Below the pieces are notes generated by a model. The model ran no database searches, was not told where the DNA came from, and saw only the letters and a list, made by a program, of their open reading frames with translations. A program made the position numbers and the translations under genes. From NCBI GenBank assembly GCA_963797095.1, contig CAWCNY010000002.1:1152001-1216000 (forward strand): 64,000 bases of DNA. The letters are read 5' to 3'. This DNA is from an uncultured Chloroflexia bacterium. GTDB lineage: Bacteria > Chloroflexota > Chloroflexia > QHBQ01 > JADMIH01. Below, piece by piece: positions 1-64,000 of the stretch. Position 1 is the stretch's first letter, and each line of letters opens with the position of its first letter.

Positions 1-248
1 TGCATTGCCACCCGCCACCTCGGCTTGTTGCGTAGCAAGTACTCCAGGTCCATCCCGAAGTGCTTGAACTCCTCCTGTTGGGCGTTCTTCATGATTGCGC
101 GAGCTACGCTATCCTTTTCCAGTGATATCCTCTGCTCGTACCAACCTATTGCTTCGGCCTCTTCGATCAGTGAGGTAATCATGCGTGCAAAAGTGCGTAC
201 CTTCTCCGATAGCTCATTGGCAGGCTCGTGATACTGCTCTGTTCCCAT
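1..248 (-). CDS. Ferritin-like protein of the encapsulin-associated EncFtn/Flp type; 3' end runs off the window
   Basis: Absent from the ORF track. Manual translation from ATG 248 (SD AGGAGG upstream) gives MGTEQYHEPANELSEKVRTFARMITSLIEEAEAIGWYEQR...AQQEEFKHFGMDLEYLLR, matching the HEP, EExEAxxWYxQR and EExxH pattern of EncFtn. Confidence 0.8.
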   Translation of the reverse strand, partial: MGTEQYHEPANELSEKVRTFARMITSLIEEAEAIGWYEQRISLEKDSVARAIMKNAQQEEFKHFGMDLEYLLRNKPRWRVAM

Positions 249-311
249 CGCATCCTTCCTCCTGTTGTCTTTCGCATCCCTATTTTACAGATGGAATGGA
301 AAATCGACCTC

Positions 312-1232
312 CTACCGCTCAAGCAAAGATCGATCCCAACCTGCCAGGTTTGCACCCGCCTCGTACGTACTTTGGAGGAAATTAAGCAGGGTCTCTCTGG
401 GATCTTCAGCTTTGCGCACTATATCATAAGACAAAATGAATTCTCCCAACTCGGTGTCGAAGTACGCTCCTTCGGGTCTGACCTGCGCATCTGCAAGACC
501 CTTCGGCACGGGTGCTGTGTAGGCATAATAAGCAGGTTGAAGCACGCTCCCGCTTCCGGGCCAGAAGCCCGCGCTGCTGCATTCGTGCGAGTATGCTTCG
601 CGTTGCACATGATCCAATTCCGGTCGTTCGGGCGCTCGACGGCCCGAGAAACGTGTCACAGCCAGGTCGAAACTGCCCCAAAAGAAGTGTACCGGGCTGC
701 ACTTTCCAAGAAATCGTCCCCGAAACTCTTTGAATATGCTATCCGTTTGAACGAGGATGCGCCACAGTCTGTTCGCATACTCTTCATTATATGAGGCATG
801 CACATCGTCTACATCGCACGAGATGGGGTTCGGAACCTCCTGCGGTTTCGTATATATCCTTACTTCCATACCAAGCGAGCGCAGCATGGACATCAGTTCC
901 TGATAGAAATCGGCGACCGAACGTGCATACAACCCCATATATCTCGTCTTGCCGTCGCTGGTGATGACCGCAAGCTTGTGGTCTATAAAGTCGAACACTA
1001 TCTCAAATGTCGTATTACCATAAGGGATCGGTGACGTAGTAAGCCCCCTGGAAGTCACATAGAGGGTCACCTGCCACCAATGGTTCAACATCGGGCTGAG
1101 GGTCAACCTGATCTTGCCTGCGATCTGCGTCCACATGTGGAGCGTTTCGTATGTCTCTCGCCATTCTTCATACGGCAGGCTCGGCCATACCGTGGCTCGG
1201 TCTATCTCCTTGATTGTATCTATGTAGTTCAC
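312..1232 (-). CDS. DUF5996-family protein
   Basis: WPSLPYEEW...TLHMWTQIAGK, NHWW, SPVHFFWGSFDLAVTRFSGR and EAYSHE motifs. Confidence 0.8.
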   Translation of the reverse strand: MNYIDTIKEIDRATVWPSLPYEEWRETYETLHMWTQIAGKIRLTLSPMLNHWWQVTLYVTSRGLTTSPIPYGNTTFEIVFDFIDHKLAVITSDGKTRYMGLYARSVADFYQELMSMLRSLGMEVRIYTKPQEVPNPISCDVDDVHASYNEEYANRLWRILVQTDSIFKEFRGRFLGKCSPVHFFWGSFDLAVTRFSGRRAPERPELDHVQREAYSHECSSAGFWPGSGSVLQPAYYAYTAPVPKGLADAQVRPEGAYFDTELGEFILSYDIVRKAEDPRETLLNFLQSTYEAGANLAGWDRSLLER

Positions 1233-1390
1233 GAAACCATGCCTCGATTCTAGTCTGTACGCGTTCTATACCGGTGCTCTTTGATGAAAAGGAAATCCAG
1301 ACTGGAAGATTGCCAACCGGAGCGCGGCCTCTTGAAAGAGTTGTCCGCGCTCCGGTTGGTATAGGGTGTGGCTCTTGTGCCGTCTTCGTC

Positions 1391-2230
1391 CTATCCTGCG
1401 GTTTGGGCTATCGCAGGCTGGTCACTCACCATTTCGTTCTGAATCTGATCCAGCCAGTCCGCGATGTAGTCAGCCACTTCTTTCCAGCCCTTTCCGGCGG
1501 TGATGAGGTGAGAGCGGCCTTCAAACTCCTTGAAGTCGGTGCGCGCCGCTTTATTGTGCTGGTAATGCTTGTAGGTAGCTTCAGTCACGTGAGCCGGTAC
1601 CAGGTGGTCCTTTTCACCCGTGATCAGGAGCAAGGGTGCGCGATCGGGATTGTTGAAGTTTACGTAGAGAGCCTTGTGCGGGTCCAACGCCGCGAAGGCG
1701 GCCTGGAAGAAGATGCGCCCGGTCTCAGGCACAACATACCTCTCGTAGTAATACTTCTGCTCCTCTTCGGGGAATGTGTTGGTAAAGGCGTACTGGAATT
1801 CGGGGAAAGTCATCCGCACCACATGATCCCAGTTCATCCACCCGAATAACACCTTCGCGTTAGCTTTCAGCACGTTCCAGTCCACTGCCAGCACCCCCTC
1901 AGGCGCGACCGGATCGATGCCGACCCCTGCGCTCCCCATCCCACGATCCAGCAACTGCTGGACGATCAAACCGCCGAAGGAGTGCCCTATCAAGATCGGA
2001 GGCTCAGGCAATTCGCGGATGATCGCCTCGTAATGGTCTACCAACTCTTTGACGCCTACCTCGGCTAGTTCTGCCGGTGGGTTGGCCCTCAACTCCTCTA
2101 TAGGTTTGTCTCTCAGGGGCCACTCCGGCGAGATAAAGGTGTAGCCCTTTTTCCCGAAGTACTCGGTGTAGTTCTCCCATGACAGCGAGGTCAGCCATGC
2201 CCCGTGAATGAACACAATATTCTTAGTCAC
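1391..2230 (-). CDS. Alpha/beta hydrolase
   Basis: FIHGAW, GHSFGG nucleophile elbow, and Asp/His triad region (KDHLVP, RSH). Confidence 0.9.
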   Translation of the reverse strand: MTKNIVFIHGAWLTSLSWENYTEYFGKKGYTFISPEWPLRDKPIEELRANPPAELAEVGVKELVDHYEAIIRELPEPPILIGHSFGGLIVQQLLDRGMGSAGVGIDPVAPEGVLAVDWNVLKANAKVLFGWMNWDHVVRMTFPEFQYAFTNTFPEEEQKYYYERYVVPETGRIFFQAAFAALDPHKALYVNFNNPDRAPLLLITGEKDHLVPAHVTEATYKHYQHNKAARTDFKEFEGRSHLITAGKGWKEVADYIADWLDQIQNEMVSDQPAIAQTAG

Positions 2231-2417
2231 CGCTTTTACTCCTTTTTGTTGTTATTTCATACTTCGCTAAGTTGGTTATACATAGGGTGTGCCCTACGCC
2301 TGTGTATTGTCCTGAGCCGGCTGCCCAAGCTGTCCTCTGAGCCTGATTGCGAGCGCCACATCTGCCCCTCTTTCAGCGGGCGCTCGCGCCGTTGTCGCTC
2401 CTATGCTCGTGGTTGTT

Positions 2418-2984
2418 TCATGCCCTCGCATTGTTCAGATCTTGCTGTGCTGCCATCATCCCGCGCAAACGGAATGCCAGCACTACCAGCACGATGCCAA
2501 ACACTATCGCATAAGAGGCGAGCAGCCATATCAGGCTCAGTATGCCGGCGCCGGGGAATATCACCAGCAGCAGGCCGAACAGTATTGAAGCTATGCCGCT
2601 CAGCACCAGCAGCCACTCGTTCTTTATCACTTGCCGCATCTCTATGGCTGCCAGTATCTCAAACACTCCGGTGACCAGTCCCCAGGCTGCTATCAGATAG
2701 AGAAGAGCCAGCTCGGTCACGTCGGGCCACAGGAAGGTGAGAACGCCGAATATCACGCCTGCGGCACCTTCAAGTATTAAGTACCAGCGTGGGGTACCTC
2801 CGGTATTCCCCATGATGGCAGATCCCAGCGCGAACACTCCATCCACCAGCACATAAGCTCCGAAGAAGAGCACCAGCACGGCAACAGTCTCGCCCGGCCA
2901 TATGAATGCCAGCACGCCGAATATGATTGCCAACACGCCACGCAATGCTACCAACCACCAGTTACGTTGCAGTGAAGCTAACAC
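2418..2984 (-). CDS. HdeD/DUF308 membrane protein
   Basis: WWLVALRGVLAIIFG start, repeated TM hairpins, SD AGGAGG. Confidence 0.9.
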   Translation of the reverse strand: MLASLQRNWWLVALRGVLAIIFGVLAFIWPGETVAVLVLFFGAYVLVDGVFALGSAIMGNTGGTPRWYLILEGAAGVIFGVLTFLWPDVTELALLYLIAAWGLVTGVFEILAAIEMRQVIKNEWLLVLSGIASILFGLLLVIFPGAGILSLIWLLASYAIVFGIVLVVLAFRLRGMMAAQQDLNNARA

Positions 2985-3086
2985 AAGATACCTCCTTTCT
3001 AATTGAGCACATTCGAAGTTAACTACAGGCTAAACAGTGGCCGCAGGCATGTGAGGGGTATAACAAACCTGCGGCCAACATGGATA

Positions 3087-4046
3087 TCATGGGCGGGTCG
3101 CGAATCCCTCGCGCAGCCAGGAAATAGCCAGGGCCATCGCGCCGCGAGCCGCTGCGGTGTTCGCCAGCGCATTCAGCATGACGAAGTCGTGGATGATTCC
3201 CTCGAACCGGGCAGCAGTCACACAAACCCCGGCCTCTCTGAGCTTGCTTGCGTAGGCTTCGCCCTCGTCGCGCAGCACATCCGCCTCACCCGTTATCACG
3301 AGCGCCGTGGGAAGCCCTTTCAATTGCTCAATGCTGGCCCGCAAGGGTGAGGCGGTGATCTCGTTGCGCTCGCCGGGGTCGGTAGTATACTGGTCCCAGA
3401 ACCACATCATCCCGTCGCGACGCAGGAAGTACCCTTCGGCGAATTGGTGATATGACTCTGTATCGAAGTTGGCGTCGGTCACAGGATAAAAAAGGAGTTG
3501 GCGCTGGATGACCGGCTCCCCGCGCTCTTTGGCAAGCAAGGTGACCGCTGCCGCCATGTTGCCTCCTACACTGTCCCCAGCCACCACCAGGCGCTCAGGG
3601 TCCAACCCATATTCGACCCCTTGCCCGCTGGCCCACTTCGCCACCGCGTAACATTCCTCGATGGCGGTGGGGTACTTGGCTTCGGGGGAAAGGCTGTAAT
3701 TCGGGAACACCACTGCTGCCTCGGCTCCAACCGCCAATTCCCTAATAAGGCGGTTGTGAGTATGCTTGTTGCCGAACACCCATCCTGCACCGTGAATATG
3801 CACTATAACTGGAAGTATTGCCGGGGCGTTCTGCGGCCGCATAATGCGAACCGACACCTTCCAGCTCGGGCCGCCTTCTACGACGGTATCCTCGATATCA
3901 ACCGGCAACTCATCCACCGGGCCCGACTGCACCTCATCAACTGCGGCGCGCCCCTTTTCGGGACCAAGATCGAACAAAAATGGTGGATTGGCGGTTGCTT
4001 CAGCGAATGCCATGGCCTCGGGTTCTAGTTGGATTTTTGTTGTCAT
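3087..4046 (-). CDS. HSL-family (Aes-like) esterase/lipase
   Basis: HGAGW, GDSVGG, D-VLRDEG and HDF motifs. Confidence 0.92.
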   Translation of the reverse strand: MTTKIQLEPEAMAFAEATANPPFLFDLGPEKGRAAVDEVQSGPVDELPVDIEDTVVEGGPSWKVSVRIMRPQNAPAILPVIVHIHGAGWVFGNKHTHNRLIRELAVGAEAAVVFPNYSLSPEAKYPTAIEECYAVAKWASGQGVEYGLDPERLVVAGDSVGGNMAAAVTLLAKERGEPVIQRQLLFYPVTDANFDTESYHQFAEGYFLRRDGMMWFWDQYTTDPGERNEITASPLRASIEQLKGLPTALVITGEADVLRDEGEAYASKLREAGVCVTAARFEGIIHDFVMLNALANTAAARGAMALAISWLREGFATRP

Positions 4047-4370
4047 TTCTCTGCCTCGCCATCTAGTAGTCTGTCAAGCGGCATTTGGTAGGTGCGTTAC
4101 GACTGAGCTGCCGTTGCTGGTACCTATCAGATTAGGCTTGACAGACTAGTAGTCTTATTTGAGTGGTCTTTTCTTATTGCCGCGGGCGTCATGGCATTTA
4201 CCGCCTATGCTCATCTTGAAAAACAGATTACCGAAGGGGTAGTTTTACCCATTGTGTACTTCTCCTGGTTGCGAAAAGGCCCCAAATGGGAGAGCATCCC
4301 ATTCCCTCGTAAAACAACACTCATATCGATCTTATGTCGATACCATGTATCCTTACCTTGTATCCTTACC

Positions 4371-4761
4371 TTAGCGGGCGTTATCGCTTCTGTCGTGAGA
4401 AATTCCACTCATTTCGGGGTTCGGCAGCAGTCCCATGCGCAAGGCGTGCAGCGCGGCCTCTGTCCTGGAAGACACCCCTAACTTATCGAAAATATGGTAA
4501 AGGTGGTTTTCAACAGTCCTTATGCTTATCTCTATCTTTGCACATTTCAAAGTGACTCCTTTGTGTCGTTAGTGACTCGCTCTTAGCTTCTCTGCGGCTA
4601 ACAGGGCCAATGTAAGCTGGCCGTATTTGCGAGAACCTCTGTACGGCTTCAGTGGGAAGCCAGATAAAGGTTCGATTGCAAAAGCCCCTTGCTTTAGCTA
4701 TGGGGTAGCTTACTGGTTCCCTCCTCAATCTGACAGATCTATTTCTCTCTCGCCTCGTCAA
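4371..4761 (-). pseudogene. Small LuxR/GerE-type HTH gene interrupted by a 166-bp insertion
   Basis: TTG at 4761 overlaps the upstream TGA. N-terminus reads LTRRE; C-terminal part reads ISIRTVENHLYHIFDKLGVSSRTEAALHALRMGLL. Removing 4548-4713 restores a 75-codon frame, though its first half is degenerate. Confidence 0.6.
4548..4713 (+). mobile_element. Non-autonomous IS200/IS605-like element resembling a TnpB right-end (omega/re) RNA scaffold
   Basis: Ends in the hairpin AAGCCCCTTGCTTTAGCTATGGGG followed by TAGCTTAC. GTAAGCT (4612-4618) is complementary to terminal AGCTTAC (4707-4713). No ORF and no target duplication. Confidence 0.55.
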
Positions 4762-5138
4762 CCGGGACAATACCTTCGCAGCAGGCGGCTGACGTGCGCC
4801 GGGTGGTACTGCACTCCAAACTCTTGCTTCAGAACTGCTGCCACCCGCGTTGTAGTCCACCTGTCGCCCTGAAAACCGAAAGCTTCGGCACCACAGGCGA
4901 GTATCTCCGCAATCTGGCTGAACTGCGCGCTTGCCAGCGCCGGGCGTTTGCTGGAGGCGGGGTAATGTCGCAACGCCTCCATGTTTCCGCCTTCGCGAGC
5001 GCGCCTGAGCCACTGGCAGACTGCTCCCTGCGTCACTCCCAACTGGGCTGCAATCCGGCGCTGCGACCAGCCCAGCCTGTGAAGTTCCCAGGCCCGCAGT
5101 CTGCGCGTTTCCAACCTATCAAGCGTTTGAGTGGTCAT
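4758..5138 (-). CDS. Winged-helix/HTH protein resembling the DNA-binding half of IS630 transposases, without a DDE domain
   Basis: RRLRAWEL...GWSQRRIAAQLGVTQGAVCQW and WTTTRVAAVLKQEFGVQYHPAHVSRLL. Confidence 0.7.
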   Translation of the reverse strand: MTTQTLDRLETRRLRAWELHRLGWSQRRIAAQLGVTQGAVCQWLRRAREGGNMEALRHYPASSKRPALASAQFSQIAEILACGAEAFGFQGDRWTTTRVAAVLKQEFGVQYHPAHVSRLLRRYCPG

Positions 5139-5281
5139 TGCTCCCGGCATTAAGCCATGCTCCATCCTGGAATTGCCGATTAGCAATCAATGTAGCCATC
5201 AAGCCATCATCGGAAGTATAATGGCCCCAAATAGACAAGTCAGTCGACATCAGGTGCCATGTTAGATCCCATAGGTTCCCA

Positions 5282-8266
5282 ATGTTGCGCTTCAGGGAAT
5301 CAGGTAGATGGCCAGGAGCGTACATGCAGCGGTTCTCCTACCGTGACCGGGATTACGCATTTGGGCAGGTAATGCTCACCTTGCGCACTGCCATAGGGCT
5401 TACCCAGGCAGGTTTGGCCGACTATCTGGGCGTGTCACGCCGTGCTGTAGGTGAATGGGAGGCTGGCAACAAATACCCCAAACCTGAGCATCTCAAGCGC
5501 TTCATAAGCCTCGTCGTCAAACATGAGGCGTTTCCGGCAGAGAGTAAGGAAGAGGAGATTCGTGCTCTCTGGCAAGTGGCACACCAGAAGGTGCTCCTTG
5601 ACGAAGTATGGTTGGCTTCCCTTCTCCACCCACAGCCTGCCCTGGCGCTACAGCCTTCTATCACCGGGGCGGGCGCGCCGTCCGTGGTTCCCATCCCATC
5701 CCTCTCTCCCCTGCCGGCCTCTGCGCTTCCTGCTCAGCCGGTAGATAATGGGCACCATACGAGGGGCGCACAGGGCGGCGTGATCAATCTGCCCTTCCAG
5801 CCAACCGCGTTCTTCGGTCGAGCCGCCGAACTTACCGAAATATCAAAGATTCTTAGCGCCCCGGCGTGCCGTCTCCTAACGCTCCTCGGGCCTGGTGGTG
5901 TCGGCAAGACGCGCCTCGCAATAGAAGTGGCCGAGGGTCAGATCGAGGAGTTTACGGATGGTGTAGTGTTCGTCACCCTCGCCTCTGTTAGCACGCCCAG
6001 CCAGATCGTTCCGGCACTCGGCGAAGCCCTCAGCCTCTCCTTCGCCGGGCAGCCCGATCCTACCGCGTATCTGCTCCGGTATTTGCGTAGCCGGCACATG
6101 CTGCTGTTGCTCGATAACTTCGAGCACCTCCTCGGGGGCGCTGACCTCGTTTTCGACATCCTCGAACGTGCGCCACAGGTTACCATCCTGGTAACCTCGC
6201 GCGAGCGGCTCAATTTGCAGGCCGAATGGCTATTCGATGTACAGGGCCTATCATATCCCCCGGCATTTACACAGGAATCCCGGTCTGTCACACACCAGAG
6301 TGTGGCAGATCTGACCAACTACAGCGCGGTACAACTGTTGATCCAACGCGCTACGCAAGTCCGGCCCGGCTTTCCCCTCAATGAATCGACCCTCCTCGCG
6401 GTTGTACGCATCTGCCAGCATGTGGCCGGGATGCCTCTGGCTATTGAGCTGGCTGCCTCAGGAGTGCGCACGCTACCGGTCACCGAGATCGAGCAGCAGA
6501 TACACTCGAACCTGGATATCCTCGCCACCACTCTACGCGACGTGCCCGCGCGGCACCGCAGCATGCGTGCTGTGATAGACCATTCCTGGAATCTGCTGAA
6601 TGAAACCGAGCGAGCATTGTTCAGCAAGTTGGCGGTCTTCCGGGATGGCTGTGCGGGCGAGGCGGCTAAAGAAGTGGCCGGGGCAACACTATCGGGGCTG
6701 GCGACGCTGGTTGACAAATCACTATTGCGGCAGAGTGTGGCGCATACCCAAAATGCTGCCGGTAATGATAATCCGGATGCCGCGCTTGCCGGTGCTGAGG
6801 AAGATCAACGCTTCTTCTTGCTGGAGCCTATTCGCGAATACGCGCTGGAAAAGCTCATTGCCACGCACGAATCAGAGGCAGTCCAGTACGCTCACGCGAG
6901 CTACTACATGATGCTTGCCGAATCCGCCGTAGCGCAATGGGATAGCCCGGCGGCAGATACCGTTATCGAGCAGTTGGACCGCGAGTACGACAACATCCGT
7001 GCGGCGTTCCAATGGACAAGCGCTGGCGGCGACCTCACTATCGGATTGCGGCTCGGCATCGCGCTCAGAAGATTCTGGCAACTCCGAGGCTATTACAGCG
7101 AGGGGCGCGTATGGCTCGAAGACCTCCTGGCGCGAGAACACTACGATCAAGATCCCGCTGCCCTGGCCGTGCGCGCACGCGCCATACATACGGCGGCCTG
7201 GCTCGCAACTGACCAGCACGATTATGCCCGCGCAAAACACCTCTTCGAGCAGAGCCGGCAATTGCGCCGCGCCCTGGGCGAAACTGAGGATGATACGCAT
7301 CTTCTTGCCCCCGAAGCGCGCGAAGCACGCTCCGCCGGCGATTACCGGCGTGCCCTCGCTCTCCGGGAAGACGCCGTGGCGCGGCACCGCGCTCTTGGAG
7401 ACCGGGGCGGTATGGGCAGCGGCGGCCTGGGCAACTCCCTATACGAATTGGCTCTTGTGGTGCGAGAGCAGGGTGACTTTGAACGCGCTACGGCCCTGTT
7501 TGAAGAGTGCCTGGCGCTTCACCGCGAGCTAGGCGCGCGAGACGGAATCGCCGTTGGATTGATGGGACTTGGGGATATAGCGCGAGACAAGGCCGACCCG
7601 GCGCGGGTGCGAGATTACTGCGAGCGCACTCTCGTAATCTGTCGCGAGCTGGGCCTCCAATGGGCATTAGGGTTCCTGCTAAACAATCTCGCCCTGGCGG
7701 CGTACCTCGACAATGATCTGCCCCAGGCAGCCTCCCTGATCGATGAGAGTGTGGCTTTGTTCCGCGCACAACAGGCCGATTCGAGCCTGGGCGAGGTACT
7801 TATCACTCAGGGGCATATCCTGATGGCACAAAGAGACTTGCCTGGCGCATACGCCGCCATGACCGAAGCGCTGGGGCAGGTGCTGGCTCTGGGGCCGCGC
7901 CTGATGGTGGTACTGGCCCTGGAGGGCCTGGCAGGGCTTGTCGCGCAATTGGGTGCGACCGAGACCGCCGTTCAGGTCTTCGCTGCGGCATCAACTCTGC
8001 GTGTGCAGATGGGCACACCGGCCCGTCCACTTGACCGTATCCTCCAAACCGGCGAACTCGCCAACGCCCGCTCGATCCTCGGCGTTGCTACCTGGGAAGC
8101 GTTGTGGGAGGCTGGCGAAAGGCTCCCATTAGACGAGGTGGGCAGGCTCATCACGGGCGTTGCCCCACCCCCCAGGAATCTGGCCGGGCAAGCGCCTGCT
8201 GCTCCACCGGCGGTCAGGCCCGCGCCTGTTTCTCTGCCGGTCGGTCCGCGAGTTCGATTGGGGTAG
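5282..8266 (+). CDS. STAND protein N-half: XRE-HTH, NB-ARC-type NTPase, TPR (likely start ATG 5324)
   Basis: GLTQAGLADYLGVSRRAVGEWEAG, Walker A GPGGVGKT, LLLDNFEH, GMPLAIELAA, TPR-like helical repeats. Confidence 0.85.
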   Translation: MLRFRESGRWPGAYMQRFSYRDRDYAFGQVMLTLRTAIGLTQAGLADYLGVSRRAVGEWEAGNKYPKPEHLKRFISLVVKHEAFPAESKEEEIRALWQVAHQKVLLDEVWLASLLHPQPALALQPSITGAGAPSVVPIPSLSPLPASALPAQPVDNGHHTRGAQGGVINLPFQPTAFFGRAAELTEISKILSAPACRLLTLLGPGGVGKTRLAIEVAEGQIEEFTDGVVFVTLASVSTPSQIVPALGEALSLSFAGQPDPTAYLLRYLRSRHMLLLLDNFEHLLGGADLVFDILERAPQVTILVTSRERLNLQAEWLFDVQGLSYPPAFTQESRSVTHQSVADLTNYSAVQLLIQRATQVRPGFPLNESTLLAVVRICQHVAGMPLAIELAASGVRTLPVTEIEQQIHSNLDILATTLRDVPARHRSMRAVIDHSWNLLNETERALFSKLAVFRDGCAGEAAKEVAGATLSGLATLVDKSLLRQSVAHTQNAAGNDNPDAALAGAEEDQRFFLLEPIREYALEKLIATHESEAVQYAHASYYMMLAESAVAQWDSPAADTVIEQLDREYDNIRAAFQWTSAGGDLTIGLRLGIALRRFWQLRGYYSEGRVWLEDLLAREHYDQDPAALAVRARAIHTAAWLATDQHDYARAKHLFEQSRQLRRALGETEDDTHLLAPEAREARSAGDYRRALALREDAVARHRALGDRGGMGSGGLGNSLYELALVVREQGDFERATALFEECLALHRELGARDGIAVGLMGLGDIARDKADPARVRDYCERTLVICRELGLQWALGFLLNNLALAAYLDNDLPQAASLIDESVALFRAQQADSSLGEVLITQGHILMAQRDLPGAYAAMTEALGQVLALGPRLMVVLALEGLAGLVAQLGATETAVQVFAAASTLRVQMGTPARPLDRILQTGELANARSILGVATWEALWEAGERLPLDEVGRLITGVAPPPRNLAGQAPAAPPAVRPAPVSLPVGPRVRLG

Positions 8267-11200
8267 CGCTCTCGTCACCCCAATCTTCTACGGGCGCGAG
8301 TGGGAGATGACCCTATTGACCGGCTGGCTAGTCAAGGAGCGCTGTCGTGTGGTGAGCCTGCTTGGGTTGGGTGGTATCGGCAAATCCGCCCTGGCGGTCA
8401 GCCTCATGCACCGGGTGGCTGAGCATTTCGAGGTAGTCATTTGGCGCTCCATGCGCGATCTACCCACCTGCGAAGCTCTGCTCGATGACCTTCTGCAGGT
8501 CCTTGCACCTCCTGGGGTCGATGAAGCTACCTCCAGTTTCGACCAGCGCCTCAGCATCGTGCTGGGACAAATGCGCAAGACCCGCACCCTCATGGTATTG
8601 GACAACATTGAGGTGGTGCTGGAGGAAAGCGGAGGATCGGGCCGGATGCGGCCCGGATATGAGGGCTTTGGACGCTTCTTGCGCCGGGTGGCCGAGACCG
8701 AACACCGGGGTTGTGTCTTGCTTACAAGTCGGGAAAAACCGGGCGACCTCATATCTCAGGAAGGCAGCCATTCTCCTGTTCGGGTCCTACGTCTTGCCCG
8801 GCTCGATGCGGAAGCCTGTGAAGCGTTGCTCATCGAAAAGGGTGTAAAAGGCACTACCCCTGAACGGGTGCGGTTGATCGAAGCATACACGGGCAATCCA
8901 ATGGCCTTGAAGATCGTATCGCAAACCATAGTTGATCTCTTCGATGGCGACCTCTCGCTCTTCCTTGAGCAAGGTGAATTGATCTATGGCGGCATTCGCG
9001 AGCTACTCAGAGAGCAATTCAGCCGCCTCTCAGACCTTGAACAGTGCGTGCTGGTGTGGCTGGCGATCTTGCGAGAGCCATCAACTTTTGAGCAATTGCG
9101 CGCCATGCTGGTGACCCCCTTGCCTCCCGGTGAGGTGTTGGAGGCCGTCGAGGGGCTGCGGCGGCGCAACCTGATAGATAGAGGGCAGTATCCCGGCAGC
9201 TTCACGCTTCAGTCGGTCGTGTTGGAGTACGTGACAACTGTCCTGCTGGCAGATGCAAGCGAAGAGATCCAGCAAGGCAATCTCGACCGGCTGATCAAAC
9301 ACGGGCTGGAACAGGCCCACGCCAAAGACTACGTTCGGCAGGCGCAAGAGAAGGTGCTGGTGGCCCCATTGCTAACGCGTCTGCAAAGTGCATCACACGC
9401 ACTTGCGCACTCCGATTTGGAGGCGCGACTGGTCGCCCTCCTGGATCAGATGCGCTCCTGGTCCGAGGATGCCCAGGGGTACGCACCTGCTAACCTGATC
9501 GCCCTGCTGCGCTTGCAGCGTAGTGATTTGCGCGATCTCGATTTGTCGCGGTTGGCTTTGCGCGGCGTGAACCTGCAAGGTATCGAAATGCAGGATACCT
9601 CGCTTTCTAAAGCCAGGATCCAGGATTCCACCTTTACCGAGACCTTTGACGCGATGACCGCGGTCGCTATCAACAGTTCAGGCACCTACTGGGCTGCCGC
9701 CAGCCGGCGCGGTGAAATACGGGTCTGGGCTGCCACGGGCGCTTCCTGGGCGTTGAATCTGCGCCGGTCGTGGCGCGCTCACACTGACATGGTCTGGGCC
9801 CTTGCTTTCAGCCCCGACGGCGGCGCTTTAGCTACCGGCAGTTGGGATGGCACCGTCAAGCTGTGGAATGTCGATAGCGGGGCCTTGCTCTGGTCGGGCA
9901 GGCACGCAAGCCACGTCAACTGCGTGGCCTTTACTCGCGACGGCACTATGCTCGCCAGCAGCGGGATCGACGCTGCTGTCCGAATCTGGGATAGGCAGAG
10001 CGGCAAGGAACTTCAGACTTTGCCACACCCTGCCCCGGTAACCACCCTCGTCTGGCGTCCTCATGGACACTTCCTTGCCACAGGCAACTCGGTAGGGGCA
10101 ATTCGCCTGTGGGATGTGCGAGAGGATGGGCCCGCAATCTGTGGGCAAACCATCCAGGCACACACAGACTGGGTCGACTCCCTGGCCTTCTCCCCTGAAG
10201 GCAATATACTGGCCAGCGGAAGCTGGGATAGCACCGTAAAATTATGGGAAGTCGCCTTCTCTGGGGCAACCCGGGAAATCAGTGCCACTCTGATGCAGAC
10301 ACTGATGGGTCATACCGACCGTGTTGGTCGCGTCGCCTGGAGTCCCGATGGGCACACGCTGGCTAGCGGCAGCCGTGACAGGACGATTCGGCTGTGGGAT
10401 GCCGAGCGGGCTAGCTATCGCACGGCTCTGCAAGGACATACCGCCTCCGTGCATGCGCTGGCCTTCACTCCCGATAGCCGCGCCATCCTCACTGCTGGCG
10501 AAGATGGCACCCTCCGTGTGTGGGATATCGTGAGCGGCCAGTGTATACGCCTCATCCAGGGCTACGCGGCCTTCCTCTATGATACAGACTGGAGCCCTGA
10601 CGGCGCTCAACTTGCCAGCGGTGGCACCGATTCCCTCGTGACCATCTATGATGTGAATGGCGCGATACCTCCCAGGGTGTTGCGTGCGCACACAGGCGGT
10701 GTGATCGGAGTGGCATGGAGGCCCCGTACTCTCGGTTCCGGTAGCCAGACTGCGCAGCATATCCGGTTAGCTACCAGCGAGTGGGACAACGCCATTCGGT
10801 TGTGGGATCCCTCTTCGGAAACCTCGCTTCAGATCCTGCAACACCCGGAGGACACCGGCAATTGTTTCTACGGTCTGGCGTGGAGTCCCGATGGCCGTTG
10901 GCTGGCCGCCGGAACCTATGATCGAGGAGTACAACTGTTCGATATAACAGCAGGCAACCTTGCTTGGAACGCGCCCGATTTCCCCACACTTATCCGGCCT
11001 GTTGCCTGGAGCCCAGACGGAACCGTCCTGGCGGGGGGTGGCGATAACGGCACCGCCTATATTTGGGACTCCACAGCGAGCACCTTGCTCCAAACCCTGC
11101 CAGGACATCACGGTATGATCAGGGGCATAGCCTGGAATTCCGAAGGCACACAGTTGGCCTCCGCAGGCAGTGGATCGGAGGGCGCTGAGCTATTCATTTG

Positions 11201-11618
11201 GGATGTTCGGCGCGGAGAGCTTGCAGCCACAGTCCGGGCGCACCCAGGTGTCGTCTACGCAGTGGCCTGGGGGCCCGCTGGCAACCTGCTGATCACCGGA
11301 GGCGGAGATGGCGCAGTCCGTTGGTGGGACATAGCGACAGGCGAGTGCGTTCGAACGCGCCAGGCGCACCAGGGCACGGTGCAAGCTCTCAAGAAAAGTC
11401 CGGATGGCTCAAAGCTGGCTAGCTGCGGCGACGACGGGGCCGTCATGCTGTGGGATCTCAACACAGGCGACCATCTCCAAACCCTGCGCCGTGATCGCCC
11501 CTATGAGCGCCTCAACATCACCGGAATCATAGGCTTGACCGAGGCGCAGAAAGCCACCCTCCGCACGTTGGGCGCGATCGATGATAGCGCTCTGCGAAGC
11601 ACTTACAGTACCCCGTGA
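8160..11618 (+). CDS. STAND protein C-half: NB-ARC, pentapeptide-like segment, multiple WD40 repeats; probably continuous with the previous ORF across a frameshift near 8255
   Basis: DWG..FYGRE, GLGGIGKS, VLDNIE, GNPMALK, many H...W-D repeats, C-terminal RPYERLNITG. No credible start of its own. Confidence 0.85.
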   Translation: MPHPPGIWPGKRLLLHRRSGPRLFLCRSVREFDWGSALVTPIFYGREWEMTLLTGWLVKERCRVVSLLGLGGIGKSALAVSLMHRVAEHFEVVIWRSMRDLPTCEALLDDLLQVLAPPGVDEATSSFDQRLSIVLGQMRKTRTLMVLDNIEVVLEESGGSGRMRPGYEGFGRFLRRVAETEHRGCVLLTSREKPGDLISQEGSHSPVRVLRLARLDAEACEALLIEKGVKGTTPERVRLIEAYTGNPMALKIVSQTIVDLFDGDLSLFLEQGELIYGGIRELLREQFSRLSDLEQCVLVWLAILREPSTFEQLRAMLVTPLPPGEVLEAVEGLRRRNLIDRGQYPGSFTLQSVVLEYVTTVLLADASEEIQQGNLDRLIKHGLEQAHAKDYVRQAQEKVLVAPLLTRLQSASHALAHSDLEARLVALLDQMRSWSEDAQGYAPANLIALLRLQRSDLRDLDLSRLALRGVNLQGIEMQDTSLSKARIQDSTFTETFDAMTAVAINSSGTYWAAASRRGEIRVWAATGASWALNLRRSWRAHTDMVWALAFSPDGGALATGSWDGTVKLWNVDSGALLWSGRHASHVNCVAFTRDGTMLASSGIDAAVRIWDRQSGKELQTLPHPAPVTTLVWRPHGHFLATGNSVGAIRLWDVREDGPAICGQTIQAHTDWVDSLAFSPEGNILASGSWDSTVKLWEVAFSGATREISATLMQTLMGHTDRVGRVAWSPDGHTLASGSRDRTIRLWDAERASYRTALQGHTASVHALAFTPDSRAILTAGEDGTLRVWDIVSGQCIRLIQGYAAFLYDTDWSPDGAQLASGGTDSLVTIYDVNGAIPPRVLRAHTGGVIGVAWRPRTLGSGSQTAQHIRLATSEWDNAIRLWDPSSETSLQILQHPEDTGNCFYGLAWSPDGRWLAAGTYDRGVQLFDITAGNLAWNAPDFPTLIRPVAWSPDGTVLAGGGDNGTAYIWDSTASTLLQTLPGHHGMIRGIAWNSEGTQLASAGSGSEGAELFIWDVRRGELAATVRAHPGVVYAVAWGPAGNLLITGGGDGAVRWWDIATGECVRTRQAHQGTVQALKKSPDGSKLASCGDDGAVMLWDLNTGDHLQTLRRDRPYERLNITGIIGLTEAQKATLRTLGAIDDSALRSTYSTP

Positions 11619-11707
11619 TCCGCGCGCGATCGGGCCCTCCGGCTGCGCGTCACTCAGGCCTACGGGCACAGGACGCGCCTGCTCCCGTTACTGGCTCCTA
11701 CTGGCTC

Positions 11708-12187
11708 CTACTGGCTCTGGTTCTGGCGGTTCCAGCTAAATTCGGCCAGTATGCCCAGGCCCACGACGATAAGCACTATCGGGAAGACCAATTTATCTAC
11801 AAAGCCGGTGCTGATCGACCCCAGCCCTATAAGCAGGCCAATGCCCACAAGCCACCAGTTGACCTTGGCTCCTTCCTGTACGTGGCGCACGCCCAGGTAC
11901 ACAAACCAGGCACCTATCGCCAGGCCGAACACCCATCCAAGGCCGACGCCGAGGTTGTCAAATAGGGCTATCGCTCCTATGAGGATCAGCAGCACGCCCC
12001 AAAACGGCACGCCCGCTATGCGTTGGTGCTCGTGGCGCTCTATTCGCCCTTGCATCGGGTCCTGATACTGAGTTTGCGGTTGGTTTTGATAAGGTGCCTG
12101 ATACTGAGGTTGCTGCTCTTGCTGGGCCTGCTGCATAGGCACGGTTGCCTGAGAAGGCGTTTGTGAAGTCGGTTGAATCGGTTGCAT
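11708..12187 (-). CDS. Small membrane protein (LiaF/DUF5668-like) with Gln-rich N-terminus
   Basis: FWGVLLILIG motif and four TM segments; SD GGAGG. Confidence 0.65.
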   Translation of the reverse strand: MQPIQPTSQTPSQATVPMQQAQQEQQPQYQAPYQNQPQTQYQDPMQGRIERHEHQRIAGVPFWGVLLILIGAIALFDNLGVGLGWVFGLAIGAWFVYLGVRHVQEGAKVNWWLVGIGLLIGLGSISTGFVDKLVFPIVLIVVGLGILAEFSWNRQNQSQ

Positions 12188-12552
12188 GATTCCCTCCTGA
12201 TTTCAAACGGGGCGAAAATCACAGTTTGCAATTGTATCGTCAATCTGTGAATCGTAAGAGCCTACTTTCCCATTGTCATTCTCCACAAATGACGTTAAAA
12301 TTCAGGTGGATTTTGGTGAACGGATCCTGGCAAGTACCAGCACCCCCGCTTCCGGTTGCGATTTTGGCGGTAGCCGGGTAGTTCCATCTCGTACACGTCG
12401 ATCGATGCCCTCTCTTGCGGGTTCGGTCTTGCTCGCGCGACTCGGCATGGATCTTGCACGTTCGTGCAACTTATCAACCGGAGGCCGGCACACTCAGGCC
12501 GTATCCGGTATTTTGTCAATTCTCGAAAGGATCTATCTAAAGGAGCTATCTA

Positions 12553-13521
12553 ATGAGTTTGAAGTTTGGAGTGTTCGTTCCGCAGGGCTGGAAAATGGAC
12601 CTGGTTGGGCTTGCCGATCCTGTCGAGCAATACGAAGCAATGACGCGAGCCGCATTGGCCGCCGACGAGGCCGGGCTAGACTCGATCTGGCTCTATGATC
12701 ACTTTCACACCGTGCCCACACCCACCCAGGAAACGACCTTCGAATCCTGGATGAGCACCGCCGGATTGGTGCGCGACACAAAACGCGTCCGGGTAGGCCA
12801 GATGGTCACCTGTAATGGCTACCGCAATCCCGCTCTGCTGGCGAAGATGGCCTCCACTGTCGATGTGATGAGCCACGGGCGATTGATCTGCGGGTTTGGG
12901 GCCGGTTGGTACGAACACGAGTGGCGCGCCTATGGCTATGGCTTCCCGGAAGTGCCCGTTCGCATGGGCATGTTCCGCGAGGCCTGCGAAATTATCTCGC
13001 GCATGTGGACCGAGGATAAGCCGGTCTTCCAGGGCAAATACTACACGATCGATGGCCCGATCAACATGCCAAAAGGCGCTCGCAACCCCCACCCTGAGTT
13101 TTGGATCGGCGGTGGCGGCGAGAAGGTCACTCTCAAGCTGGTCGCCCGCTGGGCCAACGGCTGCAACATAGGTGGTGGCGACCCTGAAACCATCCGCCAC
13201 AAGGTGGAAGTGCTGCGCGGCCATTGCGAAACGCTTGGGCGCGACCCCGCCGAGATCGTAGTCAGCACCAGTTTACAGGATGTCCACCTGTTGGCACCTG
13301 GCGAAGACCCTGAGAAAGTAGCCGACTGGACAAAGGGCCAGTATACCCTTGACGAATATCGCCGTCGCTTCAAGGTGTTCACCGCTGACGAACTTTCCAG
13401 GTGGATCGAGCAAGCCACCGAAGCCGGGGCGACCTATATTATCATCTACCTGGCGGGGCTTGCCCATAACCAGGATATGATCTACAGGTTAGCTCAGGAT
13501 GTTATGCCCCGCTTCGCGTGA
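12553..13521 (+). CDS. LLM-class (F420-dependent type) oxidoreductase
   Basis: SIWLYDHFH, YRNPALLAKMASTVDVMSHGRL, GAGWYEHE, IGGGGEKVTL. Confidence 0.9.
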   Translation: MSLKFGVFVPQGWKMDLVGLADPVEQYEAMTRAALAADEAGLDSIWLYDHFHTVPTPTQETTFESWMSTAGLVRDTKRVRVGQMVTCNGYRNPALLAKMASTVDVMSHGRLICGFGAGWYEHEWRAYGYGFPEVPVRMGMFREACEIISRMWTEDKPVFQGKYYTIDGPINMPKGARNPHPEFWIGGGGEKVTLKLVARWANGCNIGGGDPETIRHKVEVLRGHCETLGRDPAEIVVSTSLQDVHLLAPGEDPEKVADWTKGQYTLDEYRRRFKVFTADELSRWIEQATEAGATYIIIYLAGLAHNQDMIYRLAQDVMPRFA

Positions 13522-13588
13522 CCCACACAATAGAGGTCACACCCACAGGCGCACATAAACGCGAGCCACCCCGAATTCCGGCTTTCCC

Positions 13589-15295
13589 TCATTCTTCCAA
13601 AATCTGGGAAGGCTCCTGTTTTGGAACCTCCCTTCTTATCATCGAAAGGGGATGGATAGGGGCTTTAGCGGGCGTTGGGTACACCGCGACATAGTGGGAC
13701 ACAGCAGTCTCAGTGCCCGGTTTCCTGAGCGCTATCGCCTGCTCCTCGATTGCCTGGTCGGTTACCGTCGGGCGCATATGCTGGCGCAGATGTTCGGCCC
13801 AGGTGCGCGCCAGGAACGTCTCCAGATAATGATCCGGGCGGGATGGGTCCTGGAACAAATGCCAATCATAAGCCCCCGTCCGCCTGCGCATCCTCCCCAC
13901 GCGCTGCATTGTCGTAATGAACTGAGCAGCATTTTCGGGCGGAACCTCGTATCCGATCTCCACCAGCACCGGCCCATCTTCCAGCGCCGGTGTGCTGACC
14001 AGGTTCGGCTCGGCCCACTGGCGTGCCGGTGTCATATCGAGGTCCTGCATTTGGTCCAGTCGCCAGCGCCACGCAGCCGCCGCCCCCAGGCATAGAGCTG
14101 CGGCGGCAAGTGCCAGCGTCATGCTGTTGCCCAACCAGCTTGCCAGCGCGCCCCACCCGAAGCTGCCCAGTGCCATACCTCCCTGGAAGACCAGCAGATA
14201 CACCCCCAGCGCCCGCGCTCTCACCCACGCCGGGGCTGCCCCCTGTGCCGATACATTCAGGCTGGACATCATCGACATCCACGCCACGCCTCCCAGCACC
14301 AGCACCAGCGACAGCAAAATCAAATTCTGAAGATAACCCAGCGCGAAAGTCGCCAGCGCAAATACAATCGTAGATATGACGGTCTGTGTATCCACCGACA
14401 CTGCTTCTCTGATCCTGGAGATCAGCAGCGCCCCGATTACGGCTCCAAGCCCCAGGCTGCCAAGCAGGATGCCGTAACCGCTGGCGTCCAATCCCAGGTC
14501 CTGGCTGGCTACTACGGGTAGAAGCGCCCACAACGCGCTTGCCGCTACGATAAACGCGGCCACGCGCGCCAGCACCGTTCGCAACGCGAGGCTGTGCCGT
14601 GCATATCGCACACCTGCCACAATCGCTCCGATCACCCGCTCAGGGGGCGATGCGTTTTCGACGTGCTCGCGCCGCCACAGGTAAATCACCACCAGCACCC
14701 CCACGAACGAGAGCGAGTTCAACAGGAACACCGCGCCCGGCCCCGCCAGGGCCACCACGAAACCTCCGAGCGCAGGGCCCACGGCTCTTGCCAGGTTGAA
14801 CCCGGCGCTGTTGAGAGCCACCGCCTGTGCAACCTGCCTGCGTCCCACCAATTCGGGCACAATAGCCTGCCAGGCAGGTGCGTTCAGCGCGCTCCCCAGG
14901 CCCAGCAGAAACGTCAGCGCAAGGAGCAGCCACGAAGTGGTGAGGTTGGCGATAGTCAGCACGCCCAGCAGGGTCGCCACCACAAGCATCCACCCCTGCG
15001 TCACAAGCAGCAATTTGCGCCTGTCGACAATATCGGCAATGGCCCCGGCGGGAAGCCCAACCAGGAACAAAGGTAGGCTTGTGGCGGTCTGCATCAAAGC
15101 CACCAATAGTGGCGATGGCGTGAGCAGGGTCATCAACCATGTCGCCCCCACGCTCTGCATCCACGTGCCGATATTGGACGCCACCGACGCTATCCAGAGC
15201 CAGCGAAATACCGGGATAGCTAGCGGTCCCCAGGACGACGTGCTTACCGCCTCTCTACTTGTATCCTGTAGATCTGTGCGCCTGGTGTTAAACGT
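13589..15295 (-). CDS. MFS transporter (MFS_3/DUF894 type) with C-terminal soluble extension
   Basis: SNIGTWMQ, D..DRRKLL, NLARAVGPALGG. The conserved N-terminal region extends upstream of GTG 15184 to an ACG at 15295 that follows GGAGG. Confidence 0.85.
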   Translation of the reverse strand, partial: TFNTRRTDLQDTSREAVSTSSWGPLAIPVFRWLWIASVASNIGTWMQSVGATWLMTLLTPSPLLVALMQTATSLPLFLVGLPAGAIADIVDRRKLLLVTQGWMLVVATLLGVLTIANLTTSWLLLALTFLLGLGSALNAPAWQAIVPELVGRRQVAQAVALNSAGFNLARAVGPALGGFVVALAGPGAVFLLNSLSFVGVLVVIYLWRREHVENASPPERVIGAIVAGVRYARHSLALRTVLARVAAFIVAASALWALLPVVASQDLGLDASGYGILLGSLGLGAVIGALLISRIREAVSVDTQTVISTIVFALATFALGYLQNLILLSLVLVLGGVAWMSMMSSLNVSAQGAAPAWVRARALGVYLLVFQGGMALGSFGWGALASWLGNSMTLALAAAALCLGAAAAWRWRLDQMQDLDMTPARQWAEPNLVSTPALEDGPVLVEIGYEVPPENAAQFITTMQRVGRMRRRTGAYDWHLFQDPSRPDHYLETFLARTWAEHLRQHMRPTVTDQAIEEQAIALRKPGTETAVSHYVAVYPTPAKAPIHPLSMIRREVPKQEPSQILEE

Positions 15296-15628
15296 AAGCT
15301 CCCTCCGAATATCGCTGGTTTATATATGTGCTTCTTGCATAGCGTTAAGCTTAGCATAAAATCGCAGGAGTTCCCATCTAGCAGCAAACCACAACAAGGA
15401 TGCAAAGTCTGTCTCTGCCTTGTTAACCTCTACCCATCAATACACAACCCAAAACCACCCGAAAGTACACCCCAAAACCTGTCCCGATTTCCCCCACCAA
15501 TGCCTTTAAGTTAATGAGGGCAAGTCCAACCCTCAAATCACACAACCACCAAGAAAACGATCGGACCTATCCAAAAGTCCACACGGAGCGGTAGTCGCCA
15601 GTCCCAATCAGGACCACCCACCAAGAAT

Positions 15629-15691
15629 ACTCGTCACTCGTCACTCGTCACTCGTCACTCGTCACTCGTCACTCGTCACTCGTCACTCGTC
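15629..15691. repeat. Heptamer tandem repeat (ACTCGTC)x9
   Basis: Read directly from the sequence. Confidence 0.95.
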
Positions 15692-15713
15692 ACCCTCCAA
15701 ATGAACCCAAGTC

Positions 15714-15741
15714 TTGACACAAAGGTGTTAACTGCTATAAT
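15714..15741 (+). promoter_or_regulatory. Sigma70-type promoter of the peptide ABC operon
   Basis: TTGACA, 16-bp spacer, TATAAT with extended -10 TG. Confidence 0.75.
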
Positions 15742-15903
15742 GGCAGGTACTAACGTGTGACATTCTAACTCTCTTCTTGAAAGGGGGTGACGCCTGCCGT
15801 ATTTTCTCTCCTTATTGTTTTCTCTCCCGGTGCTCCCGCTTGGGTAGCAAATTCGCGCCGGAGAGCGAAGGACAAAACACTAACCACAGGAGGAAATGTC
15901 AGA

Positions 15904-17685
15904 GTGAAAGTAACTTCAAAGAAATTCGCGGCGATTGTGGTCGGATTGTTGCTTCTCCCCACGCTTGCGGCTTGCGGAGGCGAGGTGCCCACAGCCACAC
16001 CTATTCCTCCACCGCCGACCGCTACTACCGCCCCCCCGCCCCCCACCGATACGGTGGCTATGGCCGAGCCGACCGCCACTGAAGCAATGGCCGAGCCTAC
16101 GGCGACCACCGCCGCAACCTCAGGATCGCAGACAGGCACTGCCACCGACACTATGTACGCTGCCAAAGATTGCAGCTACGGTGGCATCATGAAGAGCATC
16201 GAAGCGGTGAACGACACCACTGTCAAGTTCACCCTCTGCACGCCCGACCCGGCCTTCCCGTCTAAGGTCGCCTTCTCATCGTTGGGTATCCAATCCGCTG
16301 CTCACTTGCAGGCCACCGGCGGCAAGCCCCTTGAGGATGCCGTTGGCACAGGCCCCTACATGGTCAAGAACTGGGTGCGCGGCGATAGCCTCAACCTCGT
16401 AGCCAACCCCAACTATTGGGGCGACGCTCCCGCGACGCCTAACCTCATCTTCAAGTGGAACGACCAGGCAGCGGGCCGCCTCAACAGCCTCAAAGCAGGC
16501 GAAGCCGATGGTATCGATAACCCCGATCCCAACGATTACGCCACCGTCCAGGGCGACTCCAGCCTCCAACTGATCCCGCGCGACGCGCTCAGCATATTCT
16601 ACATCGGCCTCAACAACACCAAGCCGCCGCTGGATAACGAAAAGGTACGCCAGGCCATAGCTATGGGCATCGACCGCCAGGCTATCATAGACAAGTTCTA
16701 TCCGCCCGGCTCCAGCGTAGCCACTCACTTCACCCCCTGCGCCATCCCCGGCGGTTGCGAGGGTGACTCGTGGTATGACTACAACCTGGACGCGGCCAAG
16801 CAGATGTTGGCTGATGCCAACGTCGGCCCTATCAGCATGAAACTCTCCTATCGCGATGTCGTGCGCGGTTATCTGCCTTCCCCAGGCAAGGTCGCTGAGG
16901 AGATTCAGTCCCAGCTCAAGCAGCTTGGCATTGATGTGACCATCGACGTGCAGGAGTCGGGTACCTTCCTCGACAACGCCTCCAAGGGCAACCTTGAGAT
17001 CTTCCTCCTCGGTTGGGGCGCTGACTATCCCGATCAGACCGACTTCCTCGACGCTCACTTCGGCAAGGGCGCGAACGACTCGTTCGGCACCAAGTTCGAC
17101 GATATTACCAGCCTGCTCACTCAGGCGGCTGCCCTTTCTGACCAGGCCCAGCGCAACGCGCTCTATGCCCAGGCTAACAACCTGATCAAGCAGCACGTGC
17201 CGATGGTACCTGTAGCTTGGGGTGCTTCCGCCACTGCCTGGAGCGCTAATGTGCAGAACGCGCAGTCCAGCCCTCTGGGTAACGAAGCCTTCAGGCTCAT
17301 GTCTGTTCCGAGCAAGGACACCTTTGTCTGGATCCAGAACGCCGAGCCTTTGAGCCTCTACTGTAGCGACGAGACCGACGGCGAGAGCCTGCGCGCTTGC
17401 GAGCAGATCTTCGACCCGCTTCTGACCTACAAGGTTGGCGGCACTGAGGTCGAGCCTAACCTGGCTACCGATTACAAGGCCAACGACGATCTTACCGAGT
17501 GGACATTCACGTTGCGGTCGGGTGTGAAGTTCTCCGACAATACACCTCTCACCGCCAAGGATGTTGTGGCGACCTATGCCGCTCAGTGGGATGTCAGCAA
17601 CCCACTCCACACCGGCAACACCGGCAACTTCGACTACTGGACTATCCTCTTCGCCGCCTTCCTCAACGCTCCACCTTCACAATAG
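15904..17685 (+). CDS. Family-5 peptide ABC substrate-binding lipoprotein, circularly permuted
   Basis: Lipobox LAAC, Pro/Thr linker, GTGPY, VRQAIAMGIDR. Segment EPNLATDY...WTFTLRSGVKFSD sits at the C-terminus. Confidence 0.9.
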   Translation: MKVTSKKFAAIVVGLLLLPTLAACGGEVPTATPIPPPPTATTAPPPPTDTVAMAEPTATEAMAEPTATTAATSGSQTGTATDTMYAAKDCSYGGIMKSIEAVNDTTVKFTLCTPDPAFPSKVAFSSLGIQSAAHLQATGGKPLEDAVGTGPYMVKNWVRGDSLNLVANPNYWGDAPATPNLIFKWNDQAAGRLNSLKAGEADGIDNPDPNDYATVQGDSSLQLIPRDALSIFYIGLNNTKPPLDNEKVRQAIAMGIDRQAIIDKFYPPGSSVATHFTPCAIPGGCEGDSWYDYNLDAAKQMLADANVGPISMKLSYRDVVRGYLPSPGKVAEEIQSQLKQLGIDVTIDVQESGTFLDNASKGNLEIFLLGWGADYPDQTDFLDAHFGKGANDSFGTKFDDITSLLTQAAALSDQAQRNALYAQANNLIKQHVPMVPVAWGASATAWSANVQNAQSSPLGNEAFRLMSVPSKDTFVWIQNAEPLSLYCSDETDGESLRACEQIFDPLLTYKVGGTEVEPNLATDYKANDDLTEWTFTLRSGVKFSDNTPLTAKDVVATYAAQWDVSNPLHTGNTGNFDYWTILFAAFLNAPPSQ

Positions 17686-17704
17686 TCCGGTTCTAATTAC
17701 AATG

Positions 17705-17736
17705 CAGGCTGGGTGTGCAAAAGAGCGCCCAGCCTG
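17705..17736 (+). terminator. Stem-loop after the substrate-binding gene (terminator or mRNA stabiliser)
   Basis: CAGGCTGGGTG...CGCCCAGCCTG inverted repeat. Confidence 0.5.
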
Positions 17737-17767
17737 TATCACAACCCCCGAATTGTAGTTCGGAATT

Positions 17768-18844
17768 ATGGGACGTTTCTTACTTCGCCGACTGATATTA
17801 ATCATCCCGGTTCTCCTGGGGATCATATTCGTAACCTTTGTGTTGGTGCGCTCGATCCCGGGTGATGCCTGCGTTGCCATGCTCGGCGAGAAGGCCACAC
17901 CTGCCGTCTGCGCGCAATTCCGAGAACGCTTCGGCCTTAATGATAATATCGCCGTTCAATTTGTCCGCTATCTTGGCACACTGGGCACGTTCGACCTGGG
18001 CGATTCGCTCAAGTACGGGCGACCTGTCGGCACCTTCTTGATCGAGCGCCTGCCAATGACTATCGAATTAACTATAGGCGCTATGTCTTTCGCCCTGTTA
18101 GTGGGTATTCCACTGGGCATTATATCGGCATACAAGCACAGGTCGGCCGTAGATGTGGGCACGATGGTGATCGCCAACCTGGGCGTTTCCATGCCGATTT
18201 TCTGGTTAGGCTACTTACTGGCCGGTTTGTTCGGTATCGTGCTCAAAGACACGCCTTTCTACTTACCCACATCGGGCAGGCTGACTCCTGGCCTCTCTTT
18301 ACCTCCATTGACCGACGCGTGGAACCTGGGCCATGTGCAGGGCTTCGCTGGTGGCGTGCTGACGTTCTTCTCACAGATGTTCACCTTCAATTCTCTTGTA
18401 ACAGGTCACCTTGATATATTCTGGGACGCCATCAGGCACCTCATCCTACCATCAGTAGCCCTGGGCACGATCCCTATGGCGATTATCGCCCGCCTCACCC
18501 GCTCCAATTTGCTGGACATTATGGGCAACGACTACATCCGCACGGCTCGCTCCAAAGGCCTCGGCGAGCGGATGATCCTCTTCCGCCACGCCATGCGCAA
18601 TGCCCTCCTGCCTCTTGTAACGGTGATCGGTCTCCAGTTCGGCGCGCTATTGGGGGGCGCTGTACTGACCGAAACGGTGTTCGGCTTGCCCGGCGTCGGC
18701 AAGTTCCTTGTAGATTCGATTTTCGCCCGCGACTACCCCGTAGTGCAGGGCTTCACCCTGGTTATCGCACTTATTTTCGTATTCGTGAACCTGATAGTTG
18801 ATATATCCTATGCTTTCCTCGACCCTCGCATCCGCCTCAGCTAA
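17768..18844 (+). CDS. dppB: Peptide ABC permease (DppB/OppB)
   Basis: DYIRTARSKGL EAA loop, RDYPVVQG, DPRIR. Confidence 0.92.
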   Translation: MGRFLLRRLILIIPVLLGIIFVTFVLVRSIPGDACVAMLGEKATPAVCAQFRERFGLNDNIAVQFVRYLGTLGTFDLGDSLKYGRPVGTFLIERLPMTIELTIGAMSFALLVGIPLGIISAYKHRSAVDVGTMVIANLGVSMPIFWLGYLLAGLFGIVLKDTPFYLPTSGRLTPGLSLPPLTDAWNLGHVQGFAGGVLTFFSQMFTFNSLVTGHLDIFWDAIRHLILPSVALGTIPMAIIARLTRSNLLDIMGNDYIRTARSKGLGERMILFRHAMRNALLPLVTVIGLQFGALLGGAVLTETVFGLPGVGKFLVDSIFARDYPVVQGFTLVIALIFVFVNLIVDISYAFLDPRIRLS

Positions 18845-18885
18845 GGGTCATAGTGGCATAGCACCGATCCTGGACTTGTGAGCCT

Positions 18886-19842
18886 ATGAGCGCAGTGACA
18901 GCCGGAACTAAGATACCAAGAACGGCGCAGGCAAAGCCTCGCAGCCTGGGGCGCGATGCCCTTCGCCACCTTCTGCACAACAGGTCGGCCCAGGTCGGCA
19001 TGGTTATGCTCGGCTTCCTCTTGCTGGTCGCTATCTTCGCCCCCGTGATCGCCACACACGATCCGATCAATTTCACCGACCCCAACAACAAGGTGCGCAC
19101 GCCGCCGTGTATCCATTTCCTCGGTTGTCCAGCCGATCAGCCTCAGCATATATTCGGCCTGGATGGCAACGGGCGCGATCTCTTCAGCCGCGTGGTATAT
19201 GGCACCCAGGTTTCCCTCTTCATAGGTGTCTCCACAGTCACCTTCGCGGTCATCGTCGGCACCCTTATCGGCGCGGTATCGGGCTTCCTGGGCGGTTGGG
19301 CCGATAGCATCATCATGCGTTTCATGGATGTATTGCTTGCCTTCCCTAGCCTGCTGTTGGCTATTGCCCTGGTGGCCGTCCTTCGCCCCTTGATCCTCGA
19401 AGGGCCTCATCTCTCGCCGCTTATCCCTGCTCTGTTCGCTATTGGTTTCGTTGCTATACCTGTCTATGCTCGTATAGTCCGCTCAAGCGTGCTCTCTATC
19501 AAAGAGCAAGACTATGTGCTCGCCGACCGCGCCATTGGCGTGCCTCCTACGCGTACGCTCTTCCGAACGGTCCTCCCCAACTCCCTCACCCCCCTGATCG
19601 TTCAAGGCACGCTTGGTATCGCCTCCGCCATATTGGATGCCGCCGCCCTCGGCTTCCTGGGCCTGGGCCAGCAGCCTCCCAACCCTGAATGGGGTACCAT
19701 GCTGGGTGTGGAGCGCAACAGCGTATTCAACGCCCCCCATCTCCTGATCTTCCCCGGTGCGGCTATCGTGGTTACTGTACTCGCCTTCAATCTCCTGGGG
19801 GATGGCCTGCGCGATGCCCTCGACCCACGCCTCAACAGGTAA
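18886..19842 (+). CDS. dppC: Peptide ABC permease (DppC/OppC)
   Basis: FGLDGNGRDLFSR, PEWG, FNLLGDGLRDALDPR. Confidence 0.92.
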   Translation: MSAVTAGTKIPRTAQAKPRSLGRDALRHLLHNRSAQVGMVMLGFLLLVAIFAPVIATHDPINFTDPNNKVRTPPCIHFLGCPADQPQHIFGLDGNGRDLFSRVVYGTQVSLFIGVSTVTFAVIVGTLIGAVSGFLGGWADSIIMRFMDVLLAFPSLLLAIALVAVLRPLILEGPHLSPLIPALFAIGFVAIPVYARIVRSSVLSIKEQDYVLADRAIGVPPTRTLFRTVLPNSLTPLIVQGTLGIASAILDAAALGFLGLGQQPPNPEWGTMLGVERNSVFNAPHLLIFPGAAIVVTVLAFNLLGDGLRDALDPRLNR

Positions 19843-19856
19843 CTGGCGGATCCCCT

Positions 19857-20882
19857 ATGGCAACACTGCTACAAGTACAAAACCTCCAGACCAGCTTCCG
19901 CACGCGCGATGGTATAGTCAGGGCTGTGCAAGGTGTATCCTTCGACCTTGAGGAAGGAGAGACCCTTGGGATCGTGGGCAAGTCGGGGTCGGGCAAGAGC
20001 GTGACCGCCCTCTCGATTATGCGCCTGATCCCTGAGCCACCCGGCAAGATCAAATCGGGCGAGGTCCTCTACCGGGGCAAAGACCTGCTCAAGTACAGCA
20101 GATCGGAGATGAGGAACATACGCGGGAAAGAGATCGCCATGATCTTCCAGGACCCGATGACCTCCCTCAACCCGGTACTGACGCTCAGCAAGCAGATAGG
20201 TGAGTCCCTGCAAGTCCACCTGAACATGACCAAAAAGCAGGCCCGAAACCGCACCATCGAGCTATTGAAACTGGTCGGCATACCCTCGGCAGAGCAGAGG
20301 CTCGATAGCTACCCGCACCAGTTTTCCGGCGGTATGCGCCAGCGTGTGATGATCGCTATGGCCCTCTCCTGCAACCCCAAGCTTCTGATCGCCGACGAGC
20401 CGACCACAGCCCTCGACGTGACGATCCAGGCGCAAATCCTGGACCTCATCAGACGGCTCAAGAGCGAGTTCAACACAGCAGTCATCTTTATCACCCACGA
20501 CCTGGGCGTCGTCGCCGGGCTGTGCAACCGCGTGATCGTCTTGTATGGTGGCCGCATCATGGAGCAGGCCACCACCGAGGAGTTGTATGGCGATCCTCGC
20601 CACCCCTACACTCTGGGCCTCCTCAAATCGGTGCCTCGCCTGGACGAAGAGCGCAAGGAGCGACTTGAGCCTATCCCGGGTATGCCCCCCGACCTGATCA
20701 ACTCGATACCAGGCTGCCCTTTCTACCCTCGATGCACCTATCGCGAGGACTGGCACAAAGACAAAATGCCTCCACTGGCCGAGGTCGGCCCCAAGCATCG
20801 CGCCGCCTGCTGGATCGATGTGCGAACTACCGCACCTCATGTGATCGAGGACGAAACCGAAGAAAAAGTGGGGGCAAGCTAA
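19857..20882 (+). CDS. dppD: Peptide ABC ATPase (DppD/OppD)
   Basis: [26 protein letters not shown], Cys-containing C-terminal domain; start ATG 19857. Confidence 0.92.
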
Positions 20883-21941
20883 ATGGCTGTGACCGAGACA
20901 GGAAATCCTGTACCCACTGCGCAGGTCGTCGTCAAGAACTACAGAGATAGGGAGGACGGCTACGTGCCGGGCGACGTGCTCCTCACGATTGAGGGGCTGA
21001 AGATGCACTTCCCGATCACCAGAGGCCTCATAATCCAGAGGCAGGTAGGGGCTGTGCAGGCCGTCGATGGCCTCGATTTTATCATCAAGAAGGGCGAGAC
21101 GCTTGGCCTGGTGGGCGAGTCCGGTTGCGGCAAGAGCACGGCAGGCAGGGCTATCCTTCAGTTGTACAAGCCAACCGCCGGGCGCGTAATCTTTAAAGGG
21201 ATCGACATCACCAAGCTGGGCAAGTCGGAACTACGCGGCCTGCGCAAGCAGATGCAGATGATCTTTCAGGACCCATACTCCTCGCTCAATCCCCGGATGA
21301 CCGTAGGCGATATCATCGGTGAGCCGCTCAAGGTCCACAGTCTTGCAAACGGCACTGAGAGGCGGGAGCGAATACGCGAGCTATTGCAAACGGTCGGCCT
21401 CAATCCATACTTCACCAATCGCTACCCGCACGAGTTCTCAGGCGGGCAGCGCCAGCGTATCGGTATCGCACGTGCCCTGGCTGTCAATCCTGATTTCATA
21501 GTGGCCGATGAGCCGATCTCCGCCCTCGACGTGTCGATCCGCGCCCAGATTATCAACCTGATGGAGGATTTGCAGGCCGAGTTCGGCCTGACCTACCTCT
21601 TTATCGCCCACGACCTCAGCGTGGTGCGCCACATCTCCGACCGCGTGGCGGTCATGTACCTGGGCAAGATCGTGGAGCTTGCCGACCGTAGCGAGCTATA
21701 TGACCACCCCTTGATGCCCTACACGAAGGCTCTCCTATCGGCGGTGCCGATCCCTGACCCCATAGCCGAAGCCAAGCGCGAGCGTATAATACTGACAGGC
21801 GATGTGCCTTCCCCGATCAATCCCCCTAGAGGCTGCCATTTCCACACGAGATGCCCTATCGCCATAGCCGCCTGTCGCGAGATCGACCCCCCCTTAGAGC
21901 AGAAAGCCCCGGGTCACTGGGCAGCATGCATTAGAGTTTGA
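20883..21941 (+). CDS. dppF: Peptide ABC ATPase (DppF/OppF)
   Basis: [25 protein letters not shown]. Confidence 0.92.
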
Positions 21942-21998
21942 CGAAAGACGAAAGACGAAGGCGCTCTTGCCTTCGCCCTTCGTCTTTCGTCCTTCGTC
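21940..21998. terminator. Hairpin built from inverted heptamer repeats between convergent genes
   Basis: GACGAAAGACGAAAGACGAAGGGCG ... CGCCCTTCGTCTTTCGTCCTTCGTC. Confidence 0.6.
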
Positions 21999-22001
21999 CC
22001 C

Positions 22002-24740
22002 TTACGGTGTTTCGCAGGCCGGGAAGAAGGCATTAGCTACTATCTTGGCTACCTGCCCCCTGGTGGCGTTGGCTCCAGGTCTGAAGTATGGCAGATTACT
22101 CCCTCCACACGGCTCGCCTGGCCCACCGCATAGATAGCCTGTCATCACGTCCCGGTTAGCTAACCGCCAGATGTAATCGTAGAAGGTTGAGCCTTCCAGC
22201 ACATCCTCGAACTGCTTGTCTCCACTCGGTTCGGTGAAGCCCGCAGCATTTGCCACGATCTTCGATATCTGGCCCCTCGTGACGTTGGCGTTCGGTCGGA
22301 AGTAAGGCAAACTGCTGGGGCCGCAAGGCTCCCCCGGTCCACCACATGGATATCCTACTATATATCCGCGTGTCGCCAGCCTGCCCACATAATCGTAGAA
22401 GGTCGAGCCTTCCGGTACATCCTCGAACTGCGCACCGGTGATAGTGTCGTGGAAGCCTGCGGCATTGGATACGATCTTAGCCATCTGGCCTCGCGTCACC
22501 AGGTTGCCCGGCTTGAAGCATGGGCTGCCGGTGTCGCATCCTGTGGTGTAGCCGTCTATGATACCACGGCACGCCAGGCACCTGATATTGGCATAGAAGG
22601 TATCATCCGGGTCCACGTCCGTGAACTGGATGGGGCAGATTGTAGATGTAGCTGTGGGTGGCACAGGCGTATCCGTGGCGGTAGCCTCTATCGGTGTGTT
22701 GGTGGCCATAGGTGTAGGTGGCGTATCAGTGGCCGTAGGCGGTACCGGTGTATCGGTGGGTGTGTCCGTGCTCGTTGCTGTGGGTGGCATAGGCGTGTCT
22801 GTGGGTGTTGGCGTATCAGTGCTGGTGGGTACCGGTGTGCTTGTAAGCGTCGGTGTATCGGTAGGCACGGCTGTGCTTGTTGGCGTAGGTGTGAGCGTCG
22901 GTGATCCGCTAGGCAATACATCGAGGAATGCCGCCGATATTGGCCCCCAGGTCTGGTATCCTGAGAAATCGTTCTGCCCTCTGCCTCGCACAAAGAGTAT
23001 GTGCCTGCCTACAGGGATTGAAGTGGTATCAATCGTGGCCTGCGCGCCTTCAGTCGGCGCATCAAAAGTGCCGTCGCTCGCTACCATTGCTACAGGTGTG
23101 CCGCCTGCCCAGGGTGGCGTATCCAGGTAATATTCCGCCGCCCCCACGCTCTGGCTGAAGGCATTAAGCTGGTTGTCGCTCGCCCTCCAGTCGAACTTGA
23201 TGGTCGCCGTCAGTGCCACCGAAGAACCTTGTGTGGCCGTCATAGGATCGGTTGCCACCGCGTTTGCGTCGGGTCCATGAGATAGCAGATAGGGCGTGCG
23301 GGCGATCTTGGCGAGGTAAGTCAGCATCCCTTTGTTTTCGGGCCAGATACCTTGCGAGGACCCGCACCCTGGATTATCGATGCAGGAAAACGCGGGCAGG
23401 AAATCGCCGCCGCTCAACTCCGTGGAGATCGAGGCTATGCCAAGCTCTCCGTATGTCCAGTCAATCGAGCCGCCATCAACGATATACAACTGGCATGGAA
23501 TACACCCGTATGGGTAGTCGTTGCCACCCTCGCCGGGCGAGCTTATACGACGTGCGATGTTGTCCGTCTCGTTATAGTTGGGCATCAGTGTGTAGGTCCA
23601 ACCCCACGGATAGAGGTTCACCGGCACGACCGTGTGTAAGTTCTGGTAGACACCTGTGGTCGTGATCGGCGCCGGGTCGGTATCAAGCGGGCCTCGCTGG
23701 TCGGGGATGAGGGTGCGTATCTTATTGACTATAGCTGCCGTCTCCTCATCCGAGCCTGCCGATACGCCGTGATAGGTCTGCTCGCATACGAAATCGGATC
23801 AGCCGCCACAACAATCCCACTTGAATGGGAAGTTGCGGTTGTTATCCACGCCAAAGTGGTCGTATGGAGTAGGCGGCCACGAGCACCCCGATCCGCCCAC
23901 GTTATCACCGTTCTTGCGGTAGTAGTACGGGCTTGAGCCGCCTCCGCCCGCTTCCACTATATGGTGGCCGTCAGGGTTGACCGTTGGCACCAGCCAGATA
24001 TCGGTGTAATCAACCAGCCAGTGCGCGTCAGCATTCGTGTTGTAGTTGTCCAGCAACCAGCTGATCATGCGCATCACTACCTCTGGCGTGGCGATCTCGC
24101 GTGCATGGATATCGCCGTCGGCCCAGAAGACCGGCTTGGGGCCGGCGATTGCCTGGTTGGTGATGTGCATCGCGAACAGGTCGTAGCCGTTCCAGGGGCT
24201 TGGCAGCGTGCAGGAGCCTGGATGGGTCTTGCACCACGAATCGCCATAATCAACCTTCTCGGCAAGAGTCGGGTACTGCGCCACCATCTGATCGAGGAAG
24301 GTGTACATCTCCTCCACGGTCTTGTACCCGCCGAAAAAAGTATCGGGGAGCGATTGCGGGTTGCTCAGGAAGTCGCTCTTGACCGGGTCGATCTCGACCC
24401 GCAGGCCGCGATTCTTGAGATCGTAGTACAAGGCTCGGTCGCGCACCACGGTCAGGTAGCCCCCTGTTGTAGGTATCTCCTCCGGGGCCAGTTCATTAGC
24501 CAATGCATCGCGCTCGGCTAGGCTGCTGAAGTAGACGCGCATTACCAGCACGCTATACTGGTTGGCAAGAGCATCGTTTTGCGCCGTGGCCGTGCTGCCC
24601 GGCAGAGGAGCTGCCGCCTGCGCCGCGCCGGGGCCGGTCGCTCCGCCTCCCGCCGCCACCAGTGGCAGTAAAATCATGAGCGCGGGTATAACGAACCTCA
24701 CCAGCGCCCTTTGCCGAAAGTTGCTCCTGGCTCTCTTCAC
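22002..24740 (-). pseudogene. Secreted M14 zinc carboxypeptidase with Pro/Thr linker and SLH domains, interrupted by an in-frame TGA at 23799-23801
   Basis: Signal peptide, IHARE, NPDG, GVDNNRNF, GGSIDW and TEL motifs, three SLH repeats (TRGQ). The two ORFs are in the same frame and the intervening 57 codons are open. Confidence 0.8.
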
Positions 24741-25080
24741 CTTGCATACCCTCCTTCTGAACGTGAATAAGGGAGGAACATATAACCTGGCAGGCGCGCT
24801 CTATAGTTGCGCCGCGCACCTGCTGGCTATCATTATATCCAATTCCACACTGAATCGCTTCCGTCACTTTATCGCATCCTGCAACAAAAAGGCCGGAAGA
24901 CTAAAATGCAACTGCCGGCGCGCGGACCCTCCTAGCAAAAGGTCCTACAACCGGCAGTAAGGCAGGCCAGAATGACGAGGGGCGTACTCATCAACCGTCC
25001 CATCAGTAATAACGCCCCTTGCCGGAAAAAGATAGGCCCATTCGGTATGTTATACTGAATTCAAGGAGTGTGAAACAGGC

Positions 25081-25497
25081 GTGAACAGTGAAAATTTCGC
25101 CGATCCCACCGATATAGCTGCTATACTGCAAATGAAGCGGATCGCGGTTGTGGGCCTATCGTCCAGCCCCTGGCGTACAAGCCACGACGTATCCCGGTAT
25201 ATGCAATCCCACGACTATACCATCATCCCGGTCAACCCGAATGAAACCGAGGTGCTGGGAGAAAAGGCTTACCCAACCCTGAGCGACTTGCCGGAACCGC
25301 CTGAGGTGGTCGATATTTTCCGACGCTCGGAATATGTGAGCGCTATAGTGGACGAAGCCATCAAGGTTGGCGCGAAGGCGATCTGGATGCAGATCGGCGT
25401 GATCGACTATGACGCAGCCCGCCGGGCGCGGCAAGCAGGCTTGCTGGTGGTGGTTGATAGATGTATTAAGGTGGAGCAAGCGCGGCTTGGGAGATGA
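25081..25497 (+). CDS. CoA-binding protein (YccU-like)
   Basis: IAVVGLS, IIPVNP, VDIFR, IWMQIG, DRCIK. Confidence 0.92.
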   Translation: MNSENFADPTDIAAILQMKRIAVVGLSSSPWRTSHDVSRYMQSHDYTIIPVNPNETEVLGEKAYPTLSDLPEPPEVVDIFRRSEYVSAIVDEAIKVGAKAIWMQIGVIDYDAARRARQAGLLVVVDRCIKVEQARLGR

Positions 25498-25552
25498 AGA
25501 TACTATTGCTTGTAAGTTTGTCGCGACAAAGAGGCTTGCTGTTGGGAGCTAG

Positions 25553-26416
25553 ATGATGCAGACAGGTGTTATCGGCATAATCGGAGGTTCAGGCTTCTAC
25601 AACATGGCTGGGATGACCGGCATCCACACTGTGGAAGTGGATACCCCCTTCGGCAAGCCCAGCGATCCACCTATTCTCGGCAAGATCGCCGGGCGCGACG
25701 TGGCTTTTATCGCCCGTCATGGCAGAGGCCACCGCATTCCCCCTACGCTTGTGCCCGTCCTCGCCAATATCTTCGCCCTCAAGACGCTTGGTGTGACCCA
25801 CCTCGTGTCTGTAAGCGCGGTAGGTAGCATGAAGGAAGAGATCGAGCCACTGCACATGGTTGTGCCCGACCAGATCATCGACCGCACCGTTCACCGCCCA
25901 CGCACCTTCTTCATGGAGGGTCCGGTGGTGCACGTGGCCTTCGCCAACCCCTACTGTGACGAGTTGCGCGACCTGGTTGCCCGGGCCGCCGAAAGCGTGG
26001 GCGCGACCGTTCACCGGGGTGGCACGTATATCTGCATCGAGGGGCCGCAGTTCTCCACCCTTGCCGAGTCGTTCCTCTATAGAAGCTGGGGAGTATCGGT
26101 GATAGGCATGACCTCCATGCCGGAGGCGCGTCTTGCCCGCGAGGCCGAGATGTGCTACGCCACCCTCGCGATGGCTACCGATTACGATTCCTGGCACCCT
26201 GTGCACGACACAGTCACCGCCGACCTGGTGACGCAAAACCTTGTCCGAAACGTACAGCAAGCCAAAGACACAGTATCGGCCCTGGTCAGCATAATCCCTG
26301 ACACCTACGAATCGTCTTGTGTATCGGCTCTCCAGGGTTCCATAATGACTCCGCTCGACCTCGTTCCGCAGGAAACGCTGGAGAAATTCCGGCCCTTGCT
26401 AAATAAGTATTTGTAG
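25553..26416 (+). CDS. mtnP: S-methyl-5'-thioadenosine phosphorylase
   Basis: IIGGSG, RHGRGH, EGPQFST, IGMT, TDYDSW. Confidence 0.93.
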   Translation: MMQTGVIGIIGGSGFYNMAGMTGIHTVEVDTPFGKPSDPPILGKIAGRDVAFIARHGRGHRIPPTLVPVLANIFALKTLGVTHLVSVSAVGSMKEEIEPLHMVVPDQIIDRTVHRPRTFFMEGPVVHVAFANPYCDELRDLVARAAESVGATVHRGGTYICIEGPQFSTLAESFLYRSWGVSVIGMTSMPEARLAREAEMCYATLAMATDYDSWHPVHDTVTADLVTQNLVRNVQQAKDTVSALVSIIPDTYESSCVSALQGSIMTPLDLVPQETLEKFRPLLNKYL

Positions 26417-26516
26417 TCGGTAGTCAGTAGGTGGTAGTCGGAAGACGACCAATGAAACCAGGAACCAGGAACTATAATCCGACTACCAACTACCGACTAC
26501 CGACTACTGACTACCA
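26414..26516. repeat. Inverted heptamer arrays (TAGTCGG)n and (CCGACTA)n
   Basis: Read directly from the sequence; can form a hairpin. Confidence 0.8.
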
Positions 26517-26525
26517 CCCCAGCGA

Positions 26526-27920
26526 ATGATCCAAGCCAGCCCACGAGCCAATTCGCAATCCGCAGTCAGCACCCCGCAGTCCCGGCGAGGTTTCTGGGCA
26601 AGTATCCGCCGCTACAGGTGGACCGAGTTCCGCCTGCTCCTGATCCCTTCGCTTCTGAGCATCATCGGGATGCTGATGGTCATACTTGTGCCTGTGGGGG
26701 CCGTCCAATGGCAGTGGAAGGACCTCTGGATGAGCTTCCTCTTGATCGGCCTTCTGTACGGGGTGCATGTATGGTTCAACTTTGCCCGCCCCTCCGTTGA
26801 TCAGGCATTATTACCTATCGTAGCCACCCTCACCGTCATTGGCCTCGTCATGATCCAGCGGCTTGAGCCTTCGCTTTCGGATGCCTTCCGGGGAATCGCG
26901 AACAAGCAGGTGGTGTGGATCACGGCTGGCATGCTGGCGATGTGGGGCACTGTTGCCTTCTTGCGCGACCTCAACTGGCTCAGGCGCTACAAATACACCT
27001 TCGCGCTGGGCGGGATCATCCTGGTGGCAGCTACTCTCGTTTTCGGCAGCGATGCAGGCAGCGGCACAGGGGTTCGCCTCTGGTTCAACTTCGGCTTCTT
27101 CCAGTTCCAGCCCTCCGAGCTACTGAAGGTGCTGCTGGTGATCTTCCTCGCGGGCTACCTCGACGACAAGCGCGAGCTTTTGGTGCGCGGCTGGCGCATC
27201 GGCCCCATCAGCCTGCCGCCCCTGCCCTACCTGGCCCCTTTGCTTCTGCTGTGGGCTTTCGCTCTTGTGCTCTTTGTCGTGCAGCGCGACCTCGGCAGCG
27301 CGCTCCTCTTCTTCGGTATCTTCCTGTCTTTGCTGTACGTAGCGAGTGGCAAACCCTTTTACGTGGTGGGAGGCCTGCTCCTCTTCTTCGGTGCGGCCTA
27401 TCTACTGAATAACGCGTTCGCCTCGCAGTTCACGCATATCCAGACGCGCGTCAATATCTGGCTGGACCCCTGGCCTGTCGGATTGGGCGACGGCTTCCAG
27501 ATAGTGCAATCGTTGTTTGCTCTGGCATCGGGGGGCGTGCTGGGCAAGGGCATAGGCTTCGGATCGCCCGGCATCATCCCCGCCGTGCACACCGATATGG
27601 TGATCTCGGCTATCGGGGAGGAGTTGGGGCTGGCGGGCACGCTGGCTGTGATAGCCCTCTTCATGGTGCTTGTATACAGGGGCTACCACATCGCCCTCAG
27701 GGCCAGGAGCGGCTACGAGCAATTGCTGGCGGTCGGCCTGACCACGGTGCTCGGCCTCCAGGCGATCATCATCATGGGTGGTGCGATCAAGATGATCCCG
27801 CTCACCGGCATTACCCTACCGTTCATCAGCTACGGCGGCTCCTCACTGATCACGAACTTCCTGATCATGGGCCTGCTGCTTCGTATCTCGGCCCCCGGGC
27901 GCGGTACGACCCGCCTTTAG
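26526..27920 (+). CDS. rodA: SEDS-family peptidoglycan polymerase (RodA/FtsW)
   Basis: FQPSELLK, QRDLGSA, HTD, GEELG, TGITLPFISYGGSS. Confidence 0.9.
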   Translation: MIQASPRANSQSAVSTPQSRRGFWASIRRYRWTEFRLLLIPSLLSIIGMLMVILVPVGAVQWQWKDLWMSFLLIGLLYGVHVWFNFARPSVDQALLPIVATLTVIGLVMIQRLEPSLSDAFRGIANKQVVWITAGMLAMWGTVAFLRDLNWLRRYKYTFALGGIILVAATLVFGSDAGSGTGVRLWFNFGFFQFQPSELLKVLLVIFLAGYLDDKRELLVRGWRIGPISLPPLPYLAPLLLLWAFALVLFVVQRDLGSALLFFGIFLSLLYVASGKPFYVVGGLLLFFGAAYLLNNAFASQFTHIQTRVNIWLDPWPVGLGDGFQIVQSLFALASGGVLGKGIGFGSPGIIPAVHTDMVISAIGEELGLAGTLAVIALFMVLVYRGYHIALRARSGYEQLLAVGLTTVLGLQAIIIMGGAIKMIPLTGITLPFISYGGSSLITNFLIMGLLLRISAPGRGTTRL

Positions 27921-27962
27921 TCTTCTTCGTTCCTTCGAGTTCAAAATGAAAGTTAGCCCATA

Positions 27963-29708
27963 ATGGTTCCTGTTGTTCGCAATCTGGTAAGAGGTTTGGC
28001 GCTGCTGCTGGCGATTGGCCTGTTGGCTTTCGGCATAGTCAGCGACGCGCTCCCCAGACAGCAGGGAGATACTTCGCCTCCTGATGACAGCCGTTGGCTG
28101 ATCAGCCTTGGTCTGGCCTTTATTCTCCTGATGATATTCGCCATCCTGACCGTGTCGGGCGACCCATCGAAACGCGGGGCAACTCCCGATGAGCGTTTCA
28201 GGGCCAATGTCAGGCAACTGGGCGGCTTCCTGCTGGTGGGATTTACTCTCCTAAGCCTCCACCTGCTGCGCGAACAGGTCGTGGCCGCCTCGGCTATCAA
28301 GAACGCGACCGTCGTCACCCCCTCAGGTGAGGTAGTACAGGACCCCCGCAAAATACCCGACCAATTGCGTATTCGCAGGGGCGAGATCTATGCCGGCGAC
28401 CGTCTGATAGCAAGCAGCGAAGTATTCACGCCCTCAACATATGTCCATCGCATCTACCCGGAGCCAAACATCTCATACCTGGCGGGCTACTACAACCCCA
28501 CTGTCTACGGAAGCGCTGGCCTCGAAGCGAGCTTTGACGACTACTTGTCAGGGAAACAGGTGCTCGACCCATTCCTTGAGCAACAGCGCCTGCTCCTCAA
28601 CGAGCCGCCCATCGGAAGCGACCTCTACCTGACCATCGACCCCGACCTGCAAGACCTGGCTCAAGAACAGCTTGGCGAGCGGAAGGGCGCGGTGGTGGTG
28701 CTCGATGCCCAGACCGGGGCGATCCGCGCTCTCGCTTCCTGGCCCCATCTCGATCCCCAGCAGCTTTCGTTCGACCCCTATGCCGACAGTTGGACCGACG
28801 AAAACAAGCGCGTGATCGACTACTACAATTCGCTGCTGGCCGACCCCGACAACCCGCTCATCATGCGTGCTACCCAGGGTCTCTATCCTCCCGGTTCGAC
28901 CTTCAAGACCGTATCGGCGGGCGCGGCCATTGACACAGGCACCGCCAAGCCCACCAGCATCTTCACCGACACCAACGGTACTGTGCAGGTGGAGGCGGGT
29001 GGCTATGTGCATCGCGACTGCTCCACCTGTCGCCCCTCCGGTCACGGCCCCCGCTTCACTCTGATCGAGGGTTACAAGTGGTCGCTGAATGTGGTTTTCG
29101 CCGAGCTTTCCCTGCAAATCGGCCCCAGCAGGATGATGGAGTACGCACGCCGCTTCGGCTTCGGCACCCGCTACGACCTGGGCGTGCCCGTAGACGCCAG
29201 CACCATCGCATCCGACACTGCCCAGCTAGAGGGTAGCAAGAACCTCTTGGCCGCCACCGCCTACGGCCAGGGCGATGTGCAGGCCACCCCCCTGCAAATG
29301 GCTCTCGTGGCGGCGACGGTCGCGCACGGAGGCCAATTGCCCGCGCCTTACCTTGTTTCCTCGATCCGCGACCCTCAGAGCGGCTCGACGGTCTGGCAGT
29401 ACCAGCCCCACGATCTTGGACAGGTCCTTTCGCCCTCAACCAACGCCACCTTGAAAGGAATGATGGAGGAGTCGGTCAAGACCGGGTGGGCCAAAGACGC
29501 CGCCATCCCAGGCGCAACGGTTGGCGGCAAGACGGGCACAGCCGAGACAGGCCGGGATACCGAGCATTCGTGGTTCATCGGTTGGGCTGGCAAAGACCCC
29601 AACAAGCCTCAGTACGCCATCGCAGTAATAATCGAGGATGGGGGCGAAGGCACTCGTGTCGCCCTGCCGCTGGCACGTACAGTGCTTATAGAAGCCTTGA
29701 AGCACTAG
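27963..29708 (+). CDS. Class B penicillin-binding protein (PbpA-like transpeptidase)
   Basis: PGSTFK (SxxK), SLN (SxN), GKTGTAE; adjacent to the SEDS gene. Confidence 0.9.
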   Translation: MVPVVRNLVRGLALLLAIGLLAFGIVSDALPRQQGDTSPPDDSRWLISLGLAFILLMIFAILTVSGDPSKRGATPDERFRANVRQLGGFLLVGFTLLSLHLLREQVVAASAIKNATVVTPSGEVVQDPRKIPDQLRIRRGEIYAGDRLIASSEVFTPSTYVHRIYPEPNISYLAGYYNPTVYGSAGLEASFDDYLSGKQVLDPFLEQQRLLLNEPPIGSDLYLTIDPDLQDLAQEQLGERKGAVVVLDAQTGAIRALASWPHLDPQQLSFDPYADSWTDENKRVIDYYNSLLADPDNPLIMRATQGLYPPGSTFKTVSAGAAIDTGTAKPTSIFTDTNGTVQVEAGGYVHRDCSTCRPSGHGPRFTLIEGYKWSLNVVFAELSLQIGPSRMMEYARRFGFGTRYDLGVPVDASTIASDTAQLEGSKNLLAATAYGQGDVQATPLQMALVAATVAHGGQLPAPYLVSSIRDPQSGSTVWQYQPHDLGQVLSPSTNATLKGMMEESVKTGWAKDAAIPGATVGGKTGTAETGRDTEHSWFIGWAGKDPNKPQYAIAVIIEDGGEGTRVALPLARTVLIEALKH

Positions 29709-29731
29709 CGCGCTGAAAGGAGGCACAATCA

Positions 29732-29917
29732 ATGGCTAGGAACACAGGTCAGGGCTACCGCATCGGAGCCGTCAAACGCCGCTCTCAAGTAGACAACCCG
29801 GCAAATGATCGCTACACCAAACGCGATGCGGAAACGGGCCGGTTCATCGAACAGAAATCGGATGGCAAGCCCTTCAAAGGCGTTCGCAAAGAGAAGCACG
29901 AGCCAGGTGACTCATAG
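29732..29917 (+). CDS. Small basic hypothetical protein
   Basis: Strong SD AAGGAGG; GAVKRRSQ, KRDAETGRF and PFKGVRKEK segments look like a conserved small-protein family. Confidence 0.7.
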   Translation: MARNTGQGYRIGAVKRRSQVDNPANDRYTKRDAETGRFIEQKSDGKPFKGVRKEKHEPGDS

Positions 29918-29928
29918 ATAGTTATGCT

Positions 29929-30690
29929 CTATCTCTCCTGCACCTGGTCGACATCCACCTTCGGCCCCAGGAACTTAGGCTGGTCGTTCACCAGCATACG
30001 CCAGGCTAACCCCATCACCCCTAGATACTCCCGTGCTTCGTTGTAAACTGTCGAATAGGGTTGCCGGTCGGCTATCACACCTACCGACTTCACATGCAGA
30101 TAGTTGCACCCGAACAACGCGCGCGGTAGGTGGAACTGCTGCGTTACCAATGTGGCCGACGTGAGGCCAAACACCTCGCGGGCGCGATAGCAGCTATCCC
30201 AGCTATTGAAGCCTGCATAGTCCAGCACAATATCGTTGTCGGGCACTCCCAGGCCGAGGGCCGTCTGGCGCATCGCCTCCACCTCGTTGTAATTGACCGC
30301 GCTGTTGTCGCCCGTCATCAACAGCTTCTGCACCTTGCCCGCCTTGTAGAGATCGGCGGCGGTCGCCACTCTGTCATACAGGATGGCCGATGGCCCACCC
30401 GCCTGGTTCAGCCCCGCCCCGAATACCATCGCCACGTGGTTCTCAGGCAGCCTCGCATCGTCCCACCTATAGATGAGACCCGATGTCTGCGCGTCGATCC
30501 ACGCCTTCCACAAGAGCATAACCAGCACCACAAGCGCCACCGCCAGCAAAACAAAAGGCACTATCCTGCGTATGAACGACCCTACTGTGCTTCGCCTCGA
30601 TACGGGTTTATGATAGGCGACGCGGCGCGGTCCCATAGGCGTCGGGTCATAAGCCGGCGGCGTTGGGCGGGTGGCGACATACTTTCTCAT
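29929..30690 (-). CDS. SanA/YdcF/ElyC (DUF218) protein
   Basis: VFGAG, LMTGDN, YNEV, DYAGFNSWDSC, VTQQFHLPRA. Confidence 0.9.
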   Translation of the reverse strand: MRKYVATRPTPPAYDPTPMGPRRVAYHKPVSRRSTVGSFIRRIVPFVLLAVALVVLVMLLWKAWIDAQTSGLIYRWDDARLPENHVAMVFGAGLNQAGGPSAILYDRVATAADLYKAGKVQKLLMTGDNSAVNYNEVEAMRQTALGLGVPDNDIVLDYAGFNSWDSCYRAREVFGLTSATLVTQQFHLPRALFGCNYLHVKSVGVIADRQPYSTVYNEAREYLGVMGLAWRMLVNDQPKFLGPKVDVDQVQER

Positions 30691-30752
30691 AACAACCTGA
30701 AACCCTAGTACATAGCTATACTAACTCGGGAATACCCGATTTCCGGGCGTTA

Positions 30753-32366
30753 CTACTCGTTGCGTTTCACGCTATTCCAATAGTCGTTCATCTCATCCAC
30801 GTTCATGCCGCGCAGTTTCTTACCGTCGGCCACCATCGTACGTTCCATCGTGGTAAAGCGGGTGAGGTATTTGTCGTTGGCGCGCCTCATCGCTTCCTCG
30901 GCGTTGATCCCCATCCACTCTGCCAGGCATACGAGCGCGAAGAGCAGATCGCCCAGCTCCTCTCGCCTCTTGTCGAACTCTGTCTCCGCCTTAAGCTCAC
31001 CAAGCTCCTCCTGCACCTTATCGAACACGCCTCCGATATCCGGCCAATCGAACCCAACACGTGCCGAGCGCACCTGCAACTGCTGTGCGCGCTCGAGGCC
31101 GGGCATGGCGCGGGGCACACTCAGGAGCAGCCCTGTGGCCTCAAGCCCTTGCTCTGCCGCCTGCGCAGCCTCGAACTTTCGACCCGCCTTCGCTTTGGCC
31201 TCCCGCTCTCCCGCCTTGATCACTTCCCAGTTGCGCAGCACATGCTCGGCCCCGGTCACCTGCACATCGCCGAACACATGCGGGTGCCGCCTGATCAACT
31301 TGGTAACAATATGCCCGATCACGTCCGACAGCGTAAACTCCTCGGCTGAAACCGCCAGTTGCGAGTGAAACACTACCTGCAACAGCAAGTCGCCCAACTC
31401 CTCGGCCAACATCTCAGGGTCGCCTGCGTCCATCGCGTCCACCGCTTCGTAGGCTTCCTCCAACAGGTGGTGCTTGATCGAGTCGTGGGTTTGCTCGCGG
31501 TCCCACGGGCACCCGCCCGGCCCGCGCAACCTCCCCATCACATATACCAATCCGTCAAAGTCGCGCAGCAACTGCAACGGCTCCAATGGCGCGAGATATA
31601 CGCAAGCCAGGTGGTTGATACCGTGCCGGTGGTCCATCTCGGCAAGCGTGGTCTCAATAACCTGCTCTTGCCCCGGCACCCCCGCATTCAGCACGATCTT
31701 CACCGGGTGATCGTCTTGGTATCGTTCCATCAGCGCCAGCTTGCACGCCGAAGCTATACGATCGTTGTACACCTGGGTCAAGACCACAGGGTATAGCGGT
31801 GACACTCCCGAAAGCGCCGCGAATACATCAGGCTCGGTAGGCAGCGGGTAGGGGCTGAACAAGAACGGCTCTACCTCCTCACCATTCGTCCTTCGTCCTT
31901 CGTCCTTCGTCCCGTAGCCCGCAAGCTCGGTCCCATCCACGATCTGGAGGCCGCGCTCCAGGGGGTCAACGCCCAGCGCGTCGCACACCGGCTCCAGGAA
32001 CGACAAGCCTGCCACTATCTTCAATGTCACACCCTGTTGTTCTCTAGCCATCCCTCGCAGGTGGCGCACAGACGCTTCGCCTATGGAAGGGTGACCGGGC
32101 ACGCAGTAGATCAAAGGCTCTTCCTGCTCTCCTGCTCTCCGCAATAGCTCGGTCGCTATCTGCCGGTAGATCTCCTCGAACCGGCTCTCCCTCTCATACA
32201 GGTAGTCGAACGTGCGCACTTCCAGGTGCTCAGGAAGGTGATCGGCGGTGGGGTGGGTGCGAGTGCGGAGATATACCACTCTCGCCCCATCCAGCAGGCG
32301 CTTGACCTCCAAAGTGACCTGTTCCCAAGCGCCAGGCCCCAGCCCGGCAGCAACAATTGTTGGCAT
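30753..32366 (-). CDS. mazG: YabN-type tetrapyrrole methylase fused to MazG nucleotide pyrophosphohydrolase
   Basis: GLGPG, PGHP, GCPWDREQTH, EEAYE, EELGDLLLQ, RRHPHVFG, GFDW. Confidence 0.92.
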   Translation of the reverse strand: MPTIVAAGLGPGAWEQVTLEVKRLLDGARVVYLRTRTHPTADHLPEHLEVRTFDYLYERESRFEEIYRQIATELLRRAGEQEEPLIYCVPGHPSIGEASVRHLRGMAREQQGVTLKIVAGLSFLEPVCDALGVDPLERGLQIVDGTELAGYGTKDEGRRTNGEEVEPFLFSPYPLPTEPDVFAALSGVSPLYPVVLTQVYNDRIASACKLALMERYQDDHPVKIVLNAGVPGQEQVIETTLAEMDHRHGINHLACVYLAPLEPLQLLRDFDGLVYVMGRLRGPGGCPWDREQTHDSIKHHLLEEAYEAVDAMDAGDPEMLAEELGDLLLQVVFHSQLAVSAEEFTLSDVIGHIVTKLIRRHPHVFGDVQVTGAEHVLRNWEVIKAGEREAKAKAGRKFEAAQAAEQGLEATGLLLSVPRAMPGLERAQQLQVRSARVGFDWPDIGGVFDKVQEELGELKAETEFDKRREELGDLLFALVCLAEWMGINAEEAMRRANDKYLTRFTTMERTMVADGKKLRGMNVDEMNDYWNSVKRNE

Positions 32367-32540
32367 GAATTTGGCTCTTTCTGTATCAGACTATAGGTTA
32401 CAGCTGACGAGTTAAGAGTGGCGATTTATCACGCAATACTACGAAGTAGGCACCAAGCCCCTACCTCGTTCCACTCGGTACCCGGCACTCAGTACTCGGC
32501 ACTCCCATGATAACACGCCTGATCAGAAAGGGGCAAAGCG

Positions 32541-33377
32541 ATGATTTACATCGGAACCTGTGGATACAGCTACGATGATTGGAAAGGTCCGGTCTACCCG
32601 GAGAACATCAAGAGCACCGAGATGCTGCCCTACTATTCGGGCCTGTTCAACACCACCGAGATCAACTACACATACTACCGGATGCCCGCCGCCCGCACCC
32701 TGGCGGCTATGGCCTCAAAAGTACCCGACGACTTCATCTTCACCATCAAGGCAAGCAAAGAGCTTACCCACGAACGTGACGACGATACACAGGGCAATGG
32801 CGCTACTCCGGGGAACTTCCGCCTATTCCGTGAAGCACTGACCCCACTCATCGAGCAGGAGAAGTTCGGCGCTGTGCTGGCGCAATTCCCAAGCTCATTC
32901 AAGCCCGACGACGCCAACCGCGACTACCTCTCGGTGTTCCGCGACCGCATGGGCGACCTACCTGTGGTCGTCGAGTTCCGCAACGCCGCCTGGGTTACGG
33001 ACGATACTATTGAACTGCTCAGGCGCAACAACCTGGGCTATTGCTGCGTCGATGAGCCTCGCCTGCGCGGGCTAGTGCCGCCTATTGCGGTAGCAACGGC
33101 CCCTATCACCTACGTGCGCTTTCACGGTCGTAATGCAAAGAAGTGGTGGCACCATGACGAGGCATACGAGCGCTATAGCTACGAATATAAGCCCGAAGAA
33201 CTGGAAGAATGGGTTCCCAAGATCGAGAAGCTCGACAACACCGCCAACACCACCTTTGTCTTCACCAACAACCACTACCGTGGCGCTGCGGTGCGCACAG
33301 CAGAACAACTGAAGGGGCTGCTCAGCAAGGAAGGTGTGACGGGTGCGTGTCAGGTTTTAGGCAAGGGGAAAAGATGA
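32541..33377 (+). CDS. DUF72 protein; native C-terminus displaced by the IS
   Basis: IGTCGYSY, EINYTYY, QFPSSF, VEFRN, YVRFHGRN. Confidence 0.92.
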   Translation: MIYIGTCGYSYDDWKGPVYPENIKSTEMLPYYSGLFNTTEINYTYYRMPAARTLAAMASKVPDDFIFTIKASKELTHERDDDTQGNGATPGNFRLFREALTPLIEQEKFGAVLAQFPSSFKPDDANRDYLSVFRDRMGDLPVVVEFRNAAWVTDDTIELLRRNNLGYCCVDEPRLRGLVPPIAVATAPITYVRFHGRNAKKWWHHDEAYERYSYEYKPEELEEWVPKIEKLDNTANTTFVFTNNHYRGAAVRTAEQLKGLLSKEGVTGACQVLGKGKR

Positions 33378-34842
33378 TACCCTACAGGTAGAACATCCCG
33401 GCTATGGCCGAAATCCTGGGGGGTATCATCTATGGAAGTGAACAGTCAGCTTCAGGCCGTTTGTGACCTGTCGCCTATGCTCAACAGTATTGTGCAAGAA
33501 TTCGAGGAGCGTGTCAAACAACTTTGGCGCTTCAGCCAGCACAATCCACAGGCGGACTTCGCCCAATTGGAACAGCAGGCTCGCCGCTTGAGCACAGAAT
33601 GCTTCGCAGGGGCCTTGCAAACAGCCGTCCAACTGCATAGGCTCAGCATAGAAGAAGCCTGGTTGCTGGGCCAACAGTGCTGCGAGTGTGGACGACCAAC
33701 CCGATACAAAGGCAAGCACAAGCGCACCCTTCAAACCTGGGTAGGGCAAGTCACGTTGGAGAGGGGATACTTCCACTGTGCGGGGTGCGACACGGGACGC
33801 TACCCACTGGACGAGGCCCTGGGCATACCAGCCAGAACCCAATACTCTGATGGAGTGCAACAGGGAGTGTGCTTGTTAGGAGTGCAACTGCCTTTCGAGC
33901 GCGCTTCCCATTCTTTGCAGATGCTTTCGGGCATCAGCATCTCCCCTAAAGAAGCACAACGCATAACAGAGCAGAGGGGTCTTGCGTTGGAGGAACACCT
34001 GCAAGCAGAAGGTCAACTCCTGCTAAAAGGTGAGGTGGGTTCAGGTTCAGGCTCAGGCTCAGGCTCAGGCTCAGATGGAGTATGGGCAGTAGCATTAGAC
34101 GCGGGCAGGGTGCGGTATGAAGATGGGTGCAATGATACGAAGGCTGGGGTAGTATTTTGGGCCGAGCCGAAACGCAATGAGCAAGGGGAGATAGATGGTG
34201 CGCAAGCAGTGGAGAAGAGCCAAAGCTACATTGGGCAGGTCGGCTCAATGGAGGAAGCGGGAGAGCGGTTAGGGGGCGAAGCTGCAAGGCGAGGGATTGG
34301 TACACAGGAGAGGGTGGTGTGCCTGGGGGACGGAGCACCCTCAAACTGGAACCAATTCGAGATGCACTTTGCCAACCGCATAGAGGTGCTGGACTGGTAT
34401 CATGCCACCGAGCACCTATGGGAGGCAGGCAACGGGCTGTTTGGGCAGGGCACAGCAGAGGCGGTGGGTTGGGTGAAGGCGCGGGAGAAGGAGTTGTGGG
34501 AAGGGGAGGTACAAGCAGTGATACGGGCGTTGCACAAGGAGGGGCGTAGAGAGGGAATACAAGGAGAGGCTGCGAGTGAGCAGATACACTACTTCGAAAC
34601 TAATCGAGAGAGAATGCGCTACTTGGAATACCGAGCAATGGGTTGTCCGATTGGTAGCGGCACGGTAGAAAGTGCGTGCAAACAACTGATAGGTGCCCGC
34701 TTGAAAGGGGCGGGCATGTGCTGGGGAAAGTCCGGTTGTCAAGGGGTGCTCACACTACGGGCTGAGTTACTGAGCGAGCGGTGGGACCAAAGCTGGCCCA
34801 AGACCCGGATCAGAAAAGTCGCCTAAATCCTGACATGCACCC
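33341..34842 (+). mobile_element. Complete IS element (ISKra4-type), 1502 bp
   Basis: 22-bp inverted repeats with 2 mismatches (33341-33362 and 34821-34842); 9-bp direct repeat AGGTGTGAC at 33332-33340 and 34843-34851. Confidence 0.93.
33432..34826 (+). CDS. ISKra4-type (UPF0236-like) DDE transposase
   Basis: Cys pairs, GDGA, LDWYHATEHLW, IGSGTVESACK, GMCW; internal (GS)n microsatellite. Confidence 0.88.
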   Translation: MEVNSQLQAVCDLSPMLNSIVQEFEERVKQLWRFSQHNPQADFAQLEQQARRLSTECFAGALQTAVQLHRLSIEEAWLLGQQCCECGRPTRYKGKHKRTLQTWVGQVTLERGYFHCAGCDTGRYPLDEALGIPARTQYSDGVQQGVCLLGVQLPFERASHSLQMLSGISISPKEAQRITEQRGLALEEHLQAEGQLLLKGEVGSGSGSGSGSGSDGVWAVALDAGRVRYEDGCNDTKAGVVFWAEPKRNEQGEIDGAQAVEKSQSYIGQVGSMEEAGERLGGEAARRGIGTQERVVCLGDGAPSNWNQFEMHFANRIEVLDWYHATEHLWEAGNGLFGQGTAEAVGWVKAREKELWEGEVQAVIRALHKEGRREGIQGEAASEQIHYFETNRERMRYLEYRAMGCPIGSGTVESACKQLIGARLKGAGMCWGKSGCQGVLTLRAELLSERWDQSWPKTRIRKVA

Positions 34843-34924
34843 AGGTGTGACTGCAACGCAATAACGGATGCCCTCTTGTGGTAAAATCTCTATAGCATGT
34901 GCTGCATGTCACAGAGGGGGCCAC

Positions 34925-35198
34925 ATGAGCGACAACACAGCTGTCATTGAAAAAAACAGTGCATCTCGCCTCACAGACCGCAGAGCAATTAGCTCAGGTG
35001 GCAGTGAGTCAGCATCTTACTGAAGACGAAGTAGTCCAAAAGGCTCTGGAGGTCTTCTTCTCACTGAGTTTATCAGGCTCAGTAGATAGTCGTGTGTGGA
35101 CTGAATCCTCTGAAGCTGCATTCAGCAGGGTCTGGGATAACGACCAGGACGCGGCATACGATAATTGGAAGGATCTCTATGGCACTTCAGCGCGGTGA
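34925..35198 (+). pseudogene. Putative antitoxin; frameshift in the A7 run, or a TTG start at 34947
   Basis: ATG 34925 has an SD but is out of frame by one base at A7. C-terminal WDNDQDAAYD motif; overlaps the toxin start. Confidence 0.55.
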
Positions 35199-35516
35199 CG
35201 TGGTGCTCGTGCCTTTCCCGTTTAGCGACCAGAGTGCAACAAAGGTTCGCCCAGCAGTCGTTGTGAGCAGTGACGATTATGGGAAGAGCGAACCTGATAT
35301 TATTCTGGCAGCATTGACTTCCCAGGTAGCTTACGCTACAGGCTCATACGACTATGTAATGATTGCTGGCAACAGGCCGGTTTGCGTTTTCCTTCCGCAT
35401 TCAAGCCCATATTTACAACGCCCGATCCTGCGCTGATTGTCTATAAAGTAGGAACGTTGAGTTCGTCGGATCTGGTCGAAGTAGATAGTAGACTGCGTTT
35501 GATTTTCGGTCTCTAA
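35179..35516 (+). pseudogene. PemK/MazF-family toxin, frameshifted near 35365
   Basis: MALQRGDVVLVPFPFSD...KVRPAVVVS, continuing in a shifted frame as WQQAGLRFPSAFKP...LRLIFGL*. Confidence 0.75.
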
Positions 35517-35519
35517 CCG

Positions 35520-36767
35520 CTATGTACTCAATATTACCGCACTCTCGTCCAGCTTGAACCCGTGGGAAGATGATCTGCGCGTGCGTAGCGGGCGTATCTC
35601 CACTTGCGTGTAGCCCGCCAACTCGCCTAGCTCGGCAGCTATCTGGGGCACGCGCACCAGCACGCCCGCATGTGCCGACTCGCCCAGGATCATAATGAGG
35701 GTAGCCCCAGGCTCGAGCAGGGTCTTGATCGCTTCCATCGCTCTGAGAAGGCCGCCGAAATACTGGCGTGTCATGCGCCCATAGTCCCATCCCCACCCCT
35801 TATCGCCTAGCTTCTCATCTATCTGCGCGGCTACAGTGGCGATTGTGCGCACGCTTTCGACCCTGCGCCAATCCTCGATATCGCGATAAGTGGCTTTGGC
35901 ATCGCAGATCATCATCCGCTTCCTGAGCGCCTTCAGGTCGTCCATCCTCTCCACTAACCCCAGGAAGAAGAGCTCCAGCCGGGTCTGCATCGTGTAGTCG
36001 AGGTTATTGAGATAGGGCGGAGAGCAGATCGCCAATCGTGCGGGGAGCAACCGGTGCTCCAATCCCGACATTAGACGCACGTCGCCCTCTATCAGGTCGG
36101 TTCGTGCCCGTTCAAAGGGTTTCTGGCATTGCGCGCACTCAACATCGGCCAGCATCTTCTCTACCCTGGTCTCGAACATGGCGAGCACCGGTGCATCCTG
36201 CTTCACCTCACGCGACCCGAAAGCGTGGGGCGATAGCTTCATATTGCTCGCGCCTCTGAGGATGCTTGCCAGCGCCAGCAGGAAGAACGGCTTGTTCTCT
36301 TCCGATGTATTGCTCTCGATACACTCGCGCAAAGTGACCACCTTGCAGGCCACCTTGAGCGCGATCCATCGCTCTCGGCGCGGCATGTTGGGCAACCCAT
36401 TCGCATCTTGCAACAGAGTATCCTCGCAGGCTCTGTCCAACCTGATCCGAGCTTCGGCAAGCACCCCGGCAGCATCCAGCCTCAGCAATTCCGGTTTGCG
36501 CCATTCGTGCGTCTTTACCCTGCCCGCGAAGCAGAGAAACGGGTTCACCTCTATACCCAGCGCGTTGCACCCCATCATCCGAGCCGCCAGTAGCGTTGTG
36601 CCGGTGCCGCAGAACGGGTCGAGCACCGTCCGGCCCGCTCCTACCCCAAACTCCTCGATAGCCCTGTAAACCAGCGGCGCAGAATAGGCCTCAGGCATCA
36701 GATACCAGTCGAAGAAAGGGGTGTTGTGATTCAGTTGGGCAGTCGTTGATGAGGCAAACATGGGCAT
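35520..36767 (-). CDS. Orphan amino-DNA methyltransferase (SPPY, likely N4-cytosine)
   Basis: DPFCGTGTT precedes SPPYLN; start codon uncertain. Confidence 0.8.
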   Translation of the reverse strand: MPMFASSTTAQLNHNTPFFDWYLMPEAYSAPLVYRAIEEFGVGAGRTVLDPFCGTGTTLLAARMMGCNALGIEVNPFLCFAGRVKTHEWRKPELLRLDAAGVLAEARIRLDRACEDTLLQDANGLPNMPRRERWIALKVACKVVTLRECIESNTSEENKPFFLLALASILRGASNMKLSPHAFGSREVKQDAPVLAMFETRVEKMLADVECAQCQKPFERARTDLIEGDVRLMSGLEHRLLPARLAICSPPYLNNLDYTMQTRLELFFLGLVERMDDLKALRKRMMICDAKATYRDIEDWRRVESVRTIATVAAQIDEKLGDKGWGWDYGRMTRQYFGGLLRAMEAIKTLLEPGATLIMILGESAHAGVLVRVPQIAAELGELAGYTQVEIRPLRTRRSSSHGFKLDESAVILST

Positions 36768-36848
36768 TCGTGAACCATGACGCGTAAAACGCGGCGCGTA
36801 GGAATAGTGGGCCGTCAAAAGCCGTGGCTGATTATACCCGACAGCATT

Positions 36849-37469
36849 CTATAATGCCAATCCTCGTCCCTCGTCCCTCGTCCCTCGCCACCAATCGTTA
36901 TCCTTCACCCCTAGCGCCTCTATGAACGCCTCCCGGTCCTCCGGCGTGACCCCATATTTCTCATCCTCGGTCTCTATGATGGTGATATCTTTCCATTGGG
37001 AGGTGGCGCACATCTTCAGATGGCCGATATCCTTGTACGAGACGTTGGAAAGGGCCAGGTTGGGAACATTGATCGCAGTGACGCGCCCTACTTTGGGCCT
37101 GTTGGCGAATCTCAAGTCGAGGTCCCGTGTATATACCTTCTTGATGCTGTCCAGCGGTATCGTGTAGTGTGCCGGGCCGCCGATCAGGAGCAGGTTGCCA
37201 TCTTCTATCTCGTAGTGGATGTTTCCGGCTGCCCTGGTAACGAAGACTCCTATTGTTAGCCACACAAGCGCGTTGATCAGCAGTATCACCGTGACCAGGA
37301 TAGGCACGAACAACGGCAATATCCAGAAGAATGCCCAGACAATTAGCGCGGGCGCGAGAATAATCGCTGCTAATTTGCGGAATGGTAAGATGCCTGTGGT
37401 TGGGCGCGCCTTGAAGATACGCGCCCCGGTCAGGGGATCCGTGTCCATTTTGGCTTGCCTCCCGTGCAA
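36849..37469 (-). CDS. Membrane protein with bacterial PH-like domain
   Basis: Two TM segments, then YEIE...IPLDSIKKV...YGVTPEDREAF. Confidence 0.65.
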   Translation of the reverse strand: MHGRQAKMDTDPLTGARIFKARPTTGILPFRKLAAIILAPALIVWAFFWILPLFVPILVTVILLINALVWLTIGVFVTRAAGNIHYEIEDGNLLLIGGPAHYTIPLDSIKKVYTRDLDLRFANRPKVGRVTAINVPNLALSNVSYKDIGHLKMCATSQWKDITIIETEDEKYGVTPEDREAFIEALGVKDNDWWRGTRDEGRGLAL

Positions 37470-37703
37470 CTTTCCACCGGATGCTCAAATACTCCGGCTA
37501 CAACAGAAGCAATAGCGTGGAGAGTATATCACATGCCCGCCGGGTGGGACAACGACGAGCGAGAGCTTCCAAGGCATATACAAAGTACCCCTGTCTTGAA
37601 AAAGGGCATCACCTCTGCTACAGTGTTTACTGTTCAAGCGTGAGGTATGCCCTCGGCCTGCTCGTTATGGCCCAGGCAATCTGACTCGGAAGGCAGGCGC
37701 TGT

Positions 37704-38801
37704 ATGGAATACGAGGTCACTTTGGTGCGCGATGAAGCGGGCCTGGTGCAACTCGAAAATGCGTGGGCTCACCTCCTGGATCGGTCGCATGCCACCATAT
37801 TTGCCTCCTTCCCCTGGAATCTCGCCTGGTGGCATGCCTTCGGGCAAGACCGGCGACCCTTTGTGCTGGTCGCCGCCGACCCGGCGGGCGAACTACGCGG
37901 CATCGCCCCTCTTATGCTGAGTCATGCCGGGCCTTTGCGCAGGCTGGAGTTTCTCAGCACAGGCTTGAGCGATGCGGGCGACTTTGTACTTGACCAGGAA
38001 CACGCCTTGCCGGTGGCGCAAGCGATCTTCGCCAACCTTCGCCTCCGCAGGCGCCAATGGGATCTGCTTGACCTGGACGAAGTGCCGCTCTATTCACCGC
38101 TCGCCTCCTGGCTTGAACATGGCAGACCGCCGGGCTTCCATACCATCTGCCTGCCCCGGACCGACGCGCCTTTTGTCGCTCTCCCTGACACCTGGGAGGC
38201 GTATACAGCAACCCTGCACCGCAAGCAGCGTCAGCACCTGGAAGGGTTCGCTCGGCGCGTTATCCAGGAGACAGGGGCCCATTTTCGGCTCGTCACTAGC
38301 GCGGATGAAGCGCCGGACGCTGTGGATCGCTTCTATAAATTGCACCGCGCACGCTGGTCTACGAAAGAGGATGCCCTCAACCCTGAGCATCTTGCCCCGT
38401 CTTTCCTGCCATTCTTGCAGGAGGCTTGCAGGCGCAGCGCAGCAGCGGGCTACCTTCGATTGGCCGAGCTATATGTGGGCGACGACGTTATCTCCTCATG
38501 GATCAGTTTCCAGGTGAACACGCGTTTGAATGGCTACATGACCGGCTTCGACCCCGCCTGGAGCAAGGAGCGTCCCGGCAAACTCTTGCACGGCTTCGTG
38601 GTGCGCCAGGCCCTGTTTGAGCATGTCCGCGAGTTGGATTTCGGGCGTGGTGCCGAAGAATACAAGTTCGAGATGGGGGCCGTCAGCCGCCGCAACCTGC
38701 GCTTCATAGCAGGGAACAATATGCCCCGTTCCATGCTTGCGCTAAGCCTGATGAAGTTGCGTATCCAGCTACGCGATCTGGCTCGCCGGTATAGAAGATA
38801 G
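37704..38801 (+). CDS. CelD/BcsL-like GNAT acetyltransferase
   Basis: FASFPWNLAWW, GIAPL, GFDPAWSKERPGKLL, LDFGRGAEEYK. Confidence 0.85.
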   Translation: MEYEVTLVRDEAGLVQLENAWAHLLDRSHATIFASFPWNLAWWHAFGQDRRPFVLVAADPAGELRGIAPLMLSHAGPLRRLEFLSTGLSDAGDFVLDQEHALPVAQAIFANLRLRRRQWDLLDLDEVPLYSPLASWLEHGRPPGFHTICLPRTDAPFVALPDTWEAYTATLHRKQRQHLEGFARRVIQETGAHFRLVTSADEAPDAVDRFYKLHRARWSTKEDALNPEHLAPSFLPFLQEACRRSAAAGYLRLAELYVGDDVISSWISFQVNTRLNGYMTGFDPAWSKERPGKLLHGFVVRQALFEHVRELDFGRGAEEYKFEMGAVSRRNLRFIAGNNMPRSMLALSLMKLRIQLRDLARRYRR

Positions 38802-39068
38802 AAGACAGCCTTCGTGGTCGTCGCAGCCACATTTACCTTCAATGTCGGTAAGTTGGGGTAAAGATACATACCTTGGTACAGTCGATGGTCCGGATTTTGG
38901 GAGGTTTGCGATTGGGTGATTATTCTTGCCCTCATATATTCAAAGGCACTGGTGGGACAAAACTGGACACGTTTTGAGGTGTACTTTAGTACAGTTTTTG
39001 GAGTGTGGATGCGGGATGAGAGATGGCGTGGGCAAAGCGTGCGTCGCTATCACATTTTGTAGGTGCCC

Positions 39069-40202
39069 CTACTTCCTTAATTCGTGTAAATAGACCTCCT
39101 GCCACTTGCGGATCATCGTCTCTATGCTGTATTTCTGCTCTGCGTACTGTTGCGCGGCTGCGGCACGCCGTCTGGTGATCTCCGGGTGGTCGAGGCATTC
39201 TATGATGGCTCTGGCGAGAGCCTCCGGATCGCCGGGCGGCACCATTAGCCCCATCTCCCCATGATCTAGCACCTCGGCCACCCCACCCACATCCGTCGCG
39301 ACCGCCGGGCACCCTGCGGCCATAGCTTCGAGCAGCGAGAGCGGCATCCCTTCCCACATCGACGACAGCACAAATAGGTCGCTTGCCGCCAGTATCCGTT
39401 CCACGTCCGTCCTGATCCCCGTGATCACCATCTTATCGGCAATGCCGAGCGCGCCTGCCATCTCCATCACCTCGCCCCTCAGAGGCCCGTCCCCGATCAG
39501 GGCAAAGCGCACCTCAGGATGTGCGGCCACTACCTGGGCGGCGGCTTCCACAAGGAAGCGCTGTCCCTTCTGCTGAACGAGGCGGGCTACATTAGCGACC
39601 ATCGTATAATCGCCGCCCAACAACTCTCGCTTCACCTCAGAGGCGTCGAACCCGTCCGGTGGGCGGAAGCGGGCGGTGTCGATCCCGTTGGGGATGGCAA
39701 TCACGCGGCTGCGAGGCACCCCGAACCACTCGGCTATCTCCTCTCGTAGCAACGTGGACACCACGATCAGCCTGCGGCACCAGAGGCGCGCCGTCCAGCG
39801 CTCCATCCACTGGCGGTGCTTCGGCTCCTTGTCCAGGTCGATGCGCCCATTGTGAATTGTGGATACCACCGGGCGGCGGGTGATGAACCCCACCATTCTC
39901 CCCATCACATCCGAGGCCAGCAGGTGCGTGTGGATGATGTCGATCCGCTCCCGCCGGACATAGCTCACGAGCGTGCGAATGATGTGGAGATCATAGGCAT
40001 GGTGCTGGTCCAACTCAATCACCGGAAAACCAAGCGCCCGCAGGGCGGGCACGATCTTGGGGTGCGGCCAGGGGCGCAACGCGCATACGTGCAGATCAAA
40101 GCGGCTGCGGTCGATGCCTGTGGCGAAGTTGTACAGCAAGTTCTCCGCTCCTGCGTCGCCTAGCTGGTCGGTCAATTGTAGCAGCCGTATCTTTTCGGTC
40201 AT
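39069..40202 (-). CDS. Glycosyltransferase family 4
   Basis: GAE, IHTH, NGID, EGMPLSLLEAMAAG. Confidence 0.92.
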   Translation of the reverse strand: MTEKIRLLQLTDQLGDAGAENLLYNFATGIDRSRFDLHVCALRPWPHPKIVPALRALGFPVIELDQHHAYDLHIIRTLVSYVRRERIDIIHTHLLASDVMGRMVGFITRRPVVSTIHNGRIDLDKEPKHRQWMERWTARLWCRRLIVVSTLLREEIAEWFGVPRSRVIAIPNGIDTARFRPPDGFDASEVKRELLGGDYTMVANVARLVQQKGQRFLVEAAAQVVAAHPEVRFALIGDGPLRGEVMEMAGALGIADKMVITGIRTDVERILAASDLFVLSSMWEGMPLSLLEAMAAGCPAVATDVGGVAEVLDHGEMGLMVPPGDPEALARAIIECLDHPEITRRRAAAAQQYAEQKYSIETMIRKWQEVYLHELRK

Positions 40203-40429
40203 GGCTGCCCGGTATCCTGGGTGGCGATGGGAACCCTCCTCCGGGCGCGGCTAAATGTTGCGTCCGGCAATGTCTGGTACACCTGCGGCATTCTACCCCA
40301 GCCCATTTTGTCTGTCAAAGTATGCTCCCTGGATTGTGAGGTTGGATCGCCTGTGCTACACTAGGGACGAGCCTGCGATGGGTCAGGAGACTCCTGTTTC
40401 AGCCTGATAATACAGAGGGCCGGTATTGC

Positions 40430-41695
40430 ATGTCAGAGCAAAAGGTTGATATATGCGTGGTCGGCGCTGGCGCTGCCGGGGTCGCCTGTGCGCAGGGCCT
40501 TGCCCGCCAGGGTGCTTCGGTCGTTCTCCTCGACCGCTTGCACCCTATGCCTGATGTCTTGAAGGCAGAGAAGATAGAGCCGGAAGGGGTGCTAGCCATA
40601 CTCCGGCTCGGTTTCCAATCTGCTATCGATGAGGCCGCTACCCCACTTCATAACGTTCAGGTCTTCTTCGGCGAGCGCCACCTGGGCACCCTCCCACTCG
40701 ACCCGCCCGAAGCCGGAATGCTCTATCATGACCTCATCAACACCCTTCGCAAGCACCTCGACCCGACCGTGCAATTCCTGCAGGGGGTAAAGGCCACCGC
40801 CTTCAACCATACCGGAGAAGGTATAGAGGTGGTGACAGAGGGAGAAACGCGCATCCCTTGCAGGCTGGTCATACTTGCCACAGGCGATGCCCACCAGCTA
40901 CTGGAGTTTATGGGCGGTGTTTACGAGCCGCAGGTCCCCTACAATGTCTTCGCGGCGGCTTTTACCTTTGAGGGCACATTGGGCAATCAGCGTTCGCCGG
41001 TCAATTCGCAGACCTATCACCGCCCGGTGGCCGGCGGTCCCATAGCTTATGCCACCTTCTTTCGCCTGGGATCGGCTCTCAGGGCCAACATCTTCTGCCC
41101 CGGTCCCATCGATGAGACCTGGCAGCGCGACCTCAAGCAGCGCCCTTTGGAGATAATGTCTGAGCGTAGCCGTGTGCTTGCCGAAGCCAGCCGCTCATGG
41201 CGCGTGACCTCTCCTGTCATAATCCGCAAGATGCGGGTGTCGCGCCTCACCCCGCCGGTAGTGCCCCGCATCTTGGCGCTGGGCGACGCGGCCCATATCA
41301 TCGACCCATCGGGAGGTGGCGGGCTGACTTTCGCGCTCATGGAGGCCGAGCTTTTGCTTGATTACTACCTGCCGCGCTGGCTCAGGGGGGATGATGGCGG
41401 TTCCTCCGCTATCCAGGCTTTCTATGACGATCCACGGCGCGTGCGCGCGGTGCAAGCGTTCTTCGATAGAGGCCGCTATATCCTGGCCCTGAACCACGAC
41501 TCTTCACTGACCGGTCGCTCTCGCCGCCTCCGCTTCGCTTTGCGCCACCTGCTGGCCTCGCGCCTCGGAAACCGCTCGTCCCACCCCGGCCCGGAGTCCG
41601 CAACCGGCAAGCCCTGGCACCTGCCCGCTCCCTATCTCTACGAGCAATATGCTCAAGATAAGGGGGTGAGGCAGGGTCCCAGGCGCTCTATGTAG
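40430..41695 (+). CDS. FAD-dependent monooxygenase/oxidoreductase
   Basis: VVGAGAAG, ATG, LGDAAHIIDPSGGGG. Confidence 0.8.
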   Translation: MSEQKVDICVVGAGAAGVACAQGLARQGASVVLLDRLHPMPDVLKAEKIEPEGVLAILRLGFQSAIDEAATPLHNVQVFFGERHLGTLPLDPPEAGMLYHDLINTLRKHLDPTVQFLQGVKATAFNHTGEGIEVVTEGETRIPCRLVILATGDAHQLLEFMGGVYEPQVPYNVFAAAFTFEGTLGNQRSPVNSQTYHRPVAGGPIAYATFFRLGSALRANIFCPGPIDETWQRDLKQRPLEIMSERSRVLAEASRSWRVTSPVIIRKMRVSRLTPPVVPRILALGDAAHIIDPSGGGGLTFALMEAELLLDYYLPRWLRGDDGGSSAIQAFYDDPRRVRAVQAFFDRGRYILALNHDSSLTGRSRRLRFALRHLLASRLGNRSSHPGPESATGKPWHLPAPYLYEQYAQDKGVRQGPRRSM

Positions 41696-41783
41696 CCATA
41701 ATTAATCTGGTATGATATGCTCCATACGCCTGACCCGCGTATCCTACAATCGCATGAGATAACCTCACCTGGAGGGAGGAGTT

Positions 41784-43358
41784 ATGGGAAAAGAAGCGCA
41801 ATCGTCCGCCGTGTCGCCCGTACTGTCGATCCGCTCAAGCGGCTTACTGTTGCATATCAGCTCGTTGCCCGGCTCCTGGGGTATCGGCGATATGGGACCG
41901 GAGGCGCGCCGTTTCGTGGACATCCTGCACCACACCGGCCAGCAGCTATGGGAGGTGCTCCCTCTTGGCCCAACCGGCTATGGCGACTCGCCTTACCAGG
42001 GCCTTTCGGCATTCGCGGGCAACCCCAACCTTATCAGCCCTGAGATGCTGTTGGAAGAGCGCCTGTTGAGCGTGGATGACCTGGCAGGCATGCAGCCTTT
42101 CGGAGAAGGTGGGATCGATTTCGGTGCGGTAATTCCTTTCAAGCGCCAACTCCTTCAGCGGGCTTTCGAGCGATTCCGGGCGGGTCACTCTATTGAGCTG
42201 ATTGAGGAGTTGCATAAGTTCAGTGCAGACCAGTCCGCGTGGGTCGAAGACTATGCTCTCTTCATAGCCCTCAAAGAGGCGCATGACGGGGCCGAGTGGG
42301 CTACTTGGCCGCAGGAATTGATCCGCCGGGAGCCTGCGGCACTGGAGAGCGCCCGACAGGCCCTGGCCGAGCAGGTAGATTACCACGTCTTCGCACAATT
42401 CATATTCTTCCGGCAGTGGCTCAGCCTGAAGAGTTATGCCAACGCGCGCGGCGTGCGTATCGTGGGCGATATCCCGATCTTCATGGGACACGACAGCGCC
42501 GATGTGTGGGCGCACCAGGACCTCTTTTACATGAACGATAAGGGGCAGCTTACCGTGGTGGCAGCCGCTGCGCCCGATTTCTTCATAAGAGAGGGGCAAC
42601 TGTGGGGCAACCCACTCTACCGCTGGGATGTGCTGAAGGAGCGGGGCTACGACTGGTGGCTTGAGCGCATCCGTATGGCCCTCCAGCAGGCAGATGTATT
42701 GCGGCTCGACCACTTCCGAGGTTTCGCTAACGCCTGGGAGGTGAAGGCGGGCGCTCCCAATGCCATTGATGGCAGGTGGGCGCCCGGCCCCGGCGGTGAC
42801 CTCTTTGAAACCATCGCCTGCGAGCTAGGCCCTCTCCCCCTCATTGCTGAGGACCTGGGCCTGATCACCCCCGATGTGCATGCCCTGCGCGCCCAGTTCG
42901 GGTATCCGGGCATGAAGGTCTTGCAAGAGGCCTTCCACGGCGATGCAACCAATATCTATCTGCCCCATAACTACACCCGCGATTTCGTTGTCTACACGGG
43001 CACCCACGATATGCAGACCACCCTCAACTGGTGGCAGACGCTGCCCCCCAGCATACAGCACAAGGCCCGCCTCTACATGGGCACCGACGCCCACGATATA
43101 GTGTGGGACCTGATCCGCCTGGCATTCGCTTCGGTGGCAGATATGGCTATAATCCCTATGCAGGACCTTCTTACCCTGGATAACTCGGCGCGGTTGAACA
43201 CGCCGGGCAACCCTTCAGGTAACTGGACCTGGCGCTACCGCAATGACCAGATAGATTACGGCATAATCGAGCGCCTGCAAACCCTCACGAATATATACGG
43301 GCGAAGCAAACCCGCCGTTGTCGAGAGCGCTCCCGACAGCGGGCCATCTCAGGAATAG
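41784..43358 (+). CDS. malQ: 4-alpha-glucanotransferase (GH77)
   Basis: LLHISSLPG, GDIPIF, WGNPLY, RLDHFRGF, AEDLG, YTGTHD. Confidence 0.95.
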   Translation: MGKEAQSSAVSPVLSIRSSGLLLHISSLPGSWGIGDMGPEARRFVDILHHTGQQLWEVLPLGPTGYGDSPYQGLSAFAGNPNLISPEMLLEERLLSVDDLAGMQPFGEGGIDFGAVIPFKRQLLQRAFERFRAGHSIELIEELHKFSADQSAWVEDYALFIALKEAHDGAEWATWPQELIRREPAALESARQALAEQVDYHVFAQFIFFRQWLSLKSYANARGVRIVGDIPIFMGHDSADVWAHQDLFYMNDKGQLTVVAAAAPDFFIREGQLWGNPLYRWDVLKERGYDWWLERIRMALQQADVLRLDHFRGFANAWEVKAGAPNAIDGRWAPGPGGDLFETIACELGPLPLIAEDLGLITPDVHALRAQFGYPGMKVLQEAFHGDATNIYLPHNYTRDFVVYTGTHDMQTTLNWWQTLPPSIQHKARLYMGTDAHDIVWDLIRLAFASVADMAIIPMQDLLTLDNSARLNTPGNPSGNWTWRYRNDQIDYGIIERLQTLTNIYGRSKPAVVESAPDSGPSQE

Positions 43359-43363
43359 ATATT

Positions 43364-44173
43364 ATGGACTACCGTACTCTGGGAAAAACCGGATTGAAAG
43401 TGCCTGCGGTGGGTATGGGCACATGGCAGACTTTCGACGTGCGAGGCGCAGAGCGGGAGCAAGCCCGTGGCGCGGTGGTTGACGCGGCCATCGAAGAGGG
43501 CGCGACCTTCTTCGATTCGTCACCCATGTATGGCGAGGCCGAGCACGTTCTGAGTCTTGCGCTGGAGGGGAGGCGCGAGCAGGTGCTGGTCGCTACCAAA
43601 GTGTGGGCTGCAAGCCCCGCCGAGGGGCGCGCCCAGATGCACAGGGCGCTCGGCTACTTCGGCGGTTACGTGGACCTCTACCAGCTGCACAATCTCTTGG
43701 CATGGCGCGAGCAACTCAGGTTGTTGGAGCAATTGCGATCCGATGGCAAAGTGCGCGCCATTGGGGCCACGCACTATAGCCCGTCGGCCTTCGGAGAGCT
43801 ACAACGGGTGATGAAGACGGGCCGCATTACCGCCATACAGGTCCCTTACAATCCCCTCCAGCGCGAGGTCGAACATGAGATATTGCCCCTGGCCGCCGAC
43901 CTGGGGCTTGGAGTGGTCATCATGCGCCCGTTCGCCGAGGGCGCGCTTCTCAGGCGGTCGCCCTCACCCGAAAGTCTGGAACCCTTGCAGCCGTTCGGCG
44001 TCACCACCTGGCCGCAAGCCATCCTGAAATGGATCTTGAGCGATCCGCGCTGCCACATCGCCATCCCCGCGACCTCCTGGCCGGAAAGGATGCGCGAGAA
44101 TGCCGTCGCGGGGAATCCTCCCTGGTTCGGGTCGGAAGAGCGCGATCTGGTTGCCAGGATCGCTTTGAGCTAG
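43364..44173 (+). CDS. Aldo/keto reductase
   Basis: GMGTW, DSSPMYG, ATK, DLYQLH. Confidence 0.9.
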   Translation: MDYRTLGKTGLKVPAVGMGTWQTFDVRGAEREQARGAVVDAAIEEGATFFDSSPMYGEAEHVLSLALEGRREQVLVATKVWAASPAEGRAQMHRALGYFGGYVDLYQLHNLLAWREQLRLLEQLRSDGKVRAIGATHYSPSAFGELQRVMKTGRITAIQVPYNPLQREVEHEILPLAADLGLGVVIMRPFAEGALLRRSPSPESLEPLQPFGVTTWPQAILKWILSDPRCHIAIPATSWPERMRENAVAGNPPWFGSEERDLVARIALS

Positions 44174-44354
44174 CATTCCACCCCGAAAACCGGTTCCTGG
44201 CGTTAAATGCTGGCATGAACATTGCAGGCCTGAATAGTTGAGTAAAGATCCTCTACTATTCGGGCTATTGCCGCGCCGCTTTGTCACTAAAATCCGGATC
44301 TTTGTGCGCGGATTGTTAATCAATCAGCCCTGGGAAAGAAAAGGAGTTTGAACG

Positions 44355-44786
44355 ATGAACCAGACACAAATGAACGCCACGAACCAGATGCTGGGGAGTG
44401 CGACGGAACAGGAGTTGCGCAGGTTTGCCAATGAATGGGCCGCAGCCGAGCAGCGTGCCGATATTACCTACCTCGATAGTATCCTGGCGAACGATTTCAT
44501 CGGTATTGGGCCGCGTGGGTTTATGCTGAACAAGAACGAATGGCTCCAACGCCATAAGATGGGCGACCTGAAGTACGAGTCGCTGACCATGAGCGATATG
44601 ACTGTTCGGACTTACGGAGATGCTGCAATCGTCGTCGGAGTTCAGGCGCAGGCGGCGAAATACCAGGGCCAGCCGGTTCCAGGCCAGTTTCGCACAAGTT
44701 TAATCCTTGTGCGTCAGAGTAGCAGATGGCTGATGGTGGGCCTCCAATTAAGCCCTATCGCGGGGCCGCTCCCGGCAAACCGATAA
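44355..44786 (+). CDS. NTF2-like (DUF4440) protein
   Basis: LANDFIGIGPRG, VRTYGDAAIVVG; SD AAGGAG. Confidence 0.85.
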   Translation: MNQTQMNATNQMLGSATEQELRRFANEWAAAEQRADITYLDSILANDFIGIGPRGFMLNKNEWLQRHKMGDLKYESLTMSDMTVRTYGDAAIVVGVQAQAAKYQGQPVPGQFRTSLILVRQSSRWLMVGLQLSPIAGPLPANR

Positions 44787-44850
44787 CAGGAAAGGCAACA
44801 ATAAGGACACTAAATGAAACATCCAGGATTTTAGATGCAGCTTTGCCTAT

Positions 44851-44892
44851 TTTAGAAAGCCCCTCCCCAATTGGGGAGGGGTCGGGGAGGGG
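44851..44892. repeat. REP-like palindrome, with a second copy at 55356-55401
   Basis: TTTAGAAnGCCCCTCCCC...TTGGGGAGGGGT shared by both sites. Confidence 0.6.
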
Positions 44893-44974
44893 CGTTAGAC
44901 TTTTCTAATCCATTCTACGCACGAACCCACAATTCGTGATGACCCATCTATTGCTCAGGGTAAGTCTATTGTCT

Positions 44975-46888
44975 CTATGGGGTCGGCACAACCGGCAACT
45001 CTACCAGCCCCAGGCCCGCGCTCTTTGACATGGAGCCTGCGATCTTCAGCAGGTCATCTTTGGTGAGATTGGGGCCCGAGAGCGCGATGTAGCTCCCTTC
45101 CTGGTCCCACCAGAGGATCGGGCCGCCCGACTCCGGCACTCCCGGCAGATAATGCGCCGTCGTGCCGTTGCCGAGGTCGACTGTTTCGCCTGCTACGTTC
45201 CCTCCGGCGTCCAGGCAGCACCCCTGCGGTCCGTTCAGCACCAGCATGGCCTTTGCGCCATCCTGCGTGTGATAGTTGATCTCTACCCTGTCCTCCGGCT
45301 GCTCGCCGCCCCCAGGCGCTTCAGCCACGAACCCATCGGGAACGTATGTGGGTACGAAGACCGGGTACGCCACCTGCCCGCGGATCTCTGAGAGGGTTGT
45401 AGGTACGATATCGGCGAGAGGAGCGTGGCTGCCCGGCACTGTTGTGAGGCTTGCGGCCACTTTGAGCAATTCGTCCGGTGGCACATTCGCGCTTGCTATC
45501 GAGATCAGCGTGCCATCGCGTAGCACCAGCACAGACGAGGTCGTTCCTGCAACGCCGTTGCGCACCCACGCTCTGCCGCTTTCGAGCGTGACCGGGTCGG
45601 CCTGATCAGTCCAACGTGTCACCAGGGAGTAGGTGGCCTTCTGCTGGCTGATAATCAGCCCGCTTTCTTCCCTACTGCCCGATGATGTTCCACCGGCATG
45701 TGCGTAAATCAATGCTAATCCCTGTGCCGGATCGAGGCGCGGCTGGCCCGGCACCAGCCCGTCAGGCACCACTCCCGGCACGAACAGCGGGAAGTCGGCC
45801 TGCTTCGCAAGCTCCTCAATTCGCTGCTCGAACTGCTCGGCGGTGGTTGTGGGCGCTGGCCTGTCGTCCGCGATTGTTGCCCCGGTAGGGAGCGTGAAGG
45901 TGAAGATGCTATCCTGAATGTCCATGTCATAAGCGATGTTTGTTACCTCGGAGGTTTGCACTGTGTGTGTGTTCCCGGTATCGCGCAGGGTAGACTTGAG
46001 CACGAAGTATGTCTCTTTGTCCAGCCAGAGGGTAAGGGGTCCATTCATCTCAGGCATCGAGGCGCTTGGGCATGATGTTGCCCCCATATCGATCACATAA
46101 GCCGCACGTCCAGCCACTGTATCGTCCCCCGCGAGGCGCGGTTGGTAGCAGTTGCTCACGTCCTGAAGGATCGCGCCGGGGTTGCCCTGGTAGTTTTCCC
46201 AGGCCGAACTCTCCAACCGACCCTGCGAAATCCGCACCGTGTTCTGTTGCGGGTCGTAGCTCCAGATGGTTTCTCCATCGGCAACCGTAACTCGCGATGC
46301 CCGCCCATTCTCAGGGTCTATTTCATAGCGCCACCGGTTGGGCGCTCGGAACCAGGTATGCGCCACTGACTTTTGTTCAGGGGTTGCCACCGATCCGCCA
46401 CTCGACGAAGTGATCTGTTCCACCATCTCGAAAGACGTAATATTGCCTGATGTTACTTCACCGGCGGCATCCTGGGCCTTCTTCACGATCTCGGCGGCAC
46501 TTACCTGCTGTGTCTGTCCTCCCCGGAGAGCAACACCCAGAGCCACTATAGCAAGCATGGCAGCAATTGCCGCCCCGACCGCAGGCCATATGCGCAACGC
46601 GGGCTTGAGCCGCACCGGCTGTAGGGCAGGCTGCGGCTGCCTGGTAGCTTCGCTGGACCTGTTTTTACGTGCCCCGGCAGCCGCTCTACCCTCAAGCTCA
46701 TGGCGGAGCCGGGCGGTAAAAGCAGGTTCGGGGTCGGGTGGTCGCATCTCATCCTCAAGTTGCCGGGCCAGCGCCGCTATCCCCGGATCGAGCTTGATGG
46801 GGGCAACGATCCCCGGCTCGCTGTGCAGCACTTTCCAGTATGAATCGAGCAATTCAGCCTGTTCGATCTCAGTTCCATTCATTTTCAT
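44975..46888 (-). CDS. Putative anti-sigma factor: single TM, LolA-like domain, two DUF4367-like repeats
   Basis: Overlaps the ECF stop (ATGA); DGETIWSYDP, VAGRAAYVI, LWLDKET; repeated P.FVP.Y.PDG...LLK.A.S. Confidence 0.7.
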   Translation of the reverse strand: MKMNGTEIEQAELLDSYWKVLHSEPGIVAPIKLDPGIAALARQLEDEMRPPDPEPAFTARLRHELEGRAAAGARKNRSSEATRQPQPALQPVRLKPALRIWPAVGAAIAAMLAIVALGVALRGGQTQQVSAAEIVKKAQDAAGEVTSGNITSFEMVEQITSSSGGSVATPEQKSVAHTWFRAPNRWRYEIDPENGRASRVTVADGETIWSYDPQQNTVRISQGRLESSAWENYQGNPGAILQDVSNCYQPRLAGDDTVAGRAAYVIDMGATSCPSASMPEMNGPLTLWLDKETYFVLKSTLRDTGNTHTVQTSEVTNIAYDMDIQDSIFTFTLPTGATIADDRPAPTTTAEQFEQRIEELAKQADFPLFVPGVVPDGLVPGQPRLDPAQGLALIYAHAGGTSSGSREESGLIISQQKATYSLVTRWTDQADPVTLESGRAWVRNGVAGTTSSVLVLRDGTLISIASANVPPDELLKVAASLTTVPGSHAPLADIVPTTLSEIRGQVAYPVFVPTYVPDGFVAEAPGGGEQPEDRVEINYHTQDGAKAMLVLNGPQGCCLDAGGNVAGETVDLGNGTTAHYLPGVPESGGPILWWDQEGSYIALSGPNLTKDDLLKIAGSMSKSAGLGLVELPVVPTP

Positions 46889-47508
46889 GCTCCTTGCACC
46901 TCGTTCATATCGTGGTCAAAGAGCGGGCAAAGGGAAGTCCGTAACCTTGCAAGCGCACGCCAGCGGAGCATCTTCACTGCCGCATATGTCTTATCGAGCG
47001 CTGAGGCGATCTGTTCTCCCTTCCAGCCCGCCAGTTGCAACTCAAGTACCGTGCGGTACTCTACCGGCAGCGCCGCTATCGCTGTGCGTAGCGCCGCTTG
47101 TTCGGCCTGCGTGACGGCGGCTGCTTCCGGTGTCAGGGCGGTATCCGCTATGTCGCTCGCGTCCTCGATGGGGTAAGTCTGGTGGCTGCGCCGCCGGTAA
47201 GCGTCGATGATCACATTACTCGCGATCCGGAAGAGCCACGCGATAAAGACCCCGTCCCTGTATCCATTCAACCCGGCCAGCGCCTTCGTGAATACCTCGC
47301 TCGTGGCGTCTTCGGCTGCTTCGTGGTCTCCAAGCCGGATATAGCAGTAGCGGTATATGGGCCCTACATACCGCTCGTAGAGCGGGCCGAAAGCACATGG
47401 ATCGACCTGCGCTGCCGCCACCAACTCCTTATCATCCTGTTCGTGGCCGGTGGGAGTTTCAGAGTTGAACACTTCTTTGGTTGGATGTGATTGGGGCGAT
47501 GTTGGCAA
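46885..47508 (-). CDS. ECF sigma factor
   Basis: AEDATSEVF, AWLFRIASN, region-4 HTH. Confidence 0.9.
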   Translation of the reverse strand: MPTSPQSHPTKEVFNSETPTGHEQDDKELVAAAQVDPCAFGPLYERYVGPIYRYCYIRLGDHEAAEDATSEVFTKALAGLNGYRDGVFIAWLFRIASNVIIDAYRRRSHQTYPIEDASDIADTALTPEAAAVTQAEQAALRTAIAALPVEYRTVLELQLAGWKGEQIASALDKTYAAVKMLRWRALARLRTSLCPLFDHDMNEVQGA

Positions 47509-47723
47509 CTCTCTGCACCTCTCCTCCTATGTAGATTGTCACTTCCATTATGGAAGACGACAAGGAAGTCGAAAAGTAACGCGCCATTTCATAACCGATT
47601 GCCCTCCCGTGCTCGAATGTTCACAATAACACACCAGGGGCCTGCTTGTGGCAGAGCCCCTGGTGTGCTGAGGAAGGGAGAAAGGTAATAATGCTCGCGC
47701 TACCTCATGGTGGTGCAGTCTAT

Positions 47724-48860
47724 CTATTCGAGTACGTTTATGTTCTTCTCCCGGCACATTGTCTTGAGTATCTTAGGCCATACGGTCACGCTCACCTCGC
47801 CCAGGTGTGCCTTCTTGAGCAGGTACATATATGTACGCGCCTGCCCGATGCCGCCTCCTATGCTCAGCGGAATCTCGTGGTTCATAAGCGCCTGGTGATA
47901 AGGCAGATTGAGGAAGTCCGTCTGCCCGCTCATCTCCAACTGCTTGAGAAGAGTCTCAGCTGTTACCCTGATGCCCATTGATGAAAGCTCATGCCGCCTG
48001 CGTGTGACCGGGTTCCAGACCAGGATGTCACCGTTCAGCCCGTGCATCGGCCTCCCATCGTCAGATCGCGTCTCCGTAACCCAATCGTCGTAGTCTGCGG
48101 CCCTCATCTCATGCGGATAGCCGTCCTTGAGCGGCCAGCCTATGCCATAGATGAATACCGCCGGGTACCTCTGTAGGATCGCCGTCTCTCGCTGTTTGCG
48201 CGGGAGGTCAGGGTACATATCCAGTATGTCCTCGGCATGCAGGAACACCAGTTCCTCAGGCAGGTCGGGGTATTTCTCGCTCTTCAATTGAGGGAAGATA
48301 GACTGCACATGCGCCTCAGCGCCCCTCAATACTTTCCAAATCTTCCGCACTATCATCGTCAGGAATTGCAGATTGCGCTCCTCCGGCAGCATCACCCTTT
48401 CCCAGTCCCACTGGTCCACATAGACGCTGTGGTCGTGGTCCAGGAAGTAATCCTTTCGCACGGCGCGCATGTCGGTAAGCAGACCCTCGCCCGGTTCCAT
48501 TCCGAACTGCTTGAGCGCCATCCTCTTCCACTTGGTGGCCGCCTGCACGATCTGCGCGTCAATCGGGTGCTGGTTGTAATCGTTCGAGATATGGAACCCG
48601 ATAGGAGTCCGCGAGCCGTCCCGGTCGAGCATATCGTTCACACCGCTTTCTACGTCTACAATCAGCGGCACCGTCACTCTGATCAGGTTTAGCTCCTTAC
48701 AAAGGTGCTCTTCTATATAGTCTTTGGCCGCGAACAACGCTATCTGCGTTTCCCTGGGTGTCAACAGCGACCTGTAATCGTTCGGTAATACCTTCTCCAA
48801 CTCGCTATAATCCCCAATGCCTGGCCCTGCCAGGTCTGCCTGCTTGGTGGTTGTCACCAT
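47724..48860 (-). CDS. asnA: Aspartate-ammonia ligase
   Basis: HSVYVDQWDWE, RAADYDDW, ELSSMGIRV, SIGGGIGQAR; ATG 48860 follows AAGGAG. Confidence 0.93.
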   Translation of the reverse strand: MVTTTKQADLAGPGIGDYSELEKVLPNDYRSLLTPRETQIALFAAKDYIEEHLCKELNLIRVTVPLIVDVESGVNDMLDRDGSRTPIGFHISNDYNQHPIDAQIVQAATKWKRMALKQFGMEPGEGLLTDMRAVRKDYFLDHDHSVYVDQWDWERVMLPEERNLQFLTMIVRKIWKVLRGAEAHVQSIFPQLKSEKYPDLPEELVFLHAEDILDMYPDLPRKQRETAILQRYPAVFIYGIGWPLKDGYPHEMRAADYDDWVTETRSDDGRPMHGLNGDILVWNPVTRRRHELSSMGIRVTAETLLKQLEMSGQTDFLNLPYHQALMNHEIPLSIGGGIGQARTYMYLLKKAHLGEVSVTVWPKILKTMCREKNINVLE

Positions 48861-49138
48861 AGTTGTACTCTCCTTTGAGTTTACTGTGGTTTCCCTTGCT
48901 GGCGGCTTCTTTTGTCGTGCCGCGGAGGCGTCCCAACTATCCACTGTGAATATAGCAAATGGCGGTATCAGCAACGGTGAACACCGGTGAACGAACGGTG
49001 ACAACCGGATACCAATTGACGCGCTTACCCCTCGGTGCTATGCTATCGACAACCTGATTGCGGATTTCACATGACGGTGGAAATAGCTGCCGGTCTATCG
49101 TCTGACATCTATGGTCCATCTCGTCAACGGATTGCACC

Positions 49139-51871
49139 TTGAATCCAAAACCGGAAACACCAGAGTACACTCGCCTGCACAGCACATCTGAAGGGTGGCG
49201 GCGCTGGGGGTCTTACCTGAGCGAACGCGCCTGGGGCACCGTGCGCGAAGACTATAGCCCCGACGGTTCCGCCTGGTCCTATTTCCCGCACGACCACGCC
49301 CGCTCGCGCGCTTACCGTTGGAACGAAGACGGCCTGGGCGGTATCTGCGATGATGCTCAGCGACTTTGCCTGGCGCTCGCTCTCTGGAACGGGCAGGATC
49401 CCATCCTCAAAGAGCGCCTCTTCGGCCTCTCAGGCCCCGAGGGCAACCACGGCGAAGACGTCAAAGAATACTACTTCTACCTCGATAACACCCCCACCCA
49501 CTCCTACATGAAGATGCTGTACAAGTATCCGCAGCGCGCTTTCCCCTATAACGACCTTGTACAGACCAACCGTCAGCGCGGCAAGGGCGATCCCGAATAT
49601 GAACTCGTAGATACGGGCATCTTCGCTGAAGATCGCTACTTCGACGTTTTTATGGAATACGCCAAGTCGCGCCCTCGCGATATGCTGGTCCGAGTAAGCG
49701 CCACCAACCGTGGCCCCGACCCCGCCGAATTGCACATCCTCCCCACCCTCTGGTTCCGCAATACCTGGAGCTGGCAGGACGAGCACAACGGTATCGAGGC
49801 GGCTCCCACCATGCGCAAGATCGCCCCCGGCATGGTGCTGGCCCAACACCCGACCCTCAAGTCGTACCGCCTCACCTGCCAGGGCGCGCCCGATCTCCTC
49901 TTCACCGAGAACGACACCAACGTGGAGCGCCTTTACGGCGTGCCCAACCCATCTCCCTACGTCAAAGACGGCATCAACAACGCTATAGTCAACGGGCAAA
50001 GCGATGCCGTGAATCCCGCCGCCACAGGCACGAAGTCCTCGGCTCACTACAGTTTCATCATACCTCCGGGTAAGACCGTCAGCATCCGGCTATGTCTGAC
50101 CTCAGTACCCAAGGGCGAAAGCCACGTCCCCCGGCGCGATCCCTTCGCCAACTTCGATGCGATCTTCGAGCAGCGCAGGCAAGAGGCCGACCAATTCTAT
50201 GCCTCCATCCAACCGCCCGCCCTCACCGGCGACGAAAAGCTTGTGCAGCGCCAAGCACTGGCGGGCATGCTCTGGTCCAAGCAGTTCTATCATTACGACG
50301 TGGCCGAATGGCTTAGTGGCGATCCGGGCCAACCCCTTCCCCCTCCACAAAGAGACTATGGTCGCAACCATGAATGGTCGCACCTCAACAGCGCCGACGT
50401 TATGTCCATGCCCGACACCTGGGAGTATCCCTGGTTCGCTGCCTGGGACCTCGCCTTCCACTGCATCCCCCTCGCCCTGGTCGACCCCACCTTCGCCAAA
50501 GAGCAACTCATCCTCCTGGGACGCGAGTGGTACCAGCACCCCAACGGCCAGGTGCCCGCCTACGAATGGAGCTTCGGCGATGTCAATCCGCCCGTGATCG
50601 CCTGGGCCGCCTGGCGCATCTACAAGGTCGAGGAGAAGCTCTACGGCAAAGGCGACCGCGCCTTCCTCGAGCGCGTCTTCCACAAGCAACTCCTCAATTT
50701 CACCTGGTGGGTCAACCGCAAAGACGCTCAAGGTATGAACATATTCCAGGGCGGTTTCCTGGGCCTCGACAACATCGGCGTTTTCGACCGCAGCGCGCCC
50801 CTCCCCACCGGCGGCTACATCAGCCAGAGCGACGGCACAAGCTGGATGGCTATGTTCTGCCTCAACATGCTCACCATCGCCCTCGAACTGGCCGTGCGCG
50901 ACCGCGTCTACGAGGATATAGCCACCAAGTTCTTCGAGCACTTCCTCTATATAGCCGCCGCCATGAACAACATCGGCGGCGATGGCATTCCTCTATGGGA
51001 CGAGACTGACGAATTCTATTACGATGTGCTCCACCTGCCCAGCACCGACGGCTCTCCACCTGTCAACGTCCCCTTGAGGGTCCGCTCTATGGTCGGGCTT
51101 ATTCCCCTCTGTGCGGTCACCATTATTGAGCCTGCTCTCCTCACAGCTCTCCCTGACTTTGACCTCCGCCTGCGCTGGTTCCTCAAATACAAAGCCGAAC
51201 ATGCCAGCCTCGTCTCGCGCTGGTACGATGCCGGTGTGGGCGAGCGCCGCCTGGTTGCCATCCTGCGCGGACATCGCATGAAACGCATTCTCAGCCGCAT
51301 GCTCGATGAGGCCGAATTCCTATCCCCCTACGGCATACGCTCGCTCTCTCGTTACCACGATCAGAATCCCTATGTTCTTGAGTTCGGCGGCGGGCGCTAC
51401 GTGGTGGCTTACGAGCCTGCCGAAGCCGAAAGCGCCCTCTATGGGGGCAACTCCAACTGGCGCGGCCCCGTCTGGTTCCCGGTCAACTATATACTTTTGG
51501 AGGCGATCCAGCGCTTCTATCAATATTACGGCGATGACTTCAAAGTGGAAAGCCCCACCGGCTCAGGTCATCTCCTTACCCTGGGCCAAATTGCCGGCGA
51601 TCTCGCGGACCGCATGATATGTATCTTCCTTCGTAACGCCGAAGGTAAAAGGCCCGTGTTCGGCGACCACCCTTTGTTTTCCACCGATCCCAACTGGTGC
51701 GACTATATACCCTTCTACGAATATTTTCATGGCGACATCGGGGCGGGCCTGGGCGCAAGCCACCAGACCGGCTGGACCGGGCTGGTCGCCGAGCTAATCC
51801 AACAAATGGGCGAAAGCCGCGCACCAGGCGAAGGCCACCCCTCCCCCGACGACCCCGCCGCCTACCCCTGA
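49139..51871 (+). CDS. GH63-like (MGH1-type) glycoside hydrolase
   Basis: [39 protein letters not shown]. Confidence 0.9.
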
Positions 51872-51939
51872 CGACCCCGCCGCCTACCCCTGACGACGAA
51901 AGATGAAAGATATCAAGTGACGGTGCCGATTAAGCAACG

Positions 51940-52006
51940 CGCAATACGCAATACGCAATACGCAATACGCAATACGCAATACGCAATACGCAATACGCAA
52001 TACGCA
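51940..52006. repeat. Heptamer tandem repeat (CGCAATA)x9
   Basis: Read directly from the sequence. Confidence 0.95.
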
Positions 52007-52178
52007 GTGCGTCACCCCCATTACACATACACGCCGTTTCATCTGTTCTAACCTTGCTTATGCCTTGTCACACGTGCAGATCCAGGCAATAAAGTACTGA
52101 TTCATGCGCAATCTCGCTACCAAAAGTAGTAGTACCAAACTACCATCTGGACACACACCTTTAGGTATCTTCACCCCC

Positions 52179-52208
52179 TTGTAATATCCACAGTGCCCTT
52201 GCTATAAT
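52179..52208 (+). promoter_or_regulatory. Candidate sigma70 promoter of the sensor gene
   Basis: TTGTAA, 18-bp spacer, TATAAT with extended -10 TG. Confidence 0.55.
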
Positions 52209-52450
52209 CTAGTGTGGCCTCATCCTGCCTTCTCTCTTTCGTGCCTGGCTACCAGCCTGGTTATCGTCCGAGATAAGTACAGTTTGCCTCGCTATGGCTT
52301 GATCAATTACTACTGAAATGTGCATCGTTACTTCACGAGTAACAACTCAATAAACAGTGTCTATTCCTTCATCACGTTTCACGTATCACGTATTACTTAT
52401 CACGTATTACCAATTTCACGATAGCAAAAGTTCCCTGCGGGGAAACAAGG

Positions 52451-55219
52451 GTGATGACAAACCAACAATCCACGGACGGGACCTCCACACTTACATCTAC
52501 TAACCGGCTTTCCAAGGATGCGGCTATGGACCCCCGTTCACTACTCACCAACCATATACTCCCCTACACCTCGGCCCCCCCGGCTGCCAGGTCTCTTGTT
52601 GTTGCCCGCACCCCGGCCGGTTCCAGCCATCACACCCTCTTCAACCTCTCAATGCACGAGTGGTTGCGCCTCATGCTCGCTATAGTGGTGACCACCACCT
52701 CCGTCGTCTTCATGCTCGCCGTCCCTTTCCTCACAGGCCGTCCCTCCGACCTCGGCTTTACCTTTGCCGGCGACCAGACTGGGCGCGAAATTGTCCAATG
52801 GGTCGTGCCTAACGGGCTTGGCTACAACGAGGGCGTGCGCCCCGGCGACCGGGTGCTCGCCGCCTGGAGCCTCGGCGGCACAACCGAGGACGGAGGGGGC
52901 ATCGCCGTAAGCGTTGCTCTCGACGGGGGCAGCGGCAGCACTGTCACCATCTCCACCAGGAGCGCCGGGAATATCTCCCCGTTACAGAAGTTCAGCTTCC
53001 TCTTTCTTGCTGTCATCTTCATTGCCGTCGGTGGACCCGTCTACGTCAAAGCCAGGCAACGGTCCGCAGCCTCGGCTTTCTACCTCTTCTGCTTAGCCAG
53101 CGCAATCTGTCTGATCCTCGCCTCGATATTCCACCTCCAGTACCCATGGATACTGGCATCTATGATTATCGGGATAACCGTGTGGGCCTCTGCTTTCGCA
53201 ATCTTCTTCCTCAAATTCCCACTAAAGGTAGGCAAGACCGCTCGCCAGCATAACTTTTTCGTTTTCGCGATTGTATTTCTTGGTTTCGCGGCTGTAGCTC
53301 CTTATTTGTACAGCTTCTTTGTCGATTCCGATTACTATACAGTTGCCCAGACCGCGATCTCGGCCTACTTAGCTCTATGTACGGTAATCGGGCTGGGCAG
53401 CCTGGTACGGGCCTTCTTTATGCAGCGCTCCAAACTGGTGCAAAACCAGCTGTCGGTGCTTGTAATCGGTACGGCCCTGGCTGTTTGCCCCTCACTCCTT
53501 TTGGGCATACTCCCTACCCTGGTCGGTATACAGGGGCTTGGGGTAGAGTTTACCGCTCTCTCGTTGGGCATCATGCCCATGTCGCTGGCCTACGCCATCA
53601 CCCAGCACCAATTGCTTGGCATCCGTGGGCTGGTGCGTCGTGGCGTCATCTATGTGGTTATGGGCTTCGCGGTGCTGATGATCTTCTCCCTGGGTGCGGT
53701 AGCGTTGGGGGCGGTTCTACCTGAGGGCTGGTATAGCGGCGACTTCGGTCTGCTAGCTGTCAGCTTCTTTGTCTTCGTAATAGCGCTCTCCTACGGCTAC
53801 ATCCAGAACACAGTTGAAGTATGGGTTGATAAGTTTATCTACCACGACGGTTATAACTACAAAGAGGCCCTTCTTGAGTTCAGCTCCCAGCTTGCCACCG
53901 AGCAGGACCTCGACAGGCTGACAACCAATCTGGTGGAGCGCACCTGCAACCTGATGAACCTCACCTGCGGGGTTTTGCTCCTCGCAGAGCATCCTGAGAT
54001 CGGACCGTCGGCCCAGCCATCTTATCCAACCGTCCCCAACGGCGATGCCGCACAGACAAACAGACCTCAGGCCACGGATGAGTTGCGCGTTGTGCCTTAT
54101 GCTCGATTCGGGCAAGGCTCAGAATGGTTGATCGAAGGTCTTCAGAAGGAACTGGCAGACCTGGGCATTCACCTGGTGGGTAGTGATTTTCCTCAGCTCA
54201 TGTACTTCAACAATCGCACTCAGCCCCTGGAAGGCCTTGACTTTTCGAGCTACAACAGCGGCCAGCTATTCGATAACTATAATAGCTCCAAGTTAGAGGG
54301 TATTCTCTCTACCACCGTTGCCGGCCAGCCTGGGCAATCTATCACCACGGGTCAATTTGAATTTGAGGGCGAAGCGCCTGCGCGCCCAGACGGTGCGGTG
54401 CAAGTCCCCAATACAGGTACAGGCGCACGGATGATGCGCTCATTCCTGGGAGTGCCTCTCTGGACCCGCCAGCGTTTCGTGGGTATGCTCTGCCTCGGAA
54501 ACAAGCGCACCGGCGAGCACTTCACCAAAGACGACCTGGCCTTGCTCGGCACGCTCAGCACCCAGGCTTCCCTCGCCATATACAACGCACAACTCTTCGA
54601 AGCCCAGCGCCAGGCCTTGATCGGCACAATCGAGGCGCTCGCCCATGCTATCGAGGCCAAAGACGGCTACACCATACAGCACTGCGAGCGTATGACCGAG
54701 CGTGCCACCGCCCTCGCCCAGGCGATGAATCTGCCCGCACATGAGGTCGAGAACATCCGCATGGGCGCGATCCTGCACGATATAGGCAAGATCGGCATTC
54801 CCGACTCCATCCTCAATAAACCAGCCAGGCTTACTCCCGAAGAGTACGAAATAATGAAAGAGCACCCGGTTATTGGAGCGAGGATCGTGCAGTCGGTGGG
54901 TGCGCTCACAGGAGTTGTCTCTATTGTGAAGCACCACCACGAACGCTTCGATGGCAGCGGCTACCCTGACAGACTTAAGGGCACCGATATACCGCTTGGC
55001 GCTCGCATCATCGGGGTTGTCGATACCTACGGCGCTATGACAGAGGATCGCGTGTACAGGGCTGCTCCCGGTCATCGAAAAGCTGTCGAAGAACTCGCCA
55101 GTCTTGCAGGTAAGCAATTCGACCCTGAGCTAGTAACCGCGTTCCTCCTTCTGCTCGACGTTCGCCCTGATCTGGCCGAGCTTTCCTCCACGCTCCAGGC
55201 AACCACTCGCCTCCTGTAA
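52451..55219 (+). CDS. ComP-like membrane sensor (TM, PDZ-like, about 8 TM) fused to GAF and an HD-GYP phosphodiesterase
   Basis: LGFTF...VVPNGLGYNEGVRPGDRV (PDZ-like) followed by a hydrophobic helix array. GAF-like VPLW...VGMLCLG...FTKDDLALL. AIEAKDGYT.QH, LHDIGK, HHERFDGSGYP, IPLGARII. True start may be downstream. Confidence 0.85.
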   Translation: MMTNQQSTDGTSTLTSTNRLSKDAAMDPRSLLTNHILPYTSAPPAARSLVVARTPAGSSHHTLFNLSMHEWLRLMLAIVVTTTSVVFMLAVPFLTGRPSDLGFTFAGDQTGREIVQWVVPNGLGYNEGVRPGDRVLAAWSLGGTTEDGGGIAVSVALDGGSGSTVTISTRSAGNISPLQKFSFLFLAVIFIAVGGPVYVKARQRSAASAFYLFCLASAICLILASIFHLQYPWILASMIIGITVWASAFAIFFLKFPLKVGKTARQHNFFVFAIVFLGFAAVAPYLYSFFVDSDYYTVAQTAISAYLALCTVIGLGSLVRAFFMQRSKLVQNQLSVLVIGTALAVCPSLLLGILPTLVGIQGLGVEFTALSLGIMPMSLAYAITQHQLLGIRGLVRRGVIYVVMGFAVLMIFSLGAVALGAVLPEGWYSGDFGLLAVSFFVFVIALSYGYIQNTVEVWVDKFIYHDGYNYKEALLEFSSQLATEQDLDRLTTNLVERTCNLMNLTCGVLLLAEHPEIGPSAQPSYPTVPNGDAAQTNRPQATDELRVVPYARFGQGSEWLIEGLQKELADLGIHLVGSDFPQLMYFNNRTQPLEGLDFSSYNSGQLFDNYNSSKLEGILSTTVAGQPGQSITTGQFEFEGEAPARPDGAVQVPNTGTGARMMRSFLGVPLWTRQRFVGMLCLGNKRTGEHFTKDDLALLGTLSTQASLAIYNAQLFEAQRQALIGTIEALAHAIEAKDGYTIQHCERMTERATALAQAMNLPAHEVENIRMGAILHDIGKIGIPDSILNKPARLTPEEYEIMKEHPVIGARIVQSVGALTGVVSIVKHHHERFDGSGYPDRLKGTDIPLGARIIGVVDTYGAMTEDRVYRAAPGHRKAVEELASLAGKQFDPELVTAFLLLLDVRPDLAELSSTLQATTRLL

Positions 55220-55452
55220 CCCATAGACATCGCTCATTGAGGCGCGGGTATTTTCTCACCACAGTACCCGGTTCGAGTTCAGATTCGGACTCGCGGACGC
55301 GTAAGCTGCACCTAAAAAGAGCAAAATTGGCGGCAAAGCCGCCAATTTTGCTCTTTTTAGAAGGCCCCTCCCCGAAATATTGGGGAGGGGTTGAGGTGGG
55401 GTCTTGGGGTTACAGGAGGCGAGTGGTTGCCTGGAGCGTGGAGGAAAGCTCG
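55177..55452. repeat. 46-bp perfect inverted repeat (55177-55222 and 55407-55452)
   Basis: The arms are exact reverse complements; the left arm is the 3' end of the HD-GYP gene. Confidence 0.92.
55312..55360. terminator. Bidirectional intrinsic terminator
   Basis: CTAAAAAGAGCAAAATTGGCGGC-AAA-GCCGCCAATTTTGCTCTTTTTAG, a 23-bp perfect stem. Confidence 0.85.
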
Positions 55453-55719
55453 CGCGAATGTGGAAAACTACCGGCCATATCCTGCGAATTCCGTCCGGGA
55501 TTTACCCTCCACACCGTTCCAGTGTCCGATCTTATACGGCCTTGTAAGCTATAATCATGCCTTGCCGGGTGCCGATTTCCAGGGTATTAGCCAATCTCGG
55601 CTAACACTCTGAAGCCTCTTTAACCCTCAAATCACGCCTAAAATAACCCAAATGTCCCGATTAGTAGGCAACTTTCCTAATATTCAGTACTATTTGGCTA
55701 CTACTTTGTGTAAAACCTC

Positions 55720-55748
55720 TTGACAAGGACTAATCCGTTTGGTATAGT
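55720..55748 (+). promoter_or_regulatory. Strong sigma70 promoter for the peptide gene
   Basis: TTGACA, 17-bp spacer, TATAGT with extended -10 TG. Confidence 0.8.
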
Positions 55749-55853
55749 GTGCTAGCGGAATAGCCACTCGCAATGATTTGGGGAGTAGGACCTTTCTCCT
55801 AACCCCAGGCGGTTGTGTCAAATCGGAACCCTACCACTATGAAGGAGTAGACA

Positions 55854-56045
55854 GTGAACCTCAATATTCTCGAAAAAGTAGCACGTGCAGCGAAGAAGAA
55901 TAGCAATGTGATGAAGAGCGTCGTAACCCCCACCGAGCACAAGGATCTTTCCTCACTCTCGATGCAGATCGCCGCCAACCTGCGCTCCAATGGCTCCGCC
56001 GCCAACCCGGCGATCCCTGCGCAGGTTTATAGCATGTGGATCTAA
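55854..56045 (+). CDS. Putative ComX-like pheromone/RiPP precursor, 63 aa, ending ...PAIPAQVYSMWI
   Basis: SD AAGGAG then GTG, dedicated promoter, single Trp at the penultimate position, directly upstream of a ComQ-like enzyme. Confidence 0.75.
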   Translation: MNLNILEKVARAAKKNSNVMKSVVTPTEHKDLSSLSMQIAANLRSNGSAANPAIPAQVYSMWI

Positions 56046-56081
56046 TCGCAACACGTAATCTACACAATTCTCTATATCTTC

Positions 56082-56111
56082 CCTATGGCCTGGAGCGTTC
56101 CAGGCCATAGG
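56082..56111 (+). terminator. 13-bp hairpin between the peptide and prenyltransferase genes
   Basis: CCTATGGCCTGGA-GCGT-TCCAGGCCATAGG followed by TGTTT. Confidence 0.7.
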
Positions 56112-56127
56112 TGTTTATAATGGTTGC

Positions 56128-57192
56128 ATGAACAGCGATATCTCAACCTCGGACGATTTTGATATAGAAACCGCCCTTCTGGCAGCAGACGACGCCCTCA
56201 AGGCGACGCTCCGGCGGTATGCAGACCTCCTTCCTCCAACCCTCATCAGGATGGGCAAAACTGCTCTAGGTGCGCCGGGCAAGGTGATGCACTGGCGAGC
56301 CGTTACTGCCGAAGGCGGCGCGGCTCCAACCCCCAATTGGCCGCTGATGGTATTTCGTGGTTACAGGGCCGCTTTGCCCAGGGAAGAGCGCCACACCTGG
56401 CGTCGTGCCCTTCCCATCGTGGTGTCGGTTGAGATCATGGTGGCGGCCACCGACCTCATAGACGAATGGACCGATGGCGATCCCAGCGCCGTAATCTCCG
56501 ACTATGGCCCCGGCCAGGCGCTGAACACTGCCAGCCTGATGCTGGTGATGGCCCAGCAAGTGCTTGTGTGGGCCGCGCGTGAGGGCGATGACCGTGCTTT
56601 TGTCGCTCTTAGTGCTCTCCAGGATTTGTTGGTGGAGGCGGCGGTGGGCCAGCACCTCGATATGCTCTATGAGGGCATGGGCCTCGACGAGGTAACTCCC
56701 CAGATGAGCGGCGATATGAGCGAGAAGAAAGCAGGCGCTCTCATTTCCGGTGCGCTCAAGATGGGCGGTCTGAAGGCGGGTGCGCAGCCTGAGGTAGTGG
56801 CACTTTTGGAGCGGTTCGGCAGGCGTGTGGGTGGCGTTGCCCAGACCGCCAACGATATGCGCGATGTCATGCCACAAAGAGACTCAACTGATAGATTGGG
56901 CCAGCCTCTCACCAATCCGAAGACCGACATCCGCAAGCGCAAGCGCACCCTGCCCATTGTCTACACCCTGCGCGAGGAAAACGACAGCCCCAACCCTCTA
57001 CAGCAGGCTTTCAGTGCTCCTCCTGCCGAGGACGAAGATGAGGAAGCCCTGCGTCAGGCTATCGTAGAAGCGGGCGGTATCGAGTTCGCGAGCATGGCAC
57101 TCGATATGTATCGCCAGGACGCGGCGCAGGCCCTGCAAGAGCTTGACGCACTCCGCCCCGGCGCGCTGGATGAGCTTTCGTTCCTTCTTTAG
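56128..57192 (+). CDS. ComQ-like isoprenoid-synthase-fold prenyltransferase
   Basis: First Asp-rich motif DLIDEWTDGD without the following RRG; GQHLD; KKAG; second motif QTANDMRD; no GKRxRP. Confidence 0.75.
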   Translation: MNSDISTSDDFDIETALLAADDALKATLRRYADLLPPTLIRMGKTALGAPGKVMHWRAVTAEGGAAPTPNWPLMVFRGYRAALPREERHTWRRALPIVVSVEIMVAATDLIDEWTDGDPSAVISDYGPGQALNTASLMLVMAQQVLVWAAREGDDRAFVALSALQDLLVEAAVGQHLDMLYEGMGLDEVTPQMSGDMSEKKAGALISGALKMGGLKAGAQPEVVALLERFGRRVGGVAQTANDMRDVMPQRDSTDRLGQPLTNPKTDIRKRKRTLPIVYTLREENDSPNPLQQAFSAPPAEDEDEEALRQAIVEAGGIEFASMALDMYRQDAAQALQELDALRPGALDELSFLL

Positions 57193-57204
57193 CCCTACGC
57201 CTGG

Positions 57205-59064
57205 TCAGCGGGCCAGCGGTTGCCCGCACTTGCCGCAGAAGCGCGCGTTCGGTGGGCTTATTTGACCGCAATTAGCGCACTCTATGGATGAGGTACTTGC
57301 CGGGCTTTGCGGCGTGTGCTCCGTGGTCATGGTCTGTGTAACGGAGCCTGTTTCTCCTGTCGCCTTCTCTTGCCTGATGCGCTCGGCGTGAGGGGATCCC
57401 GATTGTCCGGTGCGCAACTTGCGATTATCCCCTCCTGAGATAGCGCAATCGGGGTCGATCATATTGCCGTGCTCGTCTATAGCCTGAATGTGCAGATGCA
57501 CCTCATACTGGGCCGGCCCTCCCGGCCCGGTGCCGCCTGTCCTGCCCAGTTTCGTGTTAGCCCCCACCTGTTGACCCACCGAAACGTACACCTCCGACGC
57601 GTGCAGGTGCTGAATACGATTGCCGTTCTCCACCTTCACTTCGATCATGTTGAACGGCCCACCTGCATAAGTAACCTCGCCTGTCACGCAGGCCTCAAAA
57701 TCGAGCATGGCGGGCACGTTGTATTCATCGTTGCTGGTGAAATCTATACCTGAATACCAGGGACCCATCGAAGGACGCGTGCCAGGGCAATCGGACCTGC
57801 TGTTGGCAGCGGGCAGCCCAAAAAGCGATGCTAGGGCTTCCGGGCACGGTGTTTCTCCCTCGTTATCCTGCGAATCCTCATCCTTGGTGCTTTCCTGATC
57901 GCTCGTGTTAGCCGCATCCGTCTGGGTGAGCACTCCGCCTACAACCAGCGCTGCCTCGGCTGCATCTACCACAGGTTGGATGTCGGGTGGTATCACAGGC
58001 TCCGGCTGTACCTGCTGTGTTGGTGGTGCCGAGAAGCCTGTTTGTGTGCCGGTGGCAGGCGGGGCTTGCGGGCCAACGCCTGCCGGCTGCGTGGTCCCTG
58101 ACGGGCTAACCGTAGAAACCGTGCCAACAGCGGGGGCCGCGGGAGCCGCAACCGCAGGTACAGTGAGCGACCCTGCGCTACTCGCACTGTTCGCTGATGA
58201 GCCTGCCTGCGCGAAGCTTCTCATAGCACCGCCACCCATACCTGTGACCAGGCCGCTCGCTATAGCAGCAATCACCCCGGCTCCCACAGCTACTCCTACA
58301 GCGACAGCGTTGCTGATGTAGTCCCACGGCCTGCCCCCGAACGTGTCGGACGGATTGCCTGACCCGGCGGGGACGGATGTCGCGCCTGGGACTGGCGTCT
58401 GCCCGGGAGATGTTGCACTGCCCGGCCCCGGCGGTGGTCCGCATGCAGGGTCGTTAGCTTTGGGACCGTTTATCTGGGTAAGACTGGCGGCGATGACCTG
58501 GGCGTTGTTCGCCGAGAAGATCAGGTTGTTGGTGTTGTTTGGGTCCGGGCCGGTCAGCACCACGATAGTGGCCATAGTGTGCGTGTCGAGCAAAAGGAAC
58601 ATCTTCTCTTCGACTGTGAAATCCCCCGCGAAGCCCGTGAACTCGCCCGAGTCGTGGAGAAGCAGCGAATTGTCGGTGCGCGCTATCTCGTTGTCTCTGG
58701 CGCTGGCGGTCTTGCTAGTCCAGCTCTCTTTTGTTTCCTCAGGGCAGGCGTAATCGATCGTGATGGCTGCTCCGGAGGGGTGTCCAGGCCCCGCCGGATT
58801 AGAATCCTGTGTTGACAGGATATAGTTGCAAACCAGGCTCAATAGCACACCGTTCTGCGTAGTGGCGTGGCTTGCGTCCTCTACCACCTGATAGTCAAAG
58901 CCCCCCGGCAAGCGCGCTGCCAGGCAGTTTATAGTGTCGTCGGCGAGTGGGGCCATAAAGATAGCCTGGCCGTCTCTCAGTCCCGCCCCGCTTGCCATGC
59001 GCCCACCCGAAAGAAGGAGCGCCAGCAATACCAGCGCCGGGATGCATCTGCTTTTTGCTTTCAA
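57205..59064 (-). CDS. Membrane-anchored protein with M23 peptidase-like domain and C-terminal zinc ribbon
   Basis: Signal peptide, internal TM, Pro/Ala linker, YSGIDF...HLH...GGTG...HLH, CANCG...FCGKCG. Confidence 0.65.
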   Translation of the reverse strand: MKAKSRCIPALVLLALLLSGGRMASGAGLRDGQAIFMAPLADDTINCLAARLPGGFDYQVVEDASHATTQNGVLLSLVCNYILSTQDSNPAGPGHPSGAAITIDYACPEETKESWTSKTASARDNEIARTDNSLLLHDSGEFTGFAGDFTVEEKMFLLLDTHTMATIVVLTGPDPNNTNNLIFSANNAQVIAASLTQINGPKANDPACGPPPGPGSATSPGQTPVPGATSVPAGSGNPSDTFGGRPWDYISNAVAVGVAVGAGVIAAIASGLVTGMGGGAMRSFAQAGSSANSASSAGSLTVPAVAAPAAPAVGTVSTVSPSGTTQPAGVGPQAPPATGTQTGFSAPPTQQVQPEPVIPPDIQPVVDAAEAALVVGGVLTQTDAANTSDQESTKDEDSQDNEGETPCPEALASLFGLPAANSRSDCPGTRPSMGPWYSGIDFTSNDEYNVPAMLDFEACVTGEVTYAGGPFNMIEVKVENGNRIQHLHASEVYVSVGQQVGANTKLGRTGGTGPGGPAQYEVHLHIQAIDEHGNMIDPDCAISGGDNRKLRTGQSGSPHAERIRQEKATGETGSVTQTMTTEHTPQSPASTSSIECANCGQISPPNARFCGKCGQPLAR

Positions 59065-59109
59065 GCGGGCCTCCTCTCTATCGCCGCCACTAGCGGGCTT
59101 ACCATCCTG

Positions 59110-60384
59110 TTACGATCCAGTCGCCTGAACCGGAGGTTGAGACTGCACCTGGGCTTCCGCGTTGGGCTGTTGAGCCTGCATTACCGGTAGCGGCGGGAAG
59201 ATTGCATTGAATACTATGAGCGTAAGCAGCGCCCCGATCATCAAGAGGCGCAGGCCGCTCCACGTGTTCCACAATCCCGCCACCACAATTGTAGAAAGGA
59301 GATAGGCAATAAAAGTCGCTCCCAGGAGCCGGAGCAAGGGGTGCACTTTGCGTATCGCCAGCGCCCATCGCTCAGGCACAGGTATCTGGCGGATCAGGTT
59401 GGCCCGCCACGCCCCGATCGCGCCGATCAACAGGGCCACCACTAACGTATCGAGCCACCCCTCGAATGTCCCCGCCAGCACCATCGTGAGCACGGTGGTA
59501 GCGACAGCCACCCGCACCACTTCAGGCACGCGATCTATCACGCCTTTCTTCTCGCCCGTCCAGCGCCAGCGTTCGAGGTTCGCCACCACGCCCGCGCGCG
59601 GCGACTTCGGCAGATACAACTGCACGACCAATTCCCGCGCTGCCGCCGCCACCATCGCCACAAGCACCAGCCAGACCGCCTGTTCCTGCACAGGGCTGAC
59701 GGTGCTCACGCCCGGCTCGGTGCCCACCAGGCTGAAAAGTGGGCGAATGAGGACCAGCATCGATTGAGACCACAGATAAATCAGCACCCCGAATATGACC
59801 GCATCGAGCGCCGCCTTCGCCCCTACGCGCACTCTGGGATCGTCAACAGTACGGAACTGGACCGCGCTCGCCAGTTGTCGCGCCAGCAACGGCAATACCA
59901 CGGCAGGCATCGCCAGCAGCACGTAGCTGATCGCTTTCCCCGCCAGTACGCCGGCAGGGTTGGGCACCCCGAAGGTTCCAACCCGGTTGCCCAGCAGCAG
60001 ATCTTGAACGATATAACCCGCAAGCAGCCCTACCCCCACGGTGCCGCTCAAAGTTGCCCCGGCCACCAGCAGCAGCAAGAAAGCCAGCGACTCGGTGTAT
60101 ACCTCATCCAGGTCGCGGAATATCAGGCGCGAAATCAGACCGAGCACAAAAGCAATAACCGGCGCGTACGCGGCTACGCCCCTGACAAGGGCGGTCCAGG
60201 CCCCATCGGCCATAGCCTGCGCCACCTGCGGGAACCAGTCGTCGAGCCACGCAGGTAAGCCGACCGACCATAGCTCCTCAAGTCGCTCGTCAATAGGCCG
60301 CCCCTTCGCAGGAGGCGATTGACTTTCCGGCATGTTACCCATGACAGGCACGGGATTATTGCTGCCTTCTGTGCCGCCGACCAT
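59110..60384 (-). CDS. Polytopic membrane protein of unknown function
   Basis: About 10 hydrophobic segments; ATG 60384 follows GGAGG. Confidence 0.7.
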   Translation of the reverse strand: MVGGTEGSNNPVPVMGNMPESQSPPAKGRPIDERLEELWSVGLPAWLDDWFPQVAQAMADGAWTALVRGVAAYAPVIAFVLGLISRLIFRDLDEVYTESLAFLLLLVAGATLSGTVGVGLLAGYIVQDLLLGNRVGTFGVPNPAGVLAGKAISYVLLAMPAVVLPLLARQLASAVQFRTVDDPRVRVGAKAALDAVIFGVLIYLWSQSMLVLIRPLFSLVGTEPGVSTVSPVQEQAVWLVLVAMVAAAARELVVQLYLPKSPRAGVVANLERWRWTGEKKGVIDRVPEVVRVAVATTVLTMVLAGTFEGWLDTLVVALLIGAIGAWRANLIRQIPVPERWALAIRKVHPLLRLLGATFIAYLLSTIVVAGLWNTWSGLRLLMIGALLTLIVFNAIFPPLPVMQAQQPNAEAQVQSQPPVQATGS

Positions 60385-60643
60385 GGCCACCTCCCGATCC
60401 TCTCCTTCGGAGAAAGGCACTGCTACTCTGCCAGATAGGCAAACCATTCAGGCCGCTCTACGGCGCGAGCGAAAACAGGTGGAAGCACGGCCAGGAACAA
60501 GACTGTTAGGCCAATCATACCACACTGTAATGGGCAATTGCATAGTCGCGTACAGTCCGCGCATCCCGCTGTATGTCTCCTTTGGCATGGCATTCGTGAC
60601 ACGCTCGATCAGAAAAAATCGAGCAATATTCGAGGAGCCAATT

Positions 60644-60663
60644 TAGCACAAACGTGCTAGAAT
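60644..60663 (+). promoter_or_regulatory. Palindrome TAGCAC-N4-GTGCTA overlapping an extended -10 (TGcTAGAAT)
   Basis: Read directly; spacing matches Gram-positive/Chloroflexota-type LexA boxes (GAAC-N4-GTTC). Confidence 0.35.
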
Positions 60664-60875
60664 GTGGGTAACAGTTTCCTGAAGAGGCAACGCATAATAA
60701 GCAAACTTTCGGTCACAAGGATTTGGGTCAGCAACATTACAGTGTACCTGGCATGCAAATTGCGGCTATCAGTTTGGTGGGTAGTCCCCACCTCGGCGCC
60801 CGTTCAAGCTGGTATGGAATGATGACACATACCCGAGCAGACACATTTTTCCCATGTCAGTATGAGGAGGTTCTT

Positions 60876-61292
60876 ATGAGCCCAAAGAAAGGATTCACAG
60901 ACGAGGAACGAAGCGCGGTGAAGCAGCGCGCTCGAGAGCTGAAGGCTGAGGCGGAGAAGGCGGACGGGGAAAGCGCCGTGCTCGCGTCGATCGCCGAGAT
61001 GCAGGAACCGGATCGCGTCATGGCCGAACGGCTCCATGCTATCATCAAAGCCAACGCGCCGGTCCTCACGCCGAAGACCTGGTACGGTATGCCAGCGTAT
61101 GCCAAGGACGGCAAGATCGTCTGCTTCTTCCAAAGTGCGCAGAAGTTCAAAACAAGGTACGCGACGCTCGGCTTCAACGAAAAGGCGAACCTCGATGAAG
61201 GTGGCATGTGGCCGGTTTACTTCGCGCTGAAGGAATTGACCGGCGCCGAAGAGGCAAGGATCGTCGCACTCTTGAAGAAAGCGGTGAGCTAA
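60876..61292 (+). CDS. DUF1801 (YdhG-like) protein
   Basis: [25 protein letters not shown]; SD GAGGAGG. Confidence 0.88.
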
Positions 61293-61344
61293 GGGCACCC
61301 GCGAGGAGTGCCCATAAGATTGCTCGTCTATTGCCCGGGGCTAG

Positions 61345-63255
61345 TTAGGGTCTCAGGTGCTCCTTGAAGAAGTCGGTGATCAAGTTGTAGGCCCTGACCC
61401 TGTTTTCCAGGCGCGTCACGTCGTGCCCTTCATTCTCGAACACGGTGTATTCAACGTTCTTGCCTATCGAGCGTAGGTGGGCCACAAGATCGTCGGAGTC
61501 GGCCTGCGTTACCCGCGAGTCATGCGCGCCTTGCAGCACAAGGAGAGGGCACTTCAGGTTGTCCATATAGGTGGCGGGCGAGCGCTCCCTGAGGAAATCG
61601 GCCTCGGTCTCCGGGTCACCCACAAGCGCCGCAAAGAACGGCTTCCAGGTGGCGGGCATTCTGTCCATATTCGTGATCAGGTCGTATGGGCCGAACATAT
61701 CGACCGCCGCCGCCCACTTATCGGGGTATCGCGCCGACAGCATTAGGGTCATATACCCGCCATACGAGCGCCCCATCACCCCTGCCTTGCTCACATCCAG
61801 CCTGGGATCTTTAGCGAGGATGCCGAGCGAGTGCATGTGGTCCTTGACATCATCTCCACCCCAATCGCGCTCCACCCGTTTCATATACTTCAACCCGTAC
61901 CCGGTCGAGCCGCGCACGTTCGGCACGAACACCGCGAAGCCGTTGAGCGTCAGATACTGGATAATAGGCATCGAGAACCACCCGAAATCGGGCCTCTCCT
62001 GGCCCTGTGGCCCTCCATGGATGTAGTACACCACAGGGCGCGCCCCCTTGAATCCCAACTCTTCTGCCGGTAGATAGAGCCTTGCCGACACCCTCAACCC
62101 GTCAAACGTTGTATACGAAGCGTCCTCGCCAGGCGAAAGCCATGCAGGCTTGATCCCCAGCACGCGCTCATTGGTATGGTGCACAACCTCGCTGCGGTCC
62201 TTCCCCTCCACCGTGTAAAGCTGTGTAGGTGAATCGGCTGTGGAGAAGGAGAGGGCGTAACGGTCGCTCTCCTTGTCATAGCTCATGGCCTGAATTACCC
62301 CATCTTCCAATTCGCCCTGCCCGCACACCACGTTATCGAGCGTCATGGTCAGCGCGTCCCGGTCGAACGTGCCCTCGTAGAGCCATGAGCATCCATCGAT
62401 GTTGTACTCGAGTGAGTAGCGGTTGTCGCGTAGATGGTGCAGGTGCGCAAGCTCGCCCGCGCCGGTGTGCTTCGTGCCGGTAGTCGTGACCTGCCGCACC
62501 TGGCCCGGTTCGCGAAGGTCCATATAGCCGAGGCTGTAGGCATCCTCGAAGATCGAGTTGGTGAACAGCAGCCCTCGGTCGTCAGGCGTGAAATATATCT
62601 CGTTGATGCTGTTAGGCTCGACCTTCTCACCCGGAGCGCGCTCCTCTACAGGTTTGCCGTAGAGCAGGTGTCGGGCCTCTTCGCCTACTTTTTGAAGATA
62701 CACTATGGTGTCGCCGCTGCCGTAGAAGTCGAACTTCACCACCTGCGAATTGTCGTGATTAGCAGCCGCCGGCAGGTTGCCGTAAGTGCTCTGGCCGAGC
62801 GATGACAACTCGCCCGTGGCGAGATCGATCCTGTAGGAGCGAAACATCGATTGGTGCTTATCTGCTACGCTCACATAGGCCAGGTTCTCGTCCTCGTCGA
62901 GCGTCGCGAGAAATGCCTGGTGTCCCTCGAACGTCTCTGCGGAGATCGGCTCAGGGAACCCACCTTCCAGCGGCACCAGCATGGGCTGGAACGCCTCGTC
63001 ACCGTCCTTATCGATCATCACCAGCACCTTGCCCAGCTTAGGGAAAACATAGAATGGCATGCTTTGCCCCAGCTTGGGGTTGAACAGGGCCAGGTCGGGC
63101 GGGAGCAAAGGCTCCGGCACACTCCCTCCATAGTTCATCCTGTAGAGGCTGTAGTGCCCCGACAGATTGCTGATGAAGTAGAGCTTCTCGTCCACAAGCT
63201 GCGGCGAGAAGAAGGCCCTCGCCGACAATAACGATTCGATCTTTATGGTTGCCAT
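61345..63255 (-). CDS. S9-family prolyl/acylaminoacyl peptidase
   Basis: HGGP, NVRGSTGYG, GRSYGG, HDSRV, EGH. Confidence 0.92.
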   Translation of the reverse strand: MATIKIESLLSARAFFSPQLVDEKLYFISNLSGHYSLYRMNYGGSVPEPLLPPDLALFNPKLGQSMPFYVFPKLGKVLVMIDKDGDEAFQPMLVPLEGGFPEPISAETFEGHQAFLATLDEDENLAYVSVADKHQSMFRSYRIDLATGELSSLGQSTYGNLPAAANHDNSQVVKFDFYGSGDTIVYLQKVGEEARHLLYGKPVEERAPGEKVEPNSINEIYFTPDDRGLLFTNSIFEDAYSLGYMDLREPGQVRQVTTTGTKHTGAGELAHLHHLRDNRYSLEYNIDGCSWLYEGTFDRDALTMTLDNVVCGQGELEDGVIQAMSYDKESDRYALSFSTADSPTQLYTVEGKDRSEVVHHTNERVLGIKPAWLSPGEDASYTTFDGLRVSARLYLPAEELGFKGARPVVYYIHGGPQGQERPDFGWFSMPIIQYLTLNGFAVFVPNVRGSTGYGLKYMKRVERDWGGDDVKDHMHSLGILAKDPRLDVSKAGVMGRSYGGYMTLMLSARYPDKWAAAVDMFGPYDLITNMDRMPATWKPFFAALVGDPETEADFLRERSPATYMDNLKCPLLVLQGAHDSRVTQADSDDLVAHLRSIGKNVEYTVFENEGHDVTRLENRVRAYNLITDFFKEHLRP

Positions 63256-63317
63256 TGTTGATCTCCTGTTGTGTTTGGTAGTCGTTAGTCGGTAGTCAGA
63301 ATCAGAAACCAATCGCT

Positions 63318-63352
63318 ACCCGTCACCCGTCACCCGTCACCCGTCACCCGTC
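63318..63352. repeat. Heptamer tandem repeat (ACCCGTC)x5
   Basis: Read directly from the sequence. Confidence 0.9.
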
Positions 63353-63358
63353 CTCCGA

Positions 63359-64000
63359 CTACACACTTCCCAGGCTGCCTGCGGGCATTTCGCCCGATGG
63401 AGCTACCTGGCCGCTTCTTCCTGGTGCTTTCATTATCGCCGCGAACACTACTCCTGCCAATAGGGTCAGGATACCGCCCGCAAGGAAGACGTTGCGCACG
63501 CCCACGACCTCGGCAAAGGTGCCTGCCAGCCCCATCGAAACGAGCTGCGAGATCGAGATAACGGAGTTGAGGGCCGCGCTCACTCTGCCGCGCATCTTGT
63601 TGTCGACGCTGGTTTGCATGATAGTAGATATGCCCGCCTGTATGGGCGTTATCAGCAAGCCCGCTCCAAAGAGGATGACACCCAGCACGATCAGGTTGCT
63701 CGCGAACGCTATAGCTCCGATCACCAAACCCAGCAGGGTGAGCGCGCCACTCACAAGGCTTGTCGGCTTGAGCCGGGCGGCCAGCACCGCTATCAGGCTG
63801 CCGCTCACGATCATGGCCGAAGTCTGCGCGAGCTCGATCAAGCCGAACCACGTGGCCGGTAGCTTCATATCGTTGATGATCAGGGGCACCAGCAGCACGT
63901 TCACCGCGCCCAGGCCAAGCATTGTCACCGCCATACCGACCAGCGTGCCAATCAGAGTGCGCGAGCGCCCGATGATCTTCATGCCATCGCCTAGCTGGCT
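63359..64000 (-). CDS. MFS transporter, C-terminal half; 5' end outside the window
   Basis: Six TM segments, MRGRV motif, VGVRNVF. Confidence 0.85.
   Translation of the reverse strand, partial: SQLGDGMKIIGRSRTLIGTLVGMAVTMLGLGAVNVLLVPLIINDMKLPATWFGLIELAQTSAMIVSGSLIAVLAARLKPTSLVSGALTLLGLVIGAIAFASNLIVLGVILFGAGLLITPIQAGISTIMQTSVDNKMRGRVSAALNSVISISQLVSMGLAGTFAEVVGVRNVFLAGGILTLLAGVVFAAIMKAPGRSGQVAPSGEMPAGSLGSV

Follow-up and report, generated by a model that had tools for sequence, protein, structure and literature searches.

A predicted ComQX-type peptide signalling cassette with an HD-GYP sensor in an uncultured Chloroflexia bacterium

The window, i.e. the 64-kb stretch of DNA analysed here, harbors a locus at positions 52451–57192 in which an ORF check finds three co-oriented genes on the + strand, in the order sensor, peptide, enzyme. 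The original prediction had described them as a multi-TM sensor with GAF and HD-GYP motifs, a 63-aa peptide with its only Trp next to the C-terminus and an isoprenoid-synthase-fold enzyme, and the open reading frames, domains and motifs are all as described. The genes and the elements around them are:

52179–52208, + strand: sigma-70-like promoter candidate 5' of the sensor gene (TTGTAA-18-TATAAT, 10/12; consensus match only)
52451–55219, + strand: sensor gene, 922 aa (ORF check, domain searches, AF2 model)
55278–55408, no strand assigned: copy of a short dispersed repeat 3' of the sensor gene (repeat search)
55720–55748, + strand: near-consensus promoter of the peptide gene (TTGACA-17-TATAGT with a TG extension, 11/12)
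55841–55847, + strand: ribosome-binding site GAAGGAG, 6 nt 5' of the peptide gene's GTG (read from sequence)
55854–56045, + strand: precursor peptide gene, 63 aa, GTG start
56082–56111, + strand: hairpin between the peptide and enzyme genes (13-bp stem, weak T tail), a candidate attenuator
56128–57192, + strand: gene for a predicted ComQ/StheQ-type peptide tryptophan prenyltransferase, 354 aa

The peptide gene carries a strong ribosome-binding site, a near-consensus promoter and a 3' hairpin; the region of the promoter candidate before the sensor gene holds three promoter-like sites, with 2.8 expected from shuffles. The repeat behind the sensor gene, which matches dozens of places elsewhere in the same genome, contains a perfect 23-bp palindrome (55312–55360) flanked by an A-run and a T-run, and is probably a bidirectional terminator. 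Three single-sequence phmmer probes (E ≤ 1e-3) matched no kinase or response regulator among the ORFs of at least 100 aa in the window, in line with the claim that the locus lacks a kinase gene.

The enzyme has the trans-IPPS fold (PF00348 in Pfam, E 4.7e-17). It retains the first Asp-rich motif (TDLIDEWTDGD), while the second is an NDxxD pseudo-motif (AQTANDMRD) and PGKVM stands in place of the IPP-binding GKRxR. Among the matches listed, 119 of 120 homologues keep D..D[DE]..D.D, and equally many the pseudo-SARM Q..ND; D109, D112, D116, D118, K201, Q239, N242 and D243 are invariant in the family. The motif changes had been called ComQ-type, which their positions corroborate: the invariant residues are all shifted by +27 from the published catalytic residues D82, D85, D89, D91, K174, Q212, N215 and D216 of StheQ, as are E113, which is nearly invariant, and D246 of the window enzyme from its E86 and D219. 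StheQ, an enzyme of Sphaerobacter thermophilus with only 19% identity to ComQ, farnesylates the penultimate Trp of the neighboring 69-aa peptide StheX (bioRxiv 10.64898/2026.08.29.745113, 31 Aug 2026), and thereby bears out the original prediction's remark that ComQ homologs had been reported from Chloroflexota.

Automatic annotation labels most homologs of the enzyme as geranylgeranyl diphosphate synthases, which would suit an ordinary polyprenyl diphosphate synthase whose neighbors are a small ORF present by chance and a sensor unrelated to it. We regard this as hardly credible in view of the altered second Asp-rich and GKRxR motifs, the conserved small ORF with its invariant Trp, the conserved synteny, and the presence of two other polyprenyl synthases, both canonical, elsewhere in the genome. 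Because of the latter, the ComQ-like enzyme is dispensable for chain elongation.

The precursor peptide has a single Trp, at the penultimate position 62. It is composed of a conserved leader (MNLNxLEK..R.., ..P.EH[KR]S..SLS.QIAAN), a variable core, W62 and one final residue, with an identity of 0.59 in the leader versus 0.23 in the core. The Trp peptide is conserved: all 24 peptides from related Chloroflexia loci terminate in Trp plus one residue, only M1, R11 and W62 are invariant in the 25-row alignment, and Trp is also the penultimate residue in 37 of the 44 relatives fetched from databases. The Pfam ComX model (PF05952) matched neither the peptide nor anything else in the genome. Two different precursors are found at some loci (L038, L040, L042, L046, L053), as in RiPP natural-product clusters, and, at sub-threshold scores (E 2e-4 to 0.03), the leaders of f28-clade precursors are of the Nif11/NHLP-like type that RiPP precursors typically carry. 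Both traits would fit a prenylated peptide that acts as a membrane-anchored or antimicrobial/surfactant lipopeptide and not as a diffusible pheromone, with the sensor signalling for autoregulation or immunity. This seems to us quite unlikely: genes for immunity, ABC transporters or additional tailoring steps do not accompany the pair as conserved neighbors in the window, its constant companion is a sensor, and a hypervariable core with one fixed, presumably modified residue resembles pherotype diversification.

The sensor would start with a cytoplasmic N-terminus and a first transmembrane helix (TM1), followed by an extracytoplasmic PDZ-like domain, about nine TM helices, a GAF domain and an HD-GYP domain:

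52736–52990, + strand: PDZ-like loop domain between TM1 and TM2, aa 96–180, with GLGY at aa 122–125
52991–53815, + strand: multi-TM bundle, aa 181–455, with relatives in the TM regions of PrsK and HisKA_7TM kinases
53816–54610, + strand: linker helix and GAF domain, aa 456–720
54611–55165, + strand: HD-GYP domain, aa 721–905, with intact HD and HHERFDGSGYP

A hydropathy scan places TM1 at aa 76–94 and about nine more hydrophobic helices at aa 181–451, in agreement with the AF2 model; the N-terminal part of the model (pLDDT 67) had no match in the PDB at E ≤ 0.001 (Foldseek). In this model the PDZ-like domain is a five-stranded β-domain. Its PDZ_6 match in the window is below threshold (aa 114–137, E 0.031, 14.4 bits versus a cut-off of 27), and PDZ_6 is detected in 4 of 13 members of the sensor clade (best E 1.5e-7) and in the kinase relative at locus L067 (E 1e-6). 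It is also the most divergent folded part of the protein, with a mean pairwise identity of 0.31 versus 0.50 in the TM bundle. Typical ligands of PDZ domains are free C-termini, and the presumed modification site of the peptide is one residue away from its C-terminus. The bundle is matched by the PrsK model TIGR02916 (aa 187–514, E 5e-10), and HisKA_7TM is detected in one of the 13 clade members as well as in some database homologs. A profile of this TM module (A2) matches 98 of 401 Chloroflexota genomes. The sensor as a whole has 83 close homologs (E ≤ 1e-52), 77 of them with HD_5.

On the cytoplasmic side, Pfam finds the C-terminal piece of a GAF domain at aa 657–712 (E 2e-10); it is well conserved (0.79), unlike the insert at aa 546–655 (mean identity 0.28). 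HD_5 follows at aa 730–894 (E 9.7e-41; HD family, E 1e-20), in a genome with 13 GGDEF and 7 HD_5 places. HHE of the HD-GYP motif reads HQE in 64 of the 83 clade sensors, and a Tyr occupies the position aligned to a Glu of PmGH which presumably binds the third metal. For these two reasons the catalytic strength of the domain is uncertain, although the window protein keeps HHE. The same two features would favor an HD-GYP domain that serves as a c-di-GMP-binding or protein-interaction output and not as a hydrolase, so that the cassette would signal without changing second-messenger turnover. We consider this very unlikely, as HD and HHExxDGxGYP are kept in the window sensor and its 12 closest relatives, and conservation within the sensor is highest in the HD-GYP domain (identity 0.75).

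The three genes also tend to occur together in relatives, as a survey of neighborhoods proposed with the original prediction shows. A peptide homolog lies directly 5' of the enzyme in 18 of 22 related Chloroflexia loci (tblastn), or 18 of the 20 with upstream sequence; of the remaining four, two are truncated by a contig edge and two have weak tblastn matches only. The sensor is directly upstream in 14 of these 20. Where it is not adjacent (6/20), it was found elsewhere in four of five genomes searched and was absent from the search of the fifth. More distant ComQ-like enzymes (25–31% identity) are followed by a large same-strand sensor gene in 17 of 17 fetched loci, and across Chloroflexota such enzymes adjoin the same TM module with kinase outputs. 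These are HisKA+HATPase kinases in family f28; a HisKA_3+HATPase kinase followed by a NarL-type REC-GerE regulator in L076, L077, L078, L079 and L081; a HisKA_3+HATPase kinase with no adjacent regulator in the flank in L067; a GAF+HATPase_c sensor, in which no HisKA-type domain scored, followed by a REC-GerE regulator in L073; and, as a single case, a HisKA kinase followed by a REC-HD-GYP regulator in L084. Direct fusion of the module to HD-GYP occurs in the window clade and in L071. Because the same module carries kinases elsewhere, including the HisKA_3 and REC-GerE pairs, the phrase 'HD-GYP instead of a kinase' proves to describe the family literally.

This output swapping supports the reading of the sensor as a putative pheromone receptor. 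The peptide could, however, be prenylated while the sensor responds to another cue, such as the envelope state, the C-terminal peptide of another protein, or light or redox through GAF; the genes would then be linked since c-di-GMP controls production of, or the response to, the peptide. Several observations lean this way. A ComQ-like enzyme adjoins 11 of the 23 strongest TM-module places examined and three more are truncated by the end of a contig, but nine have no ComQ-like gene within the fetched flanks, and therefore the module is not reserved for these peptides. In the six relatives mentioned above the sensor is unlinked, and the sensor and peptide genes have separate promoters with the terminator-like repeat between them. 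When shared descent was accounted for by partial Mantel tests across 11 genomes, the peptide core showed covariation neither with the PDZ-like domain (r 0.02, p 0.45) nor with the TM bundle (r 0.10, p 0.26), and a weak one with the enzyme (r 0.33, p 0.017). Against this stands the linkage of the module to ComQ-like genes, which holds across at least three enzyme/peptide clades and persists whichever of four output types the module carries, as one would expect if it were the cognate input module. Moreover, in ComQXPA and lantibiotic systems the neighboring sensor is the receptor of the product. A sensor that does not recognize the peptide thus appears unlikely to us, if not negligibly so.

On balance, we think the cassette is somewhat more probably than otherwise a ComQX-type peptide signalling system with a one-component c-di-GMP phosphodiesterase as its receptor, and the ComQXP-like reading of the original prediction is supported to that extent by the comparisons above. 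Homology strongly suggests that the enzyme would bind the precursor via its conserved leader and place a farnesyl or geranyl group on C3 of Trp62. The leader would then be cleaved off and the lipidated C-terminal peptide exported. Conserved gene linkage and output swapping suggest that the neighboring sensor perceives it extracellularly, by its PDZ-like loop, its TM bundle or both, upon which a conformational change relayed through the linker helix and GAF could alter hydrolysis of c-di-GMP or a related cyclic dinucleotide by HD-GYP. Cell density would thereby be read out as a second-messenger level with neither kinase nor response regulator; if so, second-messenger levels may be under the direct control of a peptide pheromone.

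Several known systems share parts of this design. The catalytic domain can be aligned from end to end with those of PmGH (4mcw, E 3.7e-33), V-cGAP3 (5z7c, E 1.9e-30) and PA4781 (4r8z, E 1.6e-25), sharing HD and HHExxDGxGYP and differing from PmGH in the Tyr at the presumed metal-ligand position; their input domains, which we take to be soluble and REC-like or GAF-like, are unlike that of the window sensor. With PrsK (TIGR02916) and HisKA_7TM (PF16927) kinases, the sensor shares a homologous TM bundle followed by GAF, but it scores 38.6 against the PrsK cut-off of 300 bits and has neither a kinase domain nor a PEP-CTERM/exosortase context.

Bacillus subtilis ComQXPA likewise has an IPPS-fold Trp prenyltransferase with a pseudo-SARM, a neighboring multi-TM sensor, and a short precursor in which the C-terminal core varies but the Trp is fixed; the pairs of HisKA_3 kinase and REC-GerE regulator in relatives of the cassette have the ComP/ComA architecture. 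The window cassette differs in its gene order (sensor, peptide, enzyme), in the Trp at −2 instead of the −3 reported for ComX168, in its PDZ-like loop and PrsK/HisKA_7TM-like bundle (HisKA_7TM had no match in the B. subtilis control), and in its HD-GYP output, with no kinase or regulator match in the window. In the DSF system of Xanthomonas, RpfC/RpfG, a quorum signal also leads to the activation of an HD-GYP c-di-GMP phosphodiesterase. There, the signal is a fatty acid, the receptor a hybrid kinase and HD-GYP a separate response regulator, a two-step layout resembled by L084, whereas the window unites sensor and HD-GYP in one polypeptide and its presumed signal is a prenylated peptide.

The closest counterpart is StheQ/StheX, also from Chloroflexota. 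StheQ shares the trans-IPPS fold and, by its published residue numbers, the motifs D-E-x-x-D-x-D and Q-x-x-N-D-x-x-D, and in both cases a precursor of 60–70 aa with a Trp second from the C-terminus, the published prenylation site in StheX, adjoins the enzyme. The StheX positions I62, G63, G66 and W68, as published, agree with the 69-aa peptide of L090, which can be aligned with the window's peptide family. stheX lies downstream of stheQ, whereas the window peptide lies upstream of its enzyme, and a conserved sensor partner is identified at the window cassette. The preprint names no receptor and calls the role unknown; the words HD-GYP, receptor, kinase and phosphodiesterase occur in it 0 times (bioRxiv 10.64898/2026.08.29.745113). 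Our literature search returned no description of such a receptor or of HD-GYP coupling; the original prediction likewise knew of none for the coupling. The enzyme and peptide half of the cassette is of a kind already known from StheQ/StheX, and the receptor is its new part.

The original prediction proposed a cassette of three co-oriented genes for prenylated-peptide signalling. All three were recovered as open reading frames on the + strand, with coordinates exactly as first noted, and are listed here with their flanking genes and the signals between them.

Features of the cassette and its surroundings
49139-51871, + strand: flanking gene, MGH1-like/GH63 glycoside hydrolase, 910 aa
52451-55219, + strand: sensor gene, 922 aa
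upstream of the peptide gene: promoter match TTGACA-17-TATAGT, with TG, 11/12
ahead of the peptide gene: ribosome-binding site GAAGGAG
55854-56045, + strand: peptide gene, 63 aa
56082-56111: 13-bp hairpin after the peptide gene
56128-57192, + strand: enzyme gene, 354 aa
57205-59064, - strand: flanking gene, M23 peptidase domain protein with a C-terminal zinc ribbon, 619 aa

The two flanking genes (57205-59064 and 49139-51871) are not conserved beside the cassette in relatives. The M23 peptidase and the membrane protein that follows it downstream (59110-60447) were excluded from the system because neither is conserved with the cassette in relatives, where no matches were obtained.

The enzyme is a divergent polyprenyl_synt protein (PF00348, E 4.7e-17, Pfam) with the all-alpha fold of trans-isoprenyl diphosphate synthases, as seen from this match and from a profile search of the PDB (3nf2, E 1.9e-20), which also returned the indole prenyltransferase Ord1 (9v4g, E 1.1e-5); its top NCBIfam match falls far under the cut-off. 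In polyprenyl synthases, IPP is usually bound by a GKRxR motif. PGKVM stands at this place in an alignment of 22 members, whose invariant residues include D109, D112, D116, D118, K201, Q239, N242 and D243. The ComQ-type motif changes originally ascribed to the enzyme are indeed present: the first Asp-rich motif is kept (TDLIDEWTDGD), and the second is altered to a pseudo-SARM (AQTANDMRD). Among 124 database relatives at E <= 1e-5, the 120 listed share 48-78% identity and come nearly all from Chloroflexia or Chloroflexota MAGs; the patterns D..D[DE]..D.D and Q..ND each occur in 119 of these 120, and four carry the JGI name 'competence protein ComQ'. Elsewhere, the genome encodes two canonical polyprenyl synthases, with second motifs of the FQIxDD type where examined (locus L002). 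PGKVM in place of GKRxR and the presence of these two synthases hint indirectly that the window enzyme may prenylate its peptide instead of elongating with IPP. The definition of the ComQ/StheQ-type motifs (first Asp-rich motif plus pseudo-SARM NDxxx) follows a preprint (bioRxiv 10.64898/2026.08.29.745113) on StheQ and StheX, an enzyme and peptide pair from Sphaerobacter thermophilus; by homology to the StheQ experiment published there, enzymes of this class would prenylate the penultimate Trp of their peptides.

The small reading frame encodes a genuine precursor that is conserved in relatives; its sole Trp is, as predicted, next to the C-terminus, at position 62. In a scan of species-representative genomes, 22 loci from Chloroflexia MAGs proved to have the enzyme. 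At 18 of them, tblastn located the peptide immediately before the enzyme and co-oriented with it; of the remaining four, two give weak tblastn matches (E 0.016 and E 0.017) and two are cut at the enzyme. Five loci have two peptide copies. A Trp followed by one residue forms the C-terminus of all 24 peptides, and when two distant members are aligned as well, to give 25 rows, M1, R11 and W62 alone are invariant. Identity averages 0.59 for the leader and 0.23 for the core. When 1.84 billion representative proteins were searched with a profile, 46 matched at E <= 1e-3; with two long proteins left out, 37 of the 44 database relatives have the penultimate Trp, and some of those without it (P0238, P0252, P0256, P0258, P0262, P0265 and P0267) look truncated or unrelated. 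As a separate observation, the 104-aa relative P0227 contains two core-like modules in a row, both with ..R/TRAWL at their end; it looks as though one precursor encoded two pheromone units.

We place the peptide outside Pfam ComX because PF05952 matches neither the peptide nor anything across the whole genome; the model does match in the B. subtilis control, under its curated cut-off. The peptide family is analogous to Pfam ComX or too diverged from it.

The proposed neighbourhood survey for co-occurrence of sensor, Trp peptide and ComQ-like enzyme turned out in favour of linkage. Twenty of the close loci have upstream sequence, and at 14 of these the gene immediately before the peptide is a sensor orthologue (42-72% identity). 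Of the six genomes where it is not, five were searched: in four, a single orthologue occurs at another place (E 2e-99 to 3e-171); in the fifth, none was detectable. In a sample of 401 genomes from the phylum, the best enzyme matches beyond the own genome share 25-31% identity and have pseudo-SARM motifs. At all 17 distant loci with long flanks, the enzyme is followed on the same strand by a gene of 753-997 aa that matches the TM module of the window sensor; at one of these loci (L073), a single stop codon interrupts the gene.

Since a cut of E <= 1e-20 for ComQ-like enzymes proved too strict, with several sensor-linked enzymes at 1e-14 to 1e-18, we re-derived the linkage starting from the sensor. 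The TM-module profile matches 98 of the 401 Chloroflexota genomes. It has 28 strongest places (E <= 1e-20), of which we examined 23, leaving out four in unpublished genomes and one congener: 11 adjoin a ComQ-like enzyme, three are contig-cut and nine have none in their flanks. The TM module is thus not exclusive to ComQ-like neighbourhoods, and atlas neighbours with PDZ, HisKA_7TM and GAF domains in several phyla are to be taken as leads only. Counting against the prediction, a partial Mantel test within 11 genomes found no covariation of peptide core and sensor beyond shared descent, at distances near saturation. A complex prediction for the sensor N-terminus and the peptide scored 0.00, which carries no weight either way.

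The sensor has the architecture originally read from it, namely a TM segment, a PDZ-like region, a multi-TM region, a GAF domain and an intact HD-GYP domain. Hydropathy places TM1 at aa 76-94 and about nine more hydrophobic helices at 181-451; Pfam identifies HD_5 (E 9.7e-41, aa 730-894) and, ahead of it, the C-terminal piece of a GAF domain (aa 657-712). Residues 60-520 were modelled with AF2 from 13 relatives (pLDDT 67, pTM 0.64): the model shows TM1, a five-strand beta domain with a short helix, then a bundle of helices and a long helix leading out of it. On the window sensor, the PDZ_6 match at aa 114-137 is sub-threshold (E 0.031); among 13 sensors of the window clade, i.e. close sensor relatives with HD-GYP output, PDZ_6 matches four (best E 1.5e-7) and PDZ three, and several database homologues match as well. 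A GLGY stretch is found at aa 122-125. Mean identity is 0.31 in the PDZ-like loop, as against 0.50 in the TM bundle and 0.75 in the HD-GYP domain.

A Foldseek search of the N-terminal model (pLDDT 67) against the PDB gave no matches at E <= 0.001; its weak matches are 7TM proteins (GPCR, rhodopsin) and, at E 0.05-0.08, PDZ-bearing CtpA proteases. Residues 187-514 match the membrane region of PrsK in NCBIfam (E 5e-10), but the score of 38.6 bits is far under the cut-off, which is 300. HisKA_7TM (PF16927) does not match the window sensor; it matches some relatives, among them one of the 13 clade sensors (E 5.5e-6), and gives no match in the B. subtilis control.

On the output side, the HD-GYP domain can be aligned from end to end with the HD-GYP structures PmGH (4mcw, E 3.7e-33) and V-cGAP3 (5z7c, E 1.9e-30), and the HD and HHERFDGSGYP motifs are intact. 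Tyr is aligned to a metal-binding Glu of PmGH in all 78 pattern-matching sensors out of 83 scanned. The genome has c-di-GMP machinery, with GGDEF at 13 places and HD_5 at seven. Among the 83 close database homologues of sensor aa 60-520, 77 have HD_5, and the six without it are short. Neither Pfam nor NCBIfam finds a kinase domain in the window sensor, and three single-sequence phmmer probes for kinases and regulators match no ORF of 100 aa or more in the window at E <= 1e-3, in agreement with the original statement that the locus has no kinase or ComA gene. As an aside, among the sensor homologues P0135-P0203 and loci L035-L050, HHE is kept only by the window's closest subclade of 13, the window sensor and its 12 closest homologues; 64 more distant sensors of the 83 in the clade read HQE. 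The metal site or the activity may have shifted inside the clade.

Across TM-module sensors, the output domain is swapped and the input is kept. The arrangements encountered are listed by locus.

Gene arrangements and sensor outputs among relatives
f28 (family of distant loci with HisKA kinase output): peptide, enzyme, then TM-GAF-HisKA-HATPase kinase
L076, L079: enzyme, TM-GAF-HisKA_3-HATPase kinase, REC-GerE regulator
L077, L078, L081: kinase-regulator pair as in L076 and L079
L067: enzyme, then PDZ_6 (E 1e-6) TM-GAF-HisKA_3-HATPase kinase; no adjacent regulator in the fetched flank
L073: peptide, enzyme, TM-GAF-HATPase_c sensor (no HisKA-type domain scored), REC-GerE regulator
L084: enzyme with atypical second motif, TM-HisKA kinase, REC-HD-GYP regulator
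L071 and window clade: TM-GAF-HD-GYP in one protein

These arrangements suggest one input module wired to NarL-type transcription, to a REC-HD-GYP regulator or to HD-GYP directly. The peptides of L073 and L090, with the C-termini WM and WF, align with the window's peptide family, so a single peptide family goes with kinase receptors in certain lineages and with HD-GYP receptors elsewhere. In a quick, unrooted tree of 41 TM modules, the HD-GYP sensors of the window clade form one supported clade; L071, which is long-branched, falls outside it, so the HD-GYP label must have changed at least twice.

Two kinds of loci in this comparison have features of their own. At L084 (3517-4506, - strand, genome G362), an IPPS-fold gene and a TM-module HisKA kinase are followed immediately by a 329-aa REC and HD-GYP regulator. 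The second motif of the IPPS-fold gene is QLLDDLED, not a pseudo-SARM, and the regulator may correspond, in two-component form, to the fusion in the window. The f28 loci (L059-L066, L068-L070, L072 and L074-L075) encode a second precursor family beside ComQ-like enzymes, with the conserved leader MEEQQIQEFVHRVS.DE.LR.EL... and the C-termini WWxx, WWx or FWSH, followed by a TM-GAF-HisKA kinase. Membership of these precursors in Nif11/NHLP was considered and rejected, as the similarity stays below threshold (E 2e-4 to 0.03).

Further observations concern the DNA around the genes, in the window and in relatives. The open reading frame at 55237-55554 sits in repeat DNA and was not taken as a gene. 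A 52-nt inverted repeat (55177-55228 and 55401-55452, 96% complementary) has a left arm in which 9 nt follow the final 43 nt of the sensor gene; its arms are unique to the locus, and it looks like an inverted duplication of the sensor gene end or a long 3' stem. The arms bracket a copy (55278-55408) of a dispersed repeat of about 100-130 nt, with a perfect 23-bp palindrome at 55312-55360, which matches dozens of places over the genome's contigs at 74-93% identity; it is REP/MITE-like and probably doubles as a terminator. About 12 tandem CGCAATA heptamers (51931-52013) precede the sensor gene, roughly 440 nt from its start, and a 22-nt direct duplication (51843-51886) lies at the end of the GH63-like gene.

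In two relatives (L038 and L040), a gene for a DUF2339 membrane protein of 700-820 aa stands on the opposite strand between two tandem precursors and the enzyme, as a scan of these two loci shows; spacing is the same in L046 and L053. Downstream of the enzyme, a transporter of the MFS_3 'transmembrane secretion effector' type occurs in L033, L034, L038, L040 and L041, accompanied by an ArsR-type HTH regulator (L034, L038, L040, L041), a GNAT protein (L033, L040, L041) and sometimes an S9 peptidase (L033, L034). The Pfam assignments cover just the proteins of L033 and the regulator of L034, and MFS_3 outside L033 was recognized by similar N-terminal sequence. These downstream genes are possible candidates for export or processing; none of the four types adjoins the cassette in the window.

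The conservation, the linkage, the swapping of outputs, the intact motifs and the c-di-GMP machinery are all observed, and this comparative genomics supports the original prediction of prenyl-peptide signalling through a putative HD-GYP receptor. The peptide would be exported and processed, would bind to the PDZ-like/TM module and would thereby control the HD-GYP phosphodiesterase in a peptide-dependent manner. PDZ domains in general bind free C-termini; this, together with the GLGY stretch, the PDZ_6 and PDZ matches in relatives and the divergence of the loop, is why we consider a PDZ-type contact. A broader proposal strikes us as quite possible, if slightly short of an even chance: that Chloroflexota hold a large undescribed family of prenyl-Trp peptide signalling systems, whose PDZ-loop/multi-TM receptor reads the lipidated free C-terminus, and that in the window lineage one polypeptide has come to replace the two-component relay, with pheromone occupancy directly gating the hydrolysis of c-di-GMP by HD-GYP and L084 being the two-component form of that output.

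If true, a single component would connect a peptide quorum signal with a second messenger; quorum sensing would be tied to c-di-GMP turnover within one protein, and the widespread, uncharacterized PDZ-7TM sensor modules would gain a defined ligand/receptor pair. For synthetic biology, the cassette would offer a compact, orthogonal peptide-to-second-messenger switch. The locus and its relatives supply candidate receptors for the Trp-prenylation chemistry of Chloroflexi.

Trp prenylation of the ComX type was long considered a Bacillus speciality. According to the StheQ preprint (bioRxiv 10.64898/2026.08.29.745113, 31 Aug 2026), which bears out the original mention of ComQ homologues from Chloroflexota, the chemistry has been shown in a Chloroflexi isolate and its biology left open. 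The functional residues given there for StheQ (D82, D85, E86, D89, D91, K174, Q212, N215, D216 and D219) equal the numbers of the window enzyme's conserved residues minus 27 throughout, a correspondence of residue numbers only and not of an alignment. Judged by sequence, enzyme and peptide are a ComQ/ComX-type pair, and this half of the cassette is a new member of the kind just described in Chloroflexi. In full-text literature searches, the StheQ preprint alone surfaced for Chloroflexi, and no publication found joined ComX-type peptides and HD-GYP; nor did these searches turn up a description of the conserved sensor partner, with its interchangeable kinase and HD-GYP outputs. Passages of PMC8895600 note only, by KEGG assignment, a ComP-ComA-like kinase-regulator pair in chloroflexi. 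The ComP/ComA architecture is that of the relatives' HisKA_3 kinase and REC-GerE pairs: the ComP-type core, i.e. HisKA_3 and HATPase_c with a NarL-type regulator, is absent from the window sensor, whereas it is present in L076, L077, L078, L079 and L081.
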